From assembly GCA_049889215.1 (NCBI GenBank), contig JBMHDV010000027.1, forward strand, positions 97,185 to 161,184: a stretch of DNA of 64,000 nt. Reading direction: 5' to 3'. Origin of the DNA: Candidatus Marinamargulisbacteria bacterium (GTDB taxonomy: Bacteria > Margulisbacteria > Marinamargulisbacteria > UBA817). Both the position numbers and the translations under genes were made by a program. The notes below the pieces were generated by a model. That model worked only from the letters and a program-made list of their open reading frames with translations, was not told where the DNA came from and made no database searches. Below are positions 1 through 64,000 of the stretch, one piece after another (within the stretch, counting starts at the first letter, position 1; each line of letters starts with the position of its first letter).

Positions 1-79
1 ATATAAAGCGGCTTTGGTCAAAAGAGAATTGATTTTCCTTCAAACATCGGAAGGACTTTATCCAAAATGAATCAATCAC
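1..79 (-). CDS. recF: DNA replication/repair protein RecF, 5' end only (runs off the window start)
   Basis: GTG at 79 (minus) opens MIDSFWIKSFRCLKENQFSF..., matching the RecF N-terminal 'xxLxxFRN' pattern. Lies directly downstream of dnaN, the canonical dnaA-dnaN-recF order. Not in the ORF track. Confidence 0.65.
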   Translation of the reverse strand, partial: MIDSFWIKSFRCLKENQFSFDQSRFI

Positions 80-84
80 AAAGA

Positions 85-1263
85 TTAAACAGCTGAAACA
101 GTTTCTTCTTTAACTTCCTCTACCTGGTTTTCTGGAGTTGCATAATCACTCATACGAATAGGCATTAGAATGTGAGTATACGTCTGGTCACCAACAGGCT
201 TTATAACGCATGGACTTAATTCACTATTTATTTCAAAAACAACATCATCTTGATCAATAATTTTCAAAGCTTCTTGCAATAATTTAATATTAAAAGAAAC
301 GGATATATCTCGCTCACCGACATGTCGACTTAACGACAAGTCCTCAACGTAATCTCCAAGTTTAGAATTACTGGCAGAAATAGTGAGATTTGAATCTGTA
401 AATAAAAATTTAGCAACAAAATTAGAATGCGACGCAATAATATTCGCACGCTCAGATGCATTTAAAAGTAATTGACGTGAAATCTTATATTCAAATAGCG
501 TATTTTTAGGTATAACTTGCTTATAATCTGGAAAACGACCATTAATCAAACGAGAAACAATTAACGATGTACCAACCTGAAATGAAATCTGACGTTCAGA
601 TAAACTAATTTTTATTTGCTCAGATTTTACCGCACCTAAGATTTTAGATAACTCATTCATTGTCTTAAATGGTACGATGCATGAAAACTCAGGTAATGGT
701 GATTCAAAAGCTGAATATTTCAAGGATAATCGAAACCCATCAGTAGAAATAAAATCACAACGATTATCCTTAGCTTCAATTTTTATCCCATTTAAAAACT
801 GCTTCGTTTCGTCATACGAGACTGAAAAAATTGTATGCTTAATTAAGTCGGACATCGTTTCTGTTTGAAGATCAAAGCTAACATCACGTTCGACATCTGG
901 AAACTGTGGGTACTCTTCGTAATTAATACCAAAAATATCAAAATCTACAGAATTTGCTTTTATATTACATTTAAACGATTCATTTAACTCAAATTCAACA
1001 AAATCAGAATTTAATTTGGCTAATATATCACTTAATGTTCCGGCTTTTATCAGTACTCCGTCAGGACCTGAATTATCTAAAACTTCAACATTCAAAACAT
1101 ATTCAATGCCCAACTCTAAATCATTTCCTCGTAAGGTTATCTGATTATTATTTAGCTTCACATATAAATTTTCCAACACAGGTAACGTGGTACGATTTGA
1201 AATCGCTTTACATACAGTATTCACTCCTAATGTAAGTTCTGTTCGATCAACTTTGAATTTCAT
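85..1263 (-). CDS. dnaN: DNA polymerase III beta sliding clamp
   Basis: Motifs TLPVLEN, STDGFRLS, GRFPDYKQVIP, ILMPIR; downstream of dnaA; AGGAG RBS. Confidence 0.97.
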   Translation of the reverse strand: MKFKVDRTELTLGVNTVCKAISNRTTLPVLENLYVKLNNNQITLRGNDLELGIEYVLNVEVLDNSGPDGVLIKAGTLSDILAKLNSDFVEFELNESFKCNIKANSVDFDIFGINYEEYPQFPDVERDVSFDLQTETMSDLIKHTIFSVSYDETKQFLNGIKIEAKDNRCDFISTDGFRLSLKYSAFESPLPEFSCIVPFKTMNELSKILGAVKSEQIKISLSERQISFQVGTSLIVSRLINGRFPDYKQVIPKNTLFEYKISRQLLLNASERANIIASHSNFVAKFLFTDSNLTISASNSKLGDYVEDLSLSRHVGERDISVSFNIKLLQEALKIIDQDDVVFEINSELSPCVIKPVGDQTYTHILMPIRMSDYATPENQVEEVKEETVSAV

Positions 1264-1280
1264 AACGATCTCCTAATAGC

Positions 1281-1514
1281 TTTTATATAATTATTATATA
1301 TTAATAATATAAGTAGTAATAATAGTAGTCTGAATATCTGTAAAAGTCCATAAGTTGAGTCTAAATCACACTTATAATTGTGTGGATAGTTATGTGGATT
1401 TCATCTTAAAAGAATGTCGGTATTGCACATCGTGTATTTTTCAACATTTTGTCCACAACATTTATACAAAGTTATTCATAGGATTTGTGTATTTGTTGTT
1501 TAAGGTTATCAACA
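1281..1514. promoter_or_regulatory. oriC: AT-rich unwinding element, DnaA-trios and DnaA-box cluster between dnaA and dnaN
   Basis: AT-only run 1281-1310; trio repeat AAG TAG TAA TAA TAG TAG 1311-1328. DnaA-box-like 9-mers: TGTGGATAG 1381, TGTGGATTT 1393, TTTTCAACA 1438, TTGTCCACA 1449, TTATACAAA 1462, TTATTCATA 1472, TTATCAACA 1506. Confidence 0.88.
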
Positions 1515-2773
1515 ATTGTTTTAACATCATCATCACTCAGTAATAATTGCTTAACTTTGTCAATTGCATGCATAACTGTAGTATGGTCTCTTTTTCCAAA
1601 GTTCTCTCCAATTTTTAATAGTGATACATTGGTAACCTCTCGGCATAAGTACATGGCTATTTGTCTTGCAAGTGCAATCTCTTTTGTTCTTACCTTGGAT
1701 GATAATTCATCAAAGTTAATATTCAAATGACTCGCGACCATACGTTTAATCTGTGGAATGGTCAGTGGCTTTTTACTATGTTCATTAATTAAGTCTTTTA
1801 TAATTTTACTTGCTGCATTTATATCGATGTTAGAATCAAGGAGGTTAGCATAAGCTGTTATTCGATTCATCGCCCCTTCTAATTCTCGAACATTGTTTGG
1901 AAATTGAGACGCGATATAGTTAAGTACATCATCTGAAATTGGCGTGTTATTATCTTCAATTTTAGTTCTTAGAATCGCAATTCTTGTTTCTAATTCTGGC
2001 GGTTGGATATCAGCTGTTAGCCCCCAACTAAAACGAGTCTTTAATCGGTCTTGTAATGTGGGAATATCGTTTGGTGGACAATCGGACGTAATTACGATTT
2101 GTTTATTTTGCCCATGAAGCTCATTAAATGTATGAAAAAATTCTTCTTGTGTTGATTCTTTTCCTGCAAGAAATTGAATATCGTCAATAAGCAAAACATC
2201 TATACTCCGATATTTATTTTTAAATTCACTAGTTGATCTGTTACGAAGGGAGTTAATTAAGTCGTTGGTAAATTTTTCTGATGTAACCAAGCAAACATTC
2301 ATATTGTTTTTTGATATCTCATTAGCTATTGCGTGTAACAAGTGTGTTTTTCCAATGCCCACTGACCCATAGATGAATAAGGGATTGTATGCATTTGCTG
2401 GACGCTTCGATACAGCCTCTGCAGCAGCGTAAGCAAATCTGTTATTGTTACCAACAATAAAGCGATCAAATGTGAATAGAGAATTAAATCGTGATGGCTG
2501 CGGAGTTGCTGGCGTGTTAAACAGTTCCAATTGATTTGTTTCTTTTGTATCCCCATTCTCAGTAACATCAATTTGAACTGCTAAATCCACATATGACTTT
2601 ATTATTGATAAACATTTATTTTCAATCCATTGCTTCATATACGGATCTGTAACGACAAGTTTTAAACTATTGTTTTCTTGATCAACTTCAACTGAATTTT
2701 TAAATATTTGTAAATTTGGCTCACTGAGGTCGTTTTTTAAATGATTCAGTAATTCTTCTTTAGTTATTGACAT
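1472..2773 (-). CDS. dnaA: Chromosomal replication initiator DnaA
   Basis: YNPLFIYGSVGIGKTHLLHAI Walker A, LLIDDIQFL, NVRELEGA, RDHTTVMHA. Likely start is ATG 2773 rather than TTG 2785. Confidence 0.98.
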   Translation of the reverse strand: MSITKEELLNHLKNDLSEPNLQIFKNSVEVDQENNSLKLVVTDPYMKQWIENKCLSIIKSYVDLAVQIDVTENGDTKETNQLELFNTPATPQPSRFNSLFTFDRFIVGNNNRFAYAAAEAVSKRPANAYNPLFIYGSVGIGKTHLLHAIANEISKNNMNVCLVTSEKFTNDLINSLRNRSTSEFKNKYRSIDVLLIDDIQFLAGKESTQEEFFHTFNELHGQNKQIVITSDCPPNDIPTLQDRLKTRFSWGLTADIQPPELETRIAILRTKIEDNNTPISDDVLNYIASQFPNNVRELEGAMNRITAYANLLDSNIDINAASKIIKDLINEHSKKPLTIPQIKRMVASHLNINFDELSSKVRTKEIALARQIAMYLCREVTNVSLLKIGENFGKRDHTTVMHAIDKVKQLLLSDDDVKTIVDNLKQQIHKSYE

Positions 2774-2775
2774 AG

Positions 2776-2839
2776 TTATCCACAATCTCTATTGGGCATA
2801 ATATACCTAAAATCTCTGCTTTCCACAATGTTATCCACA
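2776..2839. promoter_or_regulatory. dnaA promoter region with perfect DnaA boxes
   Basis: TTATCCACA at 2776-2784 and 2831-2839, plus CTTTCCACA at 2819-2827. These flank a minus-strand TTGTGG-N17-TATATT promoter candidate (2828-2800). Confidence 0.8.
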
Positions 2840-3559
2840 TTTTCTCGCGACAACGTAAACACTCGGCGAAATATCGAGTCTTTTAATAAAAAAGTTTAAA
2901 AAAAGCTCGAAACTCACTAGTAATTTTGCTGGAATATAACGTTTAATTAATTGAATTCTAAACATTCCTAGTTGTCGTTTAGTTACTATTTCAAAGTTAT
3001 TATTTTTTAAACATTGAATTACATAACTTGGATCGTAATTAAAAAAGTTTTCTGACAGCTTAGTCATTGGTTCTTTTGCTCTCATTGGATGTTTAAGTTT
3101 ATTTTTTAAGTGGTAATAATTTGGGACATCTAAAATTAATGTTCCGTTTTCTGTTAGTGCTTCATTGTATTTTCGAAATAGCTGATTTAGATCCTGCAAA
3201 TGGTGTAATGTTCGAATGGAGATAATGGCATTTACATTACTTTCTATGTTCAGCTCATATAAGCTTTGTGTGTAAAATTTAAATTTATCATTTGTTTCTC
3301 TGTTTTCTTTTGCTTGTTCAACTAATTGATTTGCATAATCAACTAAGTGGCATTTTTTAAATAGATGTTCATAACTTGGTATTAAGCGTCCAAACCCACA
3401 GCCAGCATCTAATATTTTATCTTTAGTGTCCACAAATTGATTGAGAAGAGTTTCAATTATTTGTGTTTCCAGTAAATGCTCGTATTCTCTATTTTTATTT
3501 AACCAAAATTCAGCTTTATAATCGTAATCCGAATAATCACATATTCCTATTTTTGTCAT
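2831..3559 (-). CDS. Class I SAM-dependent methyltransferase
   Basis: ILDAGCGFGR motif I; SIRTLHHL; LTENGTLILDVPN. Confidence 0.85.
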   Translation of the reverse strand: MTKIGICDYSDYDYKAEFWLNKNREYEHLLETQIIETLLNQFVDTKDKILDAGCGFGRLIPSYEHLFKKCHLVDYANQLVEQAKENRETNDKFKFYTQSLYELNIESNVNAIISIRTLHHLQDLNQLFRKYNEALTENGTLILDVPNYYHLKNKLKHPMRAKEPMTKLSENFFNYDPSYVIQCLKNNNFEIVTKRQLGMFRIQLIKRYIPAKLLVSFELFLNFFIKRLDISPSVYVVARKCG

Positions 3560-3640
3560 TGTTTTAAAACTATCATCTCTAGGTACATTTTAAAAGGATT
3601 CATTATTCAAGTTCTTTATTGCCTTTATTTAAACTTCTAT

Positions 3641-3669
3641 TTGCACAATTTATCTAGCCTCATTATCAT
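3641..3669 (+). promoter_or_regulatory. Sigma70-type promoter of mnmG (leaderless)
   Basis: TTGCAC-N17-TATCAT, ending 6 nt before ATG 3676; no SD sequence. Confidence 0.6.
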
Positions 3670-3675
3670 AGAGCC

Positions 3676-5511
3676 ATGACAAAACGGTTTGATGTGATTA
3701 TTGTTGGTTGTGGGCATGCGGGAGCTGAAGCGGCTTTAGCAGCAGCAAGAAAAGGTGTTCAAGTTGCTGTTTTTTGTTTAGATTTTTCTAAAGCTGCTAG
3801 TATGCCATGTAATCCATCCATAGGTGGTTCTGCTAAAGGGCAAATTGTTGGAGAAATTGATGCAATGGGTGGAATTATGGGAGAAGCTGCTGACAACACT
3901 TATTTACAAATTAAATATTTAAATCGTTCTCGAGGACCTGCTGTTCATGCTTTAAGAACACAAAATGATAAATATGAATATCCCAAATATGTCCAGAATA
4001 AAATTAAAAGTTACAGCAATATTTCTATTTTTGAATTAGAGATTGTTGATTTTATTCTGAATCAATCCTCTATTAGTGGCGTTGTATCATCGCATGGGGA
4101 ACAGTTTTATGCATCTTCCGTAGTAGTTACTACTGGAACCTACTTAAAGGGGCTAACTCATATTGGCTTATCAAATAAGTCTGAGGGTCGAATGGGTGAA
4201 CCTCCTTCTAATTTTTTATCAAGTAGTCTCGAGAAATTAGGTTTTAAATTAGGTCGCTTAAAAACAGGAACAACACCTAGGGTTTGTTCAACAACAATTG
4301 ATACTTCCAAAATGGTGCGTCAGCCTGGGGATCAAGAAAACTTACATTTTTCATTCAGAACGTCTAATTTTGATCGGATCAGTCATCAGGTTGATTGTTA
4401 CCTCACCAATACCAATACTAAGGTCCATGAAATAATTTCAGCTAACTTGGATCGTTCGCCAATGTATGCTGGGCTTATTGAGGGAATTGGCCCTCGTTAT
4501 TGTCCTTCTTTAGAGGACAAGGTTGTTAGATTTAAAGATAAACAATCTCACCATTTGTTTATTGAGCCAGAAAGCGAATCAACAACTGAGATCTACATAC
4601 AAGGCTTTAATACTTCCCTTCCTGAAGATGTCCAGCGCCAAATACTCGACGAAATTCCAGGATTAGAAAATTCAAAAATTCTAAAACCCGGTTATGCTGT
4701 TGAATATGATTTTGTTTTTCCCAATCAATTATATCCAACGCTTGAATCGAAACCTGTATCCGGTTTGTTTTTTGCAGGTCAAATAAATGGAACATCTGGT
4801 TACGAGGAGGCAGCTGCCCAGGGATTGGTTGCTGGTATGAATGCAGCCAATGTTTCCGCTGGTAAACCAACACATATTGTTTCACGTGAAACATCTTATA
4901 TTGGTACCTTGATCGATGACTTGACCTCAAAAAATATTATTGATGAGCCCTACAGGATGATGACTGCTCGCTCAGAGTTTAGATTATTATTGCGTCAGGA
5001 CAATGCGTTATTTCGATTATCTGAGTTTGCTTATGATCAAGGTTTATTATCCACCAACGATATTCAGCATATTCGCCATTTAGATCAAGATCGAAAGAAT
5101 TGTATTGCTTTTTGTAAGAAGCGTTCAATATCAAAAGAGTTAGCTGCAGATTTTTCTATTGAAAGAGCACCGTATAGCTCTGTTATCAAGCGTCCAGATA
5201 TAAACCATGAGGCGATTATTAGTGAGCTTGCGAGTACTTTTTCACGTGAAACTGTAGAGCGTGCATGTGTTGAAATTAAATATGAGGGGTATATAAAGCG
5301 CCAGGAAAGGCAAGTATTCAAATTGAAAGAAATGGATGATTTTATGTTGTCTTCATCATTAAATTATTCTTCGATTAATGGCTTAAGATCCGAAAGTATT
5401 GCAAAGCTTTCCCATCATCGTCCTGCCACAATACTTGAGGCAAAAAAAATTGCTGGGATAAATCCTGCTGATTTAATGATATTATTGGCACATGTTCGAT
5501 CCAAAAGTTAA
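3676..5511 (+). CDS. mnmG: tRNA uridine-5-carboxymethylaminomethyl(34) synthesis enzyme MnmG/GidA
   Basis: [48 protein letters not shown]. Confidence 0.98.
4878..4893. promoter_or_regulatory. parS site (perfect)
   Basis: TGTTTCACGTGAAACA palindrome inside mnmG. Confidence 0.9.
5238..5253. promoter_or_regulatory. parS site (2 mismatches)
   Basis: TTTTTCACGTGAAACT inside mnmG. Confidence 0.7.
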
Positions 5512-6091
5512 TCAATACATCCAATTATTAAAAGAATTTAATGAAACTACAAATATTTACTCTAAACGTAGTTATGGTCAGTTGCACTATCATGTGCAAG
5601 ATTCTATTAATATAGCCGAGCAAATTTCAAATTCGAAAATTCATGTTGATTTAGGCTCTGGGTCAGGATTGCCAGGAATTGTATTGTCCATTATGTCGAA
5701 CGTTGAGGTAATTTGTATTGAATCAAAAGAAAGAAAGAGGGAGTTTTTAGAGTATGCTAAATCTTCGCTAGAATTAGATAATTTGCATATTTACAATGGA
5801 GATGTCCAGAGCTTTACAAAAAACTACTCAGGGGGCAAAATCACGTCTTTTTCAGCAAAAGCGTTTGCTAAGCCTCCTAAACTATTGATGTATTTATCGA
5901 TGTTTCGTCCTCATCAATACAGATCAAATGCACTTTGTTGGGTACCAATTTCTGCTAGGCAAAAAGATGTCTTGCAGTCATTTGACTCCATTCAAACAAT
6001 TCGTGCCGATGAGGATTTCTTTTATTTTAAGATTCGGATGGATTCATTTCGATCATACAAAGCTGATCTAAAAAATCAATATAATCTTTAA
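5492..6091 (+). CDS. rsmG: 16S rRNA m7G527 methyltransferase RsmG/GidB
   Basis: [28 protein letters not shown]; follows mnmG. Confidence 0.9.
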
Positions 6092-6887
6092 ATCGGTCAT
6101 AGCTTAATGTGACAGTTAATTGATTCTTTCTGTGTTTAATGTGGACTGGGGTTTGAAGTTTTTCTGATAGTCGTTCGATGTAATTGTCAAATAATTGAAG
6201 TTGTTTTGGCTTTTCTTTCACTTTTTTATTTTCTTTGGACAATTTCTCGGCCTGTCTGACCGAAAGTTTTTTATCTATAATTGTTTTAGCTAGAGATAGG
6301 CATTTTTCTGGATCTGAGGCAAAGTCGATAAGTGTTCTTGCATGCCCCTCAGATAATTCATTGGTCAAAATCATATCCTGAACATCTACCGGTAGTTTTA
6401 GCAATCTTAAAATATTTGCAATACTTGATCTTGACCTAGAAAAGAGTTCACCAAGTGTTTCTTGTGTATAGTTGAAATCATCGATAAGTTGCTTTAGTGA
6501 TCTGGCAACTTCTATAATGGTTAAATTCTCCCTATCGATATTTTCTACTAAGGCAATTTCACAGGATTCTTTATCGCTGATATTTTTAATAATTGCTGGA
6601 ATGGTGGCTGCTCGATTTATTTTACACGCTTCAAGGCGTCGTTCACCTACAACAAGTTCATAGCCATTATCAGTTTGCCGCACTAGAACGGGTTGAGTTA
6701 AACCATGTTGTTGAATAGAAAGTGCGAGCTCGTTAAGTGCCTGTTGGTCAAAAATCTGACGCGGCTGAAATGGGTTCGGTGATATCTCATCGATTGGAAT
6801 TTGCTCAATACTTAATTGAGTATTTGGGATTACATTTGGGATAAGAGCGTCAAGCCCTTTCCCTAATCGGTTGTGTTGTGTTGGCAC
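6027..6887 (-). CDS. parB: Chromosome partitioning protein ParB/Spo0J
   Basis: RLGKGLDALI, PNPFQPR, GERRLEA, ENIDRENL, HTH, LSEGHAR. Confidence 0.96.
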   Translation of the reverse strand: MPTQHNRLGKGLDALIPNVIPNTQLSIEQIPIDEISPNPFQPRQIFDQQALNELALSIQQHGLTQPVLVRQTDNGYELVVGERRLEACKINRAATIPAIIKNISDKESCEIALVENIDRENLTIIEVARSLKQLIDDFNYTQETLGELFSRSRSSIANILRLLKLPVDVQDMILTNELSEGHARTLIDFASDPEKCLSLAKTIIDKKLSVRQAEKLSKENKKVKEKPKQLQLFDNYIERLSEKLQTPVHIKHRKNQLTVTLSYDRFKDYIDFLDQLCMIEMNPSES

Positions 6888-7644
6888 GTTCTAAAACCTC
6901 CTTGGTTAATTGATAATATGCTATAGAGCCAGATGATTTTGGCTCATATAGTGCGATGGGAAGTCCAAAGCTTGGGGCTTCAGCCAATCGAATATTTCTA
7001 GGTATTATTGTATCAAAAATTAAATCTTGAAAATGATTTTTTGCATTTTGAACGACTTGTCGATTAAGTGAGGTCCGTCGATCAAACATTGTAAGGGCAA
7101 TTCCTAGTATATTTAGTTTTGGATTTAATCGATCTTTGATTAACTGCACTGTTGAGAGGAGTTTTGCTAATCCTTCAAGTGCAAAATATTCACATTGTAC
7201 AGGAATAATTAGGTGATCCGTAAAAGAGAAGGCATTTAATGTTAAAAGGCTCAATGAGGGTGGGCAATCAATAATAATAAAATCGTAGCTATCACTAATG
7301 GGTGAGAGTCGTTTCTTCAAAATTGTTTCACGTGAAACAGTGTTTGATAGCTCAACCTCTGCGCCAGCTAGGTGTGTAGATGATGGGAGTAAGTGTAGGT
7401 TTTGAAAGGGGGTTGGGTAGATACAATCTTCTACAGCTTCGTCATTTGAAATTACGTCGTAAATAGAATGATGAATTTGATCGATATTAATACCAATGCC
7501 TGATGTTGCATTGGCTTGAGGATCTAGGTCGATAAGTAGTGTCCGATAGCCAAATTCACTAATGTACAAGGCTATATTTACAGCGGATGTGGTTTTTCCT
7601 ACACCACCTTTTTGATTAGAAATCGAAATAACCGACGCTGACAT
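6850..7644 (-). CDS. parA: Chromosome partitioning ATPase ParA/Soj
   Basis: NQKGGVGKTTSAVN, DLDPQANAT, IDCPPSL, IPRNIRLAEAPSFG. Likely start is ATG 7644. Confidence 0.97.
   Translation of the reverse strand: MSASVISISNQKGGVGKTTSAVNIALYISEFGYRTLLIDLDPQANATSGIGINIDQIHHSIYDVISNDEAVEDCIYPTPFQNLHLLPSSTHLAGAEVELSNTVSRETILKKRLSPISDSYDFIIIDCPPSLSLLTLNAFSFTDHLIIPVQCEYFALEGLAKLLSTVQLIKDRLNPKLNILGIALTMFDRRTSLNRQVVQNAKNHFQDLIFDTIIPRNIRLAEAPSFGLPIALYEPKSSGSIAYYQLTKEVLERANTTQPIRERA
7324..7339. promoter_or_regulatory. parS site (perfect)
   Basis: TGTTTCACGTGAAACA inside parA. Confidence 0.9.
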
Positions 7645-7754
7645 ACTTAAAAAAATACAAGAAAATTTTAAATTAGGAAATAAATTAATCAAAACTTGTG
7701 GTCGACTGTTAAATTTAATAAGATAAAAATAAGCATTTTATAAGGGAGAAATTA

Positions 7755-10229
7755 ATGTTTTCTAGATTTACTGAAAAAGCAATACAGGCAATTATGGTTG
7801 CTCAAGAAGAGGCAAAGCGATTCAATCATTCATATGTTGGAACAGAGCATATCTTACTGGGAATTATTCACGATGAAGAAAATATCGTTGTAAAGGCATT
7901 GGTTAGCCTGGATATCGAAATTAATGAAATAAAAAAACTTGTTGAAGAACGACTAGATCTAAATCAAACTGGTGAATCTAGCCCAAATATTCCGTTTACT
8001 CAACAGGCAAAACAGATACTTTCAAACGCTTGGGATGAGGCAAGAAAGTTGGGACATAATTATGTAAACGTAGAGCATTTATTCTTATCTATTTTTAGAG
8101 ACCCAACCAATATTGCTGCCAAAGTCCTGCAAGAATTGGGGATTAAAAGTTCAAAATTTAAAGAAGCATTATTCATGGCTCTTGGAAAACGCGTAGAGTC
8201 CACACGTCAGTCATCATCAACGGTTCCAACACCAACGCTAGACTTGTTTGGACGAGATTTAACAGCGCTAGCTAAAGAAAATAAATTAGATCCAGTTGTT
8301 GGGCGCGTTAAAGAATTAGAGCGGGTCATTCAAATTTTATCAAGAAGAACTAAAAATAATCCTGTTCTAACAGGAGAGCCTGGTGTTGGTAAAACAGCTG
8401 TTGTTGAAGGCTTAGCACAAATTCTTCATTTAAAAAGTACGCCTGAAAAACTTAGAGATAAACGTTTGATCACCTTAGATTTAGGCCTTTTGGTTGCTGG
8501 AACAAAATATAGAGGAGAATTTGAAGACAGAGTAAAAAAAATAATGGAAGAAGTTCGAAAATCAAATAATGTAATCTTATTTATTGACGAATTACACACA
8601 ATTATTGGTACAGGGAGTTCTGAAGGAAGCTTGGATGCGGCAAATTTATTTAAGCCAGCACTTGCTCGAGGTGAGCTTCAATGCATTGGTGCTACAACGC
8701 TTGATGAATATCGTAAGCATATTGAGGGCGATGGCGCATTAGAAAGACGTTTTCAATCCGTATTGGTTGAAGAGCCATCGAAAGATGAAACACTTGAGAT
8801 TCTTAAGGGGATCAAATCACGTTATGAAGAATTTCATGATGTTGTTATCACTGAAGATGCATTGTTAGAGGCTGTAGAAATGTCATCTCGCTTTATCACA
8901 GATCGACAATTACCAGATAAAGCAGTTGATATTATTGATGAAGCTGCATCAAAGGTAATGCTTGAATCATCAAAATTATCCAAAGATTCTTTACAGGTAT
9001 TTAAAGACTTAGAAATTGTAAATTCGGAACTTGATTTAGCCAATAAAAAAGATGATTCCAACCAAGCCATGACATTAAAAGAACGTCAGAAACAACTTCT
9101 ATCGAATGCAGGAAAAATGTCAGATTTGGAAAAGCGCTATGCAGCAAAAATAGTTGATGCACAAATAGTTGCTGAGGTAGTGGCCATGTGGACGGGTATT
9201 CCGGTAACAAAAATTACTCAAGAAGAATCTGAAAAGCTACTAAAGATGGATCAGGATTTAACTAAAAAAATTATTGGTCAAGAAGAAGCTGTAAAAGCTG
9301 TTGTTAGAGCTGTAAAAAGGTCAAAAGTTGGACTAAAAAATCCAAAACGTCCAACCGGATCATTTCTTTTCTTGGGCCCAACTGGGGTTGGTAAGTCTGA
9401 GCTTGCTAAGCAAATGGCAATTAATTTATTCGGAAAAGCAGATGCAATGATACGAATTGATATGTCTGAGTACATGGAGAAGCATACTGTTAGTCGTCTT
9501 ATCGGGTCACCACCTGGGTATGTTGGGTATGATGATGGCGGGCAATTAACCGAGCCAGTTCGTCAAAAACCATATTCAATTGTTTTATTTGATGAGATTG
9601 AAAAGGCATCACCTGATGTATTGAATATCTTATTACAGATATTAGAGGATGGGCATGTAACGGATTCTAATGGTCGTACCGTTGACTTTAAAAACACGAT
9701 TATTATCATGACATCGAACGTAGGTGCGAAATATATTCAAAAAACAACATCTCTTGGATTTCAAACCGTATCAGAAGACGAGGCAAACTATAGCAACATG
9801 AAAGAAAAATTAAAAGATGAAGTTGCACGAGAGTTTCGTCCAGAGTTTATCAATAGAATCGACGATGTTGTGATATTTAAGCAACTTGGTGAAGACATTA
9901 TGATCCAAATTACAGAAATATTAGTCGACGAGCTATCAGACCGGTTAAAAGAAAAGAATATTCGACTAAAAATTGATAAAAAAGTGGTTCAATTGGTCAC
10001 TGAAAAGGGAACGAACGTACGAATGGGTGCACGTCCATTGCGTCGATCCTTGCAAGAACATGTCGAAGATCCGATGGCGGATGCATTGTTAAAGCGTAAT
10101 TTAAGGCGCGATGTTTCGATAAGCTGCACGTTAGTCAAAGGAAAAGTGTCATTTAATATTAGGCAATTAAAACAAAAGCCTAAGGAAGATAATATTCTAT
10201 CATCCAAAGAACTAATTAATGCCTTCTAA
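7755..10229 (+). CDS. clpC: ATP-dependent Clp protease ATP-binding subunit ClpC
   Basis: [10 protein letters not shown]-domain repeats and two AAA modules ([16 protein letters not shown]); AAGGGAG RBS. Confidence 0.95.
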
Positions 10230-11604
10230 GCCAAAAACGGCGTTTGAATGCATCGAGTGTGGCACTGAATATTTACGATGGCAAGGCCAGTGTGATCAAT
10301 GTTCTGAATGGAACTCCTTAGAGCCAATTACAATCATCGAAAAAACAGGGGTCTCGAAAGAGACCTCTTTTGGTGTCACCAAACTAGTCAATGTTCAGGA
10401 ACCTGAAACAAAACGATTAACATCAGGGTTTGATGAGTTAGATCGAGTGTTGGGGAGTGGGTGGGTGCATGGCAGTGTGAATTTAATTTGTGGCGAACCT
10501 GGCATCGGCAAATCAACCTTAGTATTGCAGTCATCCCTGGCATGTGCTTCCTCAGGAAAAAAGACATTGTACTTTACAGCAGAAGAGTCTGCCTTGCAGA
10601 TTAAAGATCGTGCACAGAGACTATCAAAGACCCTGCCAGACCAGATTTATATCTCTGCAACAACCGATATGGAATCAATTATATCCATGATAGAAAAAGA
10701 ATCCCCTGATGTTGTTATTTTGGATTCTATTCAAATGGTAATGAGCCAAAAATTAACATCAATGCCTGGTGCGCTTAACCAAGTTCGTTTGTGTGCATCA
10801 ATGTTTATTAATGCAGTAAAATCAGTTGGAGCCATAGGCATTGTTGTTGGTCACATTACCAAGGATGGCCAATTGGCGGGCCCTAAAATGCTGGAACATA
10901 TGGTGGATGTTATTTTATTTTTTGAAGGCGAACGATCCATGTCAATTCGCATGCTTAGAGCATTAAAAAATCGATACGGGACAACCAATGAAACTGGCTT
11001 ATTCCGAATGAAAGCTGAGGGATTGGAAGCCCTTGGTGAAAATTATCATTTGATGTCAGATGTTAAAAAACCACCATTGGCAGGATCAATAACAACGGCT
11101 GTTTTGTCTGGAACAAGGGGGATGCTAGTTGAGTGCCAATCATTGGTTGTTCAAGCCGGCTATCAGCATGTGAAGCGCACATTTGTTGGCTTAGATAACC
11201 ATCGTGCACATTTGATGGTTGCCATTTTAGATAAGTTTTTTCAACTGAAGTTAGCTGGAAAAGATGTTTTTATTTCATTGGTTGGTGGAATTAAAACACA
11301 ATTGCCAGATATTGATTTAGCTCTTTGTTTTTCGGTATGGTCATCACATTTTTCTCGTCCAGTCCCAAAAGATTTCGCAATTTTGGGTGAAGTTGGATTA
11401 ACTGGGGAAATTCTGCCCATTGCACATCTTGATCGATATATTAGTGCTATGGAACTACTGGGAATATCGTCATGCATCCTTCCAAAACAATGCGAAGCAG
11501 ATTGGGAAAAGGCCCGAAAAGTAACCCCCCTGTATGTAGAAACTATTTTTGATGCTTACAAATTATTTAATACCCTTTCCTTAAAACAAAATCAGGATCA
11601 TTAA
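10219..11604 (+). CDS. radA: DNA repair protein RadA/Sms
   Basis: C4 zinc finger CIECG..WQGQCDQC, GEPGIGKSTL, KNRYG motif, Lon-like C-terminus. Confidence 0.95.
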   Translation: MPSKPKTAFECIECGTEYLRWQGQCDQCSEWNSLEPITIIEKTGVSKETSFGVTKLVNVQEPETKRLTSGFDELDRVLGSGWVHGSVNLICGEPGIGKSTLVLQSSLACASSGKKTLYFTAEESALQIKDRAQRLSKTLPDQIYISATTDMESIISMIEKESPDVVILDSIQMVMSQKLTSMPGALNQVRLCASMFINAVKSVGAIGIVVGHITKDGQLAGPKMLEHMVDVILFFEGERSMSIRMLRALKNRYGTTNETGLFRMKAEGLEALGENYHLMSDVKKPPLAGSITTAVLSGTRGMLVECQSLVVQAGYQHVKRTFVGLDNHRAHLMVAILDKFFQLKLAGKDVFISLVGGIKTQLPDIDLALCFSVWSSHFSRPVPKDFAILGEVGLTGEILPIAHLDRYISAMELLGISSCILPKQCEADWEKARKVTPLYVETIFDAYKLFNTLSLKQNQDH

Positions 11605-11622
11605 TATTGCGATCCATCTGAC

Positions 11623-11651
11623 TTGACGTAGCGATAGCCCGGGTTTATTAT
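11623..11651 (+). promoter_or_regulatory. Sigma70-type promoter of rpsB-tsf
   Basis: TTGACG-N17-TATTAT, followed by AAGGAGG RBS before GTG 11675. Confidence 0.65.
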
Positions 11652-11674
11652 ACGATTTTGCAAGGAGGCAATTA

Positions 11675-12487
11675 GTGGCAAACGAAAAACAAACAGCACA
11701 AACAGAAGAAAAGCAAGGAAACTACCCTGTTTCTATGAGAGAGTTATTAGAATCAGGTGTTCATTTTGGTCACCAAACCAGACGATGGAATCCAAAAATG
11801 GATACTTACATTTACACATCAAGAAATGACATTCACGTTATTGATTTACAGCAAACCGTTGAATTAATAAAAGATGCTTATAACTACGTTAAAGATACAG
11901 TAGCAAAGAAAGGAACAATCCTTTTCGTTGGTACTAAAAAGCAAGCTCAAGATGCTATTGCCACTGAAGCTGAGCGTTGCAAAATGCCTTTTGTAAATCA
12001 ACGTTGGTTGGGTGGAACGTTGACAAACAACATTACAATCAGCGCGAGTGTTAAAAAATTAAAGCGTTTTGAAGAAGACCAAAACTTAGGTGTTTTTGAT
12101 CAACTTTCAAAGAAAGAAGCATCAAGAAAAACAAAGAGATTAGCTCGCTTACAACATTATTTAGGTGGAATTAAAGATATGCGTTATCTTCCTAAAGCAA
12201 TTTTTATTGTTGATACAGCGAAAGAAGAGTTAGCAATCAAAGAAGCTAAGAAACTAGGCATTAAAGTGATTGGATTAGTAGATACGAATGGAGATCCAAC
12301 TCATCTTGATTATCCAATTCCTGGTAACGACGATGCTATTCGAGCAATTAAATTAATTTGTTCAGTATTTGCAAACGCTGTTTTAGAAGGCGCTGCAGAA
12401 ACCGTTTCTGCTAATAACGATGATTCAGCAAATAACGTTTTAGTTGCTGAAGGTCGCTACGAAGAAGATAATCGTTTAGAACAATAG
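11675..12487 (+). CDS. rpsB: 30S ribosomal protein S2
   Basis: [38 protein letters not shown]. Confidence 0.98.
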
Positions 12488-12497
12488 GGAGATAAAC

Positions 12498-13310
12498 ATG
12501 GCAATTACAGCAGCATTAGTTAAAGAATTAAGAGAAAAAACAGGTGTTGGTATGATGGACTGCAAAAAAGTATTGCAAGAAACCAACGGAGATATTGAAG
12601 CAGCAATAAAGTCTTTACGCGAAAAGGGATTATCAAAAGCAGCTAAAAAGTCAGACCGAACCACCAAAGAAGGACGCGTTATTGCTTACGCAAAAGGATC
12701 TTCAGCTGTTTTACTCGAACTTAACTGTGAGACAGACTTCGTAGCAAATAATGATAATTTTAAAGCTTTAGGTTCAACCATAGCCGAAGTTATTGCCGCC
12801 AATAATCCTTCTACTGTAGATGATGTACGAGATTTAGACGTTAATGGCTCAAAAGTAGGTGAATTAATTTCTGATGCTGTATTGCAGTTGGGTGAAAACA
12901 TCAATGTTGGTCAATTCAAAGTTAAGTCAACTTCAGGTAGCTTTGCACAGTATGAACATACAAACGGAAAAATTGGTGTTGTTGTAGAATTTACGTCAAG
13001 TGTTGATGAAGAAGTTGGACGCGATATTGCCATGCAAGTTGCTGCAATGAATCCTCCATATGTTTCATCAGATCAAGTTCCAACTGAAGATATAAGCAAC
13101 GAAACGGATATTTTACGTAAACAAGCGATTGCAGAAGGAAAGCCAGAGCAAGTTGTTGATAAAATAATCCAAGGCCGATTATCAAAGTTTTATAAAGAAA
13201 ACTGTTTAGTTGAACAAGCTTTTGTTAAGGATGGAGATAAATCAATTAAAGACTTATTACCTGCTGATACAACAGTAACATCTTTTGAACGCTTTTCTTT
13301 GGTAGGCTAG
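12498..13310 (+). CDS. tsf: Elongation factor Ts
   Basis: [27 protein letters not shown]. Confidence 0.98.
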
Positions 13311-14438
13311 TTGAGAGAATATTTCGAGGAAATCGAAAGTCAGATTCTTTCACCACTTGCTGTAAAGAGCATTCAATCAAAGGGACGAGAGTTTAATGAG
13401 TCTCTTGATCTTACTAGAACTTGTTTTCAACGTGACCGAGATCGAATTATCCATTCGAAGTCGTTCCGTCGGTTAAAACATAAAACACAGGTATTTGTTT
13501 CAACGGAAAAAGACCATGTTCGGTCACGATTAACGCATAGCATAGAGGTCTCTCAAATTGCTCGTCATATGGCTCGATTATTGCGCCTAAATGAAGATTT
13601 AACCGAAGCTATCTCCTTGGCTCATGATCTTGGGCACCCTCCTTTTGGGCACGCAGGTGAAGAAACCCTAAACGAATTAATGTCAGAGCATGAAGGATTT
13701 GAACATAATGAACAGTCCTTAAGAATCGTTGATTTACTGGAGTCAAAGTACCCAAACTTTCCTGGTTTAAATCTTAGTTATGAAGTTAGGCAAGGCATTC
13801 AAAAGCATAAAACCCCTTATGATCAACCACTGGCGGATCATTCAGACTCATTTGTGTCTTTAGAAGCTCAAATTGTTAATTTAGCGGATGAAATCACATA
13901 TACTGCTCATGATGTAGATGATGCAATTACTGCCACAATCTTATCGGATAGTGATTTGGTAAAACATGTTAGTATTTGGCGACGATTTAGCAACGAAGTG
14001 TTGTCAGAGTATGCTAATTTATCTGAAAAGCAGTATGCGTATCTAATGCATTCCAAACTGATTACCAATCAAATTAGAAATGTTATTCAAACTGCGAAAG
14101 AAAAAATTCAAACATCTGGAATTTCTACATTAGCTGAGCTTCAGGCTACACCAAAAGAGTTGATTATCTTTTCAAATGAGTTCAAAGACGAAATTAATCA
14201 ATTAAGATCGTTTTTGTTTGATAATTATTACAGTCACTATGATATTTATCGTTCAAATAAAAAAGGTCAAATGATAATTAAAACTTTATTTAAAGCTTTA
14301 TCTGCAGATTTTAGGTTGATACCAAAAGATTATTATCAGGGACGTGAGGATGAAACCAACGAACGTATTGTTTGTGATTATATTTCAGGGATGACAGATT
14401 CATTTGCTTTATCAGAGTATCACGATCTATATTCATAA
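13311..14438 (+). CDS. dgt: Deoxyguanosinetriphosphate triphosphohydrolase (HD domain)
   Basis: FQRDRDRIIHSKSFRRLKHKTQVF, RLTHSIEV, AHDLGHPPFGHAGE, DYISGMTD. Confidence 0.93.
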   Translation: MREYFEEIESQILSPLAVKSIQSKGREFNESLDLTRTCFQRDRDRIIHSKSFRRLKHKTQVFVSTEKDHVRSRLTHSIEVSQIARHMARLLRLNEDLTEAISLAHDLGHPPFGHAGEETLNELMSEHEGFEHNEQSLRIVDLLESKYPNFPGLNLSYEVRQGIQKHKTPYDQPLADHSDSFVSLEAQIVNLADEITYTAHDVDDAITATILSDSDLVKHVSIWRRFSNEVLSEYANLSEKQYAYLMHSKLITNQIRNVIQTAKEKIQTSGISTLAELQATPKELIIFSNEFKDEINQLRSFLFDNYYSHYDIYRSNKKGQMIIKTLFKALSADFRLIPKDYYQGREDETNERIVCDYISGMTDSFALSEYHDLYS

Positions 14439-14445
14439 GCGTGAT

Positions 14446-14474
14446 TTGCATTTTTCTTAACAGTTCGATAGATT
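14446..14474 (+). promoter_or_regulatory. Sigma70-type promoter of trxA
   Basis: TTGCAT-N17-TAGATT, followed by AGGAGG RBS. Confidence 0.55.
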
Positions 14475-14491
14475 AAATTCAGGAGGAAATT

Positions 14492-14818
14492 ATGTCAGTA
14501 ACAGTAGCAACAGATGAAAATTTTAAAAATGAAGTTCTAGAAAGCGACCGTCCAGCTTTGGTTGATTTTTGGGCAGAGTGGTGCGGGCCTTGTCGTATGA
14601 TGGCGCCTGTCATTGAAACAATTTCAGAAAAGTACAACGATAAGTTAAAGGTATTAAAGCTTGATGCGGACAACAACCAGCAGTCAGCTGCAGATTACCA
14701 AATCACTGGGTTACCATGCTGTGTTGTGTTTAAAGGTGGCGAAGAGATTGCACGAATTGTTGGCTTTCGAAGCGAAGATGCAATTGTTGAAGAATTAAAA
14801 AAGCACATCGACCTATAA
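14492..14818 (+). CDS. trxA: Thioredoxin
   Basis: DFWAEWCGPC motif. Confidence 0.97.
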   Translation: MSVTVATDENFKNEVLESDRPALVDFWAEWCGPCRMMAPVIETISEKYNDKLKVLKLDADNNQQSAADYQITGLPCCVVFKGGEEIARIVGFRSEDAIVEELKKHIDL

Positions 14819-14836
14819 AGAAAAAAAGGGGGGGGA

Positions 14837-16804
14837 CTATGTTGATCTACTTAGTTCAATTACTTTATTGAGTGCACGCGTAATAGCTGCTAAGCACGCT
14901 TTTTCATCCAATTGATTTACTTTACCAGTTGCATTGCCATCAATAGGAATGCCCATCTCTTCACGTGCAATACGCACACTGTCCAATGCATTTACTACAC
15001 GGCCAACAGCTGTTCTAGCAGAGGCCATTGGAAATCCAGATCGTATGATCACCTTATGGTTAAAGTGTTCAATAACAATAAATGGACGTGCATGTCCGTT
15101 GTTGTTTTCAGTAGCGGCAAATAAAAATGAGGCAATATTACCTCGACTATCTTGGCCAGTCGCAAGATCATTACCAATCATCCCCTCTAAAGCCGCTATA
15201 TTTATTTCATTTGCAAGATACGAGTCATTAATAGAATCTTTCGATAATTTTACAATGTCAGGTAAATTTAGACCCAGAGAGGTGAATTTATTAGCGTCTA
15301 TCGTTGCATTAAATGTAGGGCCTCGATCAGTATGGTAATTTGATAAGATTCCCCCCTTTGCTTCCCAACCTGTTTTAGGAGTCATTTTGTTCATTATTTG
15401 GCGACAAAGTTCTGCATAGGCATTGGCACGATTAGCCCCTTGAGTTTCTCCGACATGCAATCGAACATTTTGTCGAACGGTTGAGTTGCCCAATTGAACA
15501 ACATCATGTCCATTTTGAATGATTAAGGAATGCCCAAGTCGTTTTTCAAGGCGGTTTAATGTATTATCTTCATTTTTTTCATCAGTAGCCATAATTTTTT
15601 TGTTTTGTTCAGCTAAAAATAACGGGTCATTTAACATAGAAATAAAACGATCGGTTGATTGTTTCCTTTTATTTATTTGCCTATAAAAAATTTGGGCAAT
15701 AATTTCTGGAGTTTTTGTTTCTATTGTAATATCACAATGATTTAATAACGTTACTGCGTTTGAGCCCTGCATATCAAACAGGCCAGAGACCACAATCGAA
15801 TGGCCCGCCACAGAGAATGAGTTCAATGGTATATTAACATTTGTAACATAGTTTTCGACTAGGGATGCCATTGTCGCATTGCTAGTACCGTCCACATCTT
15901 GTGGAACATCAAGTCGTACAATATCACCTGTTCCTGCATTATGGTGATCCATATGATGAGCTCGGTTTCCTTTAAAAAAGATGGATCGAAGTGCAGCAAG
16001 ATTTTGCAAAATTGCTAAGACCCCAGTGGATTTTGCAAATAGGGTTGGATCCTTTGTGTTTTCTTTTCCAAAGATCGCCACCGCATCTTCAGTAAGCTTT
16101 TCATCGCATTTGTTCAAAGAATAAGTATCAAGAATCGGGCTTTTAATTCGGCCAATCAGCGTAGTTGAATTATAACAGATTTCCCAGTGAACTAATGGAC
16201 CGTATTGGGGGCGATTCGATTTAAAATCAATGCCAGAATCAATGGCATGACTTAATAATATGGCCGTGGCTTTTATTGCATTTGATGGAATTAAAGCATC
16301 CAAATACGGAAATGTCGCATTGATAATACCTTTATTATTCGTAATTGCTCGTAATGGGTCTTTTCGTGCAGCATTATAAATATCATAAATTCCTTCAGCC
16401 ATTTTATGACCAGATACCTCATCTTTTTGTAATCGGTTAAATGGGATGACACATTCAATCATTAATGTATTTTTAACCTTTTTAATATTTAGAGTTTCGA
16501 CCAATTTTCCCATTCCAGTAGCCCCAGCAATAACGGATGCTTCCTCTTGTTTTAATGGGTAAAAACTTTGATTAAAAATTGCACTAGGTAGTTGGACAAC
16601 CCCTAAAGGTATTTTAGCTATATTTTTTTCTGCCATTGGTTCAACATGATTGGGTAAGCCAAATAATTCCCGGCGCTCACAAACAGTCATTTGATGTAAT
16701 TTCGGCTGTTGACCTGTTTGAATGGCTCTGTAATTTTGTCGTAATAAGCCATGACGCTGCTGTTTTCGTGTGAACAATGTTAAGGACGGGATTAATCGAT
16801 GCAT
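14837..16804 (-). CDS. Tandem-duplicated, divergent class II HMG-CoA reductase-like protein (single-chain pseudo-dimer)
   Basis: Half 1 has EEASVIAG, DPLRAITNNKGIIN and LQNLAALRS..GNRAHHM. Half 2 has VENYV, ETQGAN, ILSN and LATGQDSR. These are recognisable variants of the class II HMGR motifs EEPSVVAA, DPYRAATHNKGIMN, AQNFAALRA..GIQRGHM, IENVIG, DAMGAN, ILSN and ATGNDWR. Confidence 0.75.
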   Translation of the reverse strand: MHRLIPSLTLFTRKQQRHGLLRQNYRAIQTGQQPKLHQMTVCERRELFGLPNHVEPMAEKNIAKIPLGVVQLPSAIFNQSFYPLKQEEASVIAGATGMGKLVETLNIKKVKNTLMIECVIPFNRLQKDEVSGHKMAEGIYDIYNAARKDPLRAITNNKGIINATFPYLDALIPSNAIKATAILLSHAIDSGIDFKSNRPQYGPLVHWEICYNSTTLIGRIKSPILDTYSLNKCDEKLTEDAVAIFGKENTKDPTLFAKSTGVLAILQNLAALRSIFFKGNRAHHMDHHNAGTGDIVRLDVPQDVDGTSNATMASLVENYVTNVNIPLNSFSVAGHSIVVSGLFDMQGSNAVTLLNHCDITIETKTPEIIAQIFYRQINKRKQSTDRFISMLNDPLFLAEQNKKIMATDEKNEDNTLNRLEKRLGHSLIIQNGHDVVQLGNSTVRQNVRLHVGETQGANRANAYAELCRQIMNKMTPKTGWEAKGGILSNYHTDRGPTFNATIDANKFTSLGLNLPDIVKLSKDSINDSYLANEINIAALEGMIGNDLATGQDSRGNIASFLFAATENNNGHARPFIVIEHFNHKVIIRSGFPMASARTAVGRVVNALDSVRIAREEMGIPIDGNATGKVNQLDEKACLAAITRALNKVIELSRST

Positions 16805-16833
16805 GAATAAACGGTGAAACAGCCTCTAATTGA

Positions 16834-17541
16834 TTATTGTTTTAATGCGGCTACCGCTGTTTTGTAATTTGGGCTTGCAAATAAATATGAGGCAGAAATC
16901 AATACAGTGGCACCCGCCTGGATTAATTGATGAGCATTGGTGTCATTAACTCCACCATCCACTTTTATTTCTCCAGAAAAGTGACGTCGAACCTGTGCAA
17001 CACGATCCACGGCATCTTGAATAAACGACTGACCAGAAAAACCAGGGTGAACACTCATAATAAGCACACTATCTACATTTGGTAATATAGGAAGCAATAC
17101 ATCAGTATTTGTATTTGGGTTAATCGTAATTCCAGGCTTTATCCCTTTTGAATTTAAATATGAGATATCGTTTTGCAAACGATCATAGTCAACATGTTGT
17201 ACTGTTCGTGATTGATCTAAAATTGAGTCATGTTTAACTGCAGCTGTATCGTAAGCTTCAATATGGAAACAAATTTCATTAACATCGCATTGAATGTATG
17301 CATCAAAAAACATCCATGGAGCGTCAATCATTAAATGAGCATCCAGTGGAAGATTTGTAATACCTCTAATGGGTTTGATTACAGGAGGTCCAAATGACAA
17401 GCTTGGTGCCATATGGTTATCCATGACATCCAAATGTAATGAATCAACACCAGCTGACTCAACTTTTGCAATATCATCGCCTAGGGTTAAGAAATTTGCG
17501 GATAAAATACTCGCTGAAACTTTTATGTTATCATTGCCCAT
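16834..17541 (-). CDS. rpe: Ribulose-phosphate 3-epimerase
   Basis: SILSANF, LHLDVMDNH, DAHLMI, MSVHPGFSGQSF, VDGGVN. Confidence 0.95.
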   Translation of the reverse strand: MGNDNIKVSASILSANFLTLGDDIAKVESAGVDSLHLDVMDNHMAPSLSFGPPVIKPIRGITNLPLDAHLMIDAPWMFFDAYIQCDVNEICFHIEAYDTAAVKHDSILDQSRTVQHVDYDRLQNDISYLNSKGIKPGITINPNTNTDVLLPILPNVDSVLIMSVHPGFSGQSFIQDAVDRVAQVRRHFSGEIKVDGGVNDTNAHQLIQAGATVLISASYLFASPNYKTAVAALKQ

Positions 17542-18519
17542 ATGGAAAACTATAAGATGGAATCTAAAAAAGATCTAGAGCTTGAAAGCTCAGTTTTCAA
17601 AATGAATGAAATTACAAAAAAATTTAAACTTACACCACGAACCATACGGTATTACGAATCAGAAGGACTTTTAGGGGAAGTAACCCGTAGCATTGGCTAT
17701 ACTCGTTATTTTAGCGAGGAAGCAGTTAATCGACTAAAAGAGGTTATTCGCCTAAAAAGAAAAGGGTTAAAAATAGCTGAAATAAAAGCAATGTTTGATG
17801 AGAAGTATCCCTCAAAAAAAGTTAAACAAATAAGTCAACTTTGCATTAGCGATGTTTTTTTATCAAAGGACGATATCTCAAAATGTGTTCAACATAATAT
17901 CTTAGTAAGGGAATCAACAATTAAAATTAAAAAGTTGAAATTAAATTACCTAGATTGGAAAAAGTTAAGTTTTTGTGAGTATGAACAACCATTTGATATC
18001 GTGTCTAAACCAGTTGAGTCAACGCCATCTTTACACATCGGGCTTCCTCATTTTGACCGCTGGCTAGGCAATGCAAATCGCAGTATTGTGAAACATCTTT
18101 TCGCTCAGATAAATACAGTTAAAATTAATCAGAATTGGGTTGATCTAATGATCCAAGGGGCCTGTGAATGGTGTATTTACCCTGCAAAAATTTTGGTGAA
18201 AGATCCATTTATAAATGAGGTTGATCAACCGTATTTAATTAAAGTTAGATATGCAAAAGAAGAAACGCACCATATTGTTTTTGAAAAGGATTTATTTGAT
18301 ACTCTTGAACGGCAATTTAAAGCGTATTCAAAGCAAAGAGAAAGATTATTAAACCATGTCACCCTCTCAATATTTCCACAACATCCAAATGTAAAAAAAT
18401 TTAATTCTTTTATTCAAAAGATGGTCCCTCATAAGGAGCTGTTGACCATAGAAGATTTGTCACCAGTCTACTTAAAAAGTTTGAAAGATGAATGTGGTAT
18501 TCTTCTATCGTTTGTTTAA
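17542..18519 (+). CDS. MerR-family HTH regulator with a degenerate DegV-like C-terminal region
   Basis: LTPRTIRYYESEGLL..GYTRYF..GLKIAEIK is a MerR HTH. The C-terminal part only weakly resembles DegV. The start may be ATG 17557 or later. Confidence 0.7.
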   Translation: MENYKMESKKDLELESSVFKMNEITKKFKLTPRTIRYYESEGLLGEVTRSIGYTRYFSEEAVNRLKEVIRLKRKGLKIAEIKAMFDEKYPSKKVKQISQLCISDVFLSKDDISKCVQHNILVRESTIKIKKLKLNYLDWKKLSFCEYEQPFDIVSKPVESTPSLHIGLPHFDRWLGNANRSIVKHLFAQINTVKINQNWVDLMIQGACEWCIYPAKILVKDPFINEVDQPYLIKVRYAKEETHHIVFEKDLFDTLERQFKAYSKQRERLLNHVTLSIFPQHPNVKKFNSFIQKMVPHKELLTIEDLSPVYLKSLKDECGILLSFV

Positions 18520-19842
18520 GTAATTTTCAATGTTTTCCCAAGATTTTGGAATATCATGGGTTAAATTTTCACTTCCAGTTGCTGTCAGGCGCAGGTTGTC
18601 TTCAATTCGAATTCCTAGAGACTGAGATTCTCCATTAAGTTCAAAAAAACCATATAAGCCTGGCTCAATCGTAATCACATTATTTTCAACAAGTGCTTGG
18701 GAACGATAGGCGCGGTTTGAGTCTCCATCATGGACTTGAATTCCTAAAAAGTGACCAATATTGTGGGGCTGCTGTTTATAATCTCGCTTGTATGTTCCGC
18801 CACGTGAATGGAATTTAGTTTCCAACAAATGGTCAAGAGTTGACCATGCAAACTCATTCAACTCATTAAAACTGACTCCGGGTCGAACCATATCGATGGT
18901 TTTTAGTTGAGTTTCTAAAACAATATCCATAAGGTGTTTTTGTAAATCGGTAAATTTTCCAATTGCTGGGATCGTTCGCGATACATCACTGCAAATACTT
19001 TGCCAGCGCAGTCCAAAGTCCATTAAAATCAAATCATTTTTTTGAATGGGAGAGCTATTATTGGTGTAATGCAATATACATGCATTTTCATTTTTAGCTA
19101 CAATAGGAGAAAACCCAAGGCCAAACTCACTTTCTTTTAAAAGTTCACCAATTAAGTGTCCAGTTAACGTTGTTTCGGAGTTATAGGGGATCCCTGATAG
19201 TACATTGGCAAAGGCATTGGCTGTTTTTTGTGCTGCAGTATAAAAACATTCAATGGTTGTAGAGTCATGAATTAGTCGTTGCTTCCAAGATAATTCAGAT
19301 ACATCGTGAAATGTAATTTTATCCTTAAGTTTCCGCTTTAATGATTGACGTAAACGATAGGCCTCATCTTTGATAGCGCTCCTTTTATACCGTTGCTGCA
19401 TCATGTGGCAGCATGACTCTAAGCGTAAACGTTCAAGTAAAAACGGTTGGAGTTCAGCCATAGAGTGGCAGTGATGAATATTAAGTTGTTTAAAAAATTC
19501 TTCAGATTTTGCATGATTAACAGCAAAATAATCACCATCCCAAAATACGGTATTTTCAGAATATTCTGGCAAAAAAATGTGATGTTCATTACGTTTTGGG
19601 TCCAACACAAGCGCAATGCCGGTTTGGTTAACACCGGTAAGGTACAGTAAAAAACTATCTTGATACACTGGTTGGTAGCAGTGAGCCCATGGATATACTT
19701 GGTTGGGCCCAAGCGATGGTGCCATAATTACAATTGGCCCATCACATTGTGACATTAGCCATTCACGACGCTGGTAATTTCGTTTAGAAATGGTGTGAAT
19801 ATCCAAGTCATCATTGATAAATAGAGGCGCTTGAGGAAACAT
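18505..19842 (-). CDS. pepP: Xaa-Pro aminopeptidase (M24B)
   Basis: YQDSFLLYLTG, ILHY, DFG..SDVSRT, HNIGHFLGIQVHD, TIEPGLY, GIRIED. Confidence 0.9.
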   Translation of the reverse strand: MFPQAPLFINDDLDIHTISKRNYQRREWLMSQCDGPIVIMAPSLGPNQVYPWAHCYQPVYQDSFLLYLTGVNQTGIALVLDPKRNEHHIFLPEYSENTVFWDGDYFAVNHAKSEEFFKQLNIHHCHSMAELQPFLLERLRLESCCHMMQQRYKRSAIKDEAYRLRQSLKRKLKDKITFHDVSELSWKQRLIHDSTTIECFYTAAQKTANAFANVLSGIPYNSETTLTGHLIGELLKESEFGLGFSPIVAKNENACILHYTNNSSPIQKNDLILMDFGLRWQSICSDVSRTIPAIGKFTDLQKHLMDIVLETQLKTIDMVRPGVSFNELNEFAWSTLDHLLETKFHSRGGTYKRDYKQQPHNIGHFLGIQVHDGDSNRAYRSQALVENNVITIEPGLYGFFELNGESQSLGIRIEDNLRLTATGSENLTHDIPKSWENIENYLNKR

Positions 19843-19909
19843 ATCCTTAGTATACCAAAACTAGTACCCCCATTTTATAAATGGTGCTTATTTGTTAATA
19901 TGATTTCAT

Positions 19910-20716
19910 ATGAGAGAATACCTAAATTTAATACAACATATTTTAGATACTGGCGAAGAAAAGTCTGATCGAACAGGCACAGGGACCATTTCAACCTTTG
20001 GCACACAAAGTCGTTATGATTTGCGCGATGGGTTTCCACTTGTAACAACCAAAAAAGTATACTTTGATAGCATGCTACGTGAATTATTATGGTTTATTCG
20101 AGGTGCAACCAATATTAACGATAATTTAAATACAAAAATTTGGGATGCTTGGGCTGACAATGACGGTAATTTAGGACCAATTTATGGATATCAATGGCGA
20201 TTTTGGGAAAAATATGAAACTAAAGATGATGGGTCACTAAACAAATCTCATATTGATCAATTAACGCAGCTTATTGATGGCTTAAAAAATAATCCAGATT
20301 CCAGACGCCACATTGTGACAGCTTGGAATGTTGCCGATTTAGATCGCATGGCGTTGCCACCATGCCATACCTTTTTTCAGTGTTATGCTTCTAATGGTCA
20401 TCTTGACCTGCAATTGTATCAACGTTCAGCTGATGTTGCTGTTGGTGTACCATTTAACATTGCAAGTTATTCATTGTTACTCATGATGCTTGCCAAAGAA
20501 TGTTCGCTTAAACCACGTTACTTTGTACACACCATTGGTGATGCTCATTTGTATTCAAATCACTTGGAAGGCGTTAAACAGCAATTAACCCGTTCGCCAA
20601 AGCCTCGACCAGTGGTTGAAATAGCAGATAAACCATTTTTTGAATTAACCTTTGATGATTTCGAACTAAAAAATTACACACATGACGAATTTATAAAGTT
20701 TGAGGTTGCTGTGTAA
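19910..20716 (+). CDS. thyA: Thymidylate synthase
   Basis: [38 protein letters not shown]. Confidence 0.98.
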
Positions 20717-21222
20717 TGGCATTTGATGTTGTTGTTGCGCATGATTTAAAGCAAGGAATTGGCATAAATAATAGTCTTCCTTGGCACTGTAAGGCTGATA
20801 TGGCTCATTTTAAAGCCTTAACAACAGATTTAAAAAGCAATAAGGAAAATACCGTAATTATGGGACGAAAAACATGGGAGTCCATTCCAGAAAAGTTTCG
20901 CCCATTACCAGGCAGGAAAAACATTGTTTTATCCAAGTCCCAGCCAACAATTGAGGGTGCCGTTGTGGCCTCATCGTTGGCAGATGCCCTTGAGAAGGCA
21001 GGCACTGATTCAAATGTTTTTGTTATTGGGGGTGGTCAGCTTTATCAAGAAGCCATTCAACATAACGAGTGCAATACCTTGCATGTCACTAAAATATTCT
21101 CCACATTTGAATGTGATGCTCATTTTCCTGACTATTCCAATTTTAATTGTACATTTGCGTCCAATATCTGGGTTACGAATACAGTAAATTGTGCATTTTT
21201 TAGATACGAAAAGAAAGTCTAA
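20716..21222 (+). CDS. folA: Dihydrofolate reductase
   Basis: GIGINNSLPW, VIMGRKTWESI, RPLPGRKN, IGGGQLY. Confidence 0.96.
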   Translation: MAFDVVVAHDLKQGIGINNSLPWHCKADMAHFKALTTDLKSNKENTVIMGRKTWESIPEKFRPLPGRKNIVLSKSQPTIEGAVVASSLADALEKAGTDSNVFVIGGGQLYQEAIQHNECNTLHVTKIFSTFECDAHFPDYSNFNCTFASNIWVTNTVNCAFFRYEKKV

Positions 21223-22643
21223 TTGGCAATTCGTTTTGCCATTCCTCTAAAAATAACTTCATGAGGCAAGTGTAAGCCATACCAATATAACCTCCCCATG
21301 ATTCCTCGTGGCCGAAAAGTAGCCTCTTGTCGCAATAGTGTTTTGCCATCCTCATTATAAATAGACCACTCCAACCAGGCTTGCCCTGGCAACTTCATTT
21401 CAGCGTAAAGCAATAACCGTTTTTCCTGTTTATTTGCTAAAATTACTCGCCAAAAATCCAATGCATCTCCAGGGTTTATTTTTGTTGCGTGTGTGCGGCC
21501 TCGACGTAATCCAACACCCCCAATGCACTTATCAATAAACCCACGAATCCGCCATAAGAAATTACCAAAATACCAGCCATTATCTCCACCAATTGACCAT
21601 AAGCGATCAATGCATGCAATCTCATCGGTTAATGGAATAATTTGAACGTTTTTTAAACACCCATAGGACGGCACTTGAATATATTTGGCCATGGTATTTG
21701 ATTTTGTAATATGCCAACTATCTTTCCAACTTGAAATAACCGTATTTTCCTCGATTCGTGTAAATGTGCGCTTTAACGACGCATCAAAATTGAGGTATTT
21801 TATGGACGGAATCAATTGTTTTATGCGGTCATCCACACAGATGCTATCAGATTTCATGCTATCAACCAAATACTTTGCTAACGAAAAGTTTGTGGACGTG
21901 ACAAAATACAACCACATTGAAGATAATTTGAGTGATAATACGGGAACTGAAATAATGTATCGTTTTAATTGTCGAAATTTTGCAAATTTAAGCATCATGT
22001 CTTTAAACGTTAATGTTTCGGCACCGCCAACATCAAAAACATCATCATAGCACGCTTTTTGGTGAACAACTTTGAGTAATAATTGAATAATATTATGAAT
22101 TGAGATAGGTTGGCATCGATTATTAATCCACTTCGGCGCTACCATAACAGGTAATTTTTCAACCAAGTCTCGAATAATTTCAAATGATGCTGATCCTGAA
22201 CCAAGAATAATACTTGCCCTTAAAACTGTGGTTGGAATGTGGCTTTGTAGAAGAATATTTTCAACATTGACCCGTGATTTCAAATGCAGTGATAAATGAG
22301 CATAGTTTGCAAGACCACTGAGATAAATAATTTGCTCGCATTGCGTGGGTTTTAACAGTTTTAAAAAATTTAGTGCGAGAGTTGCTTCCATATTTTCCAG
22401 ATCTTTGACTCGGTCACTCATGGCATGCACTAAAAAATAAGCAACATCAATATCCTTAGGCGCGGAGGAAAGGCCCTCTCCAGTCAATAAATCAGCAATA
22501 ATGACGTTGCAGCCTAGGTTTGTAAAGTAATCCACTCGCTCTGGCTGTCGAATTAAGCATGTAACCGTATGATTGTCTTTTAAAAGCGCTGGAATTAATC
22601 GCTTTCCAATATAGCCAGTAGCACCCGTTAATAAAACATGCAT
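21219..22643 (-). CDS. NAD(P)-binding SDR/epimerase with C-terminal DUF2867-like domain (YbjT-like)
   Basis: TGATGYIG Rossmann motif; GSGSASFE; IGGDNGWY..LWRIRG; AEMKLPG. Confidence 0.85.
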   Translation of the reverse strand: MHVLLTGATGYIGKRLIPALLKDNHTVTCLIRQPERVDYFTNLGCNVIIADLLTGEGLSSAPKDIDVAYFLVHAMSDRVKDLENMEATLALNFLKLLKPTQCEQIIYLSGLANYAHLSLHLKSRVNVENILLQSHIPTTVLRASIILGSGSASFEIIRDLVEKLPVMVAPKWINNRCQPISIHNIIQLLLKVVHQKACYDDVFDVGGAETLTFKDMMLKFAKFRQLKRYIISVPVLSLKLSSMWLYFVTSTNFSLAKYLVDSMKSDSICVDDRIKQLIPSIKYLNFDASLKRTFTRIEENTVISSWKDSWHITKSNTMAKYIQVPSYGCLKNVQIIPLTDEIACIDRLWSIGGDNGWYFGNFLWRIRGFIDKCIGGVGLRRGRTHATKINPGDALDFWRVILANKQEKRLLLYAEMKLPGQAWLEWSIYNEDGKTLLRQEATFRPRGIMGRLYWYGLHLPHEVIFRGMAKRIAN

Positions 22644-22655
22644 AATAACACGGCC

Positions 22656-23378
22656 TTATTCAGGGATTTTTTCTCCGTCCCAAGCAAATACATATCCACT
22701 ATCATCAACAGACACCTGATCAATAATATTATCGAAAATATATTTAGCGGACTGTGCTGGTGTAAATAACTTGTGTTCAGGCACATGATTTTGAAACGGC
22801 TCAGATAAAGCTGTATCAACTGTTCCAGGGTGAATACCAAAAATGGTCAGTGTTTTATTGTACCGTTTCATTTCTATAGCTGCAGTACGTAAAATCATAT
22901 TTAATGCAGCTTTCGCTGCACGGTAAGAATACCATCCACCCAGTTTATTATCACCAATACTCCCCACGCGTGCGGTTAAAAACCCCATCTTCGCAGGGCT
23001 GGCTTTGCTCATGTGTTTAGCAACATGCTTAATAATCATCGCATGAGTAATTGCGTTGACTTTGTATGACCAAACCATATGATCAATATCCAATTGCCCC
23101 AATTTTTTTTCAGGCATGATATTGGGTTGGTGCAGTGCCCCAATGGCACTTAAACATAAATCAAATGGCTGACTTGAATGACTTGCAATGATTTCAGCAA
23201 GGCTATTGTCATCATCTGGGTCCCAATGTACCTGTTTTACTCTGTCATCAACAAGCTGTAGTGATGACGAGTATCGTAATGGCACCAGAATGTGACAATG
23301 TGGGTAACGTTGCAATAACTCGTTAATAAGAGCTGCACCAACCCCTCCAGATCCCCCAAATACAATGGCTTGTTCCAT
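22656..23378 (-). CDS. Short-chain dehydrogenase, C-factor/CsgA-like
   Basis: GGSGGVG, ARVGSIGDNKLGGWYSYRAAKAALN, HPGTVDT. Confidence 0.88.
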   Translation of the reverse strand: MEQAIVFGGSGGVGAALINELLQRYPHCHILVPLRYSSSLQLVDDRVKQVHWDPDDDNSLAEIIASHSSQPFDLCLSAIGALHQPNIMPEKKLGQLDIDHMVWSYKVNAITHAMIIKHVAKHMSKASPAKMGFLTARVGSIGDNKLGGWYSYRAAKAALNMILRTAAIEMKRYNKTLTIFGIHPGTVDTALSEPFQNHVPEHKLFTPAQSAKYIFDNIIDQVSVDDSGYVFAWDGEKIPE

Positions 23379-23413
23379 AATTTAGTTATACCCAAAAATC
23401 ACAAAAAAATCAC

Positions 23414-23441
23414 AAAAAAAAGGGCCGCATAAGCGACCCTT
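23414..23441 (-). terminator. Rho-independent terminator of the beta-barrel gene
   Basis: Minus strand reads AAGGGTCGC-TTAT-GCGGCCCTT followed by a U tract. Confidence 0.8.
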
Positions 23442-23469
23442 AAATTTGTGTTTAATTTCGATTAGGAAA

Positions 23470-23964
23470 TTAGAATAAGTAAGCTACACCAACTCTTCCA
23501 TTTGAGAAAAGAGCAGTAGTTTTTTCATCAGATGTTGGAAGGCCAAGTGCATTAGCTTTATATTTCAGAGTGTTTGTAGAATAAATATCTGCTTGAGTTG
23601 TTAATACAATGTTAGAAGATAATGCTCTTTCAAAACCTGCAGACAAAGCAATTGTGGTGTTAGTATCAATATCAGTACCAAAAGCTTTTCCAGAAATAGT
23701 AGCGTAGTTAACACCCGCTGTTAAAGCAGTTACTGAATCTAATGCAATTTTATAGTTTGCACCAACTGTAATTTTAGTTCCTTCAGATTTTGCAGTTGCA
23801 TCATTCGTTGAATTTGAAAACGATACTTGTGCGTTGTACATATCATCAGTAATGAAAGCACCTAAGCCATTTTCTTGCTCACCGATAATTCCGAATCTTG
23901 GTGCAGCATTTGTTGCAGTTGCAACAACTAATAACATAACGATAGATAATATTGATTTTTTCAT
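23470..23964 (-). CDS. Small outer-membrane beta-barrel protein
   Basis: Signal peptide MKKSILSIVMLLVVATATNA; alternating beta strands; C-terminal VGVAYLF beta-signal; AAGGAG RBS and its own terminator. Confidence 0.75.
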   Translation of the reverse strand: MKKSILSIVMLLVVATATNAAPRFGIIGEQENGLGAFITDDMYNAQVSFSNSTNDATAKSEGTKITVGANYKIALDSVTALTAGVNYATISGKAFGTDIDTNTTIALSAGFERALSSNIVLTTQADIYSTNTLKYKANALGLPTSDEKTTALFSNGRVGVAYLF

Positions 23965-24159
23965 TTTAATAATCTCCTTAAGATTTTTGTAGGTTGTAAA
24001 AAATTTAGTAGTTTAAATATTTATACATACACCCCTTTCTTATATCAATAATTTTGAAATATGATCTAATTCTACTTTTAATTTTTTTGAAATTCAAACT
24101 TTTCTTATGTCCCATGAATGCCTATAATAATGAAGGAGCTTTTTAGATGGGAGATAAAA

Positions 24160-25158
24160 ATGAACCAAACCGTTAGTCAAGAACAATCAACAAATGACTT
24201 AATCAAAACAGCAAATGATCAAATATCTATTTTGAATCAACAATGGCAAGCTGTAATTGTTGGCCAACACGATATTTTAGAAAAAGTTTTAGTCGCTTTA
24301 TTAGCAAATGGACATGTTTTGTTAGAAGGTGTTCCTGGGTTAGCTAAAACACTCATTATTAACACACTGGCTCAATTACTCGGTGGGCAATACAAGCGGA
24401 TTCAATTTACTCCAGATTTATTACCCAGCGATATTACTGGAACACAAATATACAATACACAAAAACAGTCATTTGATACTAAAAAAGGACCCCTCTTTGC
24501 CCAGTTTATACTAGCGGATGAAATTAATCGGGCCCCAGCTAAAGTTCAAAGTGCACTATTAGAAAGCATGCAAGAACGTCAGGTTACTATTGGAAATGAC
24601 ACTTATAAACTTCCCGCACCATTTTTTGTTTTAGCAACCCAAAACCCATTGGATCAAGATGGTACTTATCCATTGCCAGAAGCACAAATGGACAGATTCA
24701 TTTTTAAGACGGTGTTAACCTACCCAACAATTGACGAAGAAAAAGAGATCATTAAACGGTTTCAACAAGGGTTTCCAACCATTAGTAATGCCGTTATGGA
24801 CATTAATGCCATTAGCAATATTCAACAATTGGCAGGTCAAATTTACATCGATGAAAAGGTAAGTGAGTACGTTGTCAGATTAATCACGGCAACTCGACAA
24901 CCAGAGCAGTTTGGGTTGGATCATTTGCAACCATACATTCGTTGTGGAGCATCACCCCGAGCAACAATTGCATTTATCACAGCATCAAAGGCATATGCAT
25001 TTTTACAGCGACGAAACTATGTAATTCCTGAAGACATTAAACATCTTGCATACGATGTTTTGCGTCATCGGTTAAATTTAACGTTTGCAGCAGAGGCAGA
25101 GTCAATGACGGCCGACAAAATCATTGAAACGATTCTTGGTAATGTTGAGGTTCCTTAG
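24160..25158 (+). CDS. moxR: MoxR-family AAA+ ATPase
   Basis: GHVLLEGVPGLAKT, RIQFTPDLLPSD, DEINRAPAKVQSALLE, TYPLPEAQMDRF. Start 24160 chosen from the GGAG RBS. Confidence 0.95.
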   Translation: MNQTVSQEQSTNDLIKTANDQISILNQQWQAVIVGQHDILEKVLVALLANGHVLLEGVPGLAKTLIINTLAQLLGGQYKRIQFTPDLLPSDITGTQIYNTQKQSFDTKKGPLFAQFILADEINRAPAKVQSALLESMQERQVTIGNDTYKLPAPFFVLATQNPLDQDGTYPLPEAQMDRFIFKTVLTYPTIDEEKEIIKRFQQGFPTISNAVMDINAISNIQQLAGQIYIDEKVSEYVVRLITATRQPEQFGLDHLQPYIRCGASPRATIAFITASKAYAFLQRRNYVIPEDIKHLAYDVLRHRLNLTFAAEAESMTADKIIETILGNVEVP

Positions 25159-26024
25159 TGAACGCTAAGGAACTATTAAAAAAAATTCGCACCATCGAAA
25201 TTCAAACCAAGGGCTGGGTGGATTCTATTTTTAGTGGGGCCTATCATTCTCGGTTTAAAGGGCAAGGCGTGCATTTTAATGAAGTTCGGCAATACGCCTA
25301 CGGTGATGACATTCGACGAATTGATTGGCGAGTCACCGCCAAATTGAATGAACCTTACATTAAAGAGTTTGAAGAAGAACGAGATTTAGTAGCAATCATT
25401 GCTGTTGATATGAGCCAATCACAGTTTTACCAGTCGGGAGACCAATCCAAGTTAGATAAAGCACTCGAAATTGCGGGTATCTTAGGTTTTTCAGCTGTAG
25501 CAAATGGCGATCAAGTTGGATTAGCGTTATTTACAGATGCCGTTGAAACATTTATTCCACCCAAACAAGGGAAGCAACACATGTTTACCCTTCTTTCTCA
25601 TATGGTGAACCATCAGCCGGCATCCAATCAAACCAACGTGCGCCAATTATGTCAGACCTTGATGAATGCATTAAATCGACGAAGTGTTATATTTTTACTA
25701 TCTGACTTTATTTCTGATAACTACGATACTGACTTTAGAACCCTAGCTCAGAAACATGATGTAATCCCAATTATCATTCAAGATCCTATTGAGGTAGCTA
25801 TTCCACCTGCTGGAATTGTTGCTTTGCAAGATGCTGAGACAGGTGAAGAAGTACTTTGTGATACCCGCTCATCAGAATTTCAGTCAAAAATAACAAGTGT
25901 TTTAAATAGCCGAAAAAAACAGCGTGAACGAATGTTTCAAAGTGTTGGGGTTCGGTCAATCAATATTTTGACTGAGGATGATGCCATAGCACCATTACAA
26001 CAGTATTTTAGGGCTAGGAAATAA
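25158..26024 (+). CDS. DUF58 domain protein (VWA-like, MoxR-associated)
   Basis: GAYHSRFKGQG..EVRQY..GDDIRRIDWRVTA, KEFEEER. Confidence 0.92.
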   Translation: MNAKELLKKIRTIEIQTKGWVDSIFSGAYHSRFKGQGVHFNEVRQYAYGDDIRRIDWRVTAKLNEPYIKEFEEERDLVAIIAVDMSQSQFYQSGDQSKLDKALEIAGILGFSAVANGDQVGLALFTDAVETFIPPKQGKQHMFTLLSHMVNHQPASNQTNVRQLCQTLMNALNRRSVIFLLSDFISDNYDTDFRTLAQKHDVIPIIIQDPIEVAIPPAGIVALQDAETGEEVLCDTRSSEFQSKITSVLNSRKKQRERMFQSVGVRSINILTEDDAIAPLQQYFRARK

Positions 26025-26872
26025 TGATACAAAGCATTTTTTTTGCGTTAATGTCAGTAGTAATACAGGGTCTTCCAACGCATTACCTATCCCCTGAAAA
26101 AGTCTTTGTTGGAGATAAAATTACATATACGATTGAAGTGCCTGCTGAGGTTGTTATTGATTTAAAAGCCCCGACTTTAAATGGGTTAGAAATACTAGAA
26201 AATAGCATCGATCGTCGGCCAACGGCAACAGTTCATCAATTTTCTTATCAAGTATTTTCTATTGAGCCCATTATTATCCCAACAGTTTCAATTAACTCAA
26301 TTAACGGACTGGCACCCACTACACTTAAGCCCATTATTTTATCTGTTCAGTCATTGGTATCACCAACAAAAAATCAGTTAAATGATATTGCACCCATTTT
26401 AAGTTTATTTTTTATTTCTTGGCCGCTTATTTCGTTTATTTTAATCGTTTTAATTCTTCTTGGTGTCAGCCTATATTCATGGCGAACAAAAAAGCGTAGG
26501 CAGCAAATTCAAGCATCAGAAATTCCAGAAATCACACCATTTGAACATTTTCAAAAACAAATGCAACAACTGGAACAAACAATCAATTCAGATGATGAAG
26601 TGATACGAATAGCTTATTTTAAATTAACTGAAATTTTCTTCACGTATTTTACAAATAAAACAAACATAAATGTAATTGATGCAACTACTGTTGAAATGAA
26701 ACGCCTATTAAAATTGAACAAAACAATGGATCAATCGCTGACAAAATCACTCATTTTAATTGCCGAAGAATTGGATCATTTCAAGTTCAGTAAACATCCG
26801 GAAAGGTCAGAAGCAAGCATAAAGGACATGCTTAAGCGAATAAAAAAGATAGCTAAAGGAATGGAACAATGA
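26024..26872 (+). CDS. Membrane protein of the Bat operon
   Basis: VFVGDKITYTI Ig-like N-terminus, one TM helix, helical C-terminus; position between DUF58 and batA. Confidence 0.65.
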   Translation: MIQSIFFALMSVVIQGLPTHYLSPEKVFVGDKITYTIEVPAEVVIDLKAPTLNGLEILENSIDRRPTATVHQFSYQVFSIEPIIIPTVSINSINGLAPTTLKPIILSVQSLVSPTKNQLNDIAPILSLFFISWPLISFILIVLILLGVSLYSWRTKKRRQQIQASEIPEITPFEHFQKQMQQLEQTINSDDEVIRIAYFKLTEIFFTYFTNKTNINVIDATTVEMKRLLKLNKTMDQSLTKSLILIAEELDHFKFSKHPERSEASIKDMLKRIKKIAKGMEQ

Positions 26873-27873
26873 TTTTTAAATATCCTTTTATGTTTATTTT
26901 ACTTGTCCCAATTTGCTTGATGTATAGTTTAGTCAAACGATCAAGAACAGATCACACAGTTAAATTTCCAAAAGCCAGTTGGATGACTCAATTAAAATCA
27001 AAAAGAGCCTTAAATGCAGTCAAATTGACTCGTTTTATTGAAATTATCACATTGTTATTGGTTGTTATTTCACTTGCCCAACCGCAACTTATTACTGCAA
27101 AAAAGTTACAACAGAAAAAGGGCATTGATATTGTTGTTGTACTCGATACGTCTGGCAGCATGAGCGCTGAAGATTTTAAACCAAAAAATAGAATAACAGT
27201 CGCTAAAAATACGTTAAATAAGTTCCTCAAGCAAAGACGTAATGATCGTATTGGGCTTATTGTTTTTGGGAAAGATGCAATTACCAAAGCTCCAATAACT
27301 TATGATCATGATATTATTCTGAATCAATTAAGCCAAACGGATATTGGTGATGCTGGAGATGGAACAGCCATCGGGCTTGCTCTTGCAACAGGGGTTAATC
27401 GACTGGAGCAATCATCCGCAACATCAAAAATTATTATTTTACTAACAGATGGTGTGAATAATGCCGGTCAAATTGACCCAGTATCTGCAGCGCAATTTGC
27501 GAAAAATAAAAATATAAAAGTGTATACCATAGGGATTGGAACAATAAAGGGTGCTCCTATTCCAATTTATCATCCAACATATGGAAAAATTTATGCACGT
27601 TATCCAAATGGCCAATTGGTGTTAACAGAGCTTGATGAAGAAGTTCTTAAAGAGATTTCAACAATTACAAATGGAAGGTATTTTAATGCGACAGATACTG
27701 ATGAATTAAAAAAAATCTATAAAGAAATTAATGAACTCGAAAAATCAACCATCGATTCAGCAAAGCAAATCATTGTTTTGGATATTTTTCCGTATCTATT
27801 GGCCATAATTATAGGCCTGTTACTTATTCGAGAAGGGTTAATGGTCTCGTATTTAGTTGGAGTTAGAACATGA
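26869..27873 (+). CDS. batA: BatA-like VWA domain membrane protein
   Basis: N-terminal TM helices; MIDAS DTSGSM, DRIGLIVF, GTAIG, LLTDGVNNAG. Confidence 0.88.
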   Translation: MIFKYPFMFILLVPICLMYSLVKRSRTDHTVKFPKASWMTQLKSKRALNAVKLTRFIEIITLLLVVISLAQPQLITAKKLQQKKGIDIVVVLDTSGSMSAEDFKPKNRITVAKNTLNKFLKQRRNDRIGLIVFGKDAITKAPITYDHDIILNQLSQTDIGDAGDGTAIGLALATGVNRLEQSSATSKIIILLTDGVNNAGQIDPVSAAQFAKNKNIKVYTIGIGTIKGAPIPIYHPTYGKIYARYPNGQLVLTELDEEVLKEISTITNGRYFNATDTDELKKIYKEINELEKSTIDSAKQIIVLDIFPYLLAIIIGLLLIREGLMVSYLVGVRT

Positions 27874-29555
27874 TTTTTTCAAATTCATTAGCCGCTTGGT
27901 TGTTATTTTTAGTTCCAATATTGGGACTTATTTATTATTTTAGGTTTAAAGATCGCCTAAAATTATGGCAGTTTTTTCAACATCAAAGTCGCTGGAATCA
28001 AACCATACAACTTAGTGATCAGGGCTTCTTTTTTTGGAAGAAAGCCATTGCATTAATTGTTTTATTACTAATGATCATTGCATTCATGAGACCTCAATTT
28101 GGAGAGCGCATTGAAACAGTTGAGCGAAATGGCCGTCAAATTTATTTTATAATCGACACATCGTTAAGTATGTTAGCAAAAGATCAATCAACAACACGTT
28201 TAGAGGTTGCTAAATATCATATCAATCAATTATTACCAAAGTTGCAAAACGATATTATGGGAATTATTCCCTATTCATCCACAGCTTACACGTATTTACC
28301 ATTAACCAGTGATCTATCAGCAATTACATTATTTTTAGATGATGTTTTTGTTGGAATGATTGGATCTGCTGGATCGAATATAATGAATGCGCTTCAAGTA
28401 GTAAGCAATTCAATTAAAAAACAAGGAAACAACGCATCAACCTTAATTATTTTTACTGATGGAGAATTTTCCAACGGGTTAGACCAAGACAAAATTGATG
28501 GGTTTTTTAATAATCAACCGATTGATACCGTGGTTGTTGGATTAGGCTCAACTCAAGGAGATCCAATTCCATTAAACATTGATGGCACCATTAACTATAA
28601 AAAAGATGGTGCTGGGAATATCGTTATTTCTAAGCGGAATGACACCAACCTTTCTCGCTTAGCAGAGGTTACCAACGGTAAAGTGTTTGATGGTAACTTA
28701 AGTCCGATTGTTGCAGAAAAGATTTACGTGTATTTATCGAATTTAGAAACCCAATTACTGCAACAAAAACAGAAGGTAACCAAAATAGACCGCTACCACT
28801 GGGTATTAATGATCGTCTTATTTTTATTATTGTTGGAATACATTTACCCGCGATTGTACTTAGCATATTTTTCAAAAACACAATGGTTGGTGTTTTTTTT
28901 ATTATCAACAAACCTGATGGCGGCACATCCAGGAAATAAAGCCTACAGTAATCAAGATTATCAAAAAGCAAAAATGGCCTATAGTGATGCGTTAAAAAAA
29001 CAACCAGATAATGCAAAATTAAATTATAATCTTGGCAATGTCTTTTACAAAGAAAAAGACTACGCCAATGCCATAACTGCCTACAGTGAAGCGGTTGAAA
29101 AACTATCCCCACGTCAGCAGACCAATGCTTTATACAATATTGGCACATCATATCTTCAACAAAAGCAACTCGATAAGGCCTTAGCCGCTTACAAAGAAGT
29201 ATTAAAACGTGATCCAAACCATAAAAAAACAAGAGAAAATATTGAAATTGCTTTAAGGCAACAGCAACAGCAGCAACAGCAGTCATCTTCTGGAAATCAA
29301 GGTGAATCGTCAAAAGATGAAGAATCTACACCACAAAATAACGGTTCAGAACAACAAGAATCCAATGAATCTATGGTATCTTCAAAAGAAGATGATCAAC
29401 AAGAAAATGAGTCAGAATCAGAGCAACAAATGAGCAGTAAATCGGAAGAGTTAAACGAACAACAGATTCAACAATTGGTTGATGATGCTGAACGAATGGC
29501 AAGGCAGCAAAAGCAAAAAGATCTTGAACAATTATTTAGGCAAAGCGAGTGGTAA
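27870..29555 (+). CDS. BatB-BatC fusion: VWA + TPR + Q/E/S-rich tail
   Basis: RPQFG, DTSLSM, FTDGE VWA motifs; then TM, TPRs (YNLGNVFY, YNIGTSY) and a polyQ/acidic tail. Confidence 0.85.
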   Translation: MIFSNSLAAWLLFLVPILGLIYYFRFKDRLKLWQFFQHQSRWNQTIQLSDQGFFFWKKAIALIVLLLMIIAFMRPQFGERIETVERNGRQIYFIIDTSLSMLAKDQSTTRLEVAKYHINQLLPKLQNDIMGIIPYSSTAYTYLPLTSDLSAITLFLDDVFVGMIGSAGSNIMNALQVVSNSIKKQGNNASTLIIFTDGEFSNGLDQDKIDGFFNNQPIDTVVVGLGSTQGDPIPLNIDGTINYKKDGAGNIVISKRNDTNLSRLAEVTNGKVFDGNLSPIVAEKIYVYLSNLETQLLQQKQKVTKIDRYHWVLMIVLFLLLLEYIYPRLYLAYFSKTQWLVFFLLSTNLMAAHPGNKAYSNQDYQKAKMAYSDALKKQPDNAKLNYNLGNVFYKEKDYANAITAYSEAVEKLSPRQQTNALYNIGTSYLQQKQLDKALAAYKEVLKRDPNHKKTRENIEIALRQQQQQQQQSSSGNQGESSKDEESTPQNNGSEQQESNESMVSSKEDDQQENESESEQQMSSKSEELNEQQIQQLVDDAERMARQQKQKDLEQLFRQSEW

Positions 29556-29562
29556 ATTAACA

Positions 29563-31239
29563 GTGACGAAATTTTTATTAGGTATACTATTTTTTACACT
29601 ATCATTAACCGCAAATGATTTTGATTTAAACTCAAGTATAAGTAAGTCTAAGGTGTATCAAAATGAGCCATTTCAGCTCACATTATCGGTTAGTGGATCA
29701 GACCGTGATTTATATAAATCAATTCAAAAACCAGATTTAAACAAAAATTTTACAATTATATCCACGAGCCAGTCATCATCATTTTCTTATCAAAATGGCA
29801 TTTCAAATCGCTTAAGGCGATATCAGTTTCAATTGATTCCTAAAGACTCAGGAATATTTATTATTGATCCATTCAAAATTACGTATAAAGGGCGGGTATT
29901 TTCAACCAAACCCCTTCGCCTAGTTGTTCGGGAAGGAACCATAAACCAACCACAGCCAACCCAACAGCCATTGCGGCAAAGAGTCGCACCTACAAATCAC
30001 AATACAAAGACAATTTTTCTCGAGGCAGATGTGTCGACCACTAATATATTTATTGGAGAAAGCATTGATTATGCTGTCAGATTATACAGACGAGTATCAT
30101 TGTGGAGTTCCATTTCAATTAGCCAGGAAGACATTCAGGGTGTTTGGCAGAATAATAAAGATGTTACACCTGAACGGGTGGTACGAAAATTTGGCCGGCG
30201 ATATTACGAGCTTGAGTTAACAAAAAAAGAAATCAGACCACTAGAAACAGGCATTCTTAGTATTCCATCCTTGCAGGCCCGATTTGTTGTTAGTCCACTT
30301 TCAGGGCAGTATCAATTAGATTCAGATATCGTTACAATTAATGTGCAGCCCTTGCCCACGCCCATTCCAGAATCATTTACTGGTGCTATTGGTACCTACT
30401 CTATGAATATTGTAACTCCAAATGCGATTTCAAGTGCAAATACCATTCAGCTTAAAATTAATATTACTGGAAGAGGAAATACAGCTGCAATAACACCGCC
30501 AATTATTCAAGACACTCCAGAATATCGAGTCTTATCAGCACCTGCCTCAGATAATATTGATCAACAAAGAAACCAACAAAGTTTTGATTATGTTATTATT
30601 CCAAAAGTATCTGGCTTATTATCAATTCCCACAATTAAATTTTCTTATTTTGATAAATCATCAATGAGTTATTTAACACTGTCTACGCCCACATTTTCAA
30701 TTGATGTTCCAATGGATGCGTTAGAAGTACAAGTTGAAAATCAAGAGGTTGAAAAGGATATCCAATTTCTTGTGGATAATGACATAATTAACAAGGTCCA
30801 ATCTTGGCTAAATCAATCTGTTATTTTAGCCATCGTCTACATTGCAAATGCGCTTGTTTTAATCGGTGGGGTTATGGTGTTTATAGTAAAAAAAATAAAG
30901 CCAAAAAAACCATCACATCAAAAACAAGTAAAAAAACTTCTCCAACAAATTAAAATGATCGATAAAAACACCAGTATTATTGAAATGGAGCAAATTCTTA
31001 TCAAAGGTTTAAATTATTTTATAAAATACCCAGAGCAATCTCTGCAACCCAAAGAAGTTGAATCATCATTAGTAAAGGCAGAATTATCTGATCCTGTTGT
31101 AAAAAGTACGATGCAGTGGATAAAAAATGCTCAGATTTTACGCTATGCTAAAGACAAAGATATTGACCAAAATCATTCCAACTCCGAAAGCCTTAAACGA
31201 ATATTAAAAGAAATCTATAAGGAATCAATGATTAAATGA
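29563..31239 (+). CDS. batD: BatD-like exported protein
   Basis: GTG 29563 gives a signal peptide; SQSSSFSYQNG, FTGAIG, I.GRGN, FSYFD motifs; C-terminal TM helix. Confidence 0.8.
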   Translation: MTKFLLGILFFTLSLTANDFDLNSSISKSKVYQNEPFQLTLSVSGSDRDLYKSIQKPDLNKNFTIISTSQSSSFSYQNGISNRLRRYQFQLIPKDSGIFIIDPFKITYKGRVFSTKPLRLVVREGTINQPQPTQQPLRQRVAPTNHNTKTIFLEADVSTTNIFIGESIDYAVRLYRRVSLWSSISISQEDIQGVWQNNKDVTPERVVRKFGRRYYELELTKKEIRPLETGILSIPSLQARFVVSPLSGQYQLDSDIVTINVQPLPTPIPESFTGAIGTYSMNIVTPNAISSANTIQLKINITGRGNTAAITPPIIQDTPEYRVLSAPASDNIDQQRNQQSFDYVIIPKVSGLLSIPTIKFSYFDKSSMSYLTLSTPTFSIDVPMDALEVQVENQEVEKDIQFLVDNDIINKVQSWLNQSVILAIVYIANALVLIGGVMVFIVKKIKPKKPSHQKQVKKLLQQIKMIDKNTSIIEMEQILIKGLNYFIKYPEQSLQPKEVESSLVKAELSDPVVKSTMQWIKNAQILRYAKDKDIDQNHSNSESLKRILKEIYKESMIK

Positions 31240-31928
31240 GAATATTTTTTATCCTTTTGTGTTTAACAGTAAGTTTGTTTGCTAATGACGATGCTGCAAG
31301 AAATTACTATTTAAATAAAAATTATGAGACAGCAGCCATGAACTATCAAAAGCTTGTGAAAAAGTCCCCCACGAATGCCGCATACGCCTATAATTTAGGT
31401 GCGACATATTATCGTTTGAATCAACCAATATTAGCTAAATTTTATTTTTTGAAAGCGCTTAAGACTCGACCCACATTAAATGATGCAAAGTTAAATATTA
31501 ACTTAATTAACCAAGCCTTAATCGATCAAACATTAATTTATAAATCGTATTGGCTAAACTTTTTTGGGTTATCCTTCAAAGCGCTATCCTTGATTGTATT
31601 AATAGGGCTATTCACAATCATGTCACAGCTTGTTTTTAATCGCTCCAAATTGCCAGTGATACGGCGCATATTAATTATGGGGTTGCTGATTTGGCTTCCA
31701 TTGACGGCCATTACAATTGGCACATATATCAATCAACCCACATTTGGCATTTTATTTGATCAAAAAGCGACCATTTATTCAGGTCCTTCATTAACGCAAA
31801 AAACACTTTTTTATATCCATAAAGGTGTGGATTTTAAAATTAATAAAACCACAAATAATTGGGCAAATGTGGAATTTTCAAATGGGTTATCAGGGTGGTT
31901 AGAAACAAAATATATCAACCAAATTTAA
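31236..31928 (+). CDS. batE: BatE-like TPR + SH3 protein
   Basis: Signal peptide, TPR (YNLGATYY), two TM helices, C-terminal SH3b-like ..WANVEFSNGLSGWL. Confidence 0.8.
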   Translation: MRIFFILLCLTVSLFANDDAARNYYLNKNYETAAMNYQKLVKKSPTNAAYAYNLGATYYRLNQPILAKFYFLKALKTRPTLNDAKLNINLINQALIDQTLIYKSYWLNFFGLSFKALSLIVLIGLFTIMSQLVFNRSKLPVIRRILIMGLLIWLPLTAITIGTYINQPTFGILFDQKATIYSGPSLTQKTLFYIHKGVDFKINKTTNNWANVEFSNGLSGWLETKYINQI

Positions 31929-32788
31929 TGGTAAAATATGGTATTTTATGGCTTGTTTTAAGCATTCAAATTTTTGCACAACCATTCTATCCTGAGCCTG
32001 AATACAAAATGACATCGTCATTATTTTTTAATGATGCAGTTGCAGAGGTTTATAATGGCCGTTATATATCGAATTCAAAAACTATCGAACTTGCAATCGC
32101 CCATCAAAATAAAGAATGGGATTATGATTGGTTTTTATTGGCAACAGTGATTCCATCGTCCTATGGTCATTTTGGCTTTGGTTATTCCAATTATGGGATG
32201 AATGCATTACCAATTGTTAAACAAGATAATATTGGCTCGTACTTATCTGGAACATCAACAGATACATTTGAAGCAATTCATTTATCCTATTCTCCAAATT
32301 TGTCATGGGCAAATGTGACAACAACAGTGAAATTAATTGAGCGTCGATTAATTGATCAAGTTGCGAATGCAATAAAGGTAGATTTTAGGATAACCTCACC
32401 GCTTGTATTTAATCAGCAGTTGGGCATAAGGTCCCATTATTTTTTAGGAACAGATTACACCTGGACAGATGGTTCTACAGAGGAGCTTCCAAAGTATTTT
32501 AGCTTGTTTTTTATCCAGCCATTTCAAATAGCAAGAATTTTATTTGAATATAATCATTGCACAAATTATGATGAACTATCTTCTATTTTTACCCAATTGG
32601 GAATGCAGCTGGGTGATGATGTGGAAATTATTGCTGCGTACCAAACATCAAAAACATCAACACAGTTGACGTATGGGTCAGAGCTCAAAGTAACACCTAT
32701 TTTCAAAACTCGTTACTTACTCACCAACGATTTTAATGCATATTTTAATGAAACAATGCATAACATAGCTATTGGCGTAACATTTTGA
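31928..32788 (+). CDS. Hypothetical outer-membrane beta-barrel protein
   Basis: ATG overlaps the batE stop; signal peptide; aromatic-rich beta strands; ends IAIGVTF. Confidence 0.6.
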   Translation: MVKYGILWLVLSIQIFAQPFYPEPEYKMTSSLFFNDAVAEVYNGRYISNSKTIELAIAHQNKEWDYDWFLLATVIPSSYGHFGFGYSNYGMNALPIVKQDNIGSYLSGTSTDTFEAIHLSYSPNLSWANVTTTVKLIERRLIDQVANAIKVDFRITSPLVFNQQLGIRSHYFLGTDYTWTDGSTEELPKYFSLFFIQPFQIARILFEYNHCTNYDELSSIFTQLGMQLGDDVEIIAAYQTSKTSTQLTYGSELKVTPIFKTRYLLTNDFNAYFNETMHNIAIGVTF

Positions 32789-32807
32789 ACAGCATATAAT
32801 ACGATTA

Positions 32808-34193
32808 ATGGTTAAAAATATGAAATATTATTTTATTGGCATTAATGGTATTGGGATGAGTGCATTAGCTGAAATGATGGTATCACAAGGCGCAAAGGTA
32901 AAAGGGTCTGATTCTTCGCCATCAGTGAATTTCAGTTTTTTCAATAATTTAGGTATTGAAGTTCATTCTCAACAATCCAAAGAAAACATTCCGGATAATT
33001 CGTGGAAGATTATTATTTCAAGTGCGATAAAACCCAATAACGAAGAACTTATCCAGGCAAAAGCGATAGGTTGCCAAATTATCAAGCGTGGTCAGTTATT
33101 GGCCCAACTTATGGCTCAGGCCAAACACCAAGTTGGTGTTATGGGGACTCATGGAAAAACAACAACAACATCATTAATTGTTAGTATATTTCAACAATTT
33201 TCAAATCCGTCATATTTTGTTGGTGGTCATTTTAACGGAAAACCGCATGCGATTTTCAGTGAGCTGGATTGGTTTATAACTGAATTGGATGAAAGTGATG
33301 GGTCTTTTTTAGAAATGAGCCCATCAAATAGTGTTATTACAAATATCGAGCATGAGCATATTGATTTTTATCCAACAAAAGAAGAAATGGTTTCAGCATT
33401 TGAAGCCAGTATAAGCGAAACGTTATCGAAGGACGGGGTGTGTGCCATAAACTTAGATGACCCTATTTCTGAAAAAATATATAAAAAATACAATTCAAAA
33501 GATAAGTTTATAACGTATGGAATTGAATCGAAAAATGCCCAAATCCAAGCACAAAACATTGAATACGATTGGCAAGGAATTTCGTTTAAGTTAATCATAA
33601 ACTCAACGGAAGCAGATTGTGTTCGGATTCATTTATTTGGTCGACATAATGTTTACAATGCATTGGCTGCGGCAGCTATTGCGATTCACAATCAAATTCC
33701 TCTTAAAGACATATTAAATGGATTAAGTACCTTTAATGGGGTCAAACGTCGTTTAGAACTTAAGTATAAAGCCAATGATATTATGCTTTATGATGATTAT
33801 GCTCACCATCCAACAGAAATCATTACAACATTAGAGGGTGTTTATAAGAGTTTTTCAAATCATCGAATAATTACAATATTCCAGCCACATCGTTTTTCCC
33901 GGTTATCCAATTTGTTTCAGCAGTTTGCCGAATCATTTGATCGTTCATCATATTCGATTATAGTTCCAGTTTTTTCTGCAGGAGAAGATGAAGAGGGCTA
34001 TAAAAACTCCCAAGACCTAGTTGAAGAAATAAAAAAATATCAAGATGATGTCATTTACGCATCATCATTTAACATTGTTTTAGAGGAGCTTAATCGTATT
34101 ATTCAACCGAAAGATATTATTATTTTAATGGGTGCCGGTAGCATTACTAAATTGGCTAATGACATTATTCCATTAATAAAATCTGGGAGGTAA
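32808..34193 (+). CDS. murC: UDP-N-acetylmuramate--L-alanine ligase
   Basis: IGINGIGMSALA, GTHGKTTTTS, ELDESDGSF, DDYAHHPTEI, FQPHRFSR. Confidence 0.97.
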   Translation: MVKNMKYYFIGINGIGMSALAEMMVSQGAKVKGSDSSPSVNFSFFNNLGIEVHSQQSKENIPDNSWKIIISSAIKPNNEELIQAKAIGCQIIKRGQLLAQLMAQAKHQVGVMGTHGKTTTTSLIVSIFQQFSNPSYFVGGHFNGKPHAIFSELDWFITELDESDGSFLEMSPSNSVITNIEHEHIDFYPTKEEMVSAFEASISETLSKDGVCAINLDDPISEKIYKKYNSKDKFITYGIESKNAQIQAQNIEYDWQGISFKLIINSTEADCVRIHLFGRHNVYNALAAAAIAIHNQIPLKDILNGLSTFNGVKRRLELKYKANDIMLYDDYAHHPTEIITTLEGVYKSFSNHRIITIFQPHRFSRLSNLFQQFAESFDRSSYSIIVPVFSAGEDEEGYKNSQDLVEEIKKYQDDVIYASSFNIVLEELNRIIQPKDIIILMGAGSITKLANDIIPLIKSGR

Positions 34194-34198
34194 CAGCC

Positions 34199-35035
34199 AT
34201 CAAAAAAGAACTCAATGTTCCGATTCGTCGATTAACGTCTTTTAAGCAGGCTGGGACTGTTCATTCAGTGGTTACAATTGAGTCTGAAGAAGACTTAGAG
34301 GACCTAAATCAAAATTATCTGCCCATTGGTGGAGGTTCAAATATAATAATTAATCCTGAAATTCAGCAGCCCTTGATTAAGGTATCGCCATCTTTTTTTC
34401 CTACATCTGTTGAAAACGATAAGATCACATGTAGTGCAGGGTTACCATTAGCGGTATTAATAAAAACAGCTTTATCGAATGAGTTAAGTGGGTTGGAGTT
34501 TGCGACAGGCGTGCCTGCAACCATTGGGGGCATGGTTTACATGAATTTTGAATGTTGGGGGATTCAAATATCTGACATGATCCATTCCGTATTCGTTTAC
34601 ACGCCTGATAAGGGGTGTCATTGGCAAAGTCGATCAGATTATCAGTCAGGCTATCGATGGACGTCGTTTCATGAAGATAATGCGATTATTCTTGCGGTAT
34701 GTTTAAAACTGACACCGAACTCGCCATTGAAAATTAAAGCGTTAATGACAAAATACCTGAATGAAAGAAAGCAAAAGCAACCAATAATGAATGCAACATT
34801 TGGATCAGTATTCAAAAACCCACTCCCTAAAAAAGCGGGACAAGTTGTTGATGAAATTGGTCTAAAGGGAACAAAAGTTGGTGACGCAATGGTATCAAAT
34901 AAACATGCAAACTTTTTTGAAAATATTGATGATGCATCCTATGAAGATACCATTAATCTTATTAACATTATTCAAAATAAGGTCAACACTATGTACAATA
35001 TTAAATTAGAATGCGAAGTTCAGATTCTCGATTAG
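34199..35035 (+). CDS. murB: UDP-N-acetylenolpyruvoylglucosamine reductase, probable ATC start
   Basis: IGGGSNI, GLEFATGVPATIGG, GSVFKNP, KHANF, LECEV. The conserved N-terminus (NVPIRRLTSFKQAG) lies upstream of the ORF-track start 34268; GGGAGG sits 8 nt before ATC 34199. Confidence 0.92.
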   Translation: MKKELNVPIRRLTSFKQAGTVHSVVTIESEEDLEDLNQNYLPIGGGSNIIINPEIQQPLIKVSPSFFPTSVENDKITCSAGLPLAVLIKTALSNELSGLEFATGVPATIGGMVYMNFECWGIQISDMIHSVFVYTPDKGCHWQSRSDYQSGYRWTSFHEDNAIILAVCLKLTPNSPLKIKALMTKYLNERKQKQPIMNATFGSVFKNPLPKKAGQVVDEIGLKGTKVGDAMVSNKHANFFENIDDASYEDTINLINIIQNKVNTMYNIKLECEVQILD

Positions 35036-35913
35036 CTTGGTTAAATGGTAAAAAGGTAGCATTAATTTCAGGTGGCCCATCCAATGAAAGTGATGTGTCT
35101 AAACGATCTGCAAAAAATGTTGCAAATGCGTTGCAGCAATTGGGAATTAATTTTATCGAGTTGGACCCACTAAATCCAGAATTCTTTTCATCAGATTTTG
35201 ATATTGCTTTTAACTGTTTGCATGGTCGATGGGGAGAAGATGGTGCATTACAGGGATATTGCGATTTAAAAGGGATCAAGTATACTGGCCCAGGTATTAA
35301 GGCCACAACCATTGGATTTGATAAGCAATTGTTTAAACATAATATTCATCGCCTAGGAATTCATACACCAGCCATTGTTGATCCTTCAGATAAACCATTT
35401 ATTATTAAACCAAATTCAGATGGATCAAGCATTGGAATTCATCTTATAAAATCACTCAATAGTTATCATGAATTAGTAAAAAAACAACCCGAATTGTTAT
35501 CATCTGATTATTTTTTTGAAGAATTTATCGATGGAGTTGAAGTAACGTCAGGGGTAATAAAAATTGACAACCAAGTTAAGGTATTGCCCATATTACAGAT
35601 CCAAACAAAAAATGACTTTTATGATTTAGATGCAAAATATACTCCAGGAAAAACATCTTTTATTTTACCGGCCAATATTTCACCAAAAGTAACAAAAGAA
35701 ATTGAACTTATATCATCAAAAATATACGAACACTTTGAGTGTAAAGGTTGCATTAGAATTGACATGATGATCAAAAACGACACCCCATACGTTTTGGAAA
35801 TGAATACCAATCCAGGATTAACAGAACTTTCAGACATTCCAGCTCAGGCAAAGCATGCTGGCATTGATTTTAATGAATTAATGATTCATTATCTTGAAAG
35901 TGCTAAACAATAA
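35011..35913 (+). CDS. ddl: D-alanine--D-alanine ligase
   Basis: GGPSNESDVS, LHGRWGEDG, GSSIG, FYDLDAKY, LEMNTNPG. Confidence 0.96.
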   Translation: MRSSDSRLAWLNGKKVALISGGPSNESDVSKRSAKNVANALQQLGINFIELDPLNPEFFSSDFDIAFNCLHGRWGEDGALQGYCDLKGIKYTGPGIKATTIGFDKQLFKHNIHRLGIHTPAIVDPSDKPFIIKPNSDGSSIGIHLIKSLNSYHELVKKQPELLSSDYFFEEFIDGVEVTSGVIKIDNQVKVLPILQIQTKNDFYDLDAKYTPGKTSFILPANISPKVTKEIELISSKIYEHFECKGCIRIDMMIKNDTPYVLEMNTNPGLTELSDIPAQAKHAGIDFNELMIHYLESAKQ

Positions 35914-36592
35914 ATTCTTTTATTTTTTATTACCAGTATGCATCGCTTTAGGGGTTTTAATTCCATGTGAATTTAATGTAAAGTTTCAGTCTGCTGAGCA
36001 ATGGGTTCCTAAAAAAGATATTGAACGAACCATTCAGTCATTTCAAAAAATTCGTTTAATTCAACTTATGAATTGGCCCTCAGTGCGTCAGCACATTTTA
36101 AAAGAGTTTCCAATGATTCAATCAATGGGCTTATCTTTTGGCAGTTTTCCAAAAATTCAGATAAATATTATAGAAAAGCAGCCATGGGCAATTATTGTTC
36201 ACCAACAAAAACATTATATTGTATCAAAGGATGGCACACTTCTTAACCAAAAGTTAAGAGATGTTGAATTACCAGATTTCCCAATAATGATGATTAATGC
36301 TTCTACAAGCATTGTTAAAAATAACGAGTTAGAAGAGCCGTACCATAATGTCTTGAATGAATTAAGCAATGCATTATCAACAGTTCCATTTTTTGAATTA
36401 CAACAAATTAAACTTACAGAAAAAAATATACGATTAGTGGAGGTCAACGGGAAAGAGGTAAATTTGGGTGATTTTAGTAATATTGGTGAAAAAATGAGAT
36501 CTTTTAAATATTTTTTAGGTAGTGAAGGAGCCCGAAAAAAAACGTATGATTTTATCGATATACAATTCAATAAAAGAGTTATAATTAAATAA
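35894..36592 (+). CDS. ftsQ: Cell division protein FtsQ/DivIB
   Basis: N-terminal TM helix, POTRA-like region (FPKIQINIIEKQP), C-terminal FIDIQF; located between ddl and ftsA. Confidence 0.75.
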   Translation: MKVLNNKFFYFLLPVCIALGVLIPCEFNVKFQSAEQWVPKKDIERTIQSFQKIRLIQLMNWPSVRQHILKEFPMIQSMGLSFGSFPKIQINIIEKQPWAIIVHQQKHYIVSKDGTLLNQKLRDVELPDFPIMMINASTSIVKNNELEEPYHNVLNELSNALSTVPFFELQQIKLTEKNIRLVEVNGKEVNLGDFSNIGEKMRSFKYFLGSEGARKKTYDFIDIQFNKRVIIK

Positions 36593-36595
36593 ACT

Positions 36596-37762
36596 ATGAC
36601 AAATAAAAAGGTTATTACTGGTATTGATATTGGCACATCAAAAATTAGTGTTGTGATTTGCCAAATGAAAACAGCTGAAGATATTGAAATACTAGGAATG
36701 GGGACAAGTATTTTAAAGGGTGTTCAAAAAGGTGTGATCGTTGACCAAAGTTTATTTATTAATGCATTACAGAACTGTTTAAAAAGAGCACAGGCATCTT
36801 CGGATCAATTAATTGAGGATGTATTTGTTAATGTTCCTTCAGGAAATTCCAGGTATACCATTCAGACAGGCATTATTCAGAATGAGACATCTCAGCCAAG
36901 TAAAAAGATTAAAACTGAACAGGCAATGAAAAAGGCCATTCATTGCATTGATAAGAAGGGGCAATCTGTCTTGCATCTGTTTCCTATTAATCAGCGGGTT
37001 GATGGGCAGACGCGATCAGTTGCAAATACATATTATAATTTAGAAGTTGATACAGGCATCGTATTATGTGATTCCAATAATTTAAACATTATTTACTCTT
37101 CGATTAAAAAAATGGGACTTAAGATTAAGGGCGTTATAAGTGACTATTTGTCGATGGCAGCACCTTATTTAACCCAAACGAAGCATATGACACAATTATT
37201 TATTGATTTTGGTGCTCAAACAACATCATTTTGTGTTTTTACAAACAATCAATTACAGTTTGCGAATACGATTTTAATTGGATCAGATCAAGTCACTCAT
37301 GATTTATCAATATGCCTTAAATGCTCAGTATCGGAAGCTGAGAGAATTAAAATATTGCATGGTCAGTTAAACAAATTAGATACTGATTTATCAAACTCCA
37401 TTTCAGTTCAAACACACAATGGTCCTCAATTAGTCAAATTGTCATTGGTAACGTCAATTATTGAATCAAGAATGAACCAGTTATTTCAAATGATTCAAAA
37501 GTATTTAATTCATACAGTTAATTATGATTCTGTATGTTTGATTGGGTCGGGTGCAAATTTAGGCGGTCTACATCAATGGGTCGAGCAAAAACTGTCAAAA
37601 CCTATTATGAAATCAACACAATTTGAATTTAATGATATTTCTGTTAACTCAAATTACATGATTGCAATGGGACAAGTGGTTTATGGTTATCAAATTGGGC
37701 TACTAAAACACAGTCATAGTTCAATCTTAGAAAAGATATCATCAAAAATATTTAAAAATTAA
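36596..37762 (+). CDS. ftsA: Cell division protein FtsA
   Basis: GIDIGTSKI, IDFGAQTT, EAERIK; upstream of ftsZ. Confidence 0.92.
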   Translation: MTNKKVITGIDIGTSKISVVICQMKTAEDIEILGMGTSILKGVQKGVIVDQSLFINALQNCLKRAQASSDQLIEDVFVNVPSGNSRYTIQTGIIQNETSQPSKKIKTEQAMKKAIHCIDKKGQSVLHLFPINQRVDGQTRSVANTYYNLEVDTGIVLCDSNNLNIIYSSIKKMGLKIKGVISDYLSMAAPYLTQTKHMTQLFIDFGAQTTSFCVFTNNQLQFANTILIGSDQVTHDLSICLKCSVSEAERIKILHGQLNKLDTDLSNSISVQTHNGPQLVKLSLVTSIIESRMNQLFQMIQKYLIHTVNYDSVCLIGSGANLGGLHQWVEQKLSKPIMKSTQFEFNDISVNSNYMIAMGQVVYGYQIGLLKHSHSSILEKISSKIFKN

Positions 37763-37801
37763 ATTGAAATTAAAATAAAATAGATAATATACTTAAAAAA
37801 A

Positions 37802-39124
37802 ATGGATAAGAAAACAATACATCAATATGCAAATATAAAAGTAGTAGGCGTCGGTGGCGGCGGAGGTAACGCGGTTAACAGAATGATTGCGTCTTCGTTA
37901 CAAGGCGTTGAGTTTTGGGTAGTGAATACTGATTTACAAGCGTTGAATATTTCTTTAGCTGATCATCGTTTACAGATTGGTGAAAAACTCACCAAAGGGC
38001 TTGGTGGTGGAGCACAACCAGCGGTTGGTGCAGAGGCTGCTAAAGAAAGCAACAATGATATTGAAGCTGCGCTTGAAGGTGCAGACATGGTATTTATCAC
38101 GGCTGGTATGGGTGGAGGAACAGGTACTGGTGCAGCACCAGTGATTGCAAAGATAGCTAAGGATCAAGGTGCATTAACTGTTGCTGTAGTTACAAAACCA
38201 TTTCGATTTGAAGGTCCAATACGAGCAAAACAAGCCAATGATGGCTTAGAAGAACTTCGTTCTCAGGTAGATGCATTAATTGTTATCCCGAATGACAAGT
38301 TACTTCAAGTTGTAGAACGTGTAACATCTTTAGTTGATTCATTTAAGATTGCTGATGATGTTCTCAAGCAAGGTGTTCAAGGTATTGCAGATCTCATTAC
38401 AATACCTGGGTTAGTAAATTTAGATTTTGCAGATGTTAAAACCATTATGGCCAACTCCGGTTCAGCAATGATGGGAATTGGTAAAGCAAGTGGTGAAAAT
38501 AGAGCCGTTGAAGCTGCAGAAAAGGCCATTTCTTCGCCTCTATTAGAAGAAACCATTAATGGTGCAACAGGTGTATTATTAAATGTAAGTGGTGGTGAAA
38601 GTTTAACTCTCCATGAAGTAAATGACGTTGCTGATATTATTTATTCTGCAGTTGATCCTGAAGCCAACATTCTATTTGGTTCAGTTATTGAAGAGTCACT
38701 AGGGGATGAAATTATGGTCACTGTAATTGCCACTGGCTTTAACGCAGATGATAATCAATTAAATACTGAAACAATTCATTCAAATGACATTTCCTTATCA
38801 GAAACAGACGCCCCTGCACTTGATAATGAAATTCCAGCAACTCAACCTTCGCAAGTGGATCAACAACAACCAATAATTAATGTTGATAATTCATTTAAAT
38901 CTTTTGAAAAGACTCCGTCTGAAGAACTGATTGAGCGCAGAAAATCAATTGAATCCATGCAGACCAATAATTTTAACGCTAACTTTAAGAATTCTTTTCA
39001 GTCAGGATCTTTTGATCAGAATCAATCTGTTTCTGAGCCTGTTCATCAATTTACATCTTCTCAGCAGGTGGATGAATCTGATGATGATCAGTTGGACGTT
39101 CCTCCATTTCTTAAAAACTTCTAA
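37802..39124 (+). CDS. ftsZ: Cell division protein FtsZ
   Basis: [27 protein letters not shown]-terminal LDVPPFL. Confidence 0.99.
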
Positions 39125-39130
39125 CAGTTG

Positions 39131-40432
39131 ATGTGTTCTGACATATCCCATATTTACAACCTTTACATAAAAAGTGATGGAGTTTCTATTAATTCGAGGA
39201 CCATCTCATCAAATCAACTATTCTTTGCAATAAAAGGGAATAACTTTGATGGCAATCGGTATGCTCAAGAAGCGATCAATAAAGGTGCTTTAGCTGTAAT
39301 TGTAGATGACCCAAAACTTGAAAACACTGAAAAGCACATTCATGTAAAAAATAGTTTAGTCGCATTGCAACAGTTAGCAACAATGCATCGTCTTCAATTA
39401 GATGCAACGGTTTTTATCGCCATTGGTGGTTCAAATGGTAAAACCACAACAAAATCATTGTTACATGCCGTGTTTTCTCAGCACTACAATACATTTGCAA
39501 CAGAAGGTAATTTGAACAACCATATTGGAGTCCCTTTATCAATTTTATCAGTCAATAATGATTGCGACATTGCGATTTGTGAAATTGGGGCGAACCATTT
39601 AACTGAGCATGAGCTTCTTTGCAATATTCTACAGCCAGATATGGCGTTAATTACCAACTGCGGTAAAGACCATTTACAAGGTTATGGAAGTGTTCAGAAT
39701 GTCATTAAATCGAATAAAGAAATTTTTGATTTTTGTGTAAGTAAAAAGCGATTGGTGTTTTTAAATAGTGATGATGCTGGATTGATGTCATTTCAAGATT
39801 ATCCCAATTCAATCTTTTTTGGGAACACTCAACATAGGAACACTAAGTTTAGTTATGAGGTTATGCAGGAATATCCAAGGTTGAAGTTAAAAATTGCGAA
39901 TCCAGTTGGGCAAACCTTCGATCTAAATACCCATTTATATGGACAAATAAACGCTCATAATATCTTGGCTGCAATAACAATTGCCAATCATTTAAATGTT
40001 GAGTGCCAAAAAATATTAAGTGCAATCAGTGCTTATCAACCATCAATAAATCGATCTTCACACATTCTGTGGCAAACCCATGACGTTTACCTTGACGCGT
40101 ACAATGCAAATCCTTCAAGTATGAAGGCTTTTATTGATTTTATAGGTAAGTCACAGGGTTTGGTGAAAATTGTTGTTCTTGGGGCGATGGAAGAGCTTGG
40201 AAGTGCTTCTGAAGATGAGCATCGCTTGATTATTGAGCAATTAAAGCAAATTCAAGTAGATCAATTAATTTTAGTTGGATTACCGTTTAAGCCGCTTTCT
40301 GAATCAGTGCAGTGTCAATATTTTGATCATATGAGTAGTGCTGAATTTAAACAAAAGATTCATCAAATAACTAATGCTGAGATATTTGTTAAAGGTTCAC
40401 GAAAGTACATGCTTGAGACTTTATTTACTTGA
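39131..40432 (+). CDS. murF: UDP-MurNAc-tripeptide--D-Ala-D-Ala ligase
   Basis: GSNGKTTTK, GNLNNHIGVP, DAYNANPSSM, GAMEELG, KGSR. Confidence 0.94.
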   Translation: MCSDISHIYNLYIKSDGVSINSRTISSNQLFFAIKGNNFDGNRYAQEAINKGALAVIVDDPKLENTEKHIHVKNSLVALQQLATMHRLQLDATVFIAIGGSNGKTTTKSLLHAVFSQHYNTFATEGNLNNHIGVPLSILSVNNDCDIAICEIGANHLTEHELLCNILQPDMALITNCGKDHLQGYGSVQNVIKSNKEIFDFCVSKKRLVFLNSDDAGLMSFQDYPNSIFFGNTQHRNTKFSYEVMQEYPRLKLKIANPVGQTFDLNTHLYGQINAHNILAAITIANHLNVECQKILSAISAYQPSINRSSHILWQTHDVYLDAYNANPSSMKAFIDFIGKSQGLVKIVVLGAMEELGSASEDEHRLIIEQLKQIQVDQLILVGLPFKPLSESVQCQYFDHMSSAEFKQKIHQITNAEIFVKGSRKYMLETLFT

Positions 40433-40729
40433 TGGCTTTTTAAGCGCCATAATAGAGTCCTCTATCGTTGGATTCTTTTTTTTATATTCTGCAATTGCAT
40501 ATTCATTTTGTATATTGAGCCAAAATAGTGGGTCCATGTTTAAAAAGTAGCCCAATCGAATAGCTGTATCAATGCTAATCTCTCTTTTATTCTGAATAAT
40601 TAGATATAACCGATTCGTTGGTACATCAATTGCTCTTGCCAATTGTGCAACCGATAAATTAAGGCCATCAATTAAATACTGTTTGATCACATCTCCAGGG
40701 GATGAGTTTGGATCTCTGTTAACTTTCAT
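40421..40729 (-). CDS. HigA/VapI-family HTH antitoxin-like protein (orphan)
   Basis: SPGDVIK..LNLSVAQLARAIDV..ISIDTAIRLG..FWLNIQ is the HigA signature. Start is ATG 40729. Confidence 0.85.
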   Translation of the reverse strand: MKVNRDPNSSPGDVIKQYLIDGLNLSVAQLARAIDVPTNRLYLIIQNKREISIDTAIRLGYFLNMDPLFWLNIQNEYAIAEYKKKNPTIEDSIMALKKPSSK

Positions 40730-40770
40730 GAAACAAATTAAGTCTATAGTAAAAAAAATATCTATGCAAA

Positions 40771-40809
40771 TACTATATACGTAGTACGTGACACGTATCG
40801 CATATAGTA
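40771..40809. promoter_or_regulatory. 39-bp imperfect palindrome (operator candidate) between divergent higA-like gene and bioF
   Basis: Outer arms TACTATATACG / CGCATATAGTA with inner TACGTG-A-CACGTA. Confidence 0.6.
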
Positions 40810-40819
40810 AGGTTGTGTT

Positions 40820-41962
40820 TTGAATCAATTGAGTAAAGTTTCATCCATTGCTAAAATAATTGGCGAGATGAATTGGCCGGTAATAAATGATAAAGATACC
40901 CAAATGGTTGAAATAGACGATAAGTCTTATGTTAATTTCACATCGAATGATTATTTGGGGCTGTCTGTTGATGAACAATTAAAGCAAGGAATGATAAATA
41001 GCATTCAAACGTATGGCTGTGGGTCAACGGGTTCAAGACGTTTGTCAGGAAATCATCAATTATTTTTAGATGTTGAAGGGTTGGTATCATCTTGGGTTGG
41101 ACAGCCATCGGGAGTATTTTTTAATTCTGGCTTTCAAATGAATGTCGCCATATTTCAGACACTTGCAACTCAGTCTACGCTTATACTTGCAGATAAACTT
41201 AGTCATGCAAGCTTGGTTGATGGAATAATAAATTCAACTGCACCATGGAAGCGATTTCGGCATAATGATATGGATCATTTGAACCAGTTATTATCAAAAT
41301 ATCATACGCAATATGATCAGATTTTTGTTGTTGTTGAAAGCATATACAGCATGGATGGTGATCAAGCAGATCTTTATGGCCTAGTTCAATTAAAACTAAA
41401 GTATGGATTCAAATTAATTGTTGATGAAGCGCATGCCATCGGTGTTTATGGAGATCAGGGGAGAGGTTTAGTGAGTCATCAAAATTTAGTATCATCGGTA
41501 GACATTATCTTATTAACATTTGGTAAGGCATTTGGGCTATCTGGTGCCGCACTTTTATCTGATGAAAAAACAACAGCAGAAATCAAATTAAGGTGTCGTT
41601 CTTACATATATTCAACAGCGCTACCTCTTCCAAATATTGCCGCAATCAAGACAGCATTAAATCTTGTGATATCAGCAAATATACAACGAGAACAGTTGTA
41701 TCAAAACATTGATTTATTTAAATCATTGGTGTCAACAAAGTCCTTAACACAAATCCAACCAGTAATCATCGGTGAAAAAGACAAGGCAAATCAACTTGAG
41801 CAATATTTAATGGAGCATGGAATATTTTCTAGAGCCGTGCACCATCCCACAGTTCCTTATGGGGAATCTCGATTAAGAATAACTGTGCTAAGCCATCACA
41901 CGTCAACTCAAATAGTTGAGTGTGCCACAAAAATAAATGCTTGGTTAACCAATGAGCAATAA
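40820..41962 (+). CDS. bioF: 8-amino-7-oxononanoate synthase
   Basis: NFTSNDYLGL, GSTGSRRLSG, SHASLVDG, SMDGD, DEAHA, TFGKAFG. Confidence 0.95.
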   Translation: MNQLSKVSSIAKIIGEMNWPVINDKDTQMVEIDDKSYVNFTSNDYLGLSVDEQLKQGMINSIQTYGCGSTGSRRLSGNHQLFLDVEGLVSSWVGQPSGVFFNSGFQMNVAIFQTLATQSTLILADKLSHASLVDGIINSTAPWKRFRHNDMDHLNQLLSKYHTQYDQIFVVVESIYSMDGDQADLYGLVQLKLKYGFKLIVDEAHAIGVYGDQGRGLVSHQNLVSSVDIILLTFGKAFGLSGAALLSDEKTTAEIKLRCRSYIYSTALPLPNIAAIKTALNLVISANIQREQLYQNIDLFKSLVSTKSLTQIQPVIIGEKDKANQLEQYLMEHGIFSRAVHHPTVPYGESRLRITVLSHHTSTQIVECATKINAWLTNEQ

Positions 41963-42650
41963 CCTATTTTCTTGGGTCCATGTAAATCGCAATGTTGAAA
42001 AAACGTATGTAGTTATTCCAGGTTGGACAATATTACCTCACTATTTTACTGCTATCTTACCAAATTTTAATTTAATAATATTAAATCCATTTGTCTGTTC
42101 AAAAAGCCAGACAATTGAGTACATAAATCAATGTCAAATAAACGGAGATATTCAAATTGTTGAGCGGTCACCAGCTAGCTTAAAAACCATAGATGGGATT
42201 TATATATTTTCAATGGGACTTCAATGGGTAAAGAAACATGCGGAATATTGGCTCAATCAACCATGCATAATCCAATCGCCTTCATCTAGCTATATGGAGA
42301 GTGAATTAAAAAAAATAATTATGAGTTTTCAAAAGTCATCAAAGGCAACATTAATTGCATTTTATAAACAGGCCGTTGGTTCATCAGGTGCTTGGAAATG
42401 GTTGCGAGACCACTTTTTAGAGTCACATTTACAGTATGTTGATGAAATCAGTGCGCACTCATGGCTCGTTAATTATGCATACGAAAAAGTTGATCTGCCT
42501 GACGCATCAGGAATAACCATTCTTTTGGACAAAAATGACCCCATTGGCATTAAGCCCAAGCCCCCAATTAATTCAAAGGCAAACTGGGTGTTTCATGATT
42601 ATGGACATTTATTGACTCCATCGGATCATAAAACAGTGATAAACTTATAA
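41952..42650 (+). CDS. Divergent alpha/beta-hydrolase, putative pimeloyl-ACP methyl ester esterase
   Basis: IPGW, IFSMG (Ser87), DKNDPI (Asp196), GH (His219); sits between bioF and bioC. Confidence 0.6.
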   Translation: MSNNLFSWVHVNRNVEKTYVVIPGWTILPHYFTAILPNFNLIILNPFVCSKSQTIEYINQCQINGDIQIVERSPASLKTIDGIYIFSMGLQWVKKHAEYWLNQPCIIQSPSSSYMESELKKIIMSFQKSSKATLIAFYKQAVGSSGAWKWLRDHFLESHLQYVDEISAHSWLVNYAYEKVDLPDASGITILLDKNDPIGIKPKPPINSKANWVFHDYGHLLTPSDHKTVINL

Positions 42651-42654
42651 CTTA

Positions 42655-43386
42655 ATGACAAAGACATTTGAAAAGGCGGCAGAAACATATCGTTTTAATG
42701 CTAAGGTTCAACAAAAAACAGCTGAAAATATCATGTCCATGTGTTCAAATGTGAACCCAAAAGTTATATTAGATATTGGTTGCGGATCAGGGATATTAAC
42801 TGAAAAAATAAGTAAAAAATACCCTTCGAGTACGGTTACAGCGATTGATTCTTCTGCAAATATGTTGAAGCAATTTGATTTAGAAACTGTGGCTAAAGTT
42901 CATGCAAATTTTGAGGAATGGACACCAGCCCAGTCATTTGATCTGATTGTTTCGAATGCTGCCTTGCATTGGATGAATATTCACAATGCAATCGATAAGA
43001 TATCATCACATTTAGCGCCATCTGGTCGATGTATTGCATCAATTTATACGAAAAGTTCATGCCAAGAATTAAAAAAATCATTAAAAGCAATCGGTCGAAA
43101 CAATCAATTGCCAGTGGATATATTCCCATCAATAAATGAATGTACGAAAATCATAAAAGATGGATTTAAGAACGCATCGTATTCAGTGAATAAACTAACT
43201 GTAGAATTTAAAACAATCAAAGAGTTGCTAATAAATCAAAAGAAAACAGGAGTAAATCAAAAATCAGTTAACGAAGGTCTTTGGACACCTAATACACTGA
43301 GTCAGCTAGAAAAAGCATTTATTGATGAGTATGGAAGTATTCGATTAACATATGATGTAATAACATTTAAAGGGCTTGGAATTTAA
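42655..43386 (+). CDS. bioC: Malonyl-ACP O-methyltransferase
   Basis: FEKAAETY..AKVQ, ILDIGCGSG, FDLIVSNAALHW, LTYDV; in the bio operon. Confidence 0.88.
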   Translation: MTKTFEKAAETYRFNAKVQQKTAENIMSMCSNVNPKVILDIGCGSGILTEKISKKYPSSTVTAIDSSANMLKQFDLETVAKVHANFEEWTPAQSFDLIVSNAALHWMNIHNAIDKISSHLAPSGRCIASIYTKSSCQELKKSLKAIGRNNQLPVDIFPSINECTKIIKDGFKNASYSVNKLTVEFKTIKELLINQKKTGVNQKSVNEGLWTPNTLSQLEKAFIDEYGSIRLTYDVITFKGLGI

Positions 43387-44038
43387 AGTGAGACTGGATA
43401 CAACATCAACATTTGAACAGTATTTAAATCATGAGGAAATATGCATTACTGGTACCGATACAGGCATTGGAAAAACAGTTGTGACAGGATTATTAGCGAA
43501 AAAATTAGCAGAAACAAAAAAAGTCGTAACACAAAAGTGGGTTCAATCAGGTGATCTAGACAACCCTGACATTAAAACGCATGATAAATTATCTGGATTA
43601 TCAATTTCTTCTGAATTTATAAAAGATCGACAAGTTTATTCATTCAAGACTCCAGCATCACCTCATTTAGCTGCATCCATAGAAAATACGTGTATTCAGC
43701 CACAAAAGTTGGTTCAGGCTACACATCGCTTAAAAGCGGCCTTTGATACTGTGCTTATTGAAACCAGTGGAGGTGTGATGGTTCCGTTAAGTGAGTCAAT
43801 GACGATTGGAGATGTAATTGCTAGTATTTCATTGCCAACAATTTTAGTTGTTCCTAATAAATTAGGGACAATTAACCATACCCTACTAACGGCTCATTAT
43901 TTAAAGACAAATAATATTCCATTAGTAGGATTTATATTGAATAATTTTGAACCAAGCTCAGATGCAATTAGTAGAGATAACCCAAAAATAATATCAAAAC
44001 TTATGAATATGCCACACATAGCAACAGTCAATAATTAA
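43376..44038 (+). CDS. bioD: Dethiobiotin synthase
   Basis: ITGTDTGIGKT, PASPHLAA, IETSGG, LGTINHTLLT. Confidence 0.95.
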   Translation: MEFKVRLDTTSTFEQYLNHEEICITGTDTGIGKTVVTGLLAKKLAETKKVVTQKWVQSGDLDNPDIKTHDKLSGLSISSEFIKDRQVYSFKTPASPHLAASIENTCIQPQKLVQATHRLKAAFDTVLIETSGGVMVPLSESMTIGDVIASISLPTILVVPNKLGTINHTLLTAHYLKTNNIPLVGFILNNFEPSSDAISRDNPKIISKLMNMPHIATVNN

Positions 44039-44094
44039 CGCTAAACCATTGAACATGATTTGACCAAATAGCAACTCGGCCATACACTTTATTA

Positions 44095-45387
44095 GTGAAT
44101 TTAGATACGAAAACTTATCCAATAAAACAAGATTTGGCAGTGAATTGGCATCCATTCATGCAAATGAAAGATTTCGAGACCTATCCGCCAAAGCATATTA
44201 TTCAGGCGAATGGGATCAAGTTATTTTCTGATGATTCGTGGTATTACGATACAATTTCTAGTTGGTGGTGTAATATTTTAGGGCATTGTCACCCAAAAAT
44301 CTCTGCAGCACTTAAAGCTCAAGTGGATACGTTGGACCATATTATGTTTGGGAACTTTACGCATGATCCGGCAATACAGCTATCAACAAAACTGGTAAAT
44401 ATAACACCCGATGGTCTGTCGAGAGTGTATTACTCTGATAATGGGTCAACCGCCATTGAAGTTGCGTTAAAAATGTCGTTGCATTATTGGGTCAATAAAT
44501 CGTACAAGAGCAAAAATAAACTTGTATTTTTTGAAGGGTCTTATCATGGTGATACCATTGGTGCAATGAGCGTGAGTGGCGTAAGTCAGTACAATCAGAT
44601 GTTTCGTCCACTGATGTTTGATGGTATTCAGATGCCAGATCCATCCACAAGTGAAGATCATGCTTTAAGTCAATTGGAGCTAACGTTAAAAAATGAATCG
44701 GATAATATAGCTGCTGTAATTATTGAGCCATTAATCATGGGGGCAGGGGGAATGAAATTAACAAGCCCTCGTTTTTTTAAAACAGTTTCAGAGTTAGCAA
44801 AGAAATATAATGTTCATCTTATTTCGGATGAAGTGGCTACTGGTTTTGGTCGGACCGGCCACCTATTTGCTTCTGAAATTGCAGGGGTATCTCCTGATTT
44901 TATGTGTTTATCAAAGGCATTAACCAATGGGCAGTTTCCATTGGCGGTTACCATGACAACGGATGATGTCTTTAAGGCATTTTATGATGATTTTTCCAAA
45001 GGAAAAACATTTTATCATGGCCATACTTTTACAGCGAATCCTCTGGGGTGTGCGATAGCAAATGCAACATTAGATGAATTGGCCACCTGGCATTGGCAGC
45101 CCCATGTAAAATCATTGGAAGCATCACTGAAGTCTGGTGTGCAAAAATTAGCTGATCGATTTTCTTGGGTTCATCATCCAAGAAATTTAGGAACTGTTGC
45201 GGCTATCGATTGTCAATTGACTGAAGATCGTGCGTTATTTAAATTATCTCAGTTAGGATTTGAGAACAACTTAACCATTCGGCCATTGCACAAATCAATT
45301 TATTTGTATCTACCATTAGTTACTACAACAGCCGAGTGCAATGACATATTCAATCGCTTAGAAAATGTATTAAATCATTTTGATTAA
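44095..45387 (+). CDS. bioA: Adenosylmethionine-8-amino-7-oxononanoate aminotransferase
   Basis: WHPFMQM, SSWW, DNGSTAIEVALKM, YHGDT, DEVATGFGRTG, LSKAL. Preceded by TTGACC-N17-TACACT 6 nt before the GTG. Confidence 0.96.
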   Translation: MNLDTKTYPIKQDLAVNWHPFMQMKDFETYPPKHIIQANGIKLFSDDSWYYDTISSWWCNILGHCHPKISAALKAQVDTLDHIMFGNFTHDPAIQLSTKLVNITPDGLSRVYYSDNGSTAIEVALKMSLHYWVNKSYKSKNKLVFFEGSYHGDTIGAMSVSGVSQYNQMFRPLMFDGIQMPDPSTSEDHALSQLELTLKNESDNIAAVIIEPLIMGAGGMKLTSPRFFKTVSELAKKYNVHLISDEVATGFGRTGHLFASEIAGVSPDFMCLSKALTNGQFPLAVTMTTDDVFKAFYDDFSKGKTFYHGHTFTANPLGCAIANATLDELATWHWQPHVKSLEASLKSGVQKLADRFSWVHHPRNLGTVAAIDCQLTEDRALFKLSQLGFENNLTIRPLHKSIYLYLPLVTTTAECNDIFNRLENVLNHFD

Positions 45388-45431
45388 TGCGCCTATTTTA
45401 AATTCATTCACATTCTTATATAATTTAACCT

Positions 45432-45653
45432 ATGCAAACTACATTATTAATTATTGAAATAATTTCGGGGGTGCTACTTGTTGGTGCAATATTATTGCAT
45501 TCTCCTAAAAACGAAGGTATGGGTGCCATTGGCGGACAAGCACGATCATTTAAACCTGTGGGTGATGACCTTGAGTCAGGAATTAAAAAGTTAACATTTT
45601 TATTGGCTGTTTTATTCTTTGGTTCTGCATTACTTCTTGGTCTTGTTTTTTAA
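45432..45653 (+). CDS. secG: Preprotein translocase subunit SecG
   Basis: Two TM helices flanking ILLHSPKNEGMGAIGG. Confidence 0.88.
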   Translation: MQTTLLIIEIISGVLLVGAILLHSPKNEGMGAIGGQARSFKPVGDDLESGIKKLTFLLAVLFFGSALLLGLVF

Positions 45654-45662
45654 GACAACAAA

Positions 45663-47393
45663 ATGTGGAAGTTATTTTCTTGGCTATTTTTATTTAGTCT
45701 AACAATTACAGGTCTAGAGGTAACACTTAATACCCAACTTGATCAAAAACTTGAAGAATTAAAAAGCAACCAAAAATCGAATAAGTATCAATACAATATA
45801 TTGAGAAAAATCGAATTTGTCGGATTAGATAAAGTCGATCAACAACGCATTAAAAATGAAATAAGTGTTGTGAGAGGGGATGTGTTAGACCCATATGTCA
45901 TCAATCGTAATTTAAAACGGATAGAGAGCCTGGGATTTTTTTCTAATGTTTCATCCAAACAAGAAAGTTATGAAGGTGGTGTGAAGTGGATCATTACACT
46001 TGTTGAAAATCCAGTTTTACAGCACATAAAGTTTATTGGAAATGAGTCCATTAATGCTGAGGATTTAACATCCAACTTAACATCGAAAGTGGATGAGTTA
46101 TTTAATTATAATAAAACCCGAGAAGATATTTCTAAAATCGAAGCAAAATATAAAGATGAAGGGTTTATTTTATCCAAAGTTAATAAAGTTGATCTTCCAA
46201 CATTATCAAATCCAACACTGACCTTCTTTATTCAAGAGAGTGAAATCAATGCCATTAGTGTTACTGGAAACACTAAAACAAAAGATTATGTGATATTAAG
46301 AGAACTGGATCTTGAGAAGGGGCAAAAAATAAATGAAATCGAGTTAAGAAAGAATTTAGGTCGTGTTTACAATTTAAATTATTTTTCAGAAGTAATTCCG
46401 GATTTACAGCCATCGATATCTACTAAAAATGTCTATGATTTAATTATCTCAGTTGAAGAAAAATCAACTGACAGTGTAAATTTTGGTGGTGGTTGGGGCC
46501 AGCGAAGCGGTGGGTTTTTATATTCAGATTTAAATATCAATAACTTTTTGGGTACGGGGCAATTAATTGCGTTAAGAGGCCAATGGGGAAATGATTTGCA
46601 AACATATCAGTTTAAATATCATAACCCTTGGATGTTTGGTAAGCGAAAATCATTCACCTATCGTGCCTGGAATACAAGAGGTAATTTTGGATTTAATAAT
46701 ACCATGTCTACAGGTTATCGACCGGAAACGCGTTATGGAATGGATGCCGCTGTAGGGTTACCACATTCTTATGAATTACGTTCGAATCACAAGGTGAAAA
46801 TTGAAGACGTTTACATTTCTAACTCATCAGTTTCAAATGAAGAAAATTACTCAATTCAAAGTTACGCTTATTCGATGTCATATGACACTCGAGATGTTTC
46901 ATTTAACCCTTTAAATGGACGGTATTATTTAGCAACCATTGAAAATGGGTTCAAACTTAAGGCAAATTCTCTTTTATTTACAAAGTATGATGTACAGTTA
47001 TCTCATTTTTTTCAAACATTTGAAAAGCAAACCATTGCGACACGGCTGATTCTTGGTAGGATCAATGGAAATATAGAAGAAACAGAATACTACTATATTG
47101 GCGGACCAAATACTGTTCGAGGTTATGTTGAGTACCCAAACTCATTTGGTTTTGGTAAAAGTCAATTATTAGCCAATATTGAATATCGCTTTCTCATAAG
47201 TGATATGTTTCAGTTTTTATTTTTTGTTGATGCTGGTTGGGCGAGTAATCTGGGTGATGATATAACAGCAGGTAAAATAGGTAAGGGCTTTGGGATTAGA
47301 ATTAATTCTCCATTGGGCCCAATTAGAATCGATTTAGGTATTGACGAATTAGGTGAAAGAAGAACACACTTAAATATAGGACATGTTTTTTAG
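45663..47393 (+). CDS. bamA: Omp85/BamA-family outer membrane assembly protein (about 3 POTRA domains)
   Basis: POTRA repeats (GNTKTKDYVILREL), GGPNTVRGY, SPLGPIRID, C-terminal F. Confidence 0.9.
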   Translation: MWKLFSWLFLFSLTITGLEVTLNTQLDQKLEELKSNQKSNKYQYNILRKIEFVGLDKVDQQRIKNEISVVRGDVLDPYVINRNLKRIESLGFFSNVSSKQESYEGGVKWIITLVENPVLQHIKFIGNESINAEDLTSNLTSKVDELFNYNKTREDISKIEAKYKDEGFILSKVNKVDLPTLSNPTLTFFIQESEINAISVTGNTKTKDYVILRELDLEKGQKINEIELRKNLGRVYNLNYFSEVIPDLQPSISTKNVYDLIISVEEKSTDSVNFGGGWGQRSGGFLYSDLNINNFLGTGQLIALRGQWGNDLQTYQFKYHNPWMFGKRKSFTYRAWNTRGNFGFNNTMSTGYRPETRYGMDAAVGLPHSYELRSNHKVKIEDVYISNSSVSNEENYSIQSYAYSMSYDTRDVSFNPLNGRYYLATIENGFKLKANSLLFTKYDVQLSHFFQTFEKQTIATRLILGRINGNIEETEYYYIGGPNTVRGYVEYPNSFGFGKSQLLANIEYRFLISDMFQFLFFVDAGWASNLGDDITAGKIGKGFGIRINSPLGPIRIDLGIDELGERRTHLNIGHVF

Positions 47394-47403
47394 GAGGAAA
47401 AAA

Positions 47404-47853
47404 TTGAATAAGCTACTTATTATATTAACTTTATTGGTCATAAACTTATCAACAGGAGTGTTTGCTGAAAACTTTGGTATTGTTGATTTACAACGTGTTT
47501 TTGTTGGCTACAATGAAACGGATAAAGCAAGAAAAGATTTTGAAAAAAAGCAGAAAGAGCTAAGAGACGAAATTGAAAGCAAGCAGAAAACAGTAGAAGA
47601 GGCTCAAAAGAATAATAAAAAGCCAGAAGAAATTCAAAAGCTAATTACTGAAATCCAAGAAGATTTACAGCCTAAGCAAGAAGAGCTCATTAAGCTTAAT
47701 AACCAATTAATGGCAAAAATTAGAGCGGATATTATTAAATCAACCAAAAAAGTTGCAAAAGACTATGGCATTGATGTTGTTGTAGATAAGCAAGCAATTT
47801 TAACTGGTGGGTTTGATTTAACTGAATTTGTTATAGAAGACTTAAACAATTAA
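47404..47853 (+). CDS. skp: OmpH/Skp periplasmic chaperone
   Basis: Signal peptide, GIVDLQRV, coiled coil, DLTEFVI; AGGAGG before TTG 47404. Confidence 0.88.
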
Positions 47854-48830
47854 TGATTAATTGTCAGAAAATAAATGAAGTTATCAGTGGTACACTCATT
47901 GCTGCAGATACCTCTCTTTTATTTTCAAATGTTGCCTCACCCAGCATGGCAAGTGAGACTGATGTTGTATTTTTATTTGACAATAAAATTAATATAAATG
48001 AGATTAATGCTAAATTAATTGTTACTAAACGTGAGGTTGAGGAATTTAAATTTATTCAAATTCTTCATCCAAATCCTCGTTTAGCAATGGCGAAACTTCT
48101 GCAATACTTTCACCCCTCAATGAACACTGATTTAAGTCATCATGTGCATGAATCTGCTGTTATGGGTGAAAATGTAAATCTTGACAACCCAGTTCAGATT
48201 TCGCCGTCAGTTGTGATAGGCACCAATGTGTCGATTGGTAAAAATACGTACATAGGCCCAAATACAAGCATAGGGAAAAACTGTAAAATTGGTAAGAATT
48301 GCATTATTCATGCAAATGTATCAATTTATAATGACTGCGTTATAGGCGATAATGTTATAATTCACTCCAATTCCACCATCGGAGCTGATGGTTTTGGGTA
48401 TGAAAAGCAAAATCAACAATGGCTAAAAATTCCTCAAATATCGAATGTAATTATTATGAATGATGTTGAAATAGGGAGCCAAACGTCGATTGATAGAGGA
48501 TGTCTATCTTCTACAGTCATAGAGTCTGGAGTAAAAGTGGATAATCAGGTTCAGATAAGCCACAATTGCATTATTGGAGCTGACTCAATTATCGTTAGTG
48601 GGAGCCTAATTGGTGGGAGCTCAAAAATTGGCAAACGGTGCATTCTTGCTGGCAATGCCAATGTGTCTGATAATGTTACGATAGAGGATGATGTAACCGT
48701 GCTAGCATGTTCAGGTGTAACTAAAAACATAAAATCAAATCAGGTTGTATCGGGATTTCCCGCAATTCCTCATCGAGAAGAAATACGGTTTCGAGCATTT
48801 TTAAAACAGCTTTTTAGAAGTAAGAATTGA
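47853..48830 (+). CDS. lpxD: UDP-3-O-acylglucosamine N-acyltransferase
   Basis: Hexapeptide repeats, [27 protein letters not shown]. Confidence 0.95.
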
Positions 48831-48861
48831 AAATTCATTCAATCCAAGGCAGTATTAGGGT

Positions 48862-49551
48862 ATGAGAATTATTTTACTACTTTTAATTGTGATTATTTCA
48901 AAAGGGATTGCAAGCCCGACAATTTATGGCCCTACTGGACTAATTGAAATGCCAACGGCTGAGTCTATTGCCTACAAACAAGTGAATTTAGCAGTCGATT
49001 ATTCCTTAACAAATAATGATCCAAATAATGCGTTAAATTCTAATGCAAAAGATCCTAAAAATCATTTCTTTTATAAGTTCAATCTTGGATCCTTTGAAAA
49101 CTGGGAACTAGGCGTTTTGGGTGGCTCTTTTTTAGATGAGGGTGTATTTGTAAATATGAAATATTTTCTAATGTCCAATCAGGAAGAAAATCCGTTATCA
49201 ATCGCGGCCGGAATTGAGCGCTTGGGTTCTAAGTCAGATTTAGCAACATATTTAGTTACATCAAAACGCTTTTCTGGTGGATTGCATGGCCATTTCGGTT
49301 TTAAAGCATTCTTTCAAAATAATTTATTTGCTGCTGCGATGATTGGTTTTGAGTATTTTAGTGATGAAAAAATTGCTTTTTTAGCTGATATTACAGGTGA
49401 AGAAAATGCAAAATATATCGTCAACGCTGGAACAAAGATTTTTATTGAAAATGACATTTCTTTGCGATTATTTTTAGTTGATATTACAAAAAGTAGAGAA
49501 GCGAAAGAAACGTTGTACACCTTTGGCTTGTCGATGAGCAAGTATATTTAA
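48862..49551 (+). CDS. Hypothetical exported/outer-membrane protein (YjbH-like N-terminus)
   Basis: Signal peptide followed by GPTGLIEMPTA; beta-strand-rich. Confidence 0.55.
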   Translation: MRIILLLLIVIISKGIASPTIYGPTGLIEMPTAESIAYKQVNLAVDYSLTNNDPNNALNSNAKDPKNHFFYKFNLGSFENWELGVLGGSFLDEGVFVNMKYFLMSNQEENPLSIAAGIERLGSKSDLATYLVTSKRFSGGLHGHFGFKAFFQNNLFAAAMIGFEYFSDEKIAFLADITGEENAKYIVNAGTKIFIENDISLRLFLVDITKSREAKETLYTFGLSMSKYI

Positions 49552-49592
49552 ACTTTGTTGCTTTTATGATAAACTCATTTTAAGGATTAATA

Positions 49593-50096
49593 GTGAATCA
49601 AAACATAGAAGTAAAAATTCAAAAATTAAAAATCAATTATATTGCAACTGCAGATATATTTCCTAAATGCAAAGGCATTGGAAAAACCAAGAAACAAGCT
49701 TTAGAAAAGCTGTCTCAATCGATTTCAAATTTTATAGCATCCATGGTTAGAGAAAATTTGGATAGTGTTTTTTCATCAGAAAATTACACTCAAATTCTTT
49801 TTGACCAATCAAAAGAGAAGCCTGAAGAAGTGATCGGCTTTAATATGTTTAATAAGCAAACGCAAAATTCAAATTTATTGTTTAAGTTCAGCGAGTTTTC
49901 AGATCTGGGAGAAGAAAGTGATAGTACTCTTGATGTTGACTCATCGAATATCAATCAATCACTTCCCGAAAGCTTAGTTGATGCTTTTAACATCATGGAC
50001 GAAACCTTTGAACGAGACGCATATGAACAGCCAACTGTTCATCAACGCACATCACAAGATGCCATTGTTTTTGGCTTTCCTTTAAATTTTAACTAA
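49593..50096 (+). CDS. Hypothetical protein with HicB-like N-terminal domain and acidic tail
   Basis: YIATADIFPKCKGIGKTKKQALEKL resembles HicB 'Y.A..P.LPGC...G.T.EEA'. Stop overlaps the thrS start. Confidence 0.5.
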   Translation: MNQNIEVKIQKLKINYIATADIFPKCKGIGKTKKQALEKLSQSISNFIASMVRENLDSVFSSENYTQILFDQSKEKPEEVIGFNMFNKQTQNSNLLFKFSEFSDLGEESDSTLDVDSSNINQSLPESLVDAFNIMDETFERDAYEQPTVHQRTSQDAIVFGFPLNFN

Positions 50097-51814
50097 TGAG
50101 TAAGTTTCCTCTGTCTACTATCCGTCATAGTGCTGCTCATGTATTAGCCCAGGCTGTACAAGTATTTTTTAATGATGCTAAGTTGGCGATTGGTCCTGCA
50201 ATTGATACTGGGTTTTACTATGATTTTGAGGTCTCAACTCCAATTACTGATGATGATTTGATTAAAATTGAAGCTGAAATGAACAAAATTGTTAATGAAG
50301 GTCAGGAATTTAAACAATATAACTTAACAAAAGATGATGCGATTTCATTTTTTTCAAAAAACAATCAAGACTATAAAATTGAAATTATAAATGAGCTTGG
50401 TGTAGATGAAGTATCTATTTACGAAAATGGTCCATTCACAGACTTATGTCGAGGTCCACACGTTGATAAAACATCTCAAATCGGCGCATTTAAATTACTA
50501 AAGGTATCCGGCGCATATTGGCGAGGCTCAGAAAAAAATAAAATGTTGCAACGTATATATGGAACAGCATTTTCATCACCAAAAGAATTAAAAAAATACT
50601 TGTTTCAGTTAGAAGAGGCAAAAAAAAGAGATCACCGAAAAATAGGTAAAGAATTAAAATTATTTAGTTTACAAGACGACATTGGTGGAGGGTTAGTTTT
50701 GTGGCATCCAAAAGGAGCTGCCATACGTACGGTGATTGAAGACCATTGGCGACAGGAGCATCAGAAAAGTGGTTACGAAACCGTATTTTCTCCTCATGTT
50801 GGCAAGGATCATTTATGGCATACCAGTGGCCATTTAGAGTTTTATGAAGAAAATATGTTTGCCTCAATGGATATTGATAATACCCCTTATTTCTTAAAAC
50901 CGATGAATTGCCCTTTTCATATTGCAATCTATCAACAGCAGCAGATGTCATATCGTGAACTACCAGTACGTTACGCTGAGCTAGGAACTGTCTATCGTTA
51001 CGAACGATCCGGTGTTTTACATGGCTTAATGAGGGTTCGTGGTTTCACACAAGACGATGCGCATATTTTTTGCACAGAAGATCAAGTAAAAACTGAGGTT
51101 CTTGCTGCGTTAAATTTTAGCTTAAGTATGTTAAAAACATTTGGCTTTGAAGAATATAAAATCTTTCTTTCAACCCGACCATCAGAAAAGTATGTTGGTG
51201 AAATTAAAGAATGGGATATTGCTGAAAAAGCCTTAAATGATGCGTTAATCGAACAAGGAATTAAGTTTGATGTTGATGCTGGTGGTGGTGCTTTTTACGG
51301 CCCTAAAATTGACATTAAAATTAAAGATTCAATTGGCAGAGAGTGGCAATGTTCAACCATTCAATTTGATTTCAATTTACCAACAAAATTTAATATCTCA
51401 TACATTAATTCTGATGGAGAAAAGCAACGTCCTTACATGATTCATCGCGCATTATTAGGTTCAATTGAACGTTTCTTTGGGATATTAATTGAACATTATG
51501 CAGGCAAATTTCCCACATGGCTGTCTCCCATACAACTTCGGTTAATTTCGTTAACAACAGATGCGGCTAATTTTATAGAAGAAATTAAGCAGGCTTGTCG
51601 CCATGCAGGTGTTCGATTTGATCATGATGATAGCAATGAAAAATTGGGATATAAAATACGCAAGGCACAAGTTGAAAAAATACCGTTAGTTGCAATTATA
51701 GGTGAAAAAGAATTAGCAGAAAAAAAACTAACCATTCGCTGTCGAGATTCTAAAAACCAACCGATACTTTCTATAGAAGAGTTAATCGACAAAATACAAA
51801 CAAAAAACATTTAG
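50096..51814 (+). CDS. thrS: Threonine--tRNA ligase (no N-terminal TGS domain)
   Basis: RHSAAHVLA, DLCRGPH, RDHRKIG, KPMNCP, RVRGFTQDDAH, FYGPKID. Confidence 0.98.
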   Translation: MSKFPLSTIRHSAAHVLAQAVQVFFNDAKLAIGPAIDTGFYYDFEVSTPITDDDLIKIEAEMNKIVNEGQEFKQYNLTKDDAISFFSKNNQDYKIEIINELGVDEVSIYENGPFTDLCRGPHVDKTSQIGAFKLLKVSGAYWRGSEKNKMLQRIYGTAFSSPKELKKYLFQLEEAKKRDHRKIGKELKLFSLQDDIGGGLVLWHPKGAAIRTVIEDHWRQEHQKSGYETVFSPHVGKDHLWHTSGHLEFYEENMFASMDIDNTPYFLKPMNCPFHIAIYQQQQMSYRELPVRYAELGTVYRYERSGVLHGLMRVRGFTQDDAHIFCTEDQVKTEVLAALNFSLSMLKTFGFEEYKIFLSTRPSEKYVGEIKEWDIAEKALNDALIEQGIKFDVDAGGGAFYGPKIDIKIKDSIGREWQCSTIQFDFNLPTKFNISYINSDGEKQRPYMIHRALLGSIERFFGILIEHYAGKFPTWLSPIQLRLISLTTDAANFIEEIKQACRHAGVRFDHDDSNEKLGYKIRKAQVEKIPLVAIIGEKELAEKKLTIRCRDSKNQPILSIEELIDKIQTKNI

Positions 51815-51824
51815 GAGGATTCCA

Positions 51825-52328
51825 ATTAAGAAATACATAAAAAATGAAAGCATAAAGGCAAAGGAAGTTCGCATTATCGGCGTTGATGGGGAACAAGTTG
51901 GTGTTTTACCAATCGATAAAGCATTAACCTTAGCAAAAGGACAGAATTTAGATTTACTTTTAATATCTGAACAAGCAACTCCACCTGTATGCAAAATAGT
52001 TGATTTTGGACAATTCAGATACCAGCAACAGAAAAAAGAAAAGAAAGCTAAAAAAAATACCAAAGCTCAAGTAATTAAAGAGTTGAAGTTGTCGCCAAAA
52101 ATTTCGGATCATGACTACAATGTACGCTTAAAAAATGGTATCAAATTTTTACAAAAAGGGTATTTAATTAAAATCGCTGTATTTTTTAAAGGGCGTGAAA
52201 TGACACATCCTGAAATTGGAAAAGACTTGTTAAATCGTTACAAAGAAGATATAAAAGAGTACGGTGATGTTTCAACATCATTGACACAAGGACATCGGAC
52301 ATTATATTTTGTTATAAATCCGAAGTAG
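51825..52328 (+). CDS. infC: Translation initiation factor IF-3 (ATT start)
   Basis: AGGAGG then ATT 51825 gives IKKYIKNESIKAKEVRII..PPVCKIVDFGQFRY..KELKLSPKISDHD, in frame with ORF 52083-52328; canonical thrS-infC-rpmI-rplT order. Confidence 0.95.
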   Translation: MKKYIKNESIKAKEVRIIGVDGEQVGVLPIDKALTLAKGQNLDLLLISEQATPPVCKIVDFGQFRYQQQKKEKKAKKNTKAQVIKELKLSPKISDHDYNVRLKNGIKFLQKGYLIKIAVFFKGREMTHPEIGKDLLNRYKEDIKEYGDVSTSLTQGHRTLYFVINPK

Positions 52329-52346
52329 GATCTTAAGGAAAAAGGT

Positions 52347-52550
52347 ATGAAAAAGTTTAAGCAAAAAACAAATAGTTCAGCAAAAAAAAGATTTAAAATT
52401 ACAGGTACTGGAAAAGTTATGCGCCGTAAAACTGGAATGAGACATTTGCTTTCTCATAGAAGTGCGCGTACAAAAGTTTGCAAAAGAGGCGATTTTGAAA
52501 TCTCACCTTCTGATAAAGCAAAGTTGACTGTATTAATTCCAGGATTATAA
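52347..52550 (+). CDS. rpmI: 50S ribosomal protein L35
   Basis: [17 protein letters not shown]. Confidence 0.95.
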
Positions 52551-52560
52551 GGAGTAAGTC

Positions 52561-52908
52561 ATGGCAAGAGTAAAACGAGGAAATGTAGCTAGAAACAGAC
52601 GTAAAAAGGTCTTAAAGCTTGCAAAAGGCTTTAGAGCATCACTATCTGTTTTATATCGTCAGGCAAAGCCAGCGGTTTACCGTGCTTTATCGTATCAGTA
52701 TCGTGACCGTCGTCGTCGTAAGCGTGATTTTCGCAAATTATGGATTGCGAGAATTAACGGTGCTTTATTTAATACTGATCTTAATTATTCAAGGTTTATC
52801 CAATTATTATCGAAAAATAATATAAAGTTAAACCGAAAGATGATAAGCGAAATCGCGATTAAATCTCCGGAAGCTTTCTCAAAATTGGTATCGTTAGTTC
52901 GATCATAA
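52561..52908 (+). CDS. rplT: 50S ribosomal protein L20
   Basis: [28 protein letters not shown]. Confidence 0.98.
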
Positions 52909-52922
52909 TTTAAGGAGTTTAC

Positions 52923-53417
52923 ATGATAGAAATGCACTTGGGAGGCTTAGGCTTTGATCCCAAAAATATGTCACCCATTGTACTATTAAGAGACACTGAA
53001 GAGCGTAATTTTTTACCGATATGGATTGGCATGTTTGAAGCAGCTGCCATTGCCATGGAACTTCAAGATTTCAAACCACCACGTCCAATGACACATGACT
53101 TATTAATTAAGTTCGCGGAAAATTTAGGAGCTAAAGTTGACCGAATTGTTATTAACGAAATAAATGACAATACATTTTTTGCTGTTGTGGACTTAATCAA
53201 AGGTGAAAATAAGGAAAAAATTAGAATTGATGCACGGCCTTCTGACGCAATTGCAATCGCAGTTCGATCCAAAGCATCCATCTTTGTATCCGAGTCAGTC
53301 ATGATGAAAGCTAAGATGGTCAACGCTGAAAAAGATGAAAAAGAAACACAGAAATTTAATAGTTTTATTGACAATATAAAGCCTGAAGATTTTTCAAGTT
53401 ACTTCGATTCTCGTTAG
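52923..53417 (+). CDS. Bifunctional nuclease family protein (DUF151)
   Basis: LPIWIGMFEA, RPMTHDL, DARPSDAIAIA. Confidence 0.92.
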   Translation: MIEMHLGGLGFDPKNMSPIVLLRDTEERNFLPIWIGMFEAAAIAMELQDFKPPRPMTHDLLIKFAENLGAKVDRIVINEINDNTFFAVVDLIKGENKEKIRIDARPSDAIAIAVRSKASIFVSESVMMKAKMVNAEKDEKETQKFNSFIDNIKPEDFSSYFDSR

Positions 53418-53491
53418 TAGAACAAAAAAGCTTCTCCAATTTCTTTTCATACGTTAATATTTTTTAATTCCATAACAAAAGGAGTTAATTA

Positions 53492-53767
53492 ATGTTAGTC
53501 AAACTTTACCAACGAACACATAACGGTTTAAATAATCGGTCACTCGGAATTGCACGTTGGTTGACCCACGCATCAAGTGATACAACGTGGCAAGACAACA
53601 CCCCAAGCCATATGTCGCATGAGGAGTATAGGAAAAGCTGGATAGATGCTTTAAGTACCAAACAGCAAACAAAGATCGAATTTCCATCACAACGACTGGA
53701 TAGGCATCAATCAAGGGACACTATCATTAGGGCATGGATTAATGTTATTCAATCCAACCCTAATTAA
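53492..53767 (+). CDS. Hypothetical small protein
   Basis: 91-aa ORF filling an intergenic gap, with a strong AAGGAG RBS 7 nt upstream; no recognisable family. Confidence 0.6.
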   Translation: MLVKLYQRTHNGLNNRSLGIARWLTHASSDTTWQDNTPSHMSHEEYRKSWIDALSTKQQTKIEFPSQRLDRHQSRDTIIRAWINVIQSNPN

Positions 53768-53788
53768 CAAAGATATACAATATTAGAT

Positions 53789-55072
53789 TTAAATTCGTTT
53801 TAGATAGTCACACAATGCTGTAATGCCTTCAATAACATTAGCAGTATAAGTGTTATAAAATTCATCGTTGAGTTCTTTACCGCTTTTGTAGGCTTTAATT
53901 GCTGCAGTTCCGTCAAAATCAACATAGCACATGCGTGAATAAAAATGTGTTTCATCAAAACCAAAGGCTGATGCTGGTAACATTGCAACACCCTCTTCAT
54001 TTAACAGTGCAACGCAAAACTTTTCAGCGGTATCTATTCCTTTGGCCTTTAACGCATCTTTATAGAAACTAAAGTCAGGGAAAATATAAAAGCCGCCATC
54101 TGGCATGTGAATGTTTACATTTACGTTTTTAAGTAAATCAACAATTCGTTTAGCTAACCCTTTTAAAATGACACGCTCAGAGTTAATAAAATCGCTTAAT
54201 TCCGACATGTTATTGTAAATATCAGTAGCTGCAAATTGAACTGGAGCAGCGGTTGTTGAATAGGTTTCAGACGCAATACCGTTATAAGTTACTTTTAAAG
54301 CTTTGGATGCATTTTCAGGAAATATACCTGCACCAAAACGCCAACCACCAGCACCACACCATTTTGATAGTCCAGTGGTTACAAATGTACCCTCTGGATA
54401 AAACTCAGCTATTGAACGGTGGTTTCCTTCATGATCCAACCAGCCATAGATTTCATCAGAAATAACAAGAACTTGATGGTTTCTTGCAACAGTTGCAATT
54501 TCAACCAATTCTTCTGGTGTGTATGTCATGCCTGTTGGGTTACCCGGATAATTTAACACAAGGATCTTTTGTGAATCATTTGTAATGTTTTTACAAATAG
54601 CATCAAAGTTAGCCGGTGTTATTTTCCACTTTAATTCAAAATTTGTTGGAATTTGAACCACATCATGGTTGAGTAGAGATGCTTGAGGCGCATAAGATAC
54701 CCACGATGGCTGTGGCAATATAACAGTTGCGTTTTGATAACACGCCATGACAGAATAAATGATCATTTTAGAACCGGGGGCAATAACAACATCATCCCCA
54801 GAAATATTTGGACGATAGTTTTCATGAGCTTTAGCAACAGCGTTGCGACATGTATCAAGACCCGCGACAGGAAGATAATCATGTTGTGGGGCATAATTCT
54901 TTAAAGATTCAACTGCAGATATGGGTGGTGAGAATGGCGATTGACCAAACCCAAATTTATAAATCTTTTTATCACTCGTTTTTTTTAGATTATCTTGAGC
55001 TTCATTGATTAATAATGTTTCAGAATGGCTAATTGGCCTTAAATTTGTTTCTTCTAATTGAAATGTTGTCAT
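53789..55072 (-). CDS. PLP-dependent class I/II aminotransferase (aspartate aminotransferase-like)
   Basis: GFGQSPF, PSWVSY, NYPGNPTG, SDEIY, GLSKWCGAGGWRFG. Confidence 0.9.
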   Translation of the reverse strand: MTTFQLEETNLRPISHSETLLINEAQDNLKKTSDKKIYKFGFGQSPFSPPISAVESLKNYAPQHDYLPVAGLDTCRNAVAKAHENYRPNISGDDVVIAPGSKMIIYSVMACYQNATVILPQPSWVSYAPQASLLNHDVVQIPTNFELKWKITPANFDAICKNITNDSQKILVLNYPGNPTGMTYTPEELVEIATVARNHQVLVISDEIYGWLDHEGNHRSIAEFYPEGTFVTTGLSKWCGAGGWRFGAGIFPENASKALKVTYNGIASETYSTTAAPVQFAATDIYNNMSELSDFINSERVILKGLAKRIVDLLKNVNVNIHMPDGGFYIFPDFSFYKDALKAKGIDTAEKFCVALLNEEGVAMLPASAFGFDETHFYSRMCYVDFDGTAAIKAYKSGKELNDEFYNTYTANVIEGITALCDYLKRI

Positions 55073-55129
55073 AATAAATCTATTATATCATCAGGAAGAA
55101 AGTTCTCAATCTATAAATAAGGGCGACTT

Positions 55130-56335
55130 ATGAAAAATTTACAATTAAACATTATTATTGCTGTTGGATTGGGTGTGTTAGCTGGGTTTTTAGCGGGAGA
55201 TTTTGTAAAAGTATATTTGCTATTAGGGAAGTCATTCATTACCTTACTCAAATATATTGTTGTTCCATTGGTATTTGCATCACTAATTTCAGGGGTTATC
55301 AGCTTAGGAAGTCTGTCATCATTACGTAAAATGGGCTTAAAGACATTGGCCTATTTTATTGCAACTACTGGAATAGCCTCTACCATTGGAATTCTATTGG
55401 CCATTATTATTAACCCTGGAAAAGGATTTGTTTTAAAAGCCGCAACAAATGGTGCGCCTAAAGCAGTTGCAGGTGCGATGACATTCAAGCAAATGTTCAT
55501 TCAAATTATCCCAACAGATTTTATAGGATTTATTTCCGGTGGAAACATGTTGTTTTTGATCATCATTTCTATACTTATTGGGGTGTTAATTATCTCTTTT
55601 GGTCGAAATATTGCTTTTCCGATAGATGAGTTATTCGAAGGATTTAATGAATTTATGATGATCATTACAAATTTTGTGATTGCATTATCACCAATTGGTA
55701 TTTTTGGATTGGTTGCACATTTAATTGCAACGACCGGTACAGATGCTTTCTTACCATTGTTAAAATATATGTTAGTTGTTTTTGTCGGTTTAATTCTTCA
55801 TGCGATTGGTGTGATTCCATTATTTCTCAAGTTATTCGTTAAAGTATCGCCGATTGCAGTTGCTAAGGATGTATTTACATCGTTAACAACAGGCTTTACT
55901 ACCGCAAGTTCAGCAGCAACATTACCAATACTTATGGAAGATGCCAGAAAAAAATTGAAAGTTCCAAATAAAGTAGCAAGCTTTGTTTTGCCTTTAGGTA
56001 TTACTATAAATATGGATGGCACGGCACTTTTTCAATCAGTTGCAGCTGTGTTTATTGCTCAAATTTACGGCGTCCCGTTGTCAATCACAAGTTTAGGCTT
56101 AATTGTTTTTATAGCAATATTAGCATCCATAGGTGCTGCAGCCGTTCCTAGTGCTGGGATAATCACATTGGCAATGATTTTAACAGCCATTGGCGTACCA
56201 TTAGAAGGTACAGGAATTATTCTTGGTATTGATCGTGTATTAGATATGAATCGGACAACTGTTAATCTTTGGGGTAATACATCTGCATCTTTGGTAGTAA
56301 CTAAGTGGTTAGGTAAAGACGCATATGAAAACTAA
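55130..56335 (+). CDS. Dicarboxylate/amino acid:cation symporter (DAACS/GltP family)
   Basis: TASSAATLP, PLGITINMDGT, GAAAVPSAG, DRVLDMNRTTVN. Confidence 0.94.
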   Translation: MKNLQLNIIIAVGLGVLAGFLAGDFVKVYLLLGKSFITLLKYIVVPLVFASLISGVISLGSLSSLRKMGLKTLAYFIATTGIASTIGILLAIIINPGKGFVLKAATNGAPKAVAGAMTFKQMFIQIIPTDFIGFISGGNMLFLIIISILIGVLIISFGRNIAFPIDELFEGFNEFMMIITNFVIALSPIGIFGLVAHLIATTGTDAFLPLLKYMLVVFVGLILHAIGVIPLFLKLFVKVSPIAVAKDVFTSLTTGFTTASSAATLPILMEDARKKLKVPNKVASFVLPLGITINMDGTALFQSVAAVFIAQIYGVPLSITSLGLIVFIAILASIGAAAVPSAGIITLAMILTAIGVPLEGTGIILGIDRVLDMNRTTVNLWGNTSASLVVTKWLGKDAYEN

Positions 56336-58256
56336 AGTCTGGTCACCACCAAAGAGTTACTTTGAAGAAACACATCTTGCTCGATTTATTACGAATGTAA
56401 ATAGGGAAAAAAACATATCACTTTCCTCGTTTAATGATATCCATGACTTTTCTGTTAATCAGGTCAGTGATTTTTGGCGCTTAGCCTCAGATTATTTAGA
56501 CATTCAATACACAAAGGAAGCGGACGTTATTTGTGATGATACTACAAATATGCCTTACACAAAGTGGTTTAAAGGGGCAAGATTAAACTATGCTCAAAAC
56601 TTATTACGAAATCGATCGAATGATTTAGCTATTTACGAAGTTGACGAGTCAGGTTTATTAAACACATTAACGTGGTCAGATTTATACAAAGTAACATCTC
56701 AGTGGGTTCAGTTTTTTCAGGATAATGGAATTGTTAAAGGGGACCGTGTTGCTGGGATATTACCCAATAACTTGACCGCAATAGTTGCTATGTTGGCAGC
56801 AACATCCTTGGGTGCTGTATGGAGTTCTTGTTCACCCGATTTTGGTGAAAAAGGGATTTGTGATCGGTTGGAACAAATTCAACCAAAATGCATTATCTCT
56901 ATATCTTCTTATCAGTACAAAGGTAAGTTAATAAACATTGTTGAGCGATTAAATCAAATTAAGGAAAATCTTCCAACGACATCATTATGGATAAATGCTT
57001 CAGCTGAAACTATTCATCATTGGTCATCAACAGAGTTAATAAAACAAATTAAACCTACTGAAATTAATTTTGTTCCTTGTGACTTTCAAGATCCATTATT
57101 TATCTTATTTTCTTCAGGAACAACCGGGAAACCTAAATGCATTGTGCATAGTGTTGGTGGTACCTTATTACAACACAAAAAAGAGCACCAGCTGCATTGT
57201 AATCTACAGCCAAATGATACGATGTTTTACTATACGACCTGTGGTTGGATGATGTGGAATTGGATGGTATCTGCATTAGCGAGTAATGTATCTCTTGTTT
57301 TATTTGATGGTGCAGCTTTAACACCAAAGTTTTCTATATGGGATTTGGTTGAAGATTATCATATTGATGTTTTTGGCTGTTCAGCATCATTTATTGGTGC
57401 CTCAGAAAAAAGAAAAATTGATCTCAATGAGAAGTTGAAATCTCAATCTGTTAAATTAATTCTATCAACAGGGTCGCCACTTTTACCCAATCATTATGAT
57501 TATATCTATTCAAATCTTGAGTACCCCGTTCAACTAGGTTCAATATCTGGTGGAACTGATATTATTTCATGCTTTGCTTTATGCAATCCATTAACACCAG
57601 TTGTGAGAGGGTTAATTCAAGGCAAAGGCTTAGGAATGGATATTGCATCATTCAACGACAGTAAAAGTGAATTAGTAAATGAAAAAGGGGATTTGGTTTG
57701 TAAGCAATCTGCCCCATCAATGCCAATTTATTTCCTGGATGATGAGAATAATGAAAAGTATTTATCAGCGTATTTTAAATCTGGCGACGCTGCTGAGTGG
57801 TATCACGGAGATTATGTTATTGTTACTGATGACGGTATGGTTGAGATCTTAGGCCGAAGTGATTCTACTTTAAATCCGGGTGGTATACGAATTGGTACTG
57901 CCGAATTTTATCAGATTTTGGAAGGTTTTAATCAAATTCAAGATTCTTTGGTTAGTTCTGTGATTATGGATAACGAGGAAAAAATAGTATTGTTTGTTAA
58001 ACTAAAAAATGATTTGGATCTTTCTGCTGAACTTAAGAAAGAAATCAGAACTCAGTTAAAAGACAATGCCTCGCCGCGTCATATGCCACAAATGATTGTT
58101 AAAGTGGACGATATTCCATACACAAAGAATGGAAAAAAATGTGAAGTGAATGTTAAGCAAATTTTAAGAGGCGACGATTTAATTGTTCAAAAGTCGACAC
58201 TATTGAATGAAAACTCATTTGATGAGTATATTCAATTTGCTAAACAATTAGCATGA
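56325..58256 (+). CDS. Acetoacetate--CoA ligase (acetoacetyl-CoA synthetase)
   Basis: WFKGARLNYAQN, WSSCSPDFG, SSGTTGKPKCIVH, GWMMWNW, SISGGTD, GRSDSTLNPGGIRIGTAE. Confidence 0.92.
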   Translation: MKTKVWSPPKSYFEETHLARFITNVNREKNISLSSFNDIHDFSVNQVSDFWRLASDYLDIQYTKEADVICDDTTNMPYTKWFKGARLNYAQNLLRNRSNDLAIYEVDESGLLNTLTWSDLYKVTSQWVQFFQDNGIVKGDRVAGILPNNLTAIVAMLAATSLGAVWSSCSPDFGEKGICDRLEQIQPKCIISISSYQYKGKLINIVERLNQIKENLPTTSLWINASAETIHHWSSTELIKQIKPTEINFVPCDFQDPLFILFSSGTTGKPKCIVHSVGGTLLQHKKEHQLHCNLQPNDTMFYYTTCGWMMWNWMVSALASNVSLVLFDGAALTPKFSIWDLVEDYHIDVFGCSASFIGASEKRKIDLNEKLKSQSVKLILSTGSPLLPNHYDYIYSNLEYPVQLGSISGGTDIISCFALCNPLTPVVRGLIQGKGLGMDIASFNDSKSELVNEKGDLVCKQSAPSMPIYFLDDENNEKYLSAYFKSGDAAEWYHGDYVIVTDDGMVEILGRSDSTLNPGGIRIGTAEFYQILEGFNQIQDSLVSSVIMDNEEKIVLFVKLKNDLDLSAELKKEIRTQLKDNASPRHMPQMIVKVDDIPYTKNGKKCEVNVKQILRGDDLIVQKSTLLNENSFDEYIQFAKQLA

Positions 58257-58627
58257 TTTAATAATTTAGATCGTTTACTTAAGTCTTTATTAAATACCAT
58301 GGGCCAAACATAGCGTTGTGGAAAGCTATTAATCATTGATTTTAAAAATGATATGGATAGATCAGAATAGTAAATGGCGCCATTTGCACCATCAGGAAGT
58401 TGATTTGTTTTTCCTAAAATATAAATAGGTGTTAAAACATTATATGACCGAATGTAATTGATTAGTTTTTGGCAAGAATGGTGGGCACGGAGTAATATAA
58501 TGGCCTGCTTATAATGAGGTTGATAAAAAATATCTCGAATGGATTTTGAAACGATATTGGGATTATTAAATATAGGATGGTGGCGTAGAATCGCATCGTT
58601 TTGAATATGATAGACGTCAATTACCAT
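58232..58627 (-). CDS. Hypothetical protein, possibly a degenerate receiver domain
   Basis: KLINYIRSYNVLTPIYILG..GANG resembles the C-terminal half of a REC fold; TATACT lies 5 nt before the ATG. Confidence 0.45.
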   Translation of the reverse strand: MVIDVYHIQNDAILRHHPIFNNPNIVSKSIRDIFYQPHYKQAIILLRAHHSCQKLINYIRSYNVLTPIYILGKTNQLPDGANGAIYYSDLSISFLKSMINSFPQRYVWPMVFNKDLSKRSKLLNHANCLAN

Positions 58628-58708
58628 AAAAAGAGTATAATTTAATAAAATTAAATGTGCAATGATTCACTATTGGTGTGTTTAGTCGCAATGTTTTAAA
58701 ATTAAAAC

Positions 58709-59344
58709 ATGATACTTAGGTTCATAGCATTGTTATTCGGCATTTTTCCATTGAATGCAGACGTAAATCATCGATTAACGTATGATCACGATCAAGTTAG
58801 AGCAGGATTTAATATAATTATAGTTATTGAACAAATATCGAATGACGTGTCGGTGAATCGACCGATTTTAACTCGTCTACGTACCAAGATAGAGAATCAA
58901 GTCATCGAATCATCACCACAATCTGCTTTAAATGATTTGGTCAATAATGGCTATCAATTAATTACGTTATCTTATTTAAATAATAATGAATTATTTCAAC
59001 CAGGACTGGATCAAACCCACATGTCTATTCACTATCCAATTCGATCACGTTATGCATTAAATTCAGAGCGGAAAATATTTACTAATGGGTTTATGAGCAT
59101 CGATCAATTTGTTCGTTCAGCGGTTATGTATCGACCACTTTGTATTTTGATTATTTTACCAAAAGAACAACAAAGTCGACTTTCACGGATGGCCATTAAT
59201 CGGCAAAGTTTTTACTTAAAGCGCGATTTTTCTTTAATCAATTTGTATCATGAAATACACAAACGTCGATATTTATATCCCAATAAATTAATTCTGTTTT
59301 CTTCGTTAGATGCAAAACAAGGGATTGTATTTAATAATAAATAA
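58709..59344 (+). CDS. Hypothetical exported protein
   Basis: 211-aa ORF with signal-peptide-like N-terminus; TAAAAT 6 nt before the ATG. Confidence 0.55.
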   Translation: MILRFIALLFGIFPLNADVNHRLTYDHDQVRAGFNIIIVIEQISNDVSVNRPILTRLRTKIENQVIESSPQSALNDLVNNGYQLITLSYLNNNELFQPGLDQTHMSIHYPIRSRYALNSERKIFTNGFMSIDQFVRSAVMYRPLCILIILPKEQQSRLSRMAINRQSFYLKRDFSLINLYHEIHKRRYLYPNKLILFSSLDAKQGIVFNNK

Positions 59345-59385
59345 TCCTTATAGACAGTCGAATAGACGCGACTTATAATGAGTCT

Positions 59386-60261
59386 ATGATAAAAACAACT
59401 GTACATACTCAATTTGATTTTGATTTAAAACTTTTTCGCCGAGGAAAAGTTAGGGACGTTTTCGATTTTGGTGATCAATTACTAATTGTTTCTTCAGATC
59501 GAGTCTCGGCTTTTGATGAAGTTATCGAAAGAGGTATTCCAAATAAAGGTCAAATTCTGACACAAATCAGCAAATTCTGGTTTGATAAATTAAATATTCC
59601 AAATCATTACATTTCTACGGATGTTAATGACTTTCCTGCAGAGACTAAGCCGTATCACGATATTATGGTAGGTCGTAGTATGTTGGTTAAAAAAACAGAA
59701 CTAATACCAATTGAGTGTGTTGTACGTGGTTACATCATAGGATCAGGTTGGAAGGATTATCAACAAACAGGTGCTGTTTGTGGTCACCAATTACCTGAAG
59801 GTTTGCAATTGGCACAACAATTGTCAGAGCCATTATTTACCCCTGCGGCGAAAGCATTAGAAGGCCATGACGAAAATATATCCGTCAAACAAATGCAAGA
59901 CCAAATAGGTACTGAATTAACAGAAAAGCTTGAGAGATTAAGTATGGATATTTATTTGCAAGCGGCAGAGTACGCCAATGAACGTGATATTATCATTGCA
60001 GACACCAAGTTTGAGTTTGGTCTTTTAAATGGCGAAGTGATTATTATTGATGAAGTATTAACCCCAGATTCATCTCGATTTTGGGCTAAAGATACGTATC
60101 AAGTTGGCTCATCTCCAAAAAGCTTTGATAAGCAAATTGTTCGTGACTACATTGCGACGACTGATTGGGATAGAAAATCCAGCATTCCATCGTTACCAGA
60201 TGAAATTGTTGAAAAAACAGCTGCTGAGTATAGCAAAATACACCAACTATTAACGAAATAA
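59386..60261 (+). CDS. purC: SAICAR synthetase
   Basis: RGKVRD, SDRVSAFD, ECVVRGY, ADTKFEFG, DEVLTPDSSRFW, DKQIVRD. Confidence 0.97.
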   Translation: MIKTTVHTQFDFDLKLFRRGKVRDVFDFGDQLLIVSSDRVSAFDEVIERGIPNKGQILTQISKFWFDKLNIPNHYISTDVNDFPAETKPYHDIMVGRSMLVKKTELIPIECVVRGYIIGSGWKDYQQTGAVCGHQLPEGLQLAQQLSEPLFTPAAKALEGHDENISVKQMQDQIGTELTEKLERLSMDIYLQAAEYANERDIIIADTKFEFGLLNGEVIIIDEVLTPDSSRFWAKDTYQVGSSPKSFDKQIVRDYIATTDWDRKSSIPSLPDEIVEKTAAEYSKIHQLLTK

Positions 60262-60300
60262 ACGAATACTAAATTAATTTTTATTTTTGAGACGTATTTA

Positions 60301-60669
60301 TTAACTCACAAGTTGAGAAATAGATCGTCTCAATTCGTTAACGTCAAAAGGTTTTGATAGTTTGTGAGATACATTTGCAACGTTTAGGGTGCATTGCCCA
60401 GCCATTAATGATTCTCCTGTTAATAACATGATTTTTACATCTTTATTAATGGAGTTATTTATAGCTAAATTTGCAAATAAATAACCGGATAATTTTGGCA
60501 TTCTTAAATCTAAAATAATGCAATCGACCCATTCGTTTCGTATAATTTCCAATCCATCTTCACCGTTTGAGGCAAGAAAAATATTATAACCTTCTTTAGT
60601 AAGGACATAATCCAACGTTTCTAATATCGACAAATCATCGTCGACAACTAACAAAGTTTTGGGTGACAC
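60301..60669 (-). CDS. Single-domain response regulator
   Basis: LVVDDD, ILDLRMPKLSG, LLTG, KPFD. Confidence 0.92.
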   Translation of the reverse strand: MSPKTLLVVDDDLSILETLDYVLTKEGYNIFLASNGEDGLEIIRNEWVDCIILDLRMPKLSGYLFANLAINNSINKDVKIMLLTGESLMAGQCTLNVANVSHKLSKPFDVNELRRSISQLVS

Positions 60670-60735
60670 AATTTAATTATATCATGTGAATAAATTTTGC
60701 CAAATCATTAGCGATTTACAGTAAAATAAAAAGTA

Positions 60736-61836
60736 ATGGATAAACAAAGCTTAGAAAAATATGCACATGTACTAACAACGTATTGTTGTGATGTGAAACC
60801 AGGCGATCGAGTGCTCATTCGCTCAACCTATCTTGCTGAGTCCTTAATATTGGCATGTCAAAAACAGGTCCTATTAATGGGGGCAACCTGTGAATTCGAT
60901 ATCTCAATTAATCATGTAGCAAAACAAAAGTATGACCATTCTTCAATCGATGCATTAAAAACACCACCTATCATCTATAAACACGCGGTTGAAATGTTTG
61001 ATGTTGTTATTTCGATTTCTGCTCCATTTGGTCTTTTTGATTTAAAAGATGTGGATGAAAAACGGTTGGCGTTAGGTCAGAGTGCTTTAAAATCGATTAA
61101 AACCACCATGATGAATCGGGGCAAATCTGGTCAACTGCGCTGGGTGATTTGTAATTATCCCACGGAAAGTTTAGCCGCGGCAGCAAAAATGACGTTGGAT
61201 GAGTATACAACATTTATTGTGTCAGGTTGCTTTTTAGATAAAGAAAACCCAATTCAAGAATGGGAATCTTTAGCCAAGCGACAAGAACAATATGTGACAA
61301 CCTTAAATAAGGGCCAAAAGATTCAATTTATTTCAGATTCAATTGATCTTTCTTTTGATATATCGGATCGTATTTGGATCAATTCTGATGGGCGTCGTAA
61401 TATGCCATCAGGGGAAGTATTTACTTCACCAGTTGAAACATCTGGGCATGGAGAAATAGTGTTCGATCATCCATCAATTTTGTTTGGTCAAGAAGTGGTT
61501 GATTTAAAGTTAACACTCAAGGATGGCATTGTGGTAGCTTGGGAATCAAAGAGTAGCCAACCCTTATTAGATCAATTATTTACAATAGATGGTGCCAACA
61601 AGATAGGTGAGATTGCAATTGGAACCAATGACGCAATTCAGCAGCCCACACTCAATACATTGTTCGATGAAAAAATAGGTGGAACCATTCATATGGCTGT
61701 TGGTGCATCGTATCCAGAAACAGGCGGAAAGAATCAATCAAGCATTCATCATGATTTTGTAACATCATTTTCCTCAAATTCAAAAATTCTTTTGGATGGC
61801 CAGTGCATTTACCAAAATGGTAAATTTATTGTTTAA
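60736..61836 (+). CDS. Aminopeptidase, M29 family (AmpS/aminopeptidase T)
   Basis: NMPSGEVFTSP, GEIAIG, TLFDEKIGGTIHMAVGASY, NQSSIHHD. Confidence 0.92.
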   Translation: MDKQSLEKYAHVLTTYCCDVKPGDRVLIRSTYLAESLILACQKQVLLMGATCEFDISINHVAKQKYDHSSIDALKTPPIIYKHAVEMFDVVISISAPFGLFDLKDVDEKRLALGQSALKSIKTTMMNRGKSGQLRWVICNYPTESLAAAAKMTLDEYTTFIVSGCFLDKENPIQEWESLAKRQEQYVTTLNKGQKIQFISDSIDLSFDISDRIWINSDGRRNMPSGEVFTSPVETSGHGEIVFDHPSILFGQEVVDLKLTLKDGIVVAWESKSSQPLLDQLFTIDGANKIGEIAIGTNDAIQQPTLNTLFDEKIGGTIHMAVGASYPETGGKNQSSIHHDFVTSFSSNSKILLDGQCIYQNGKFIV

Positions 61837-61959
61837 AATTACAAAATACTGGGTACATTAAACTATGAGTATGGGGGACATTCTTAAATTATTAAATAAG
61901 CGGCCAAGGGATTGGTTGGCAACGATGAAGTGGATGGTTTTCTTTTCAAACCTTGGAAT

Positions 61960-62019
61960 TTAAAAAGGGAGCTTGCGCTCCCTTAAAACCTTCCCCTAAA
62001 TAACTCCCACTCCCTTTAT
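61960..62019 (-). ncRNA. Candidate small RNA with four GGGA motifs
   Basis: Extended -10 TGGCATAAT (62034-62026), then AAAGGGAGTGGGAGTTATTTAGGGGAAGGTTTTAAGGGAGC-GCAA-GCTCCCTTTTT. No minus-strand gene upstream explains the terminator. Confidence 0.45.
61961..61984 (-). terminator. Rho-independent terminator hairpin (possibly bidirectional)
   Basis: Perfect 8-bp stem AAGGGAGC/GCTCCCTT with a GCAA loop and a U tract on the minus strand. Confidence 0.75.
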
Positions 62020-62152
62020 AAAATAATTATGCCAAAATTAAATTAAAATAACACCAAAAAAAATAATAATCCTTAAAAATTATGTAAAAAATGCAAAACG
62101 ATTTGCATTTAATGTTATTAAAATTAATGAATGTCTTGTGTAAAATAAGAAT

Positions 62153-62620
62153 ATGCACGACATCATTTTAATTGAGCCAAAAATTCCACAGAATACAGGA
62201 ACAATAGCGCGATTATGTGCTGCAACCAATACCAAGCTGATATTGGTGGGTGAGCTCGGGTTTTCGTTGGACGATAAATATCTTAAGCGAGCAGGATTGG
62301 ATTATTGGGAGCATGTCAATTGGGAGCATCAACCAGATGTTGAATCTTATATCGAGTCATTGAGGTCGTCTGGTAAAACATCGTACATGTTGTCGAGTAA
62401 AGCAAAAAAACTGTATACAGATGTGACCTATTGTTCATCACAGCCGTTGATTTTTGGAAGTGAAACCACCGGTTTATCGGAAGCATTTAAAAATGATTGT
62501 CCTGGTGAATGCATTACCATACCCATGGCCAATAACAACATACGAAGTTTAAATTTAGCTAACGCGGTTAGCATTGTGCATTATGAGGCCATTCGCCAAT
62601 ATAATGTAAAGGAATTGTAA
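62153..62620 (+). CDS. trmL: tRNA (cytidine/uridine-34 2'-O)-methyltransferase TrmL
   Basis: PKIPQNTGTIARLCA, KRAGLDYW, FGSETTGL, RSLNLANAV. Confidence 0.95.
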   Translation: MHDIILIEPKIPQNTGTIARLCAATNTKLILVGELGFSLDDKYLKRAGLDYWEHVNWEHQPDVESYIESLRSSGKTSYMLSSKAKKLYTDVTYCSSQPLIFGSETTGLSEAFKNDCPGECITIPMANNNIRSLNLANAVSIVHYEAIRQYNVKEL

Positions 62621-62643
62621 TTTCACACCGATAACATTGGCAT

Positions 62644-64000
62644 ATGACATCACCCAAACAACAAATAACGGTTATTTCGGGCGATGGCATTGGTCAGGAA
62701 GTTGTGGATGCAACAATCAAAATCCTTGAGGCTGCATCCACCCCGATACAGTTTGACCATTGCCAGGCTGGTGAAAGAATTTTCAAACAAGGAAATTCAA
62801 CTGGAGTTCCTGAAGAAACCCTCGCCAGCATTAAAAAATCAAAAGTTGTTTTAAAGGGGCCATTAACCACACCTGTCGGGTATGGTGAACGAAGTGCAAA
62901 TGTATACTTACGTAAGTATTTTGGGCTTTATGCAAATATTCGGCCTGTAAAACAGTACCCAAATATCCCATCCATTTATAAAGATGTTCCAATTGATTTG
63001 GTGGTTATTCGAGAAAATATTGAAGATCTATATGCAGGCATTGAATATTATCATCAGCCTGGAATTGCGCAATCAATTAAATTGGTAACTCAATATGGTT
63101 GTGATCATATTAATGCATTCGCATTTGAATATGCAAAACGCACTAAACGAGCATCACTGCATTGCGCTACTAAGGCAAATATTTTAAAAACGACGGAAGG
63201 CATGATGAAAAAATCATTTGAGCATATGTCATCCAGTTATGATGACGTAAAGGCCCATCATATTATTATTGATAATTGTGCGCATCAATTGGTAGTAAAC
63301 CCATCCCAGTTTGACATGATTGTTACAACCAATATGAATGGCGATATTATTAGTGATTTAACGTCAGGGTTGGTGGGTGGTTTGGGGATTGCCCCATCAG
63401 CTAATATTGGAAATGATGTTGCAATGTTTGAAGCTGTGCATGGTGCTGCACCAGATATCGCAGGTCAGAATATAGCCAACCCTACAGCGATGATTTTGTC
63501 CGCCGTCATGATGTTACGTTACATTGAAATGGGGGCCATTGCGGATACGATCGAGCAAGCACTAGCCGTTACATTTGAGCAAGGAAAATTCACAAAGGAC
63601 TTAAACAGGGACAATGGATTATCAACCGATCAATTTACAGCTGCCGTGATTCAAAACTTAGGAAAATCCTCATCATCGTTTAAGTCATCTGTATTTAAAC
63701 CAGTGCAATTACCAGAAATTAAACCACCGAAAACAACAAAAGGGGTTTGTTTTGGTGTGGATATAATTATAATTTCGAATGAGCCATTTGATCAATTAAG
63801 TGAGCGCTTGAATACCATTGGAATAGCAGAGGGCTTCAAGCCAGTGGTGCTATCCAATCGAGGGAAAAAGGTAACAATGCCTGAAGAGCATCAAATTATA
63901 CCCCAGTGGTTTTGTCGGTTTGAGTCCAATCAAGATGTATTAAGAACCCATCAAATTACAAATTTAATTAACAAGGTATCCAATGACTATCATTGGGTCC
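62644..64000 (+). CDS. icd: Isocitrate dehydrogenase (isocitrate/isopropylmalate DH family), truncated by the window end
   Basis: ATG 62644 gives MTSPKQQITVISGDGIGQEV..LKGPLTTPVGYGERSANV.LRK..IRENIEDLYAGIE..NMNGDIISD..FEAVHGAAPDIAG. Open to the window end; not in the ORF track. Confidence 0.88.
   Translation, partial: MTSPKQQITVISGDGIGQEVVDATIKILEAASTPIQFDHCQAGERIFKQGNSTGVPEETLASIKKSKVVLKGPLTTPVGYGERSANVYLRKYFGLYANIRPVKQYPNIPSIYKDVPIDLVVIRENIEDLYAGIEYYHQPGIAQSIKLVTQYGCDHINAFAFEYAKRTKRASLHCATKANILKTTEGMMKKSFEHMSSSYDDVKAHHIIIDNCAHQLVVNPSQFDMIVTTNMNGDIISDLTSGLVGGLGIAPSANIGNDVAMFEAVHGAAPDIAGQNIANPTAMILSAVMMLRYIEMGAIADTIEQALAVTFEQGKFTKDLNRDNGLSTDQFTAAVIQNLGKSSSSFKSSVFKPVQLPEIKPPKTTKGVCFGVDIIIISNEPFDQLSERLNTIGIAEGFKPVVLSNRGKKVTMPEEHQIIPQWFCRFESNQDVLRTHQITNLINKVSNDYHWV

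What the first reader, a model, noticed from the sequence alone, without database searches (positions are those of the whole stretch)
14837..16804. Single-chain pseudo-dimeric HMG-CoA reductase: two fused half-dead subunits that complement to one active site
Seen in sequence: the 655-aa ORF holds two copies of class II HMGR motifs. Half 1 (aa ~35-290) keeps EE88ASV, DPLR152AITNNK158GIIN162 and flap GNRAHH284M. It has deleted the ~110-aa NAD(H)-binding small domain (only ~12 aa separate EEASVIAG from the post-small-domain strand) and has lost ATGND. Half 2 (aa ~300-655) keeps VENYV, the small domain (ETQGAN453-458 for DAMGAN; ILSN) and LATGQD552SR, but has lost the Glu, the Lys (NEINIAALEG) and the His flap. 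Established for Pseudomonas mevalonii HMGR: the active site lies at the dimer interface, with Glu83/Lys267/His381 and the HMG-CoA pocket from one subunit and Asp283 plus the NAD-binding small domain from the other. The losses here follow that partition exactly. Inference: duplication-fusion with reciprocal degeneration produced a monomeric, one-active-site reductase, possibly with altered cofactor or substrate. I know of no described HMGR with this architecture.
Basis: partly seen in the sequence, partly recalled or inferred. Interest (0 to 1): 0.9.

Follow-up and report, generated by a model that had tools for sequence, protein, structure and literature searches.

The report
Single-chain two-half HMG-CoA reductase relative
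A marine bacterium encodes one long protein made of two fused, differently crippled copies of HMG-CoA reductase that together appear to rebuild a single working active site, an arrangement not described for this well-studied enzyme.

Summary
The 655-aa ORF (window 14837-16804, minus strand) has two HMG-CoA-reductase (HMGR) halves. A profile of each half matches solved class II HMGRs on its own: half 1 E 2e-27, half 2 E 1e-13.

- **Half 1** lacks the NAD(P)-binding small domain and the catalytic Asp. It keeps Glu88, Arg152, Lys158, Asn162 and His284.
- **Half 2** keeps the small domain and Asp552. It lacks the Glu, Arg, Lys and the flap.
- **Conservation:** this reciprocal pattern is present in every sequence of a rare 15-sequence family that covers the site, down to 24% identity.
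- **Packing:** folded as two chains, the halves pack like an HMGR dimer (ipSAE 0.92, best control 0.00). Half-1 pocket residues touch the half-2 ILSN loop and the helix after Asp552. That pass may reflect likeness to solved HMGR dimers.
- **Genome:** it uses the MEP pathway. I found no mevalonate kinase, HMG-CoA synthase, diphosphomevalonate decarboxylase or HMG-CoA lyase.
- **Locus:** the gene sits in one conserved slot (trx-[gene]-rpe). It is absent from three same-genus genomes and diverges much faster than its neighbours.

Activity, substrate, cofactor and oligomeric state are untested. My literature searches found no description of this architecture. I rate it a new variant of a known kind.

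The parts
14837..16804 (-). Whole 655-aa ORF (stop codon included): single-chain, two-half HMGR-family protein.
16706..16804 (-). aa 1-33: variable, acid-free, Arg/Lys-rich N-terminal leader. Predicted disordered. Function unknown.
   Evidence: pLDDT <50 for 1-31; 8 of 9 full-length members have such a leader
15920..16705 (-). Half 1 (aa 34-295): HMGR large domain without the small domain. It carries the HMG-CoA-side residues.
16592..16633 (-). aa 58-71 (AEKNIAKIPLGVVQ): half-1 counterpart of the ENVIG dimerisation strand. It is at the modelled interface with half-2 residues 312-329.
16532..16546 (-). aa 87-91 (EEASV): E88 = P. mevalonii Glu83, S90 = Ser85.
   Evidence: (11 of 11 sequences covering the site)
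16442..16495 (-). aa 104-121: short beta-hairpin that stands where the ~105-aa NAD(P)-binding small domain is in ordinary HMGR.
   Evidence: domain limits from passages of PMC12292504
16316..16360 (-). aa 149-163 (DPLRAITNNKGIINA): R152 = Arg261 (HMG carboxylate), K158 = Lys267, N162 = Asn271.
   Evidence: 12 of 12; residues 148-162 at the interface
16268..16297 (-). aa 170-179 (ALIPSNAIKA): degenerate ATGND motif of half 1, with A176 at the Asp283 position.
   Evidence: (0 of 12 have Asp in this column)
15938..15970 (-). aa 279-289 (GNRAHHMDHHN): remnant of the flap. H284 = His381, H288 = His385.
   Evidence: H284 in 13 of 13; low pLDDT
15869..15937 (-). aa 290-312: linker between the halves, predicted disordered.
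   Evidence: 282-318 pLDDT <50; variable length across the family
14840..15919 (-). Half 2 (aa 296-655): HMGR large plus small domain, without Glu, Arg, Lys and flap. It supplies the NAD(P) domain and the Asp.
15335..15709 (-). aa 366-490: NAD(P)-binding small domain of half 2, including ETQGAN 453-458 (window 15431-15448) and ILSN 486-489 (window 15338-15349).
   Evidence: (G456, A457, N458, N489 in 14 of 14)
15182..15226 (-). aa 527-541 (DSYLANEINIAALEG): degenerate DPYRA.THNKGIMNG helix of half 2. L530, I536 and E540 stand at the Arg, Lys and Asn positions.
   Evidence: (Lys 0 of 13, Arg 0 of 14)
15143..15163 (-). aa 548-554 (ATGQDSR): retained ATGND motif. D552 = Asp283.
   Evidence: T549, G550, Q551, D552, R554 in 13 of 13; 550, 553-555, 557-559 at the interface
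16834..17541 (-). rpe (ribulose-phosphate 3-epimerase), 29 bp upstream on the same strand. Probably co-transcribed with the ORF. It is the conserved left border of the slot.
14492..14818 (+). Thioredoxin gene, convergent with the ORF. It is the conserved right border of the slot.

Best explanation
The ORF encodes a single-chain pseudo-dimer of class-II-type HMG-CoA reductase. An ancestral HMGR gene was duplicated and fused (inferred). The two copies then lost complementary parts.

- Half 1 lost the NAD(P)-binding small domain, the catalytic Asp and most of the flap. It kept the HMG-CoA side of the site: Glu88, Ser90, Arg152, Lys158, Asn162, His284.
- Half 2 lost the Glu, Arg, Lys, Asn and flap. 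It kept the small domain (GAN, ILSN) and Asp552.

The halves pack against each other as the two subunits of an HMGR dimer do. One of the two interface sites is therefore complete and the other is obliterated.

Most likely the protein is an active NAD(P)H-dependent oxidoreductase. Its substrate would be HMG-CoA/mevalonate or a very close analogue carrying the same carboxylate. NADPH is tentatively favoured, because no acidic residue stands at the Asp146 position.

The organism makes isoprenoids by the MEP pathway and has no other mevalonate-pathway gene. The enzyme is therefore an orphan accessory function that is gained or lost between close relatives.

Shown: architecture, conservation and modelled packing. 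Inferred: catalysis, substrate, cofactor and the order of evolutionary events.
For: - Each half is HMGR on its own. Half-1 profile vs PDB: 2.1e-27 and 3.6e-27, in two stretches that skip the small domain. Half-2 profile: 1.3e-13. Pfam on the whole protein: 37.5 bits, over the cut-off.
- Foldseek of the AF2 model (pTM 0.76) gives 98 hits at E<=1e-3. All rows shown are HMGR; the best is 7m66_B at 4.4e-11.
- Conservation over 15 family sequences, counted where each site is covered:
  - E87, E88, S90: 11 of 11.
  - R152, K158, N162: 12 of 12.
  - H284: 13 of 13.
  - G456, A457, N458, N489: 14 of 14.
  - T549, G550, Q551, D552, R554: 13 of 13.
  - Asp at the half-1 Asp column: 0 of 12.
  - Lys at the half-2 Lys column: 0 of 13.
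  - Arg at the half-2 Arg column: 0 of 14.
- Two-chain model: ipSAE 0.91, 0.92, 0.92, best of 3 controls 0.00. The mark was reached by 58 of 80 solved complexes and 2 of 110 mismatched pairs. These counts hold only roughly, because my own alignment was used. Runs agree in at least 81% of contacts and partner pLDDT is at least 88. Contact pairs include 154/155-489, 151-488, 158-558 and 152-371. Mirrored surfaces are 148-162 with 547-566, 170-184 with 532-543, and 58-71 with 312-329.
- Subunit partition in passages of PMC7503714 and PMC10070635.
- The gene is real in independent data: fused ORFs in 3 metagenome contigs and in several database clusters. A second DNA run holds identical contigs.
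Against: - No activity, ligand or oligomer data exist.
- The complex pass may come from the model's memory of solved HMGR dimers. It shows likeness, not binding.
- D552 and H284 themselves are not among the confidently touching residues. The His segment has pLDDT <50. I could not measure distances or superpose on 1qax.
- The flap, which in class II enzymes closes the site and also touches the cofactor (passages), is reduced to about 10 residues.
- TIGR00532 (degradative HMGR equivalog) scores 41 bits against a cut-off of 259.95.
- No gene that would make or use HMG-CoA or mevalonate was found in a 95%-complete genome.
- The protein evolves fast: 41-43% identity where neighbours keep 67-83%. 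It is dispensable in three same-genus genomes.
- That Asp283 of P. mevalonii comes from the NAD-binding subunit rests on homology with the human enzyme, not on a statement I read for that enzyme.
Confidence: 0.72

Rival explanations
1. The architecture is the same, but the enzyme has taken on a new function. The single site acts on a substrate other than HMG-CoA/mevalonate, for example another 3-hydroxy-acid thioester or aldehyde. This would explain why no mevalonate-pathway partner exists.
For: - No MK, HMGS, MDD or HMG-CoA lyase was found.
- The flap is truncated.
- Family-specific invariant blocks have no counterpart in ordinary HMGR: QYGPLVHW, RAHHMDHH, MASARTAVGR, GKVxxLDE.
- The sequence diverges fast.
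Against: - All residues that hold the HMG moiety in class II enzymes (Glu, Ser, Arg261-, Lys267- and Asn271-equivalents, and the two small-domain Asn) are invariant (roles from passages).
- Canonical HMGRs in two other genomes of the same class also lack MK while having Dxr. Orphan status therefore does not by itself indicate a new substrate.
Confidence: 0.2
2. It is a pseudoenzyme. The fused protein has lost catalysis and serves as a ligand-binding or regulatory protein.
For: - The flap is truncated.
- The score against the HMGR equivalog model is very low.
- The gene is dispensable in close relatives.
- Some members of the nearest cluster are split into two ORFs on one contig.
Against: Every catalytic residue is kept in exactly the complementary pattern over sequences down to 24% identity, while the non-complementary copies of the same residues are lost. 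A non-catalytic protein is not expected to keep such a pattern.
Confidence: 0.1
3. It is an exported or host-directed protein. The basic, acid-free N-terminal leader would be a targeting signal. The single-chain enzyme would act outside the bacterial cytoplasm, for example on a eukaryotic partner's HMG-CoA/mevalonate pool.
For: - 8 of 9 full-length members carry a 16-54 aa leader with no Asp or Glu and 3-11 Arg/Lys.
- The leader is disordered in the model.
- A single chain needs no partner subunit after transport (inference).
- The gene is an accessory one with presence/absence variation.
Against: - No secretion-system link was tested or seen.
- Start codons of the homologues are unverified gene calls.
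- The leaders are not alike in sequence.
Confidence: 0.07
4. It is an artefact: two adjacent genes joined by an assembly or gene-calling error, or chance motif matches.
For: None found.
Against: - One uninterrupted frame.
- The same fused ORF occurs in independent assemblies at 41-62% identity.
- Fragments in the library span the junction between the halves: P0010 covers profile positions 235-563, P0011 covers 122-336 and P0018 covers 248-529.
- Identical DNA contigs occur in a second sample.
Confidence: 0.01

Closest known systems
Class II HMG-CoA reductase (e.g. Pseudomonas mevalonii MvaA, PDB 1qax; E. faecalis, S. pneumoniae enzymes)
   Same: - Same fold.
- Same catalytic Glu/Lys/Asp/His and HMG-binding Arg/Asn motifs.
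- Active site built across an interface between an HMG-CoA-binding large domain and the NAD(P)-binding small domain of the partner (passages).
   Different: - Ordinary enzymes are homodimers, or higher assemblies, of ~420-430-aa subunits with two equal sites.
- Here the two 'subunits' are one 655-aa chain and unequal. One lacks the small domain.
- Each has lost the residues that the other supplies, so only one site can be complete.
- The flap is cut to its His-bearing start.
- There is no mevalonate pathway around it.
Orphan HMGRs of bacteria without a mevalonate pathway (Burkholderia cenocepacia, PDB 6p7k; Delftia acidovorans, 6dio). That these organisms lack the pathway is recalled, not checked here.
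   Same: An HMGR-family gene in an organism that does not need it for isoprenoid synthesis, with an unclear physiological role. In this phylum, two genomes with ordinary-length HMGR matches also have Dxr and no mevalonate kinase.
   Different: Those are ordinary one-domain-set subunits that form symmetric oligomers.
MvaE of Enterococcus (acetoacetyl-CoA thiolase fused to HMGR; PDB 7m1z is so named)
   Same: HMGR as part of a longer fused polypeptide.
   Different: MvaE fuses two different enzymes, and its HMGR part still forms a symmetric homodimer (passages). Here two HMGR copies are fused to each other.
Mammalian adenylyl cyclase C1-C2 pseudo-heterodimer and ABC transporters with one degenerate nucleotide site (recalled textbook cases, not checked here)
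   Same: Duplication and fusion of a homodimeric interface enzyme. Reciprocal loss of complementary residues then leaves one catalytic and one dead site.
   Different: Unrelated folds and chemistry. They are cited only as a precedent for the evolutionary logic.

Membership tests
HMG-CoA reductase family (Pfam PF00368) | Score over Pfam's gathering cut-off (27 bits) | tested here: met
   Whole protein 37.5 bits. Half 2 alone 27.6 bits. Half 1 alone 21.7 bits, below the cut-off.
HMG-CoA reductase family | HMGR fold | tested here: met
   AF2 model pLDDT 72.6, pTM 0.76. Foldseek vs PDB: best 7m66_B at E 4.4e-11, TM (target) 0.66. All listed rows are HMGR.
Class II HMGR | Catalytic Glu83, Lys267, Asp283, His381 (P. 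mevalonii numbering) | tested here: met
   All four are present once each, split between the halves: E88, K158 and H284 in half 1, D552 in half 2. They are invariant in the family.
Class II HMGR | Every subunit has a large domain, an NAD(P)-binding small domain and a ~50-aa C-terminal flap (domain limits from passages of PMC12292504) | tested here: not met
   Half 1 has no small domain, only residues 104-121 in its place. Half 1 keeps about 10 flap residues and half 2 keeps none.
Class II HMGR | Symmetric homodimer with two equivalent interface sites | tested here: not met
   It is one chain with two unequal halves. The second site lacks Glu, Arg, Lys, His, Asp and a small domain. The pseudo-twofold packing is modelled only.
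Degradative HMGR equivalog (NCBIfam TIGR00532) | Score over the curated cut-off of 259.95 bits | tested here: not met
   41 bits.
Mevalonate pathway enzyme set | Co-occurrence with HMG-CoA synthase, mevalonate kinase and diphosphomevalonate decarboxylase, or with HMG-CoA lyase for the degradative route | tested here: not met
   Own genome is 95% complete.
- MK: 19.1 bits vs cut-off 163.
- HMGS: 44.2 bits vs 360.
- MDD: 18.7 bits vs 171.
- The two HMGL-like proteins are LeuA and an aldolase-like protein.
- Dxr and IspH are present.
HMG-CoA reductase (enzyme activity) | NAD(P)H-dependent interconversion of HMG-CoA and mevalonate | not testable with these tools
   Needs an assay of purified protein.

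The most novel reading that the evidence does not exclude
The fused, one-site HMGR is no longer a mevalonate-pathway enzyme at all. It would be a stand-alone accessory oxidoreductase of marine Margulisiibacteriota with either a new substrate or a new place of action. The place of action could be outside the cytoplasm, with export directed by its basic, acid-free N-terminal leader, possibly onto a eukaryotic partner's HMG-CoA/mevalonate pool. On this reading, single-chain construction is what lets it work without finding a partner subunit.
Probability: 0.15. Interest if true: 0.85.

Novelty: new variant of a known kind. Interest (0 to 1): 0.7.

Why it matters
HMGR is among the most studied enzymes because it is the statin target and the control point of the mevalonate pathway. 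Every passage I read on it describes a symmetric dimer with two shared sites.

A natural single-chain form with one live and one dead site would be useful in three ways.
- It would be a clean natural experiment on which subunit contributes what.
- It would be a tool for studying the enzyme without subunit exchange, half-of-sites effects or concentration-dependent oligomerisation.
- It would be a clear example of duplication, fusion and reciprocal degeneration, which locks two copies together without any gain per residue: 655 aa per site against about 428.

It also adds to the unexplained orphan HMGRs in bacteria that use the MEP pathway. It flags a fast-evolving, gained-or-lost gene in a poorly known marine phylum.

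Tried and rejected
- **Half against half:** hhalign gave E 0.13, probability 0.45, so there is no detectable similarity between the halves themselves. Their common origin rests on each matching HMGR. I cannot tell a tandem duplication from a fusion of two older paralogues, and I built no tree.
- **Half 2 as a single sequence against PDB:** no HMGR hit. Only the 4-sequence profile found them.
- **ESM Atlas:** no hit by features. The Atlas's own model is poor (pTM 0.39), with TM below 0.5 to HMGR clusters. This is uninformative.
- **Recent horizontal transfer:** I rejected this as the simple reading.
  - The gene is missing between trx and rpe in three same-genus genomes.
  - However, three metagenome contigs, whose flanking genes are as close to the window as those genomes are, carry a 41-43% identical copy in the same slot.
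  - The ORF's GC (0.377) equals the genome's (0.378).
  - An old resident gene with losses fits better.
- **Gene neighbourhood as a clue to function:** the slot neighbours are housekeeping genes. The distant member in G027 lies among unrelated genes. There is no lead.
- **Promoter and terminator scan:** nothing between rpe and the ORF. Co-transcription is inferred only.
- **RNA evidence:** two metatranscriptome runs each hold one short identical contig inside the gene, of 255 and 215 bases. The rest of the stretch has no cover in them. DNA carry-over is not excluded, so transcription is not shown.
- **Cofactor call:** HMMER's alignment to 5wpj and my family alignment disagree on the register around the RGGG motif. 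The NADPH leaning is tentative.
- **Literature:** searches found no paper on a fused, duplicated or pseudo-dimeric HMGR, or on mevalonate in Margulisbacteria. Searches served to find residue descriptions. Supplementary figures of PMC10070635 that detail ligand contacts could not be seen.
- **Oligomer of the whole protein:** two copies exceed the size limit of complex prediction, so this was not tried.
Full report
**What is there.** Window 14837-16804 (minus strand) is one open frame of 655 aa.
- It lies 29 bp downstream of rpe on the same strand and converges on a thioredoxin gene 18 bp away.
- The wider neighbourhood is rpsB, tsf, an HD-domain phosphohydrolase, trx, [ORF], rpe, a MerR-family gene, an M24 aminopeptidase and thyA.
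- No promoter-like or terminator-like site separates rpe from the ORF.
- The ORF's GC is 0.377 and the genome's is 0.378.

**Two HMGR halves.**
- The whole protein passes Pfam HMG-CoA_red at 37.5 bits against a cut-off of 27, in three stretches.
- It is far below the NCBIfam equivalog for degradative HMGR: 41 bits against 259.95.
- phmmer against PDB finds P. mevalonii HMGR (1qax) at E 1.4e-8. Query 122-289 aligns to chain 231-386. There are weak collinear pieces, 80-102 to 75-97 and 450-489 to 180-216.
- I split the protein at residue 295 and turned each half into a 4-sequence profile from the window and three loci. Both halves then hit solved HMGRs independently.
  - Half 1: 9v7y at 2.1e-27 and 1qax at 3.6e-27. 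These come as two stretches that jump from about chain residue 95 to 202-228, that is, over the small domain.
  - Half 2: 7m3h at 1.3e-13 and 5wpj at 7.9e-11 over chain 81-296. This covers the small domain and the Lys/Asp helices.
- The two halves are not detectably similar to each other (hhalign E 0.13).

**Residue bookkeeping.**
- From the alignments: E88=Glu83, R152=Arg261, K158=Lys267, N162=Asn271, H284=His381. A176 stands where Asp283 would be.
- From, half 2 aligns in register with DPYRA.THNKGIMNG...ATGND. L530, I536 and E540 stand at the Arg, Lys and Asn positions, and D552 is the Asp.
- ETQGAN aligns to DAMGAN, and ILSN to ILSN.
- The region of half 2 that corresponds to the Glu83 turn (residues 340-348) has no conserved acid.
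- Half 2 ends where the hinge before the flap would be. Half 1 keeps only GNRAHHMDHHN of the flap before a disordered linker.

**A small, conserved family.**
- A word-indexed search gave 7 relatives of 41-62% identity and 529-701 aa.
- An exhaustive profile search of 1.84 billion representatives gave 622 hits at E<=1e-3 but only 11 at E<=1e-30. The rest are ordinary HMGRs that match mainly the half-1 region.
- The 11 strong hits include three further full-length members: P0009 (680 aa), P0015 (715 aa) and P0016 (740 aa). They also include fragments, several of which span the junction of the halves. I therefore saw no unfused form.
- I aligned 15 sequences, leaving out P0011, P0012 and P0017. 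The reciprocal pattern has no exception wherever a sequence covers the site:
  - E87, E88, S90: 11 of 11.
  - R152, K158, N162: 12 of 12.
  - H284: 13 of 13.
  - G456, A457, N458, N489: 14 of 14.
  - T549, G550, Q551, D552, R554: 13 of 13.
  - Asp in the half-1 Asp column: 0 of 12. P0009 has an Asp one column earlier.
  - Lys in the half-2 Lys column: 0 of 13.
  - Arg in the half-2 Arg column: 0 of 14.
- P0015 and P0016, at 24-25% identity, keep more canonical motifs (NVIG, EEPSV, DRAMGAN, RGG) but show the same losses. The arrangement therefore predates the family's divergence (inference).
- Sources name these proteins 'hypothetical protein' or 'hydroxymethylglutaryl-CoA reductase'. Two NCBI records are from Candidatus Margulisiibacteriota MAGs.

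**Structure.**
- AlphaFold2 on the 8-sequence alignment gave mean pLDDT 72.6 and pTM 0.76. Disorder falls at 1-31, 55-61, 282-318 and 599-627.
- Foldseek against PDB returned 98 hits at E<=1e-3. All listed rows are HMGRs, class II first (7m66_B at 4.4e-11, TM by target 0.66).
- The tools give no coordinates. I therefore tested the packing by folding residues 36-295 and 296-655 as two chains.
  - ipSAE was 0.91, 0.92 and 0.92, and the best of 3 controls was 0.00.
  - There were 255-271 contacts. Runs agree in at least 81% of contacts, and partner pLDDT is at least 88.
  - The mark is reached by 58 of 80 solved complexes and 2 of 110 mismatched pairs. These counts hold only roughly, because my own alignment was used.
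  - HMGR dimers are solved, so this pass may be memory of them. It shows likeness, not binding.
- The interface is informative.
  - Homologous surfaces face each other: 58-71 with 312-329 (the ENVIG-type strands), 148-162 with 547-566, and 170-184 with 532-543.
  - The half-2 ILSN loop (483-490) lies on half-1 residues 151-155, with no reciprocal contact, because half 1 has no small domain.
  - Low-error pairs include 154/155-489, 151-488, 158-558 and 152-371.
  - D552 and H284 themselves are not in the confident list.

**Does the partition fit known HMGR?**
- Passages of a review of the human enzyme say the HMG pocket is formed by S684, D690, K691, K692 and D767 of one subunit and by E559, K735, N755, L853 and H866 of the other. 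They also say NADPH binds the S-domain of the subunit opposite to the one holding HMG-CoA.
- K735 and D767 occupy the sequence positions of class II Lys267 and Asp283. This is my inference from the NK and GQD/GND motifs.
[quoted passage not shown] They say Glu86, Arg257 and Asn267 are large-domain pocket residues. Asn187 and Asn213 come from the adjacent monomer's small domain.
- The half-1 set (Glu, Arg, Lys, Asn, His) and the half-2 set (small-domain Asn residues, Asp) match this split.
- I did not find a sentence stating the origin of Asp283 for P. mevalonii itself.

**Pathway context.** The genome has 1.9 Mb in 34 contigs and is 95% complete.
- Present: Dxr (414 bits) and IspH (311 bits).
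- Not found: mevalonate kinase (19.1 bits), HMG-CoA synthase (44.2 bits against 360) and diphosphomevalonate decarboxylase (18.7 bits).
- There is no second HMGR.
- The two HMGL-like proteins are a 2-isopropylmalate synthase and an aldolase-like protein, not HMG-CoA lyase.
- Two other genomes of the class that hold ordinary-length HMGR matches also have Dxr and no mevalonate kinase.
- G008 carries a fragment of the P0009 type. It has a sub-threshold GHMP kinase (84 bits) and no Dxr at 77% completeness. This is inconclusive.

**Distribution and locus history.**
- Among 146 genomes of the phylum, fused-type matches occur in G000 and in three others. G014 and G008 carry fragments at contig ends. 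G027 has a 740-aa ORF.
- There are none in 4 same-genus genomes (71-89% complete) or in the one other same-family genome.
- In G053, G055 and G056, trx and rpe are adjacent. The query jumps from base 2338 to 4359 while the target moves about 20-27 bases. A G8 run stands at the junction in both forms.
- Three metagenome contigs carry a 41-43% identical copy in the same slot. One shows the full series rpsB to thyA.
- Their flanking genes are 67-83% identical to the window's. The exceptions are the MerR-family gene at 36-37% over its full length (71% over the 59 residues held in L027) and pepP at 50-57%. The same-genus genome G053 shows a similar range, 71-82%, for the same genes.
- The gene is therefore an old resident of this slot. 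It evolves several times faster than its neighbours and has been lost cleanly in some lineages.
- Some members of the closest cluster are split in two ORFs on one contig.

**Expression.** The stretch occurs in seawater metagenomes.
- One DNA run may be the source, and a second sample holds identical contigs.
- Two metatranscriptome runs of the same study each hold one identical short contig inside the gene.
- This is a weak hint only.

**Mechanism proposed.**
- Half 1 binds HMG-CoA or mevalonate and supplies Glu88, Lys158, Asn162, Arg152 and the thiol-protonating His284 on a short tethered flap.
- Half 2 binds NAD(P)H on its small domain and supplies Asp552 and the two Asn residues that line the pocket.
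- The mirror site is gone.
- At the positions that set cofactor choice in class II enzymes, the family has L416, R418 and R422, going by the family alignment anchored on the RGG motif of P0015/P0016. In P. mevalonii these positions are Asp146, Leu148 and Leu152. In E. faecalis they are Tyr, Ser and Arg (passages). This leans to NADPH, but HMMER aligns the stretch differently.
- Per active site the fused protein costs more residues than a homodimer. The arrangement therefore looks like a neutral ratchet after fusion rather than an economy (inference).

**Verdict.**
- It belongs to the HMGR family by fold and motifs. It fails the family's defining subunit architecture, so I call it a new variant of a known kind.
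- Activity, substrate, cofactor, oligomeric state and physiological role remain open.

Noticed in passing
window 16706-16804 (aa 1-33) and the N-termini of P0002-P0007, P0015, P0016: 8 of 9 full-length family members start with a 16-54 aa leader that has no Asp or Glu and 3-11 Arg/Lys. P0009 is the exception. The leader looks like an organellar presequence or some other signal. The start codons are unverified gene calls.
   Followed up: partly
window ~14819-14836 and L015 ~3824-3851: A run of eight G follows the trx stop codon, both in the window and in the same-genus genome that lacks the gene. It sits exactly at the presence/absence junction.
   Followed up: no
window 15938-15970 (aa 279-289): The flap remnant is a strictly conserved His-rich block, RAHHMDHH (R281, A282, H283, H284, M285, D286 and H288 are invariant in A1). 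This is more His than the canonical GHMxLH motif, and a metal or extra proton relay is conceivable.
   Followed up: no
window 17542-18519 (+): The MerR-family gene next to rpe is also fast-evolving. It is 36-41% identical to its counterparts, where the housekeeping neighbours keep 67-83%.
   Followed up: no
L028 15912-17603 (G027:C34): A 563-aa glutaminase with an EF-hand_14 domain and ankyrin repeats lies about 5 kb from the distant family member. Such a domain set is reminiscent of animal kidney-type glutaminase (recalled).
   Followed up: no
proteins P0157+P0162 and P0159+P0161 (cluster of P0002): Members of the closest relative's 90% cluster occur as two shorter ORFs on one contig: 386+228 aa and 113+132 aa. 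These are possibly frameshifted or decaying copies.
   Followed up: no
G029:C1:78431-78925, G003:C7:33320-33745: Ordinary-length HMGR matches (439- and 486-aa frames) occur in two genomes of the same class. Both genomes have Dxr and no mevalonate kinase, so orphan HMGRs seem common in this phylum.
   Followed up: partly
L030 1111-2730 (G000:C26): A 539-aa protein with an HMGL-like/DRE-TIM N-terminal half resembles 4-hydroxy-2-oxovalerate aldolase only weakly (115 bits against a cut-off of 229). The function of its C-terminal half is unknown.
   Followed up: no
window 14934-15338 (+): A 134-aa ORF lies antisense inside the gene. It is probably a chance frame.
   Followed up: no
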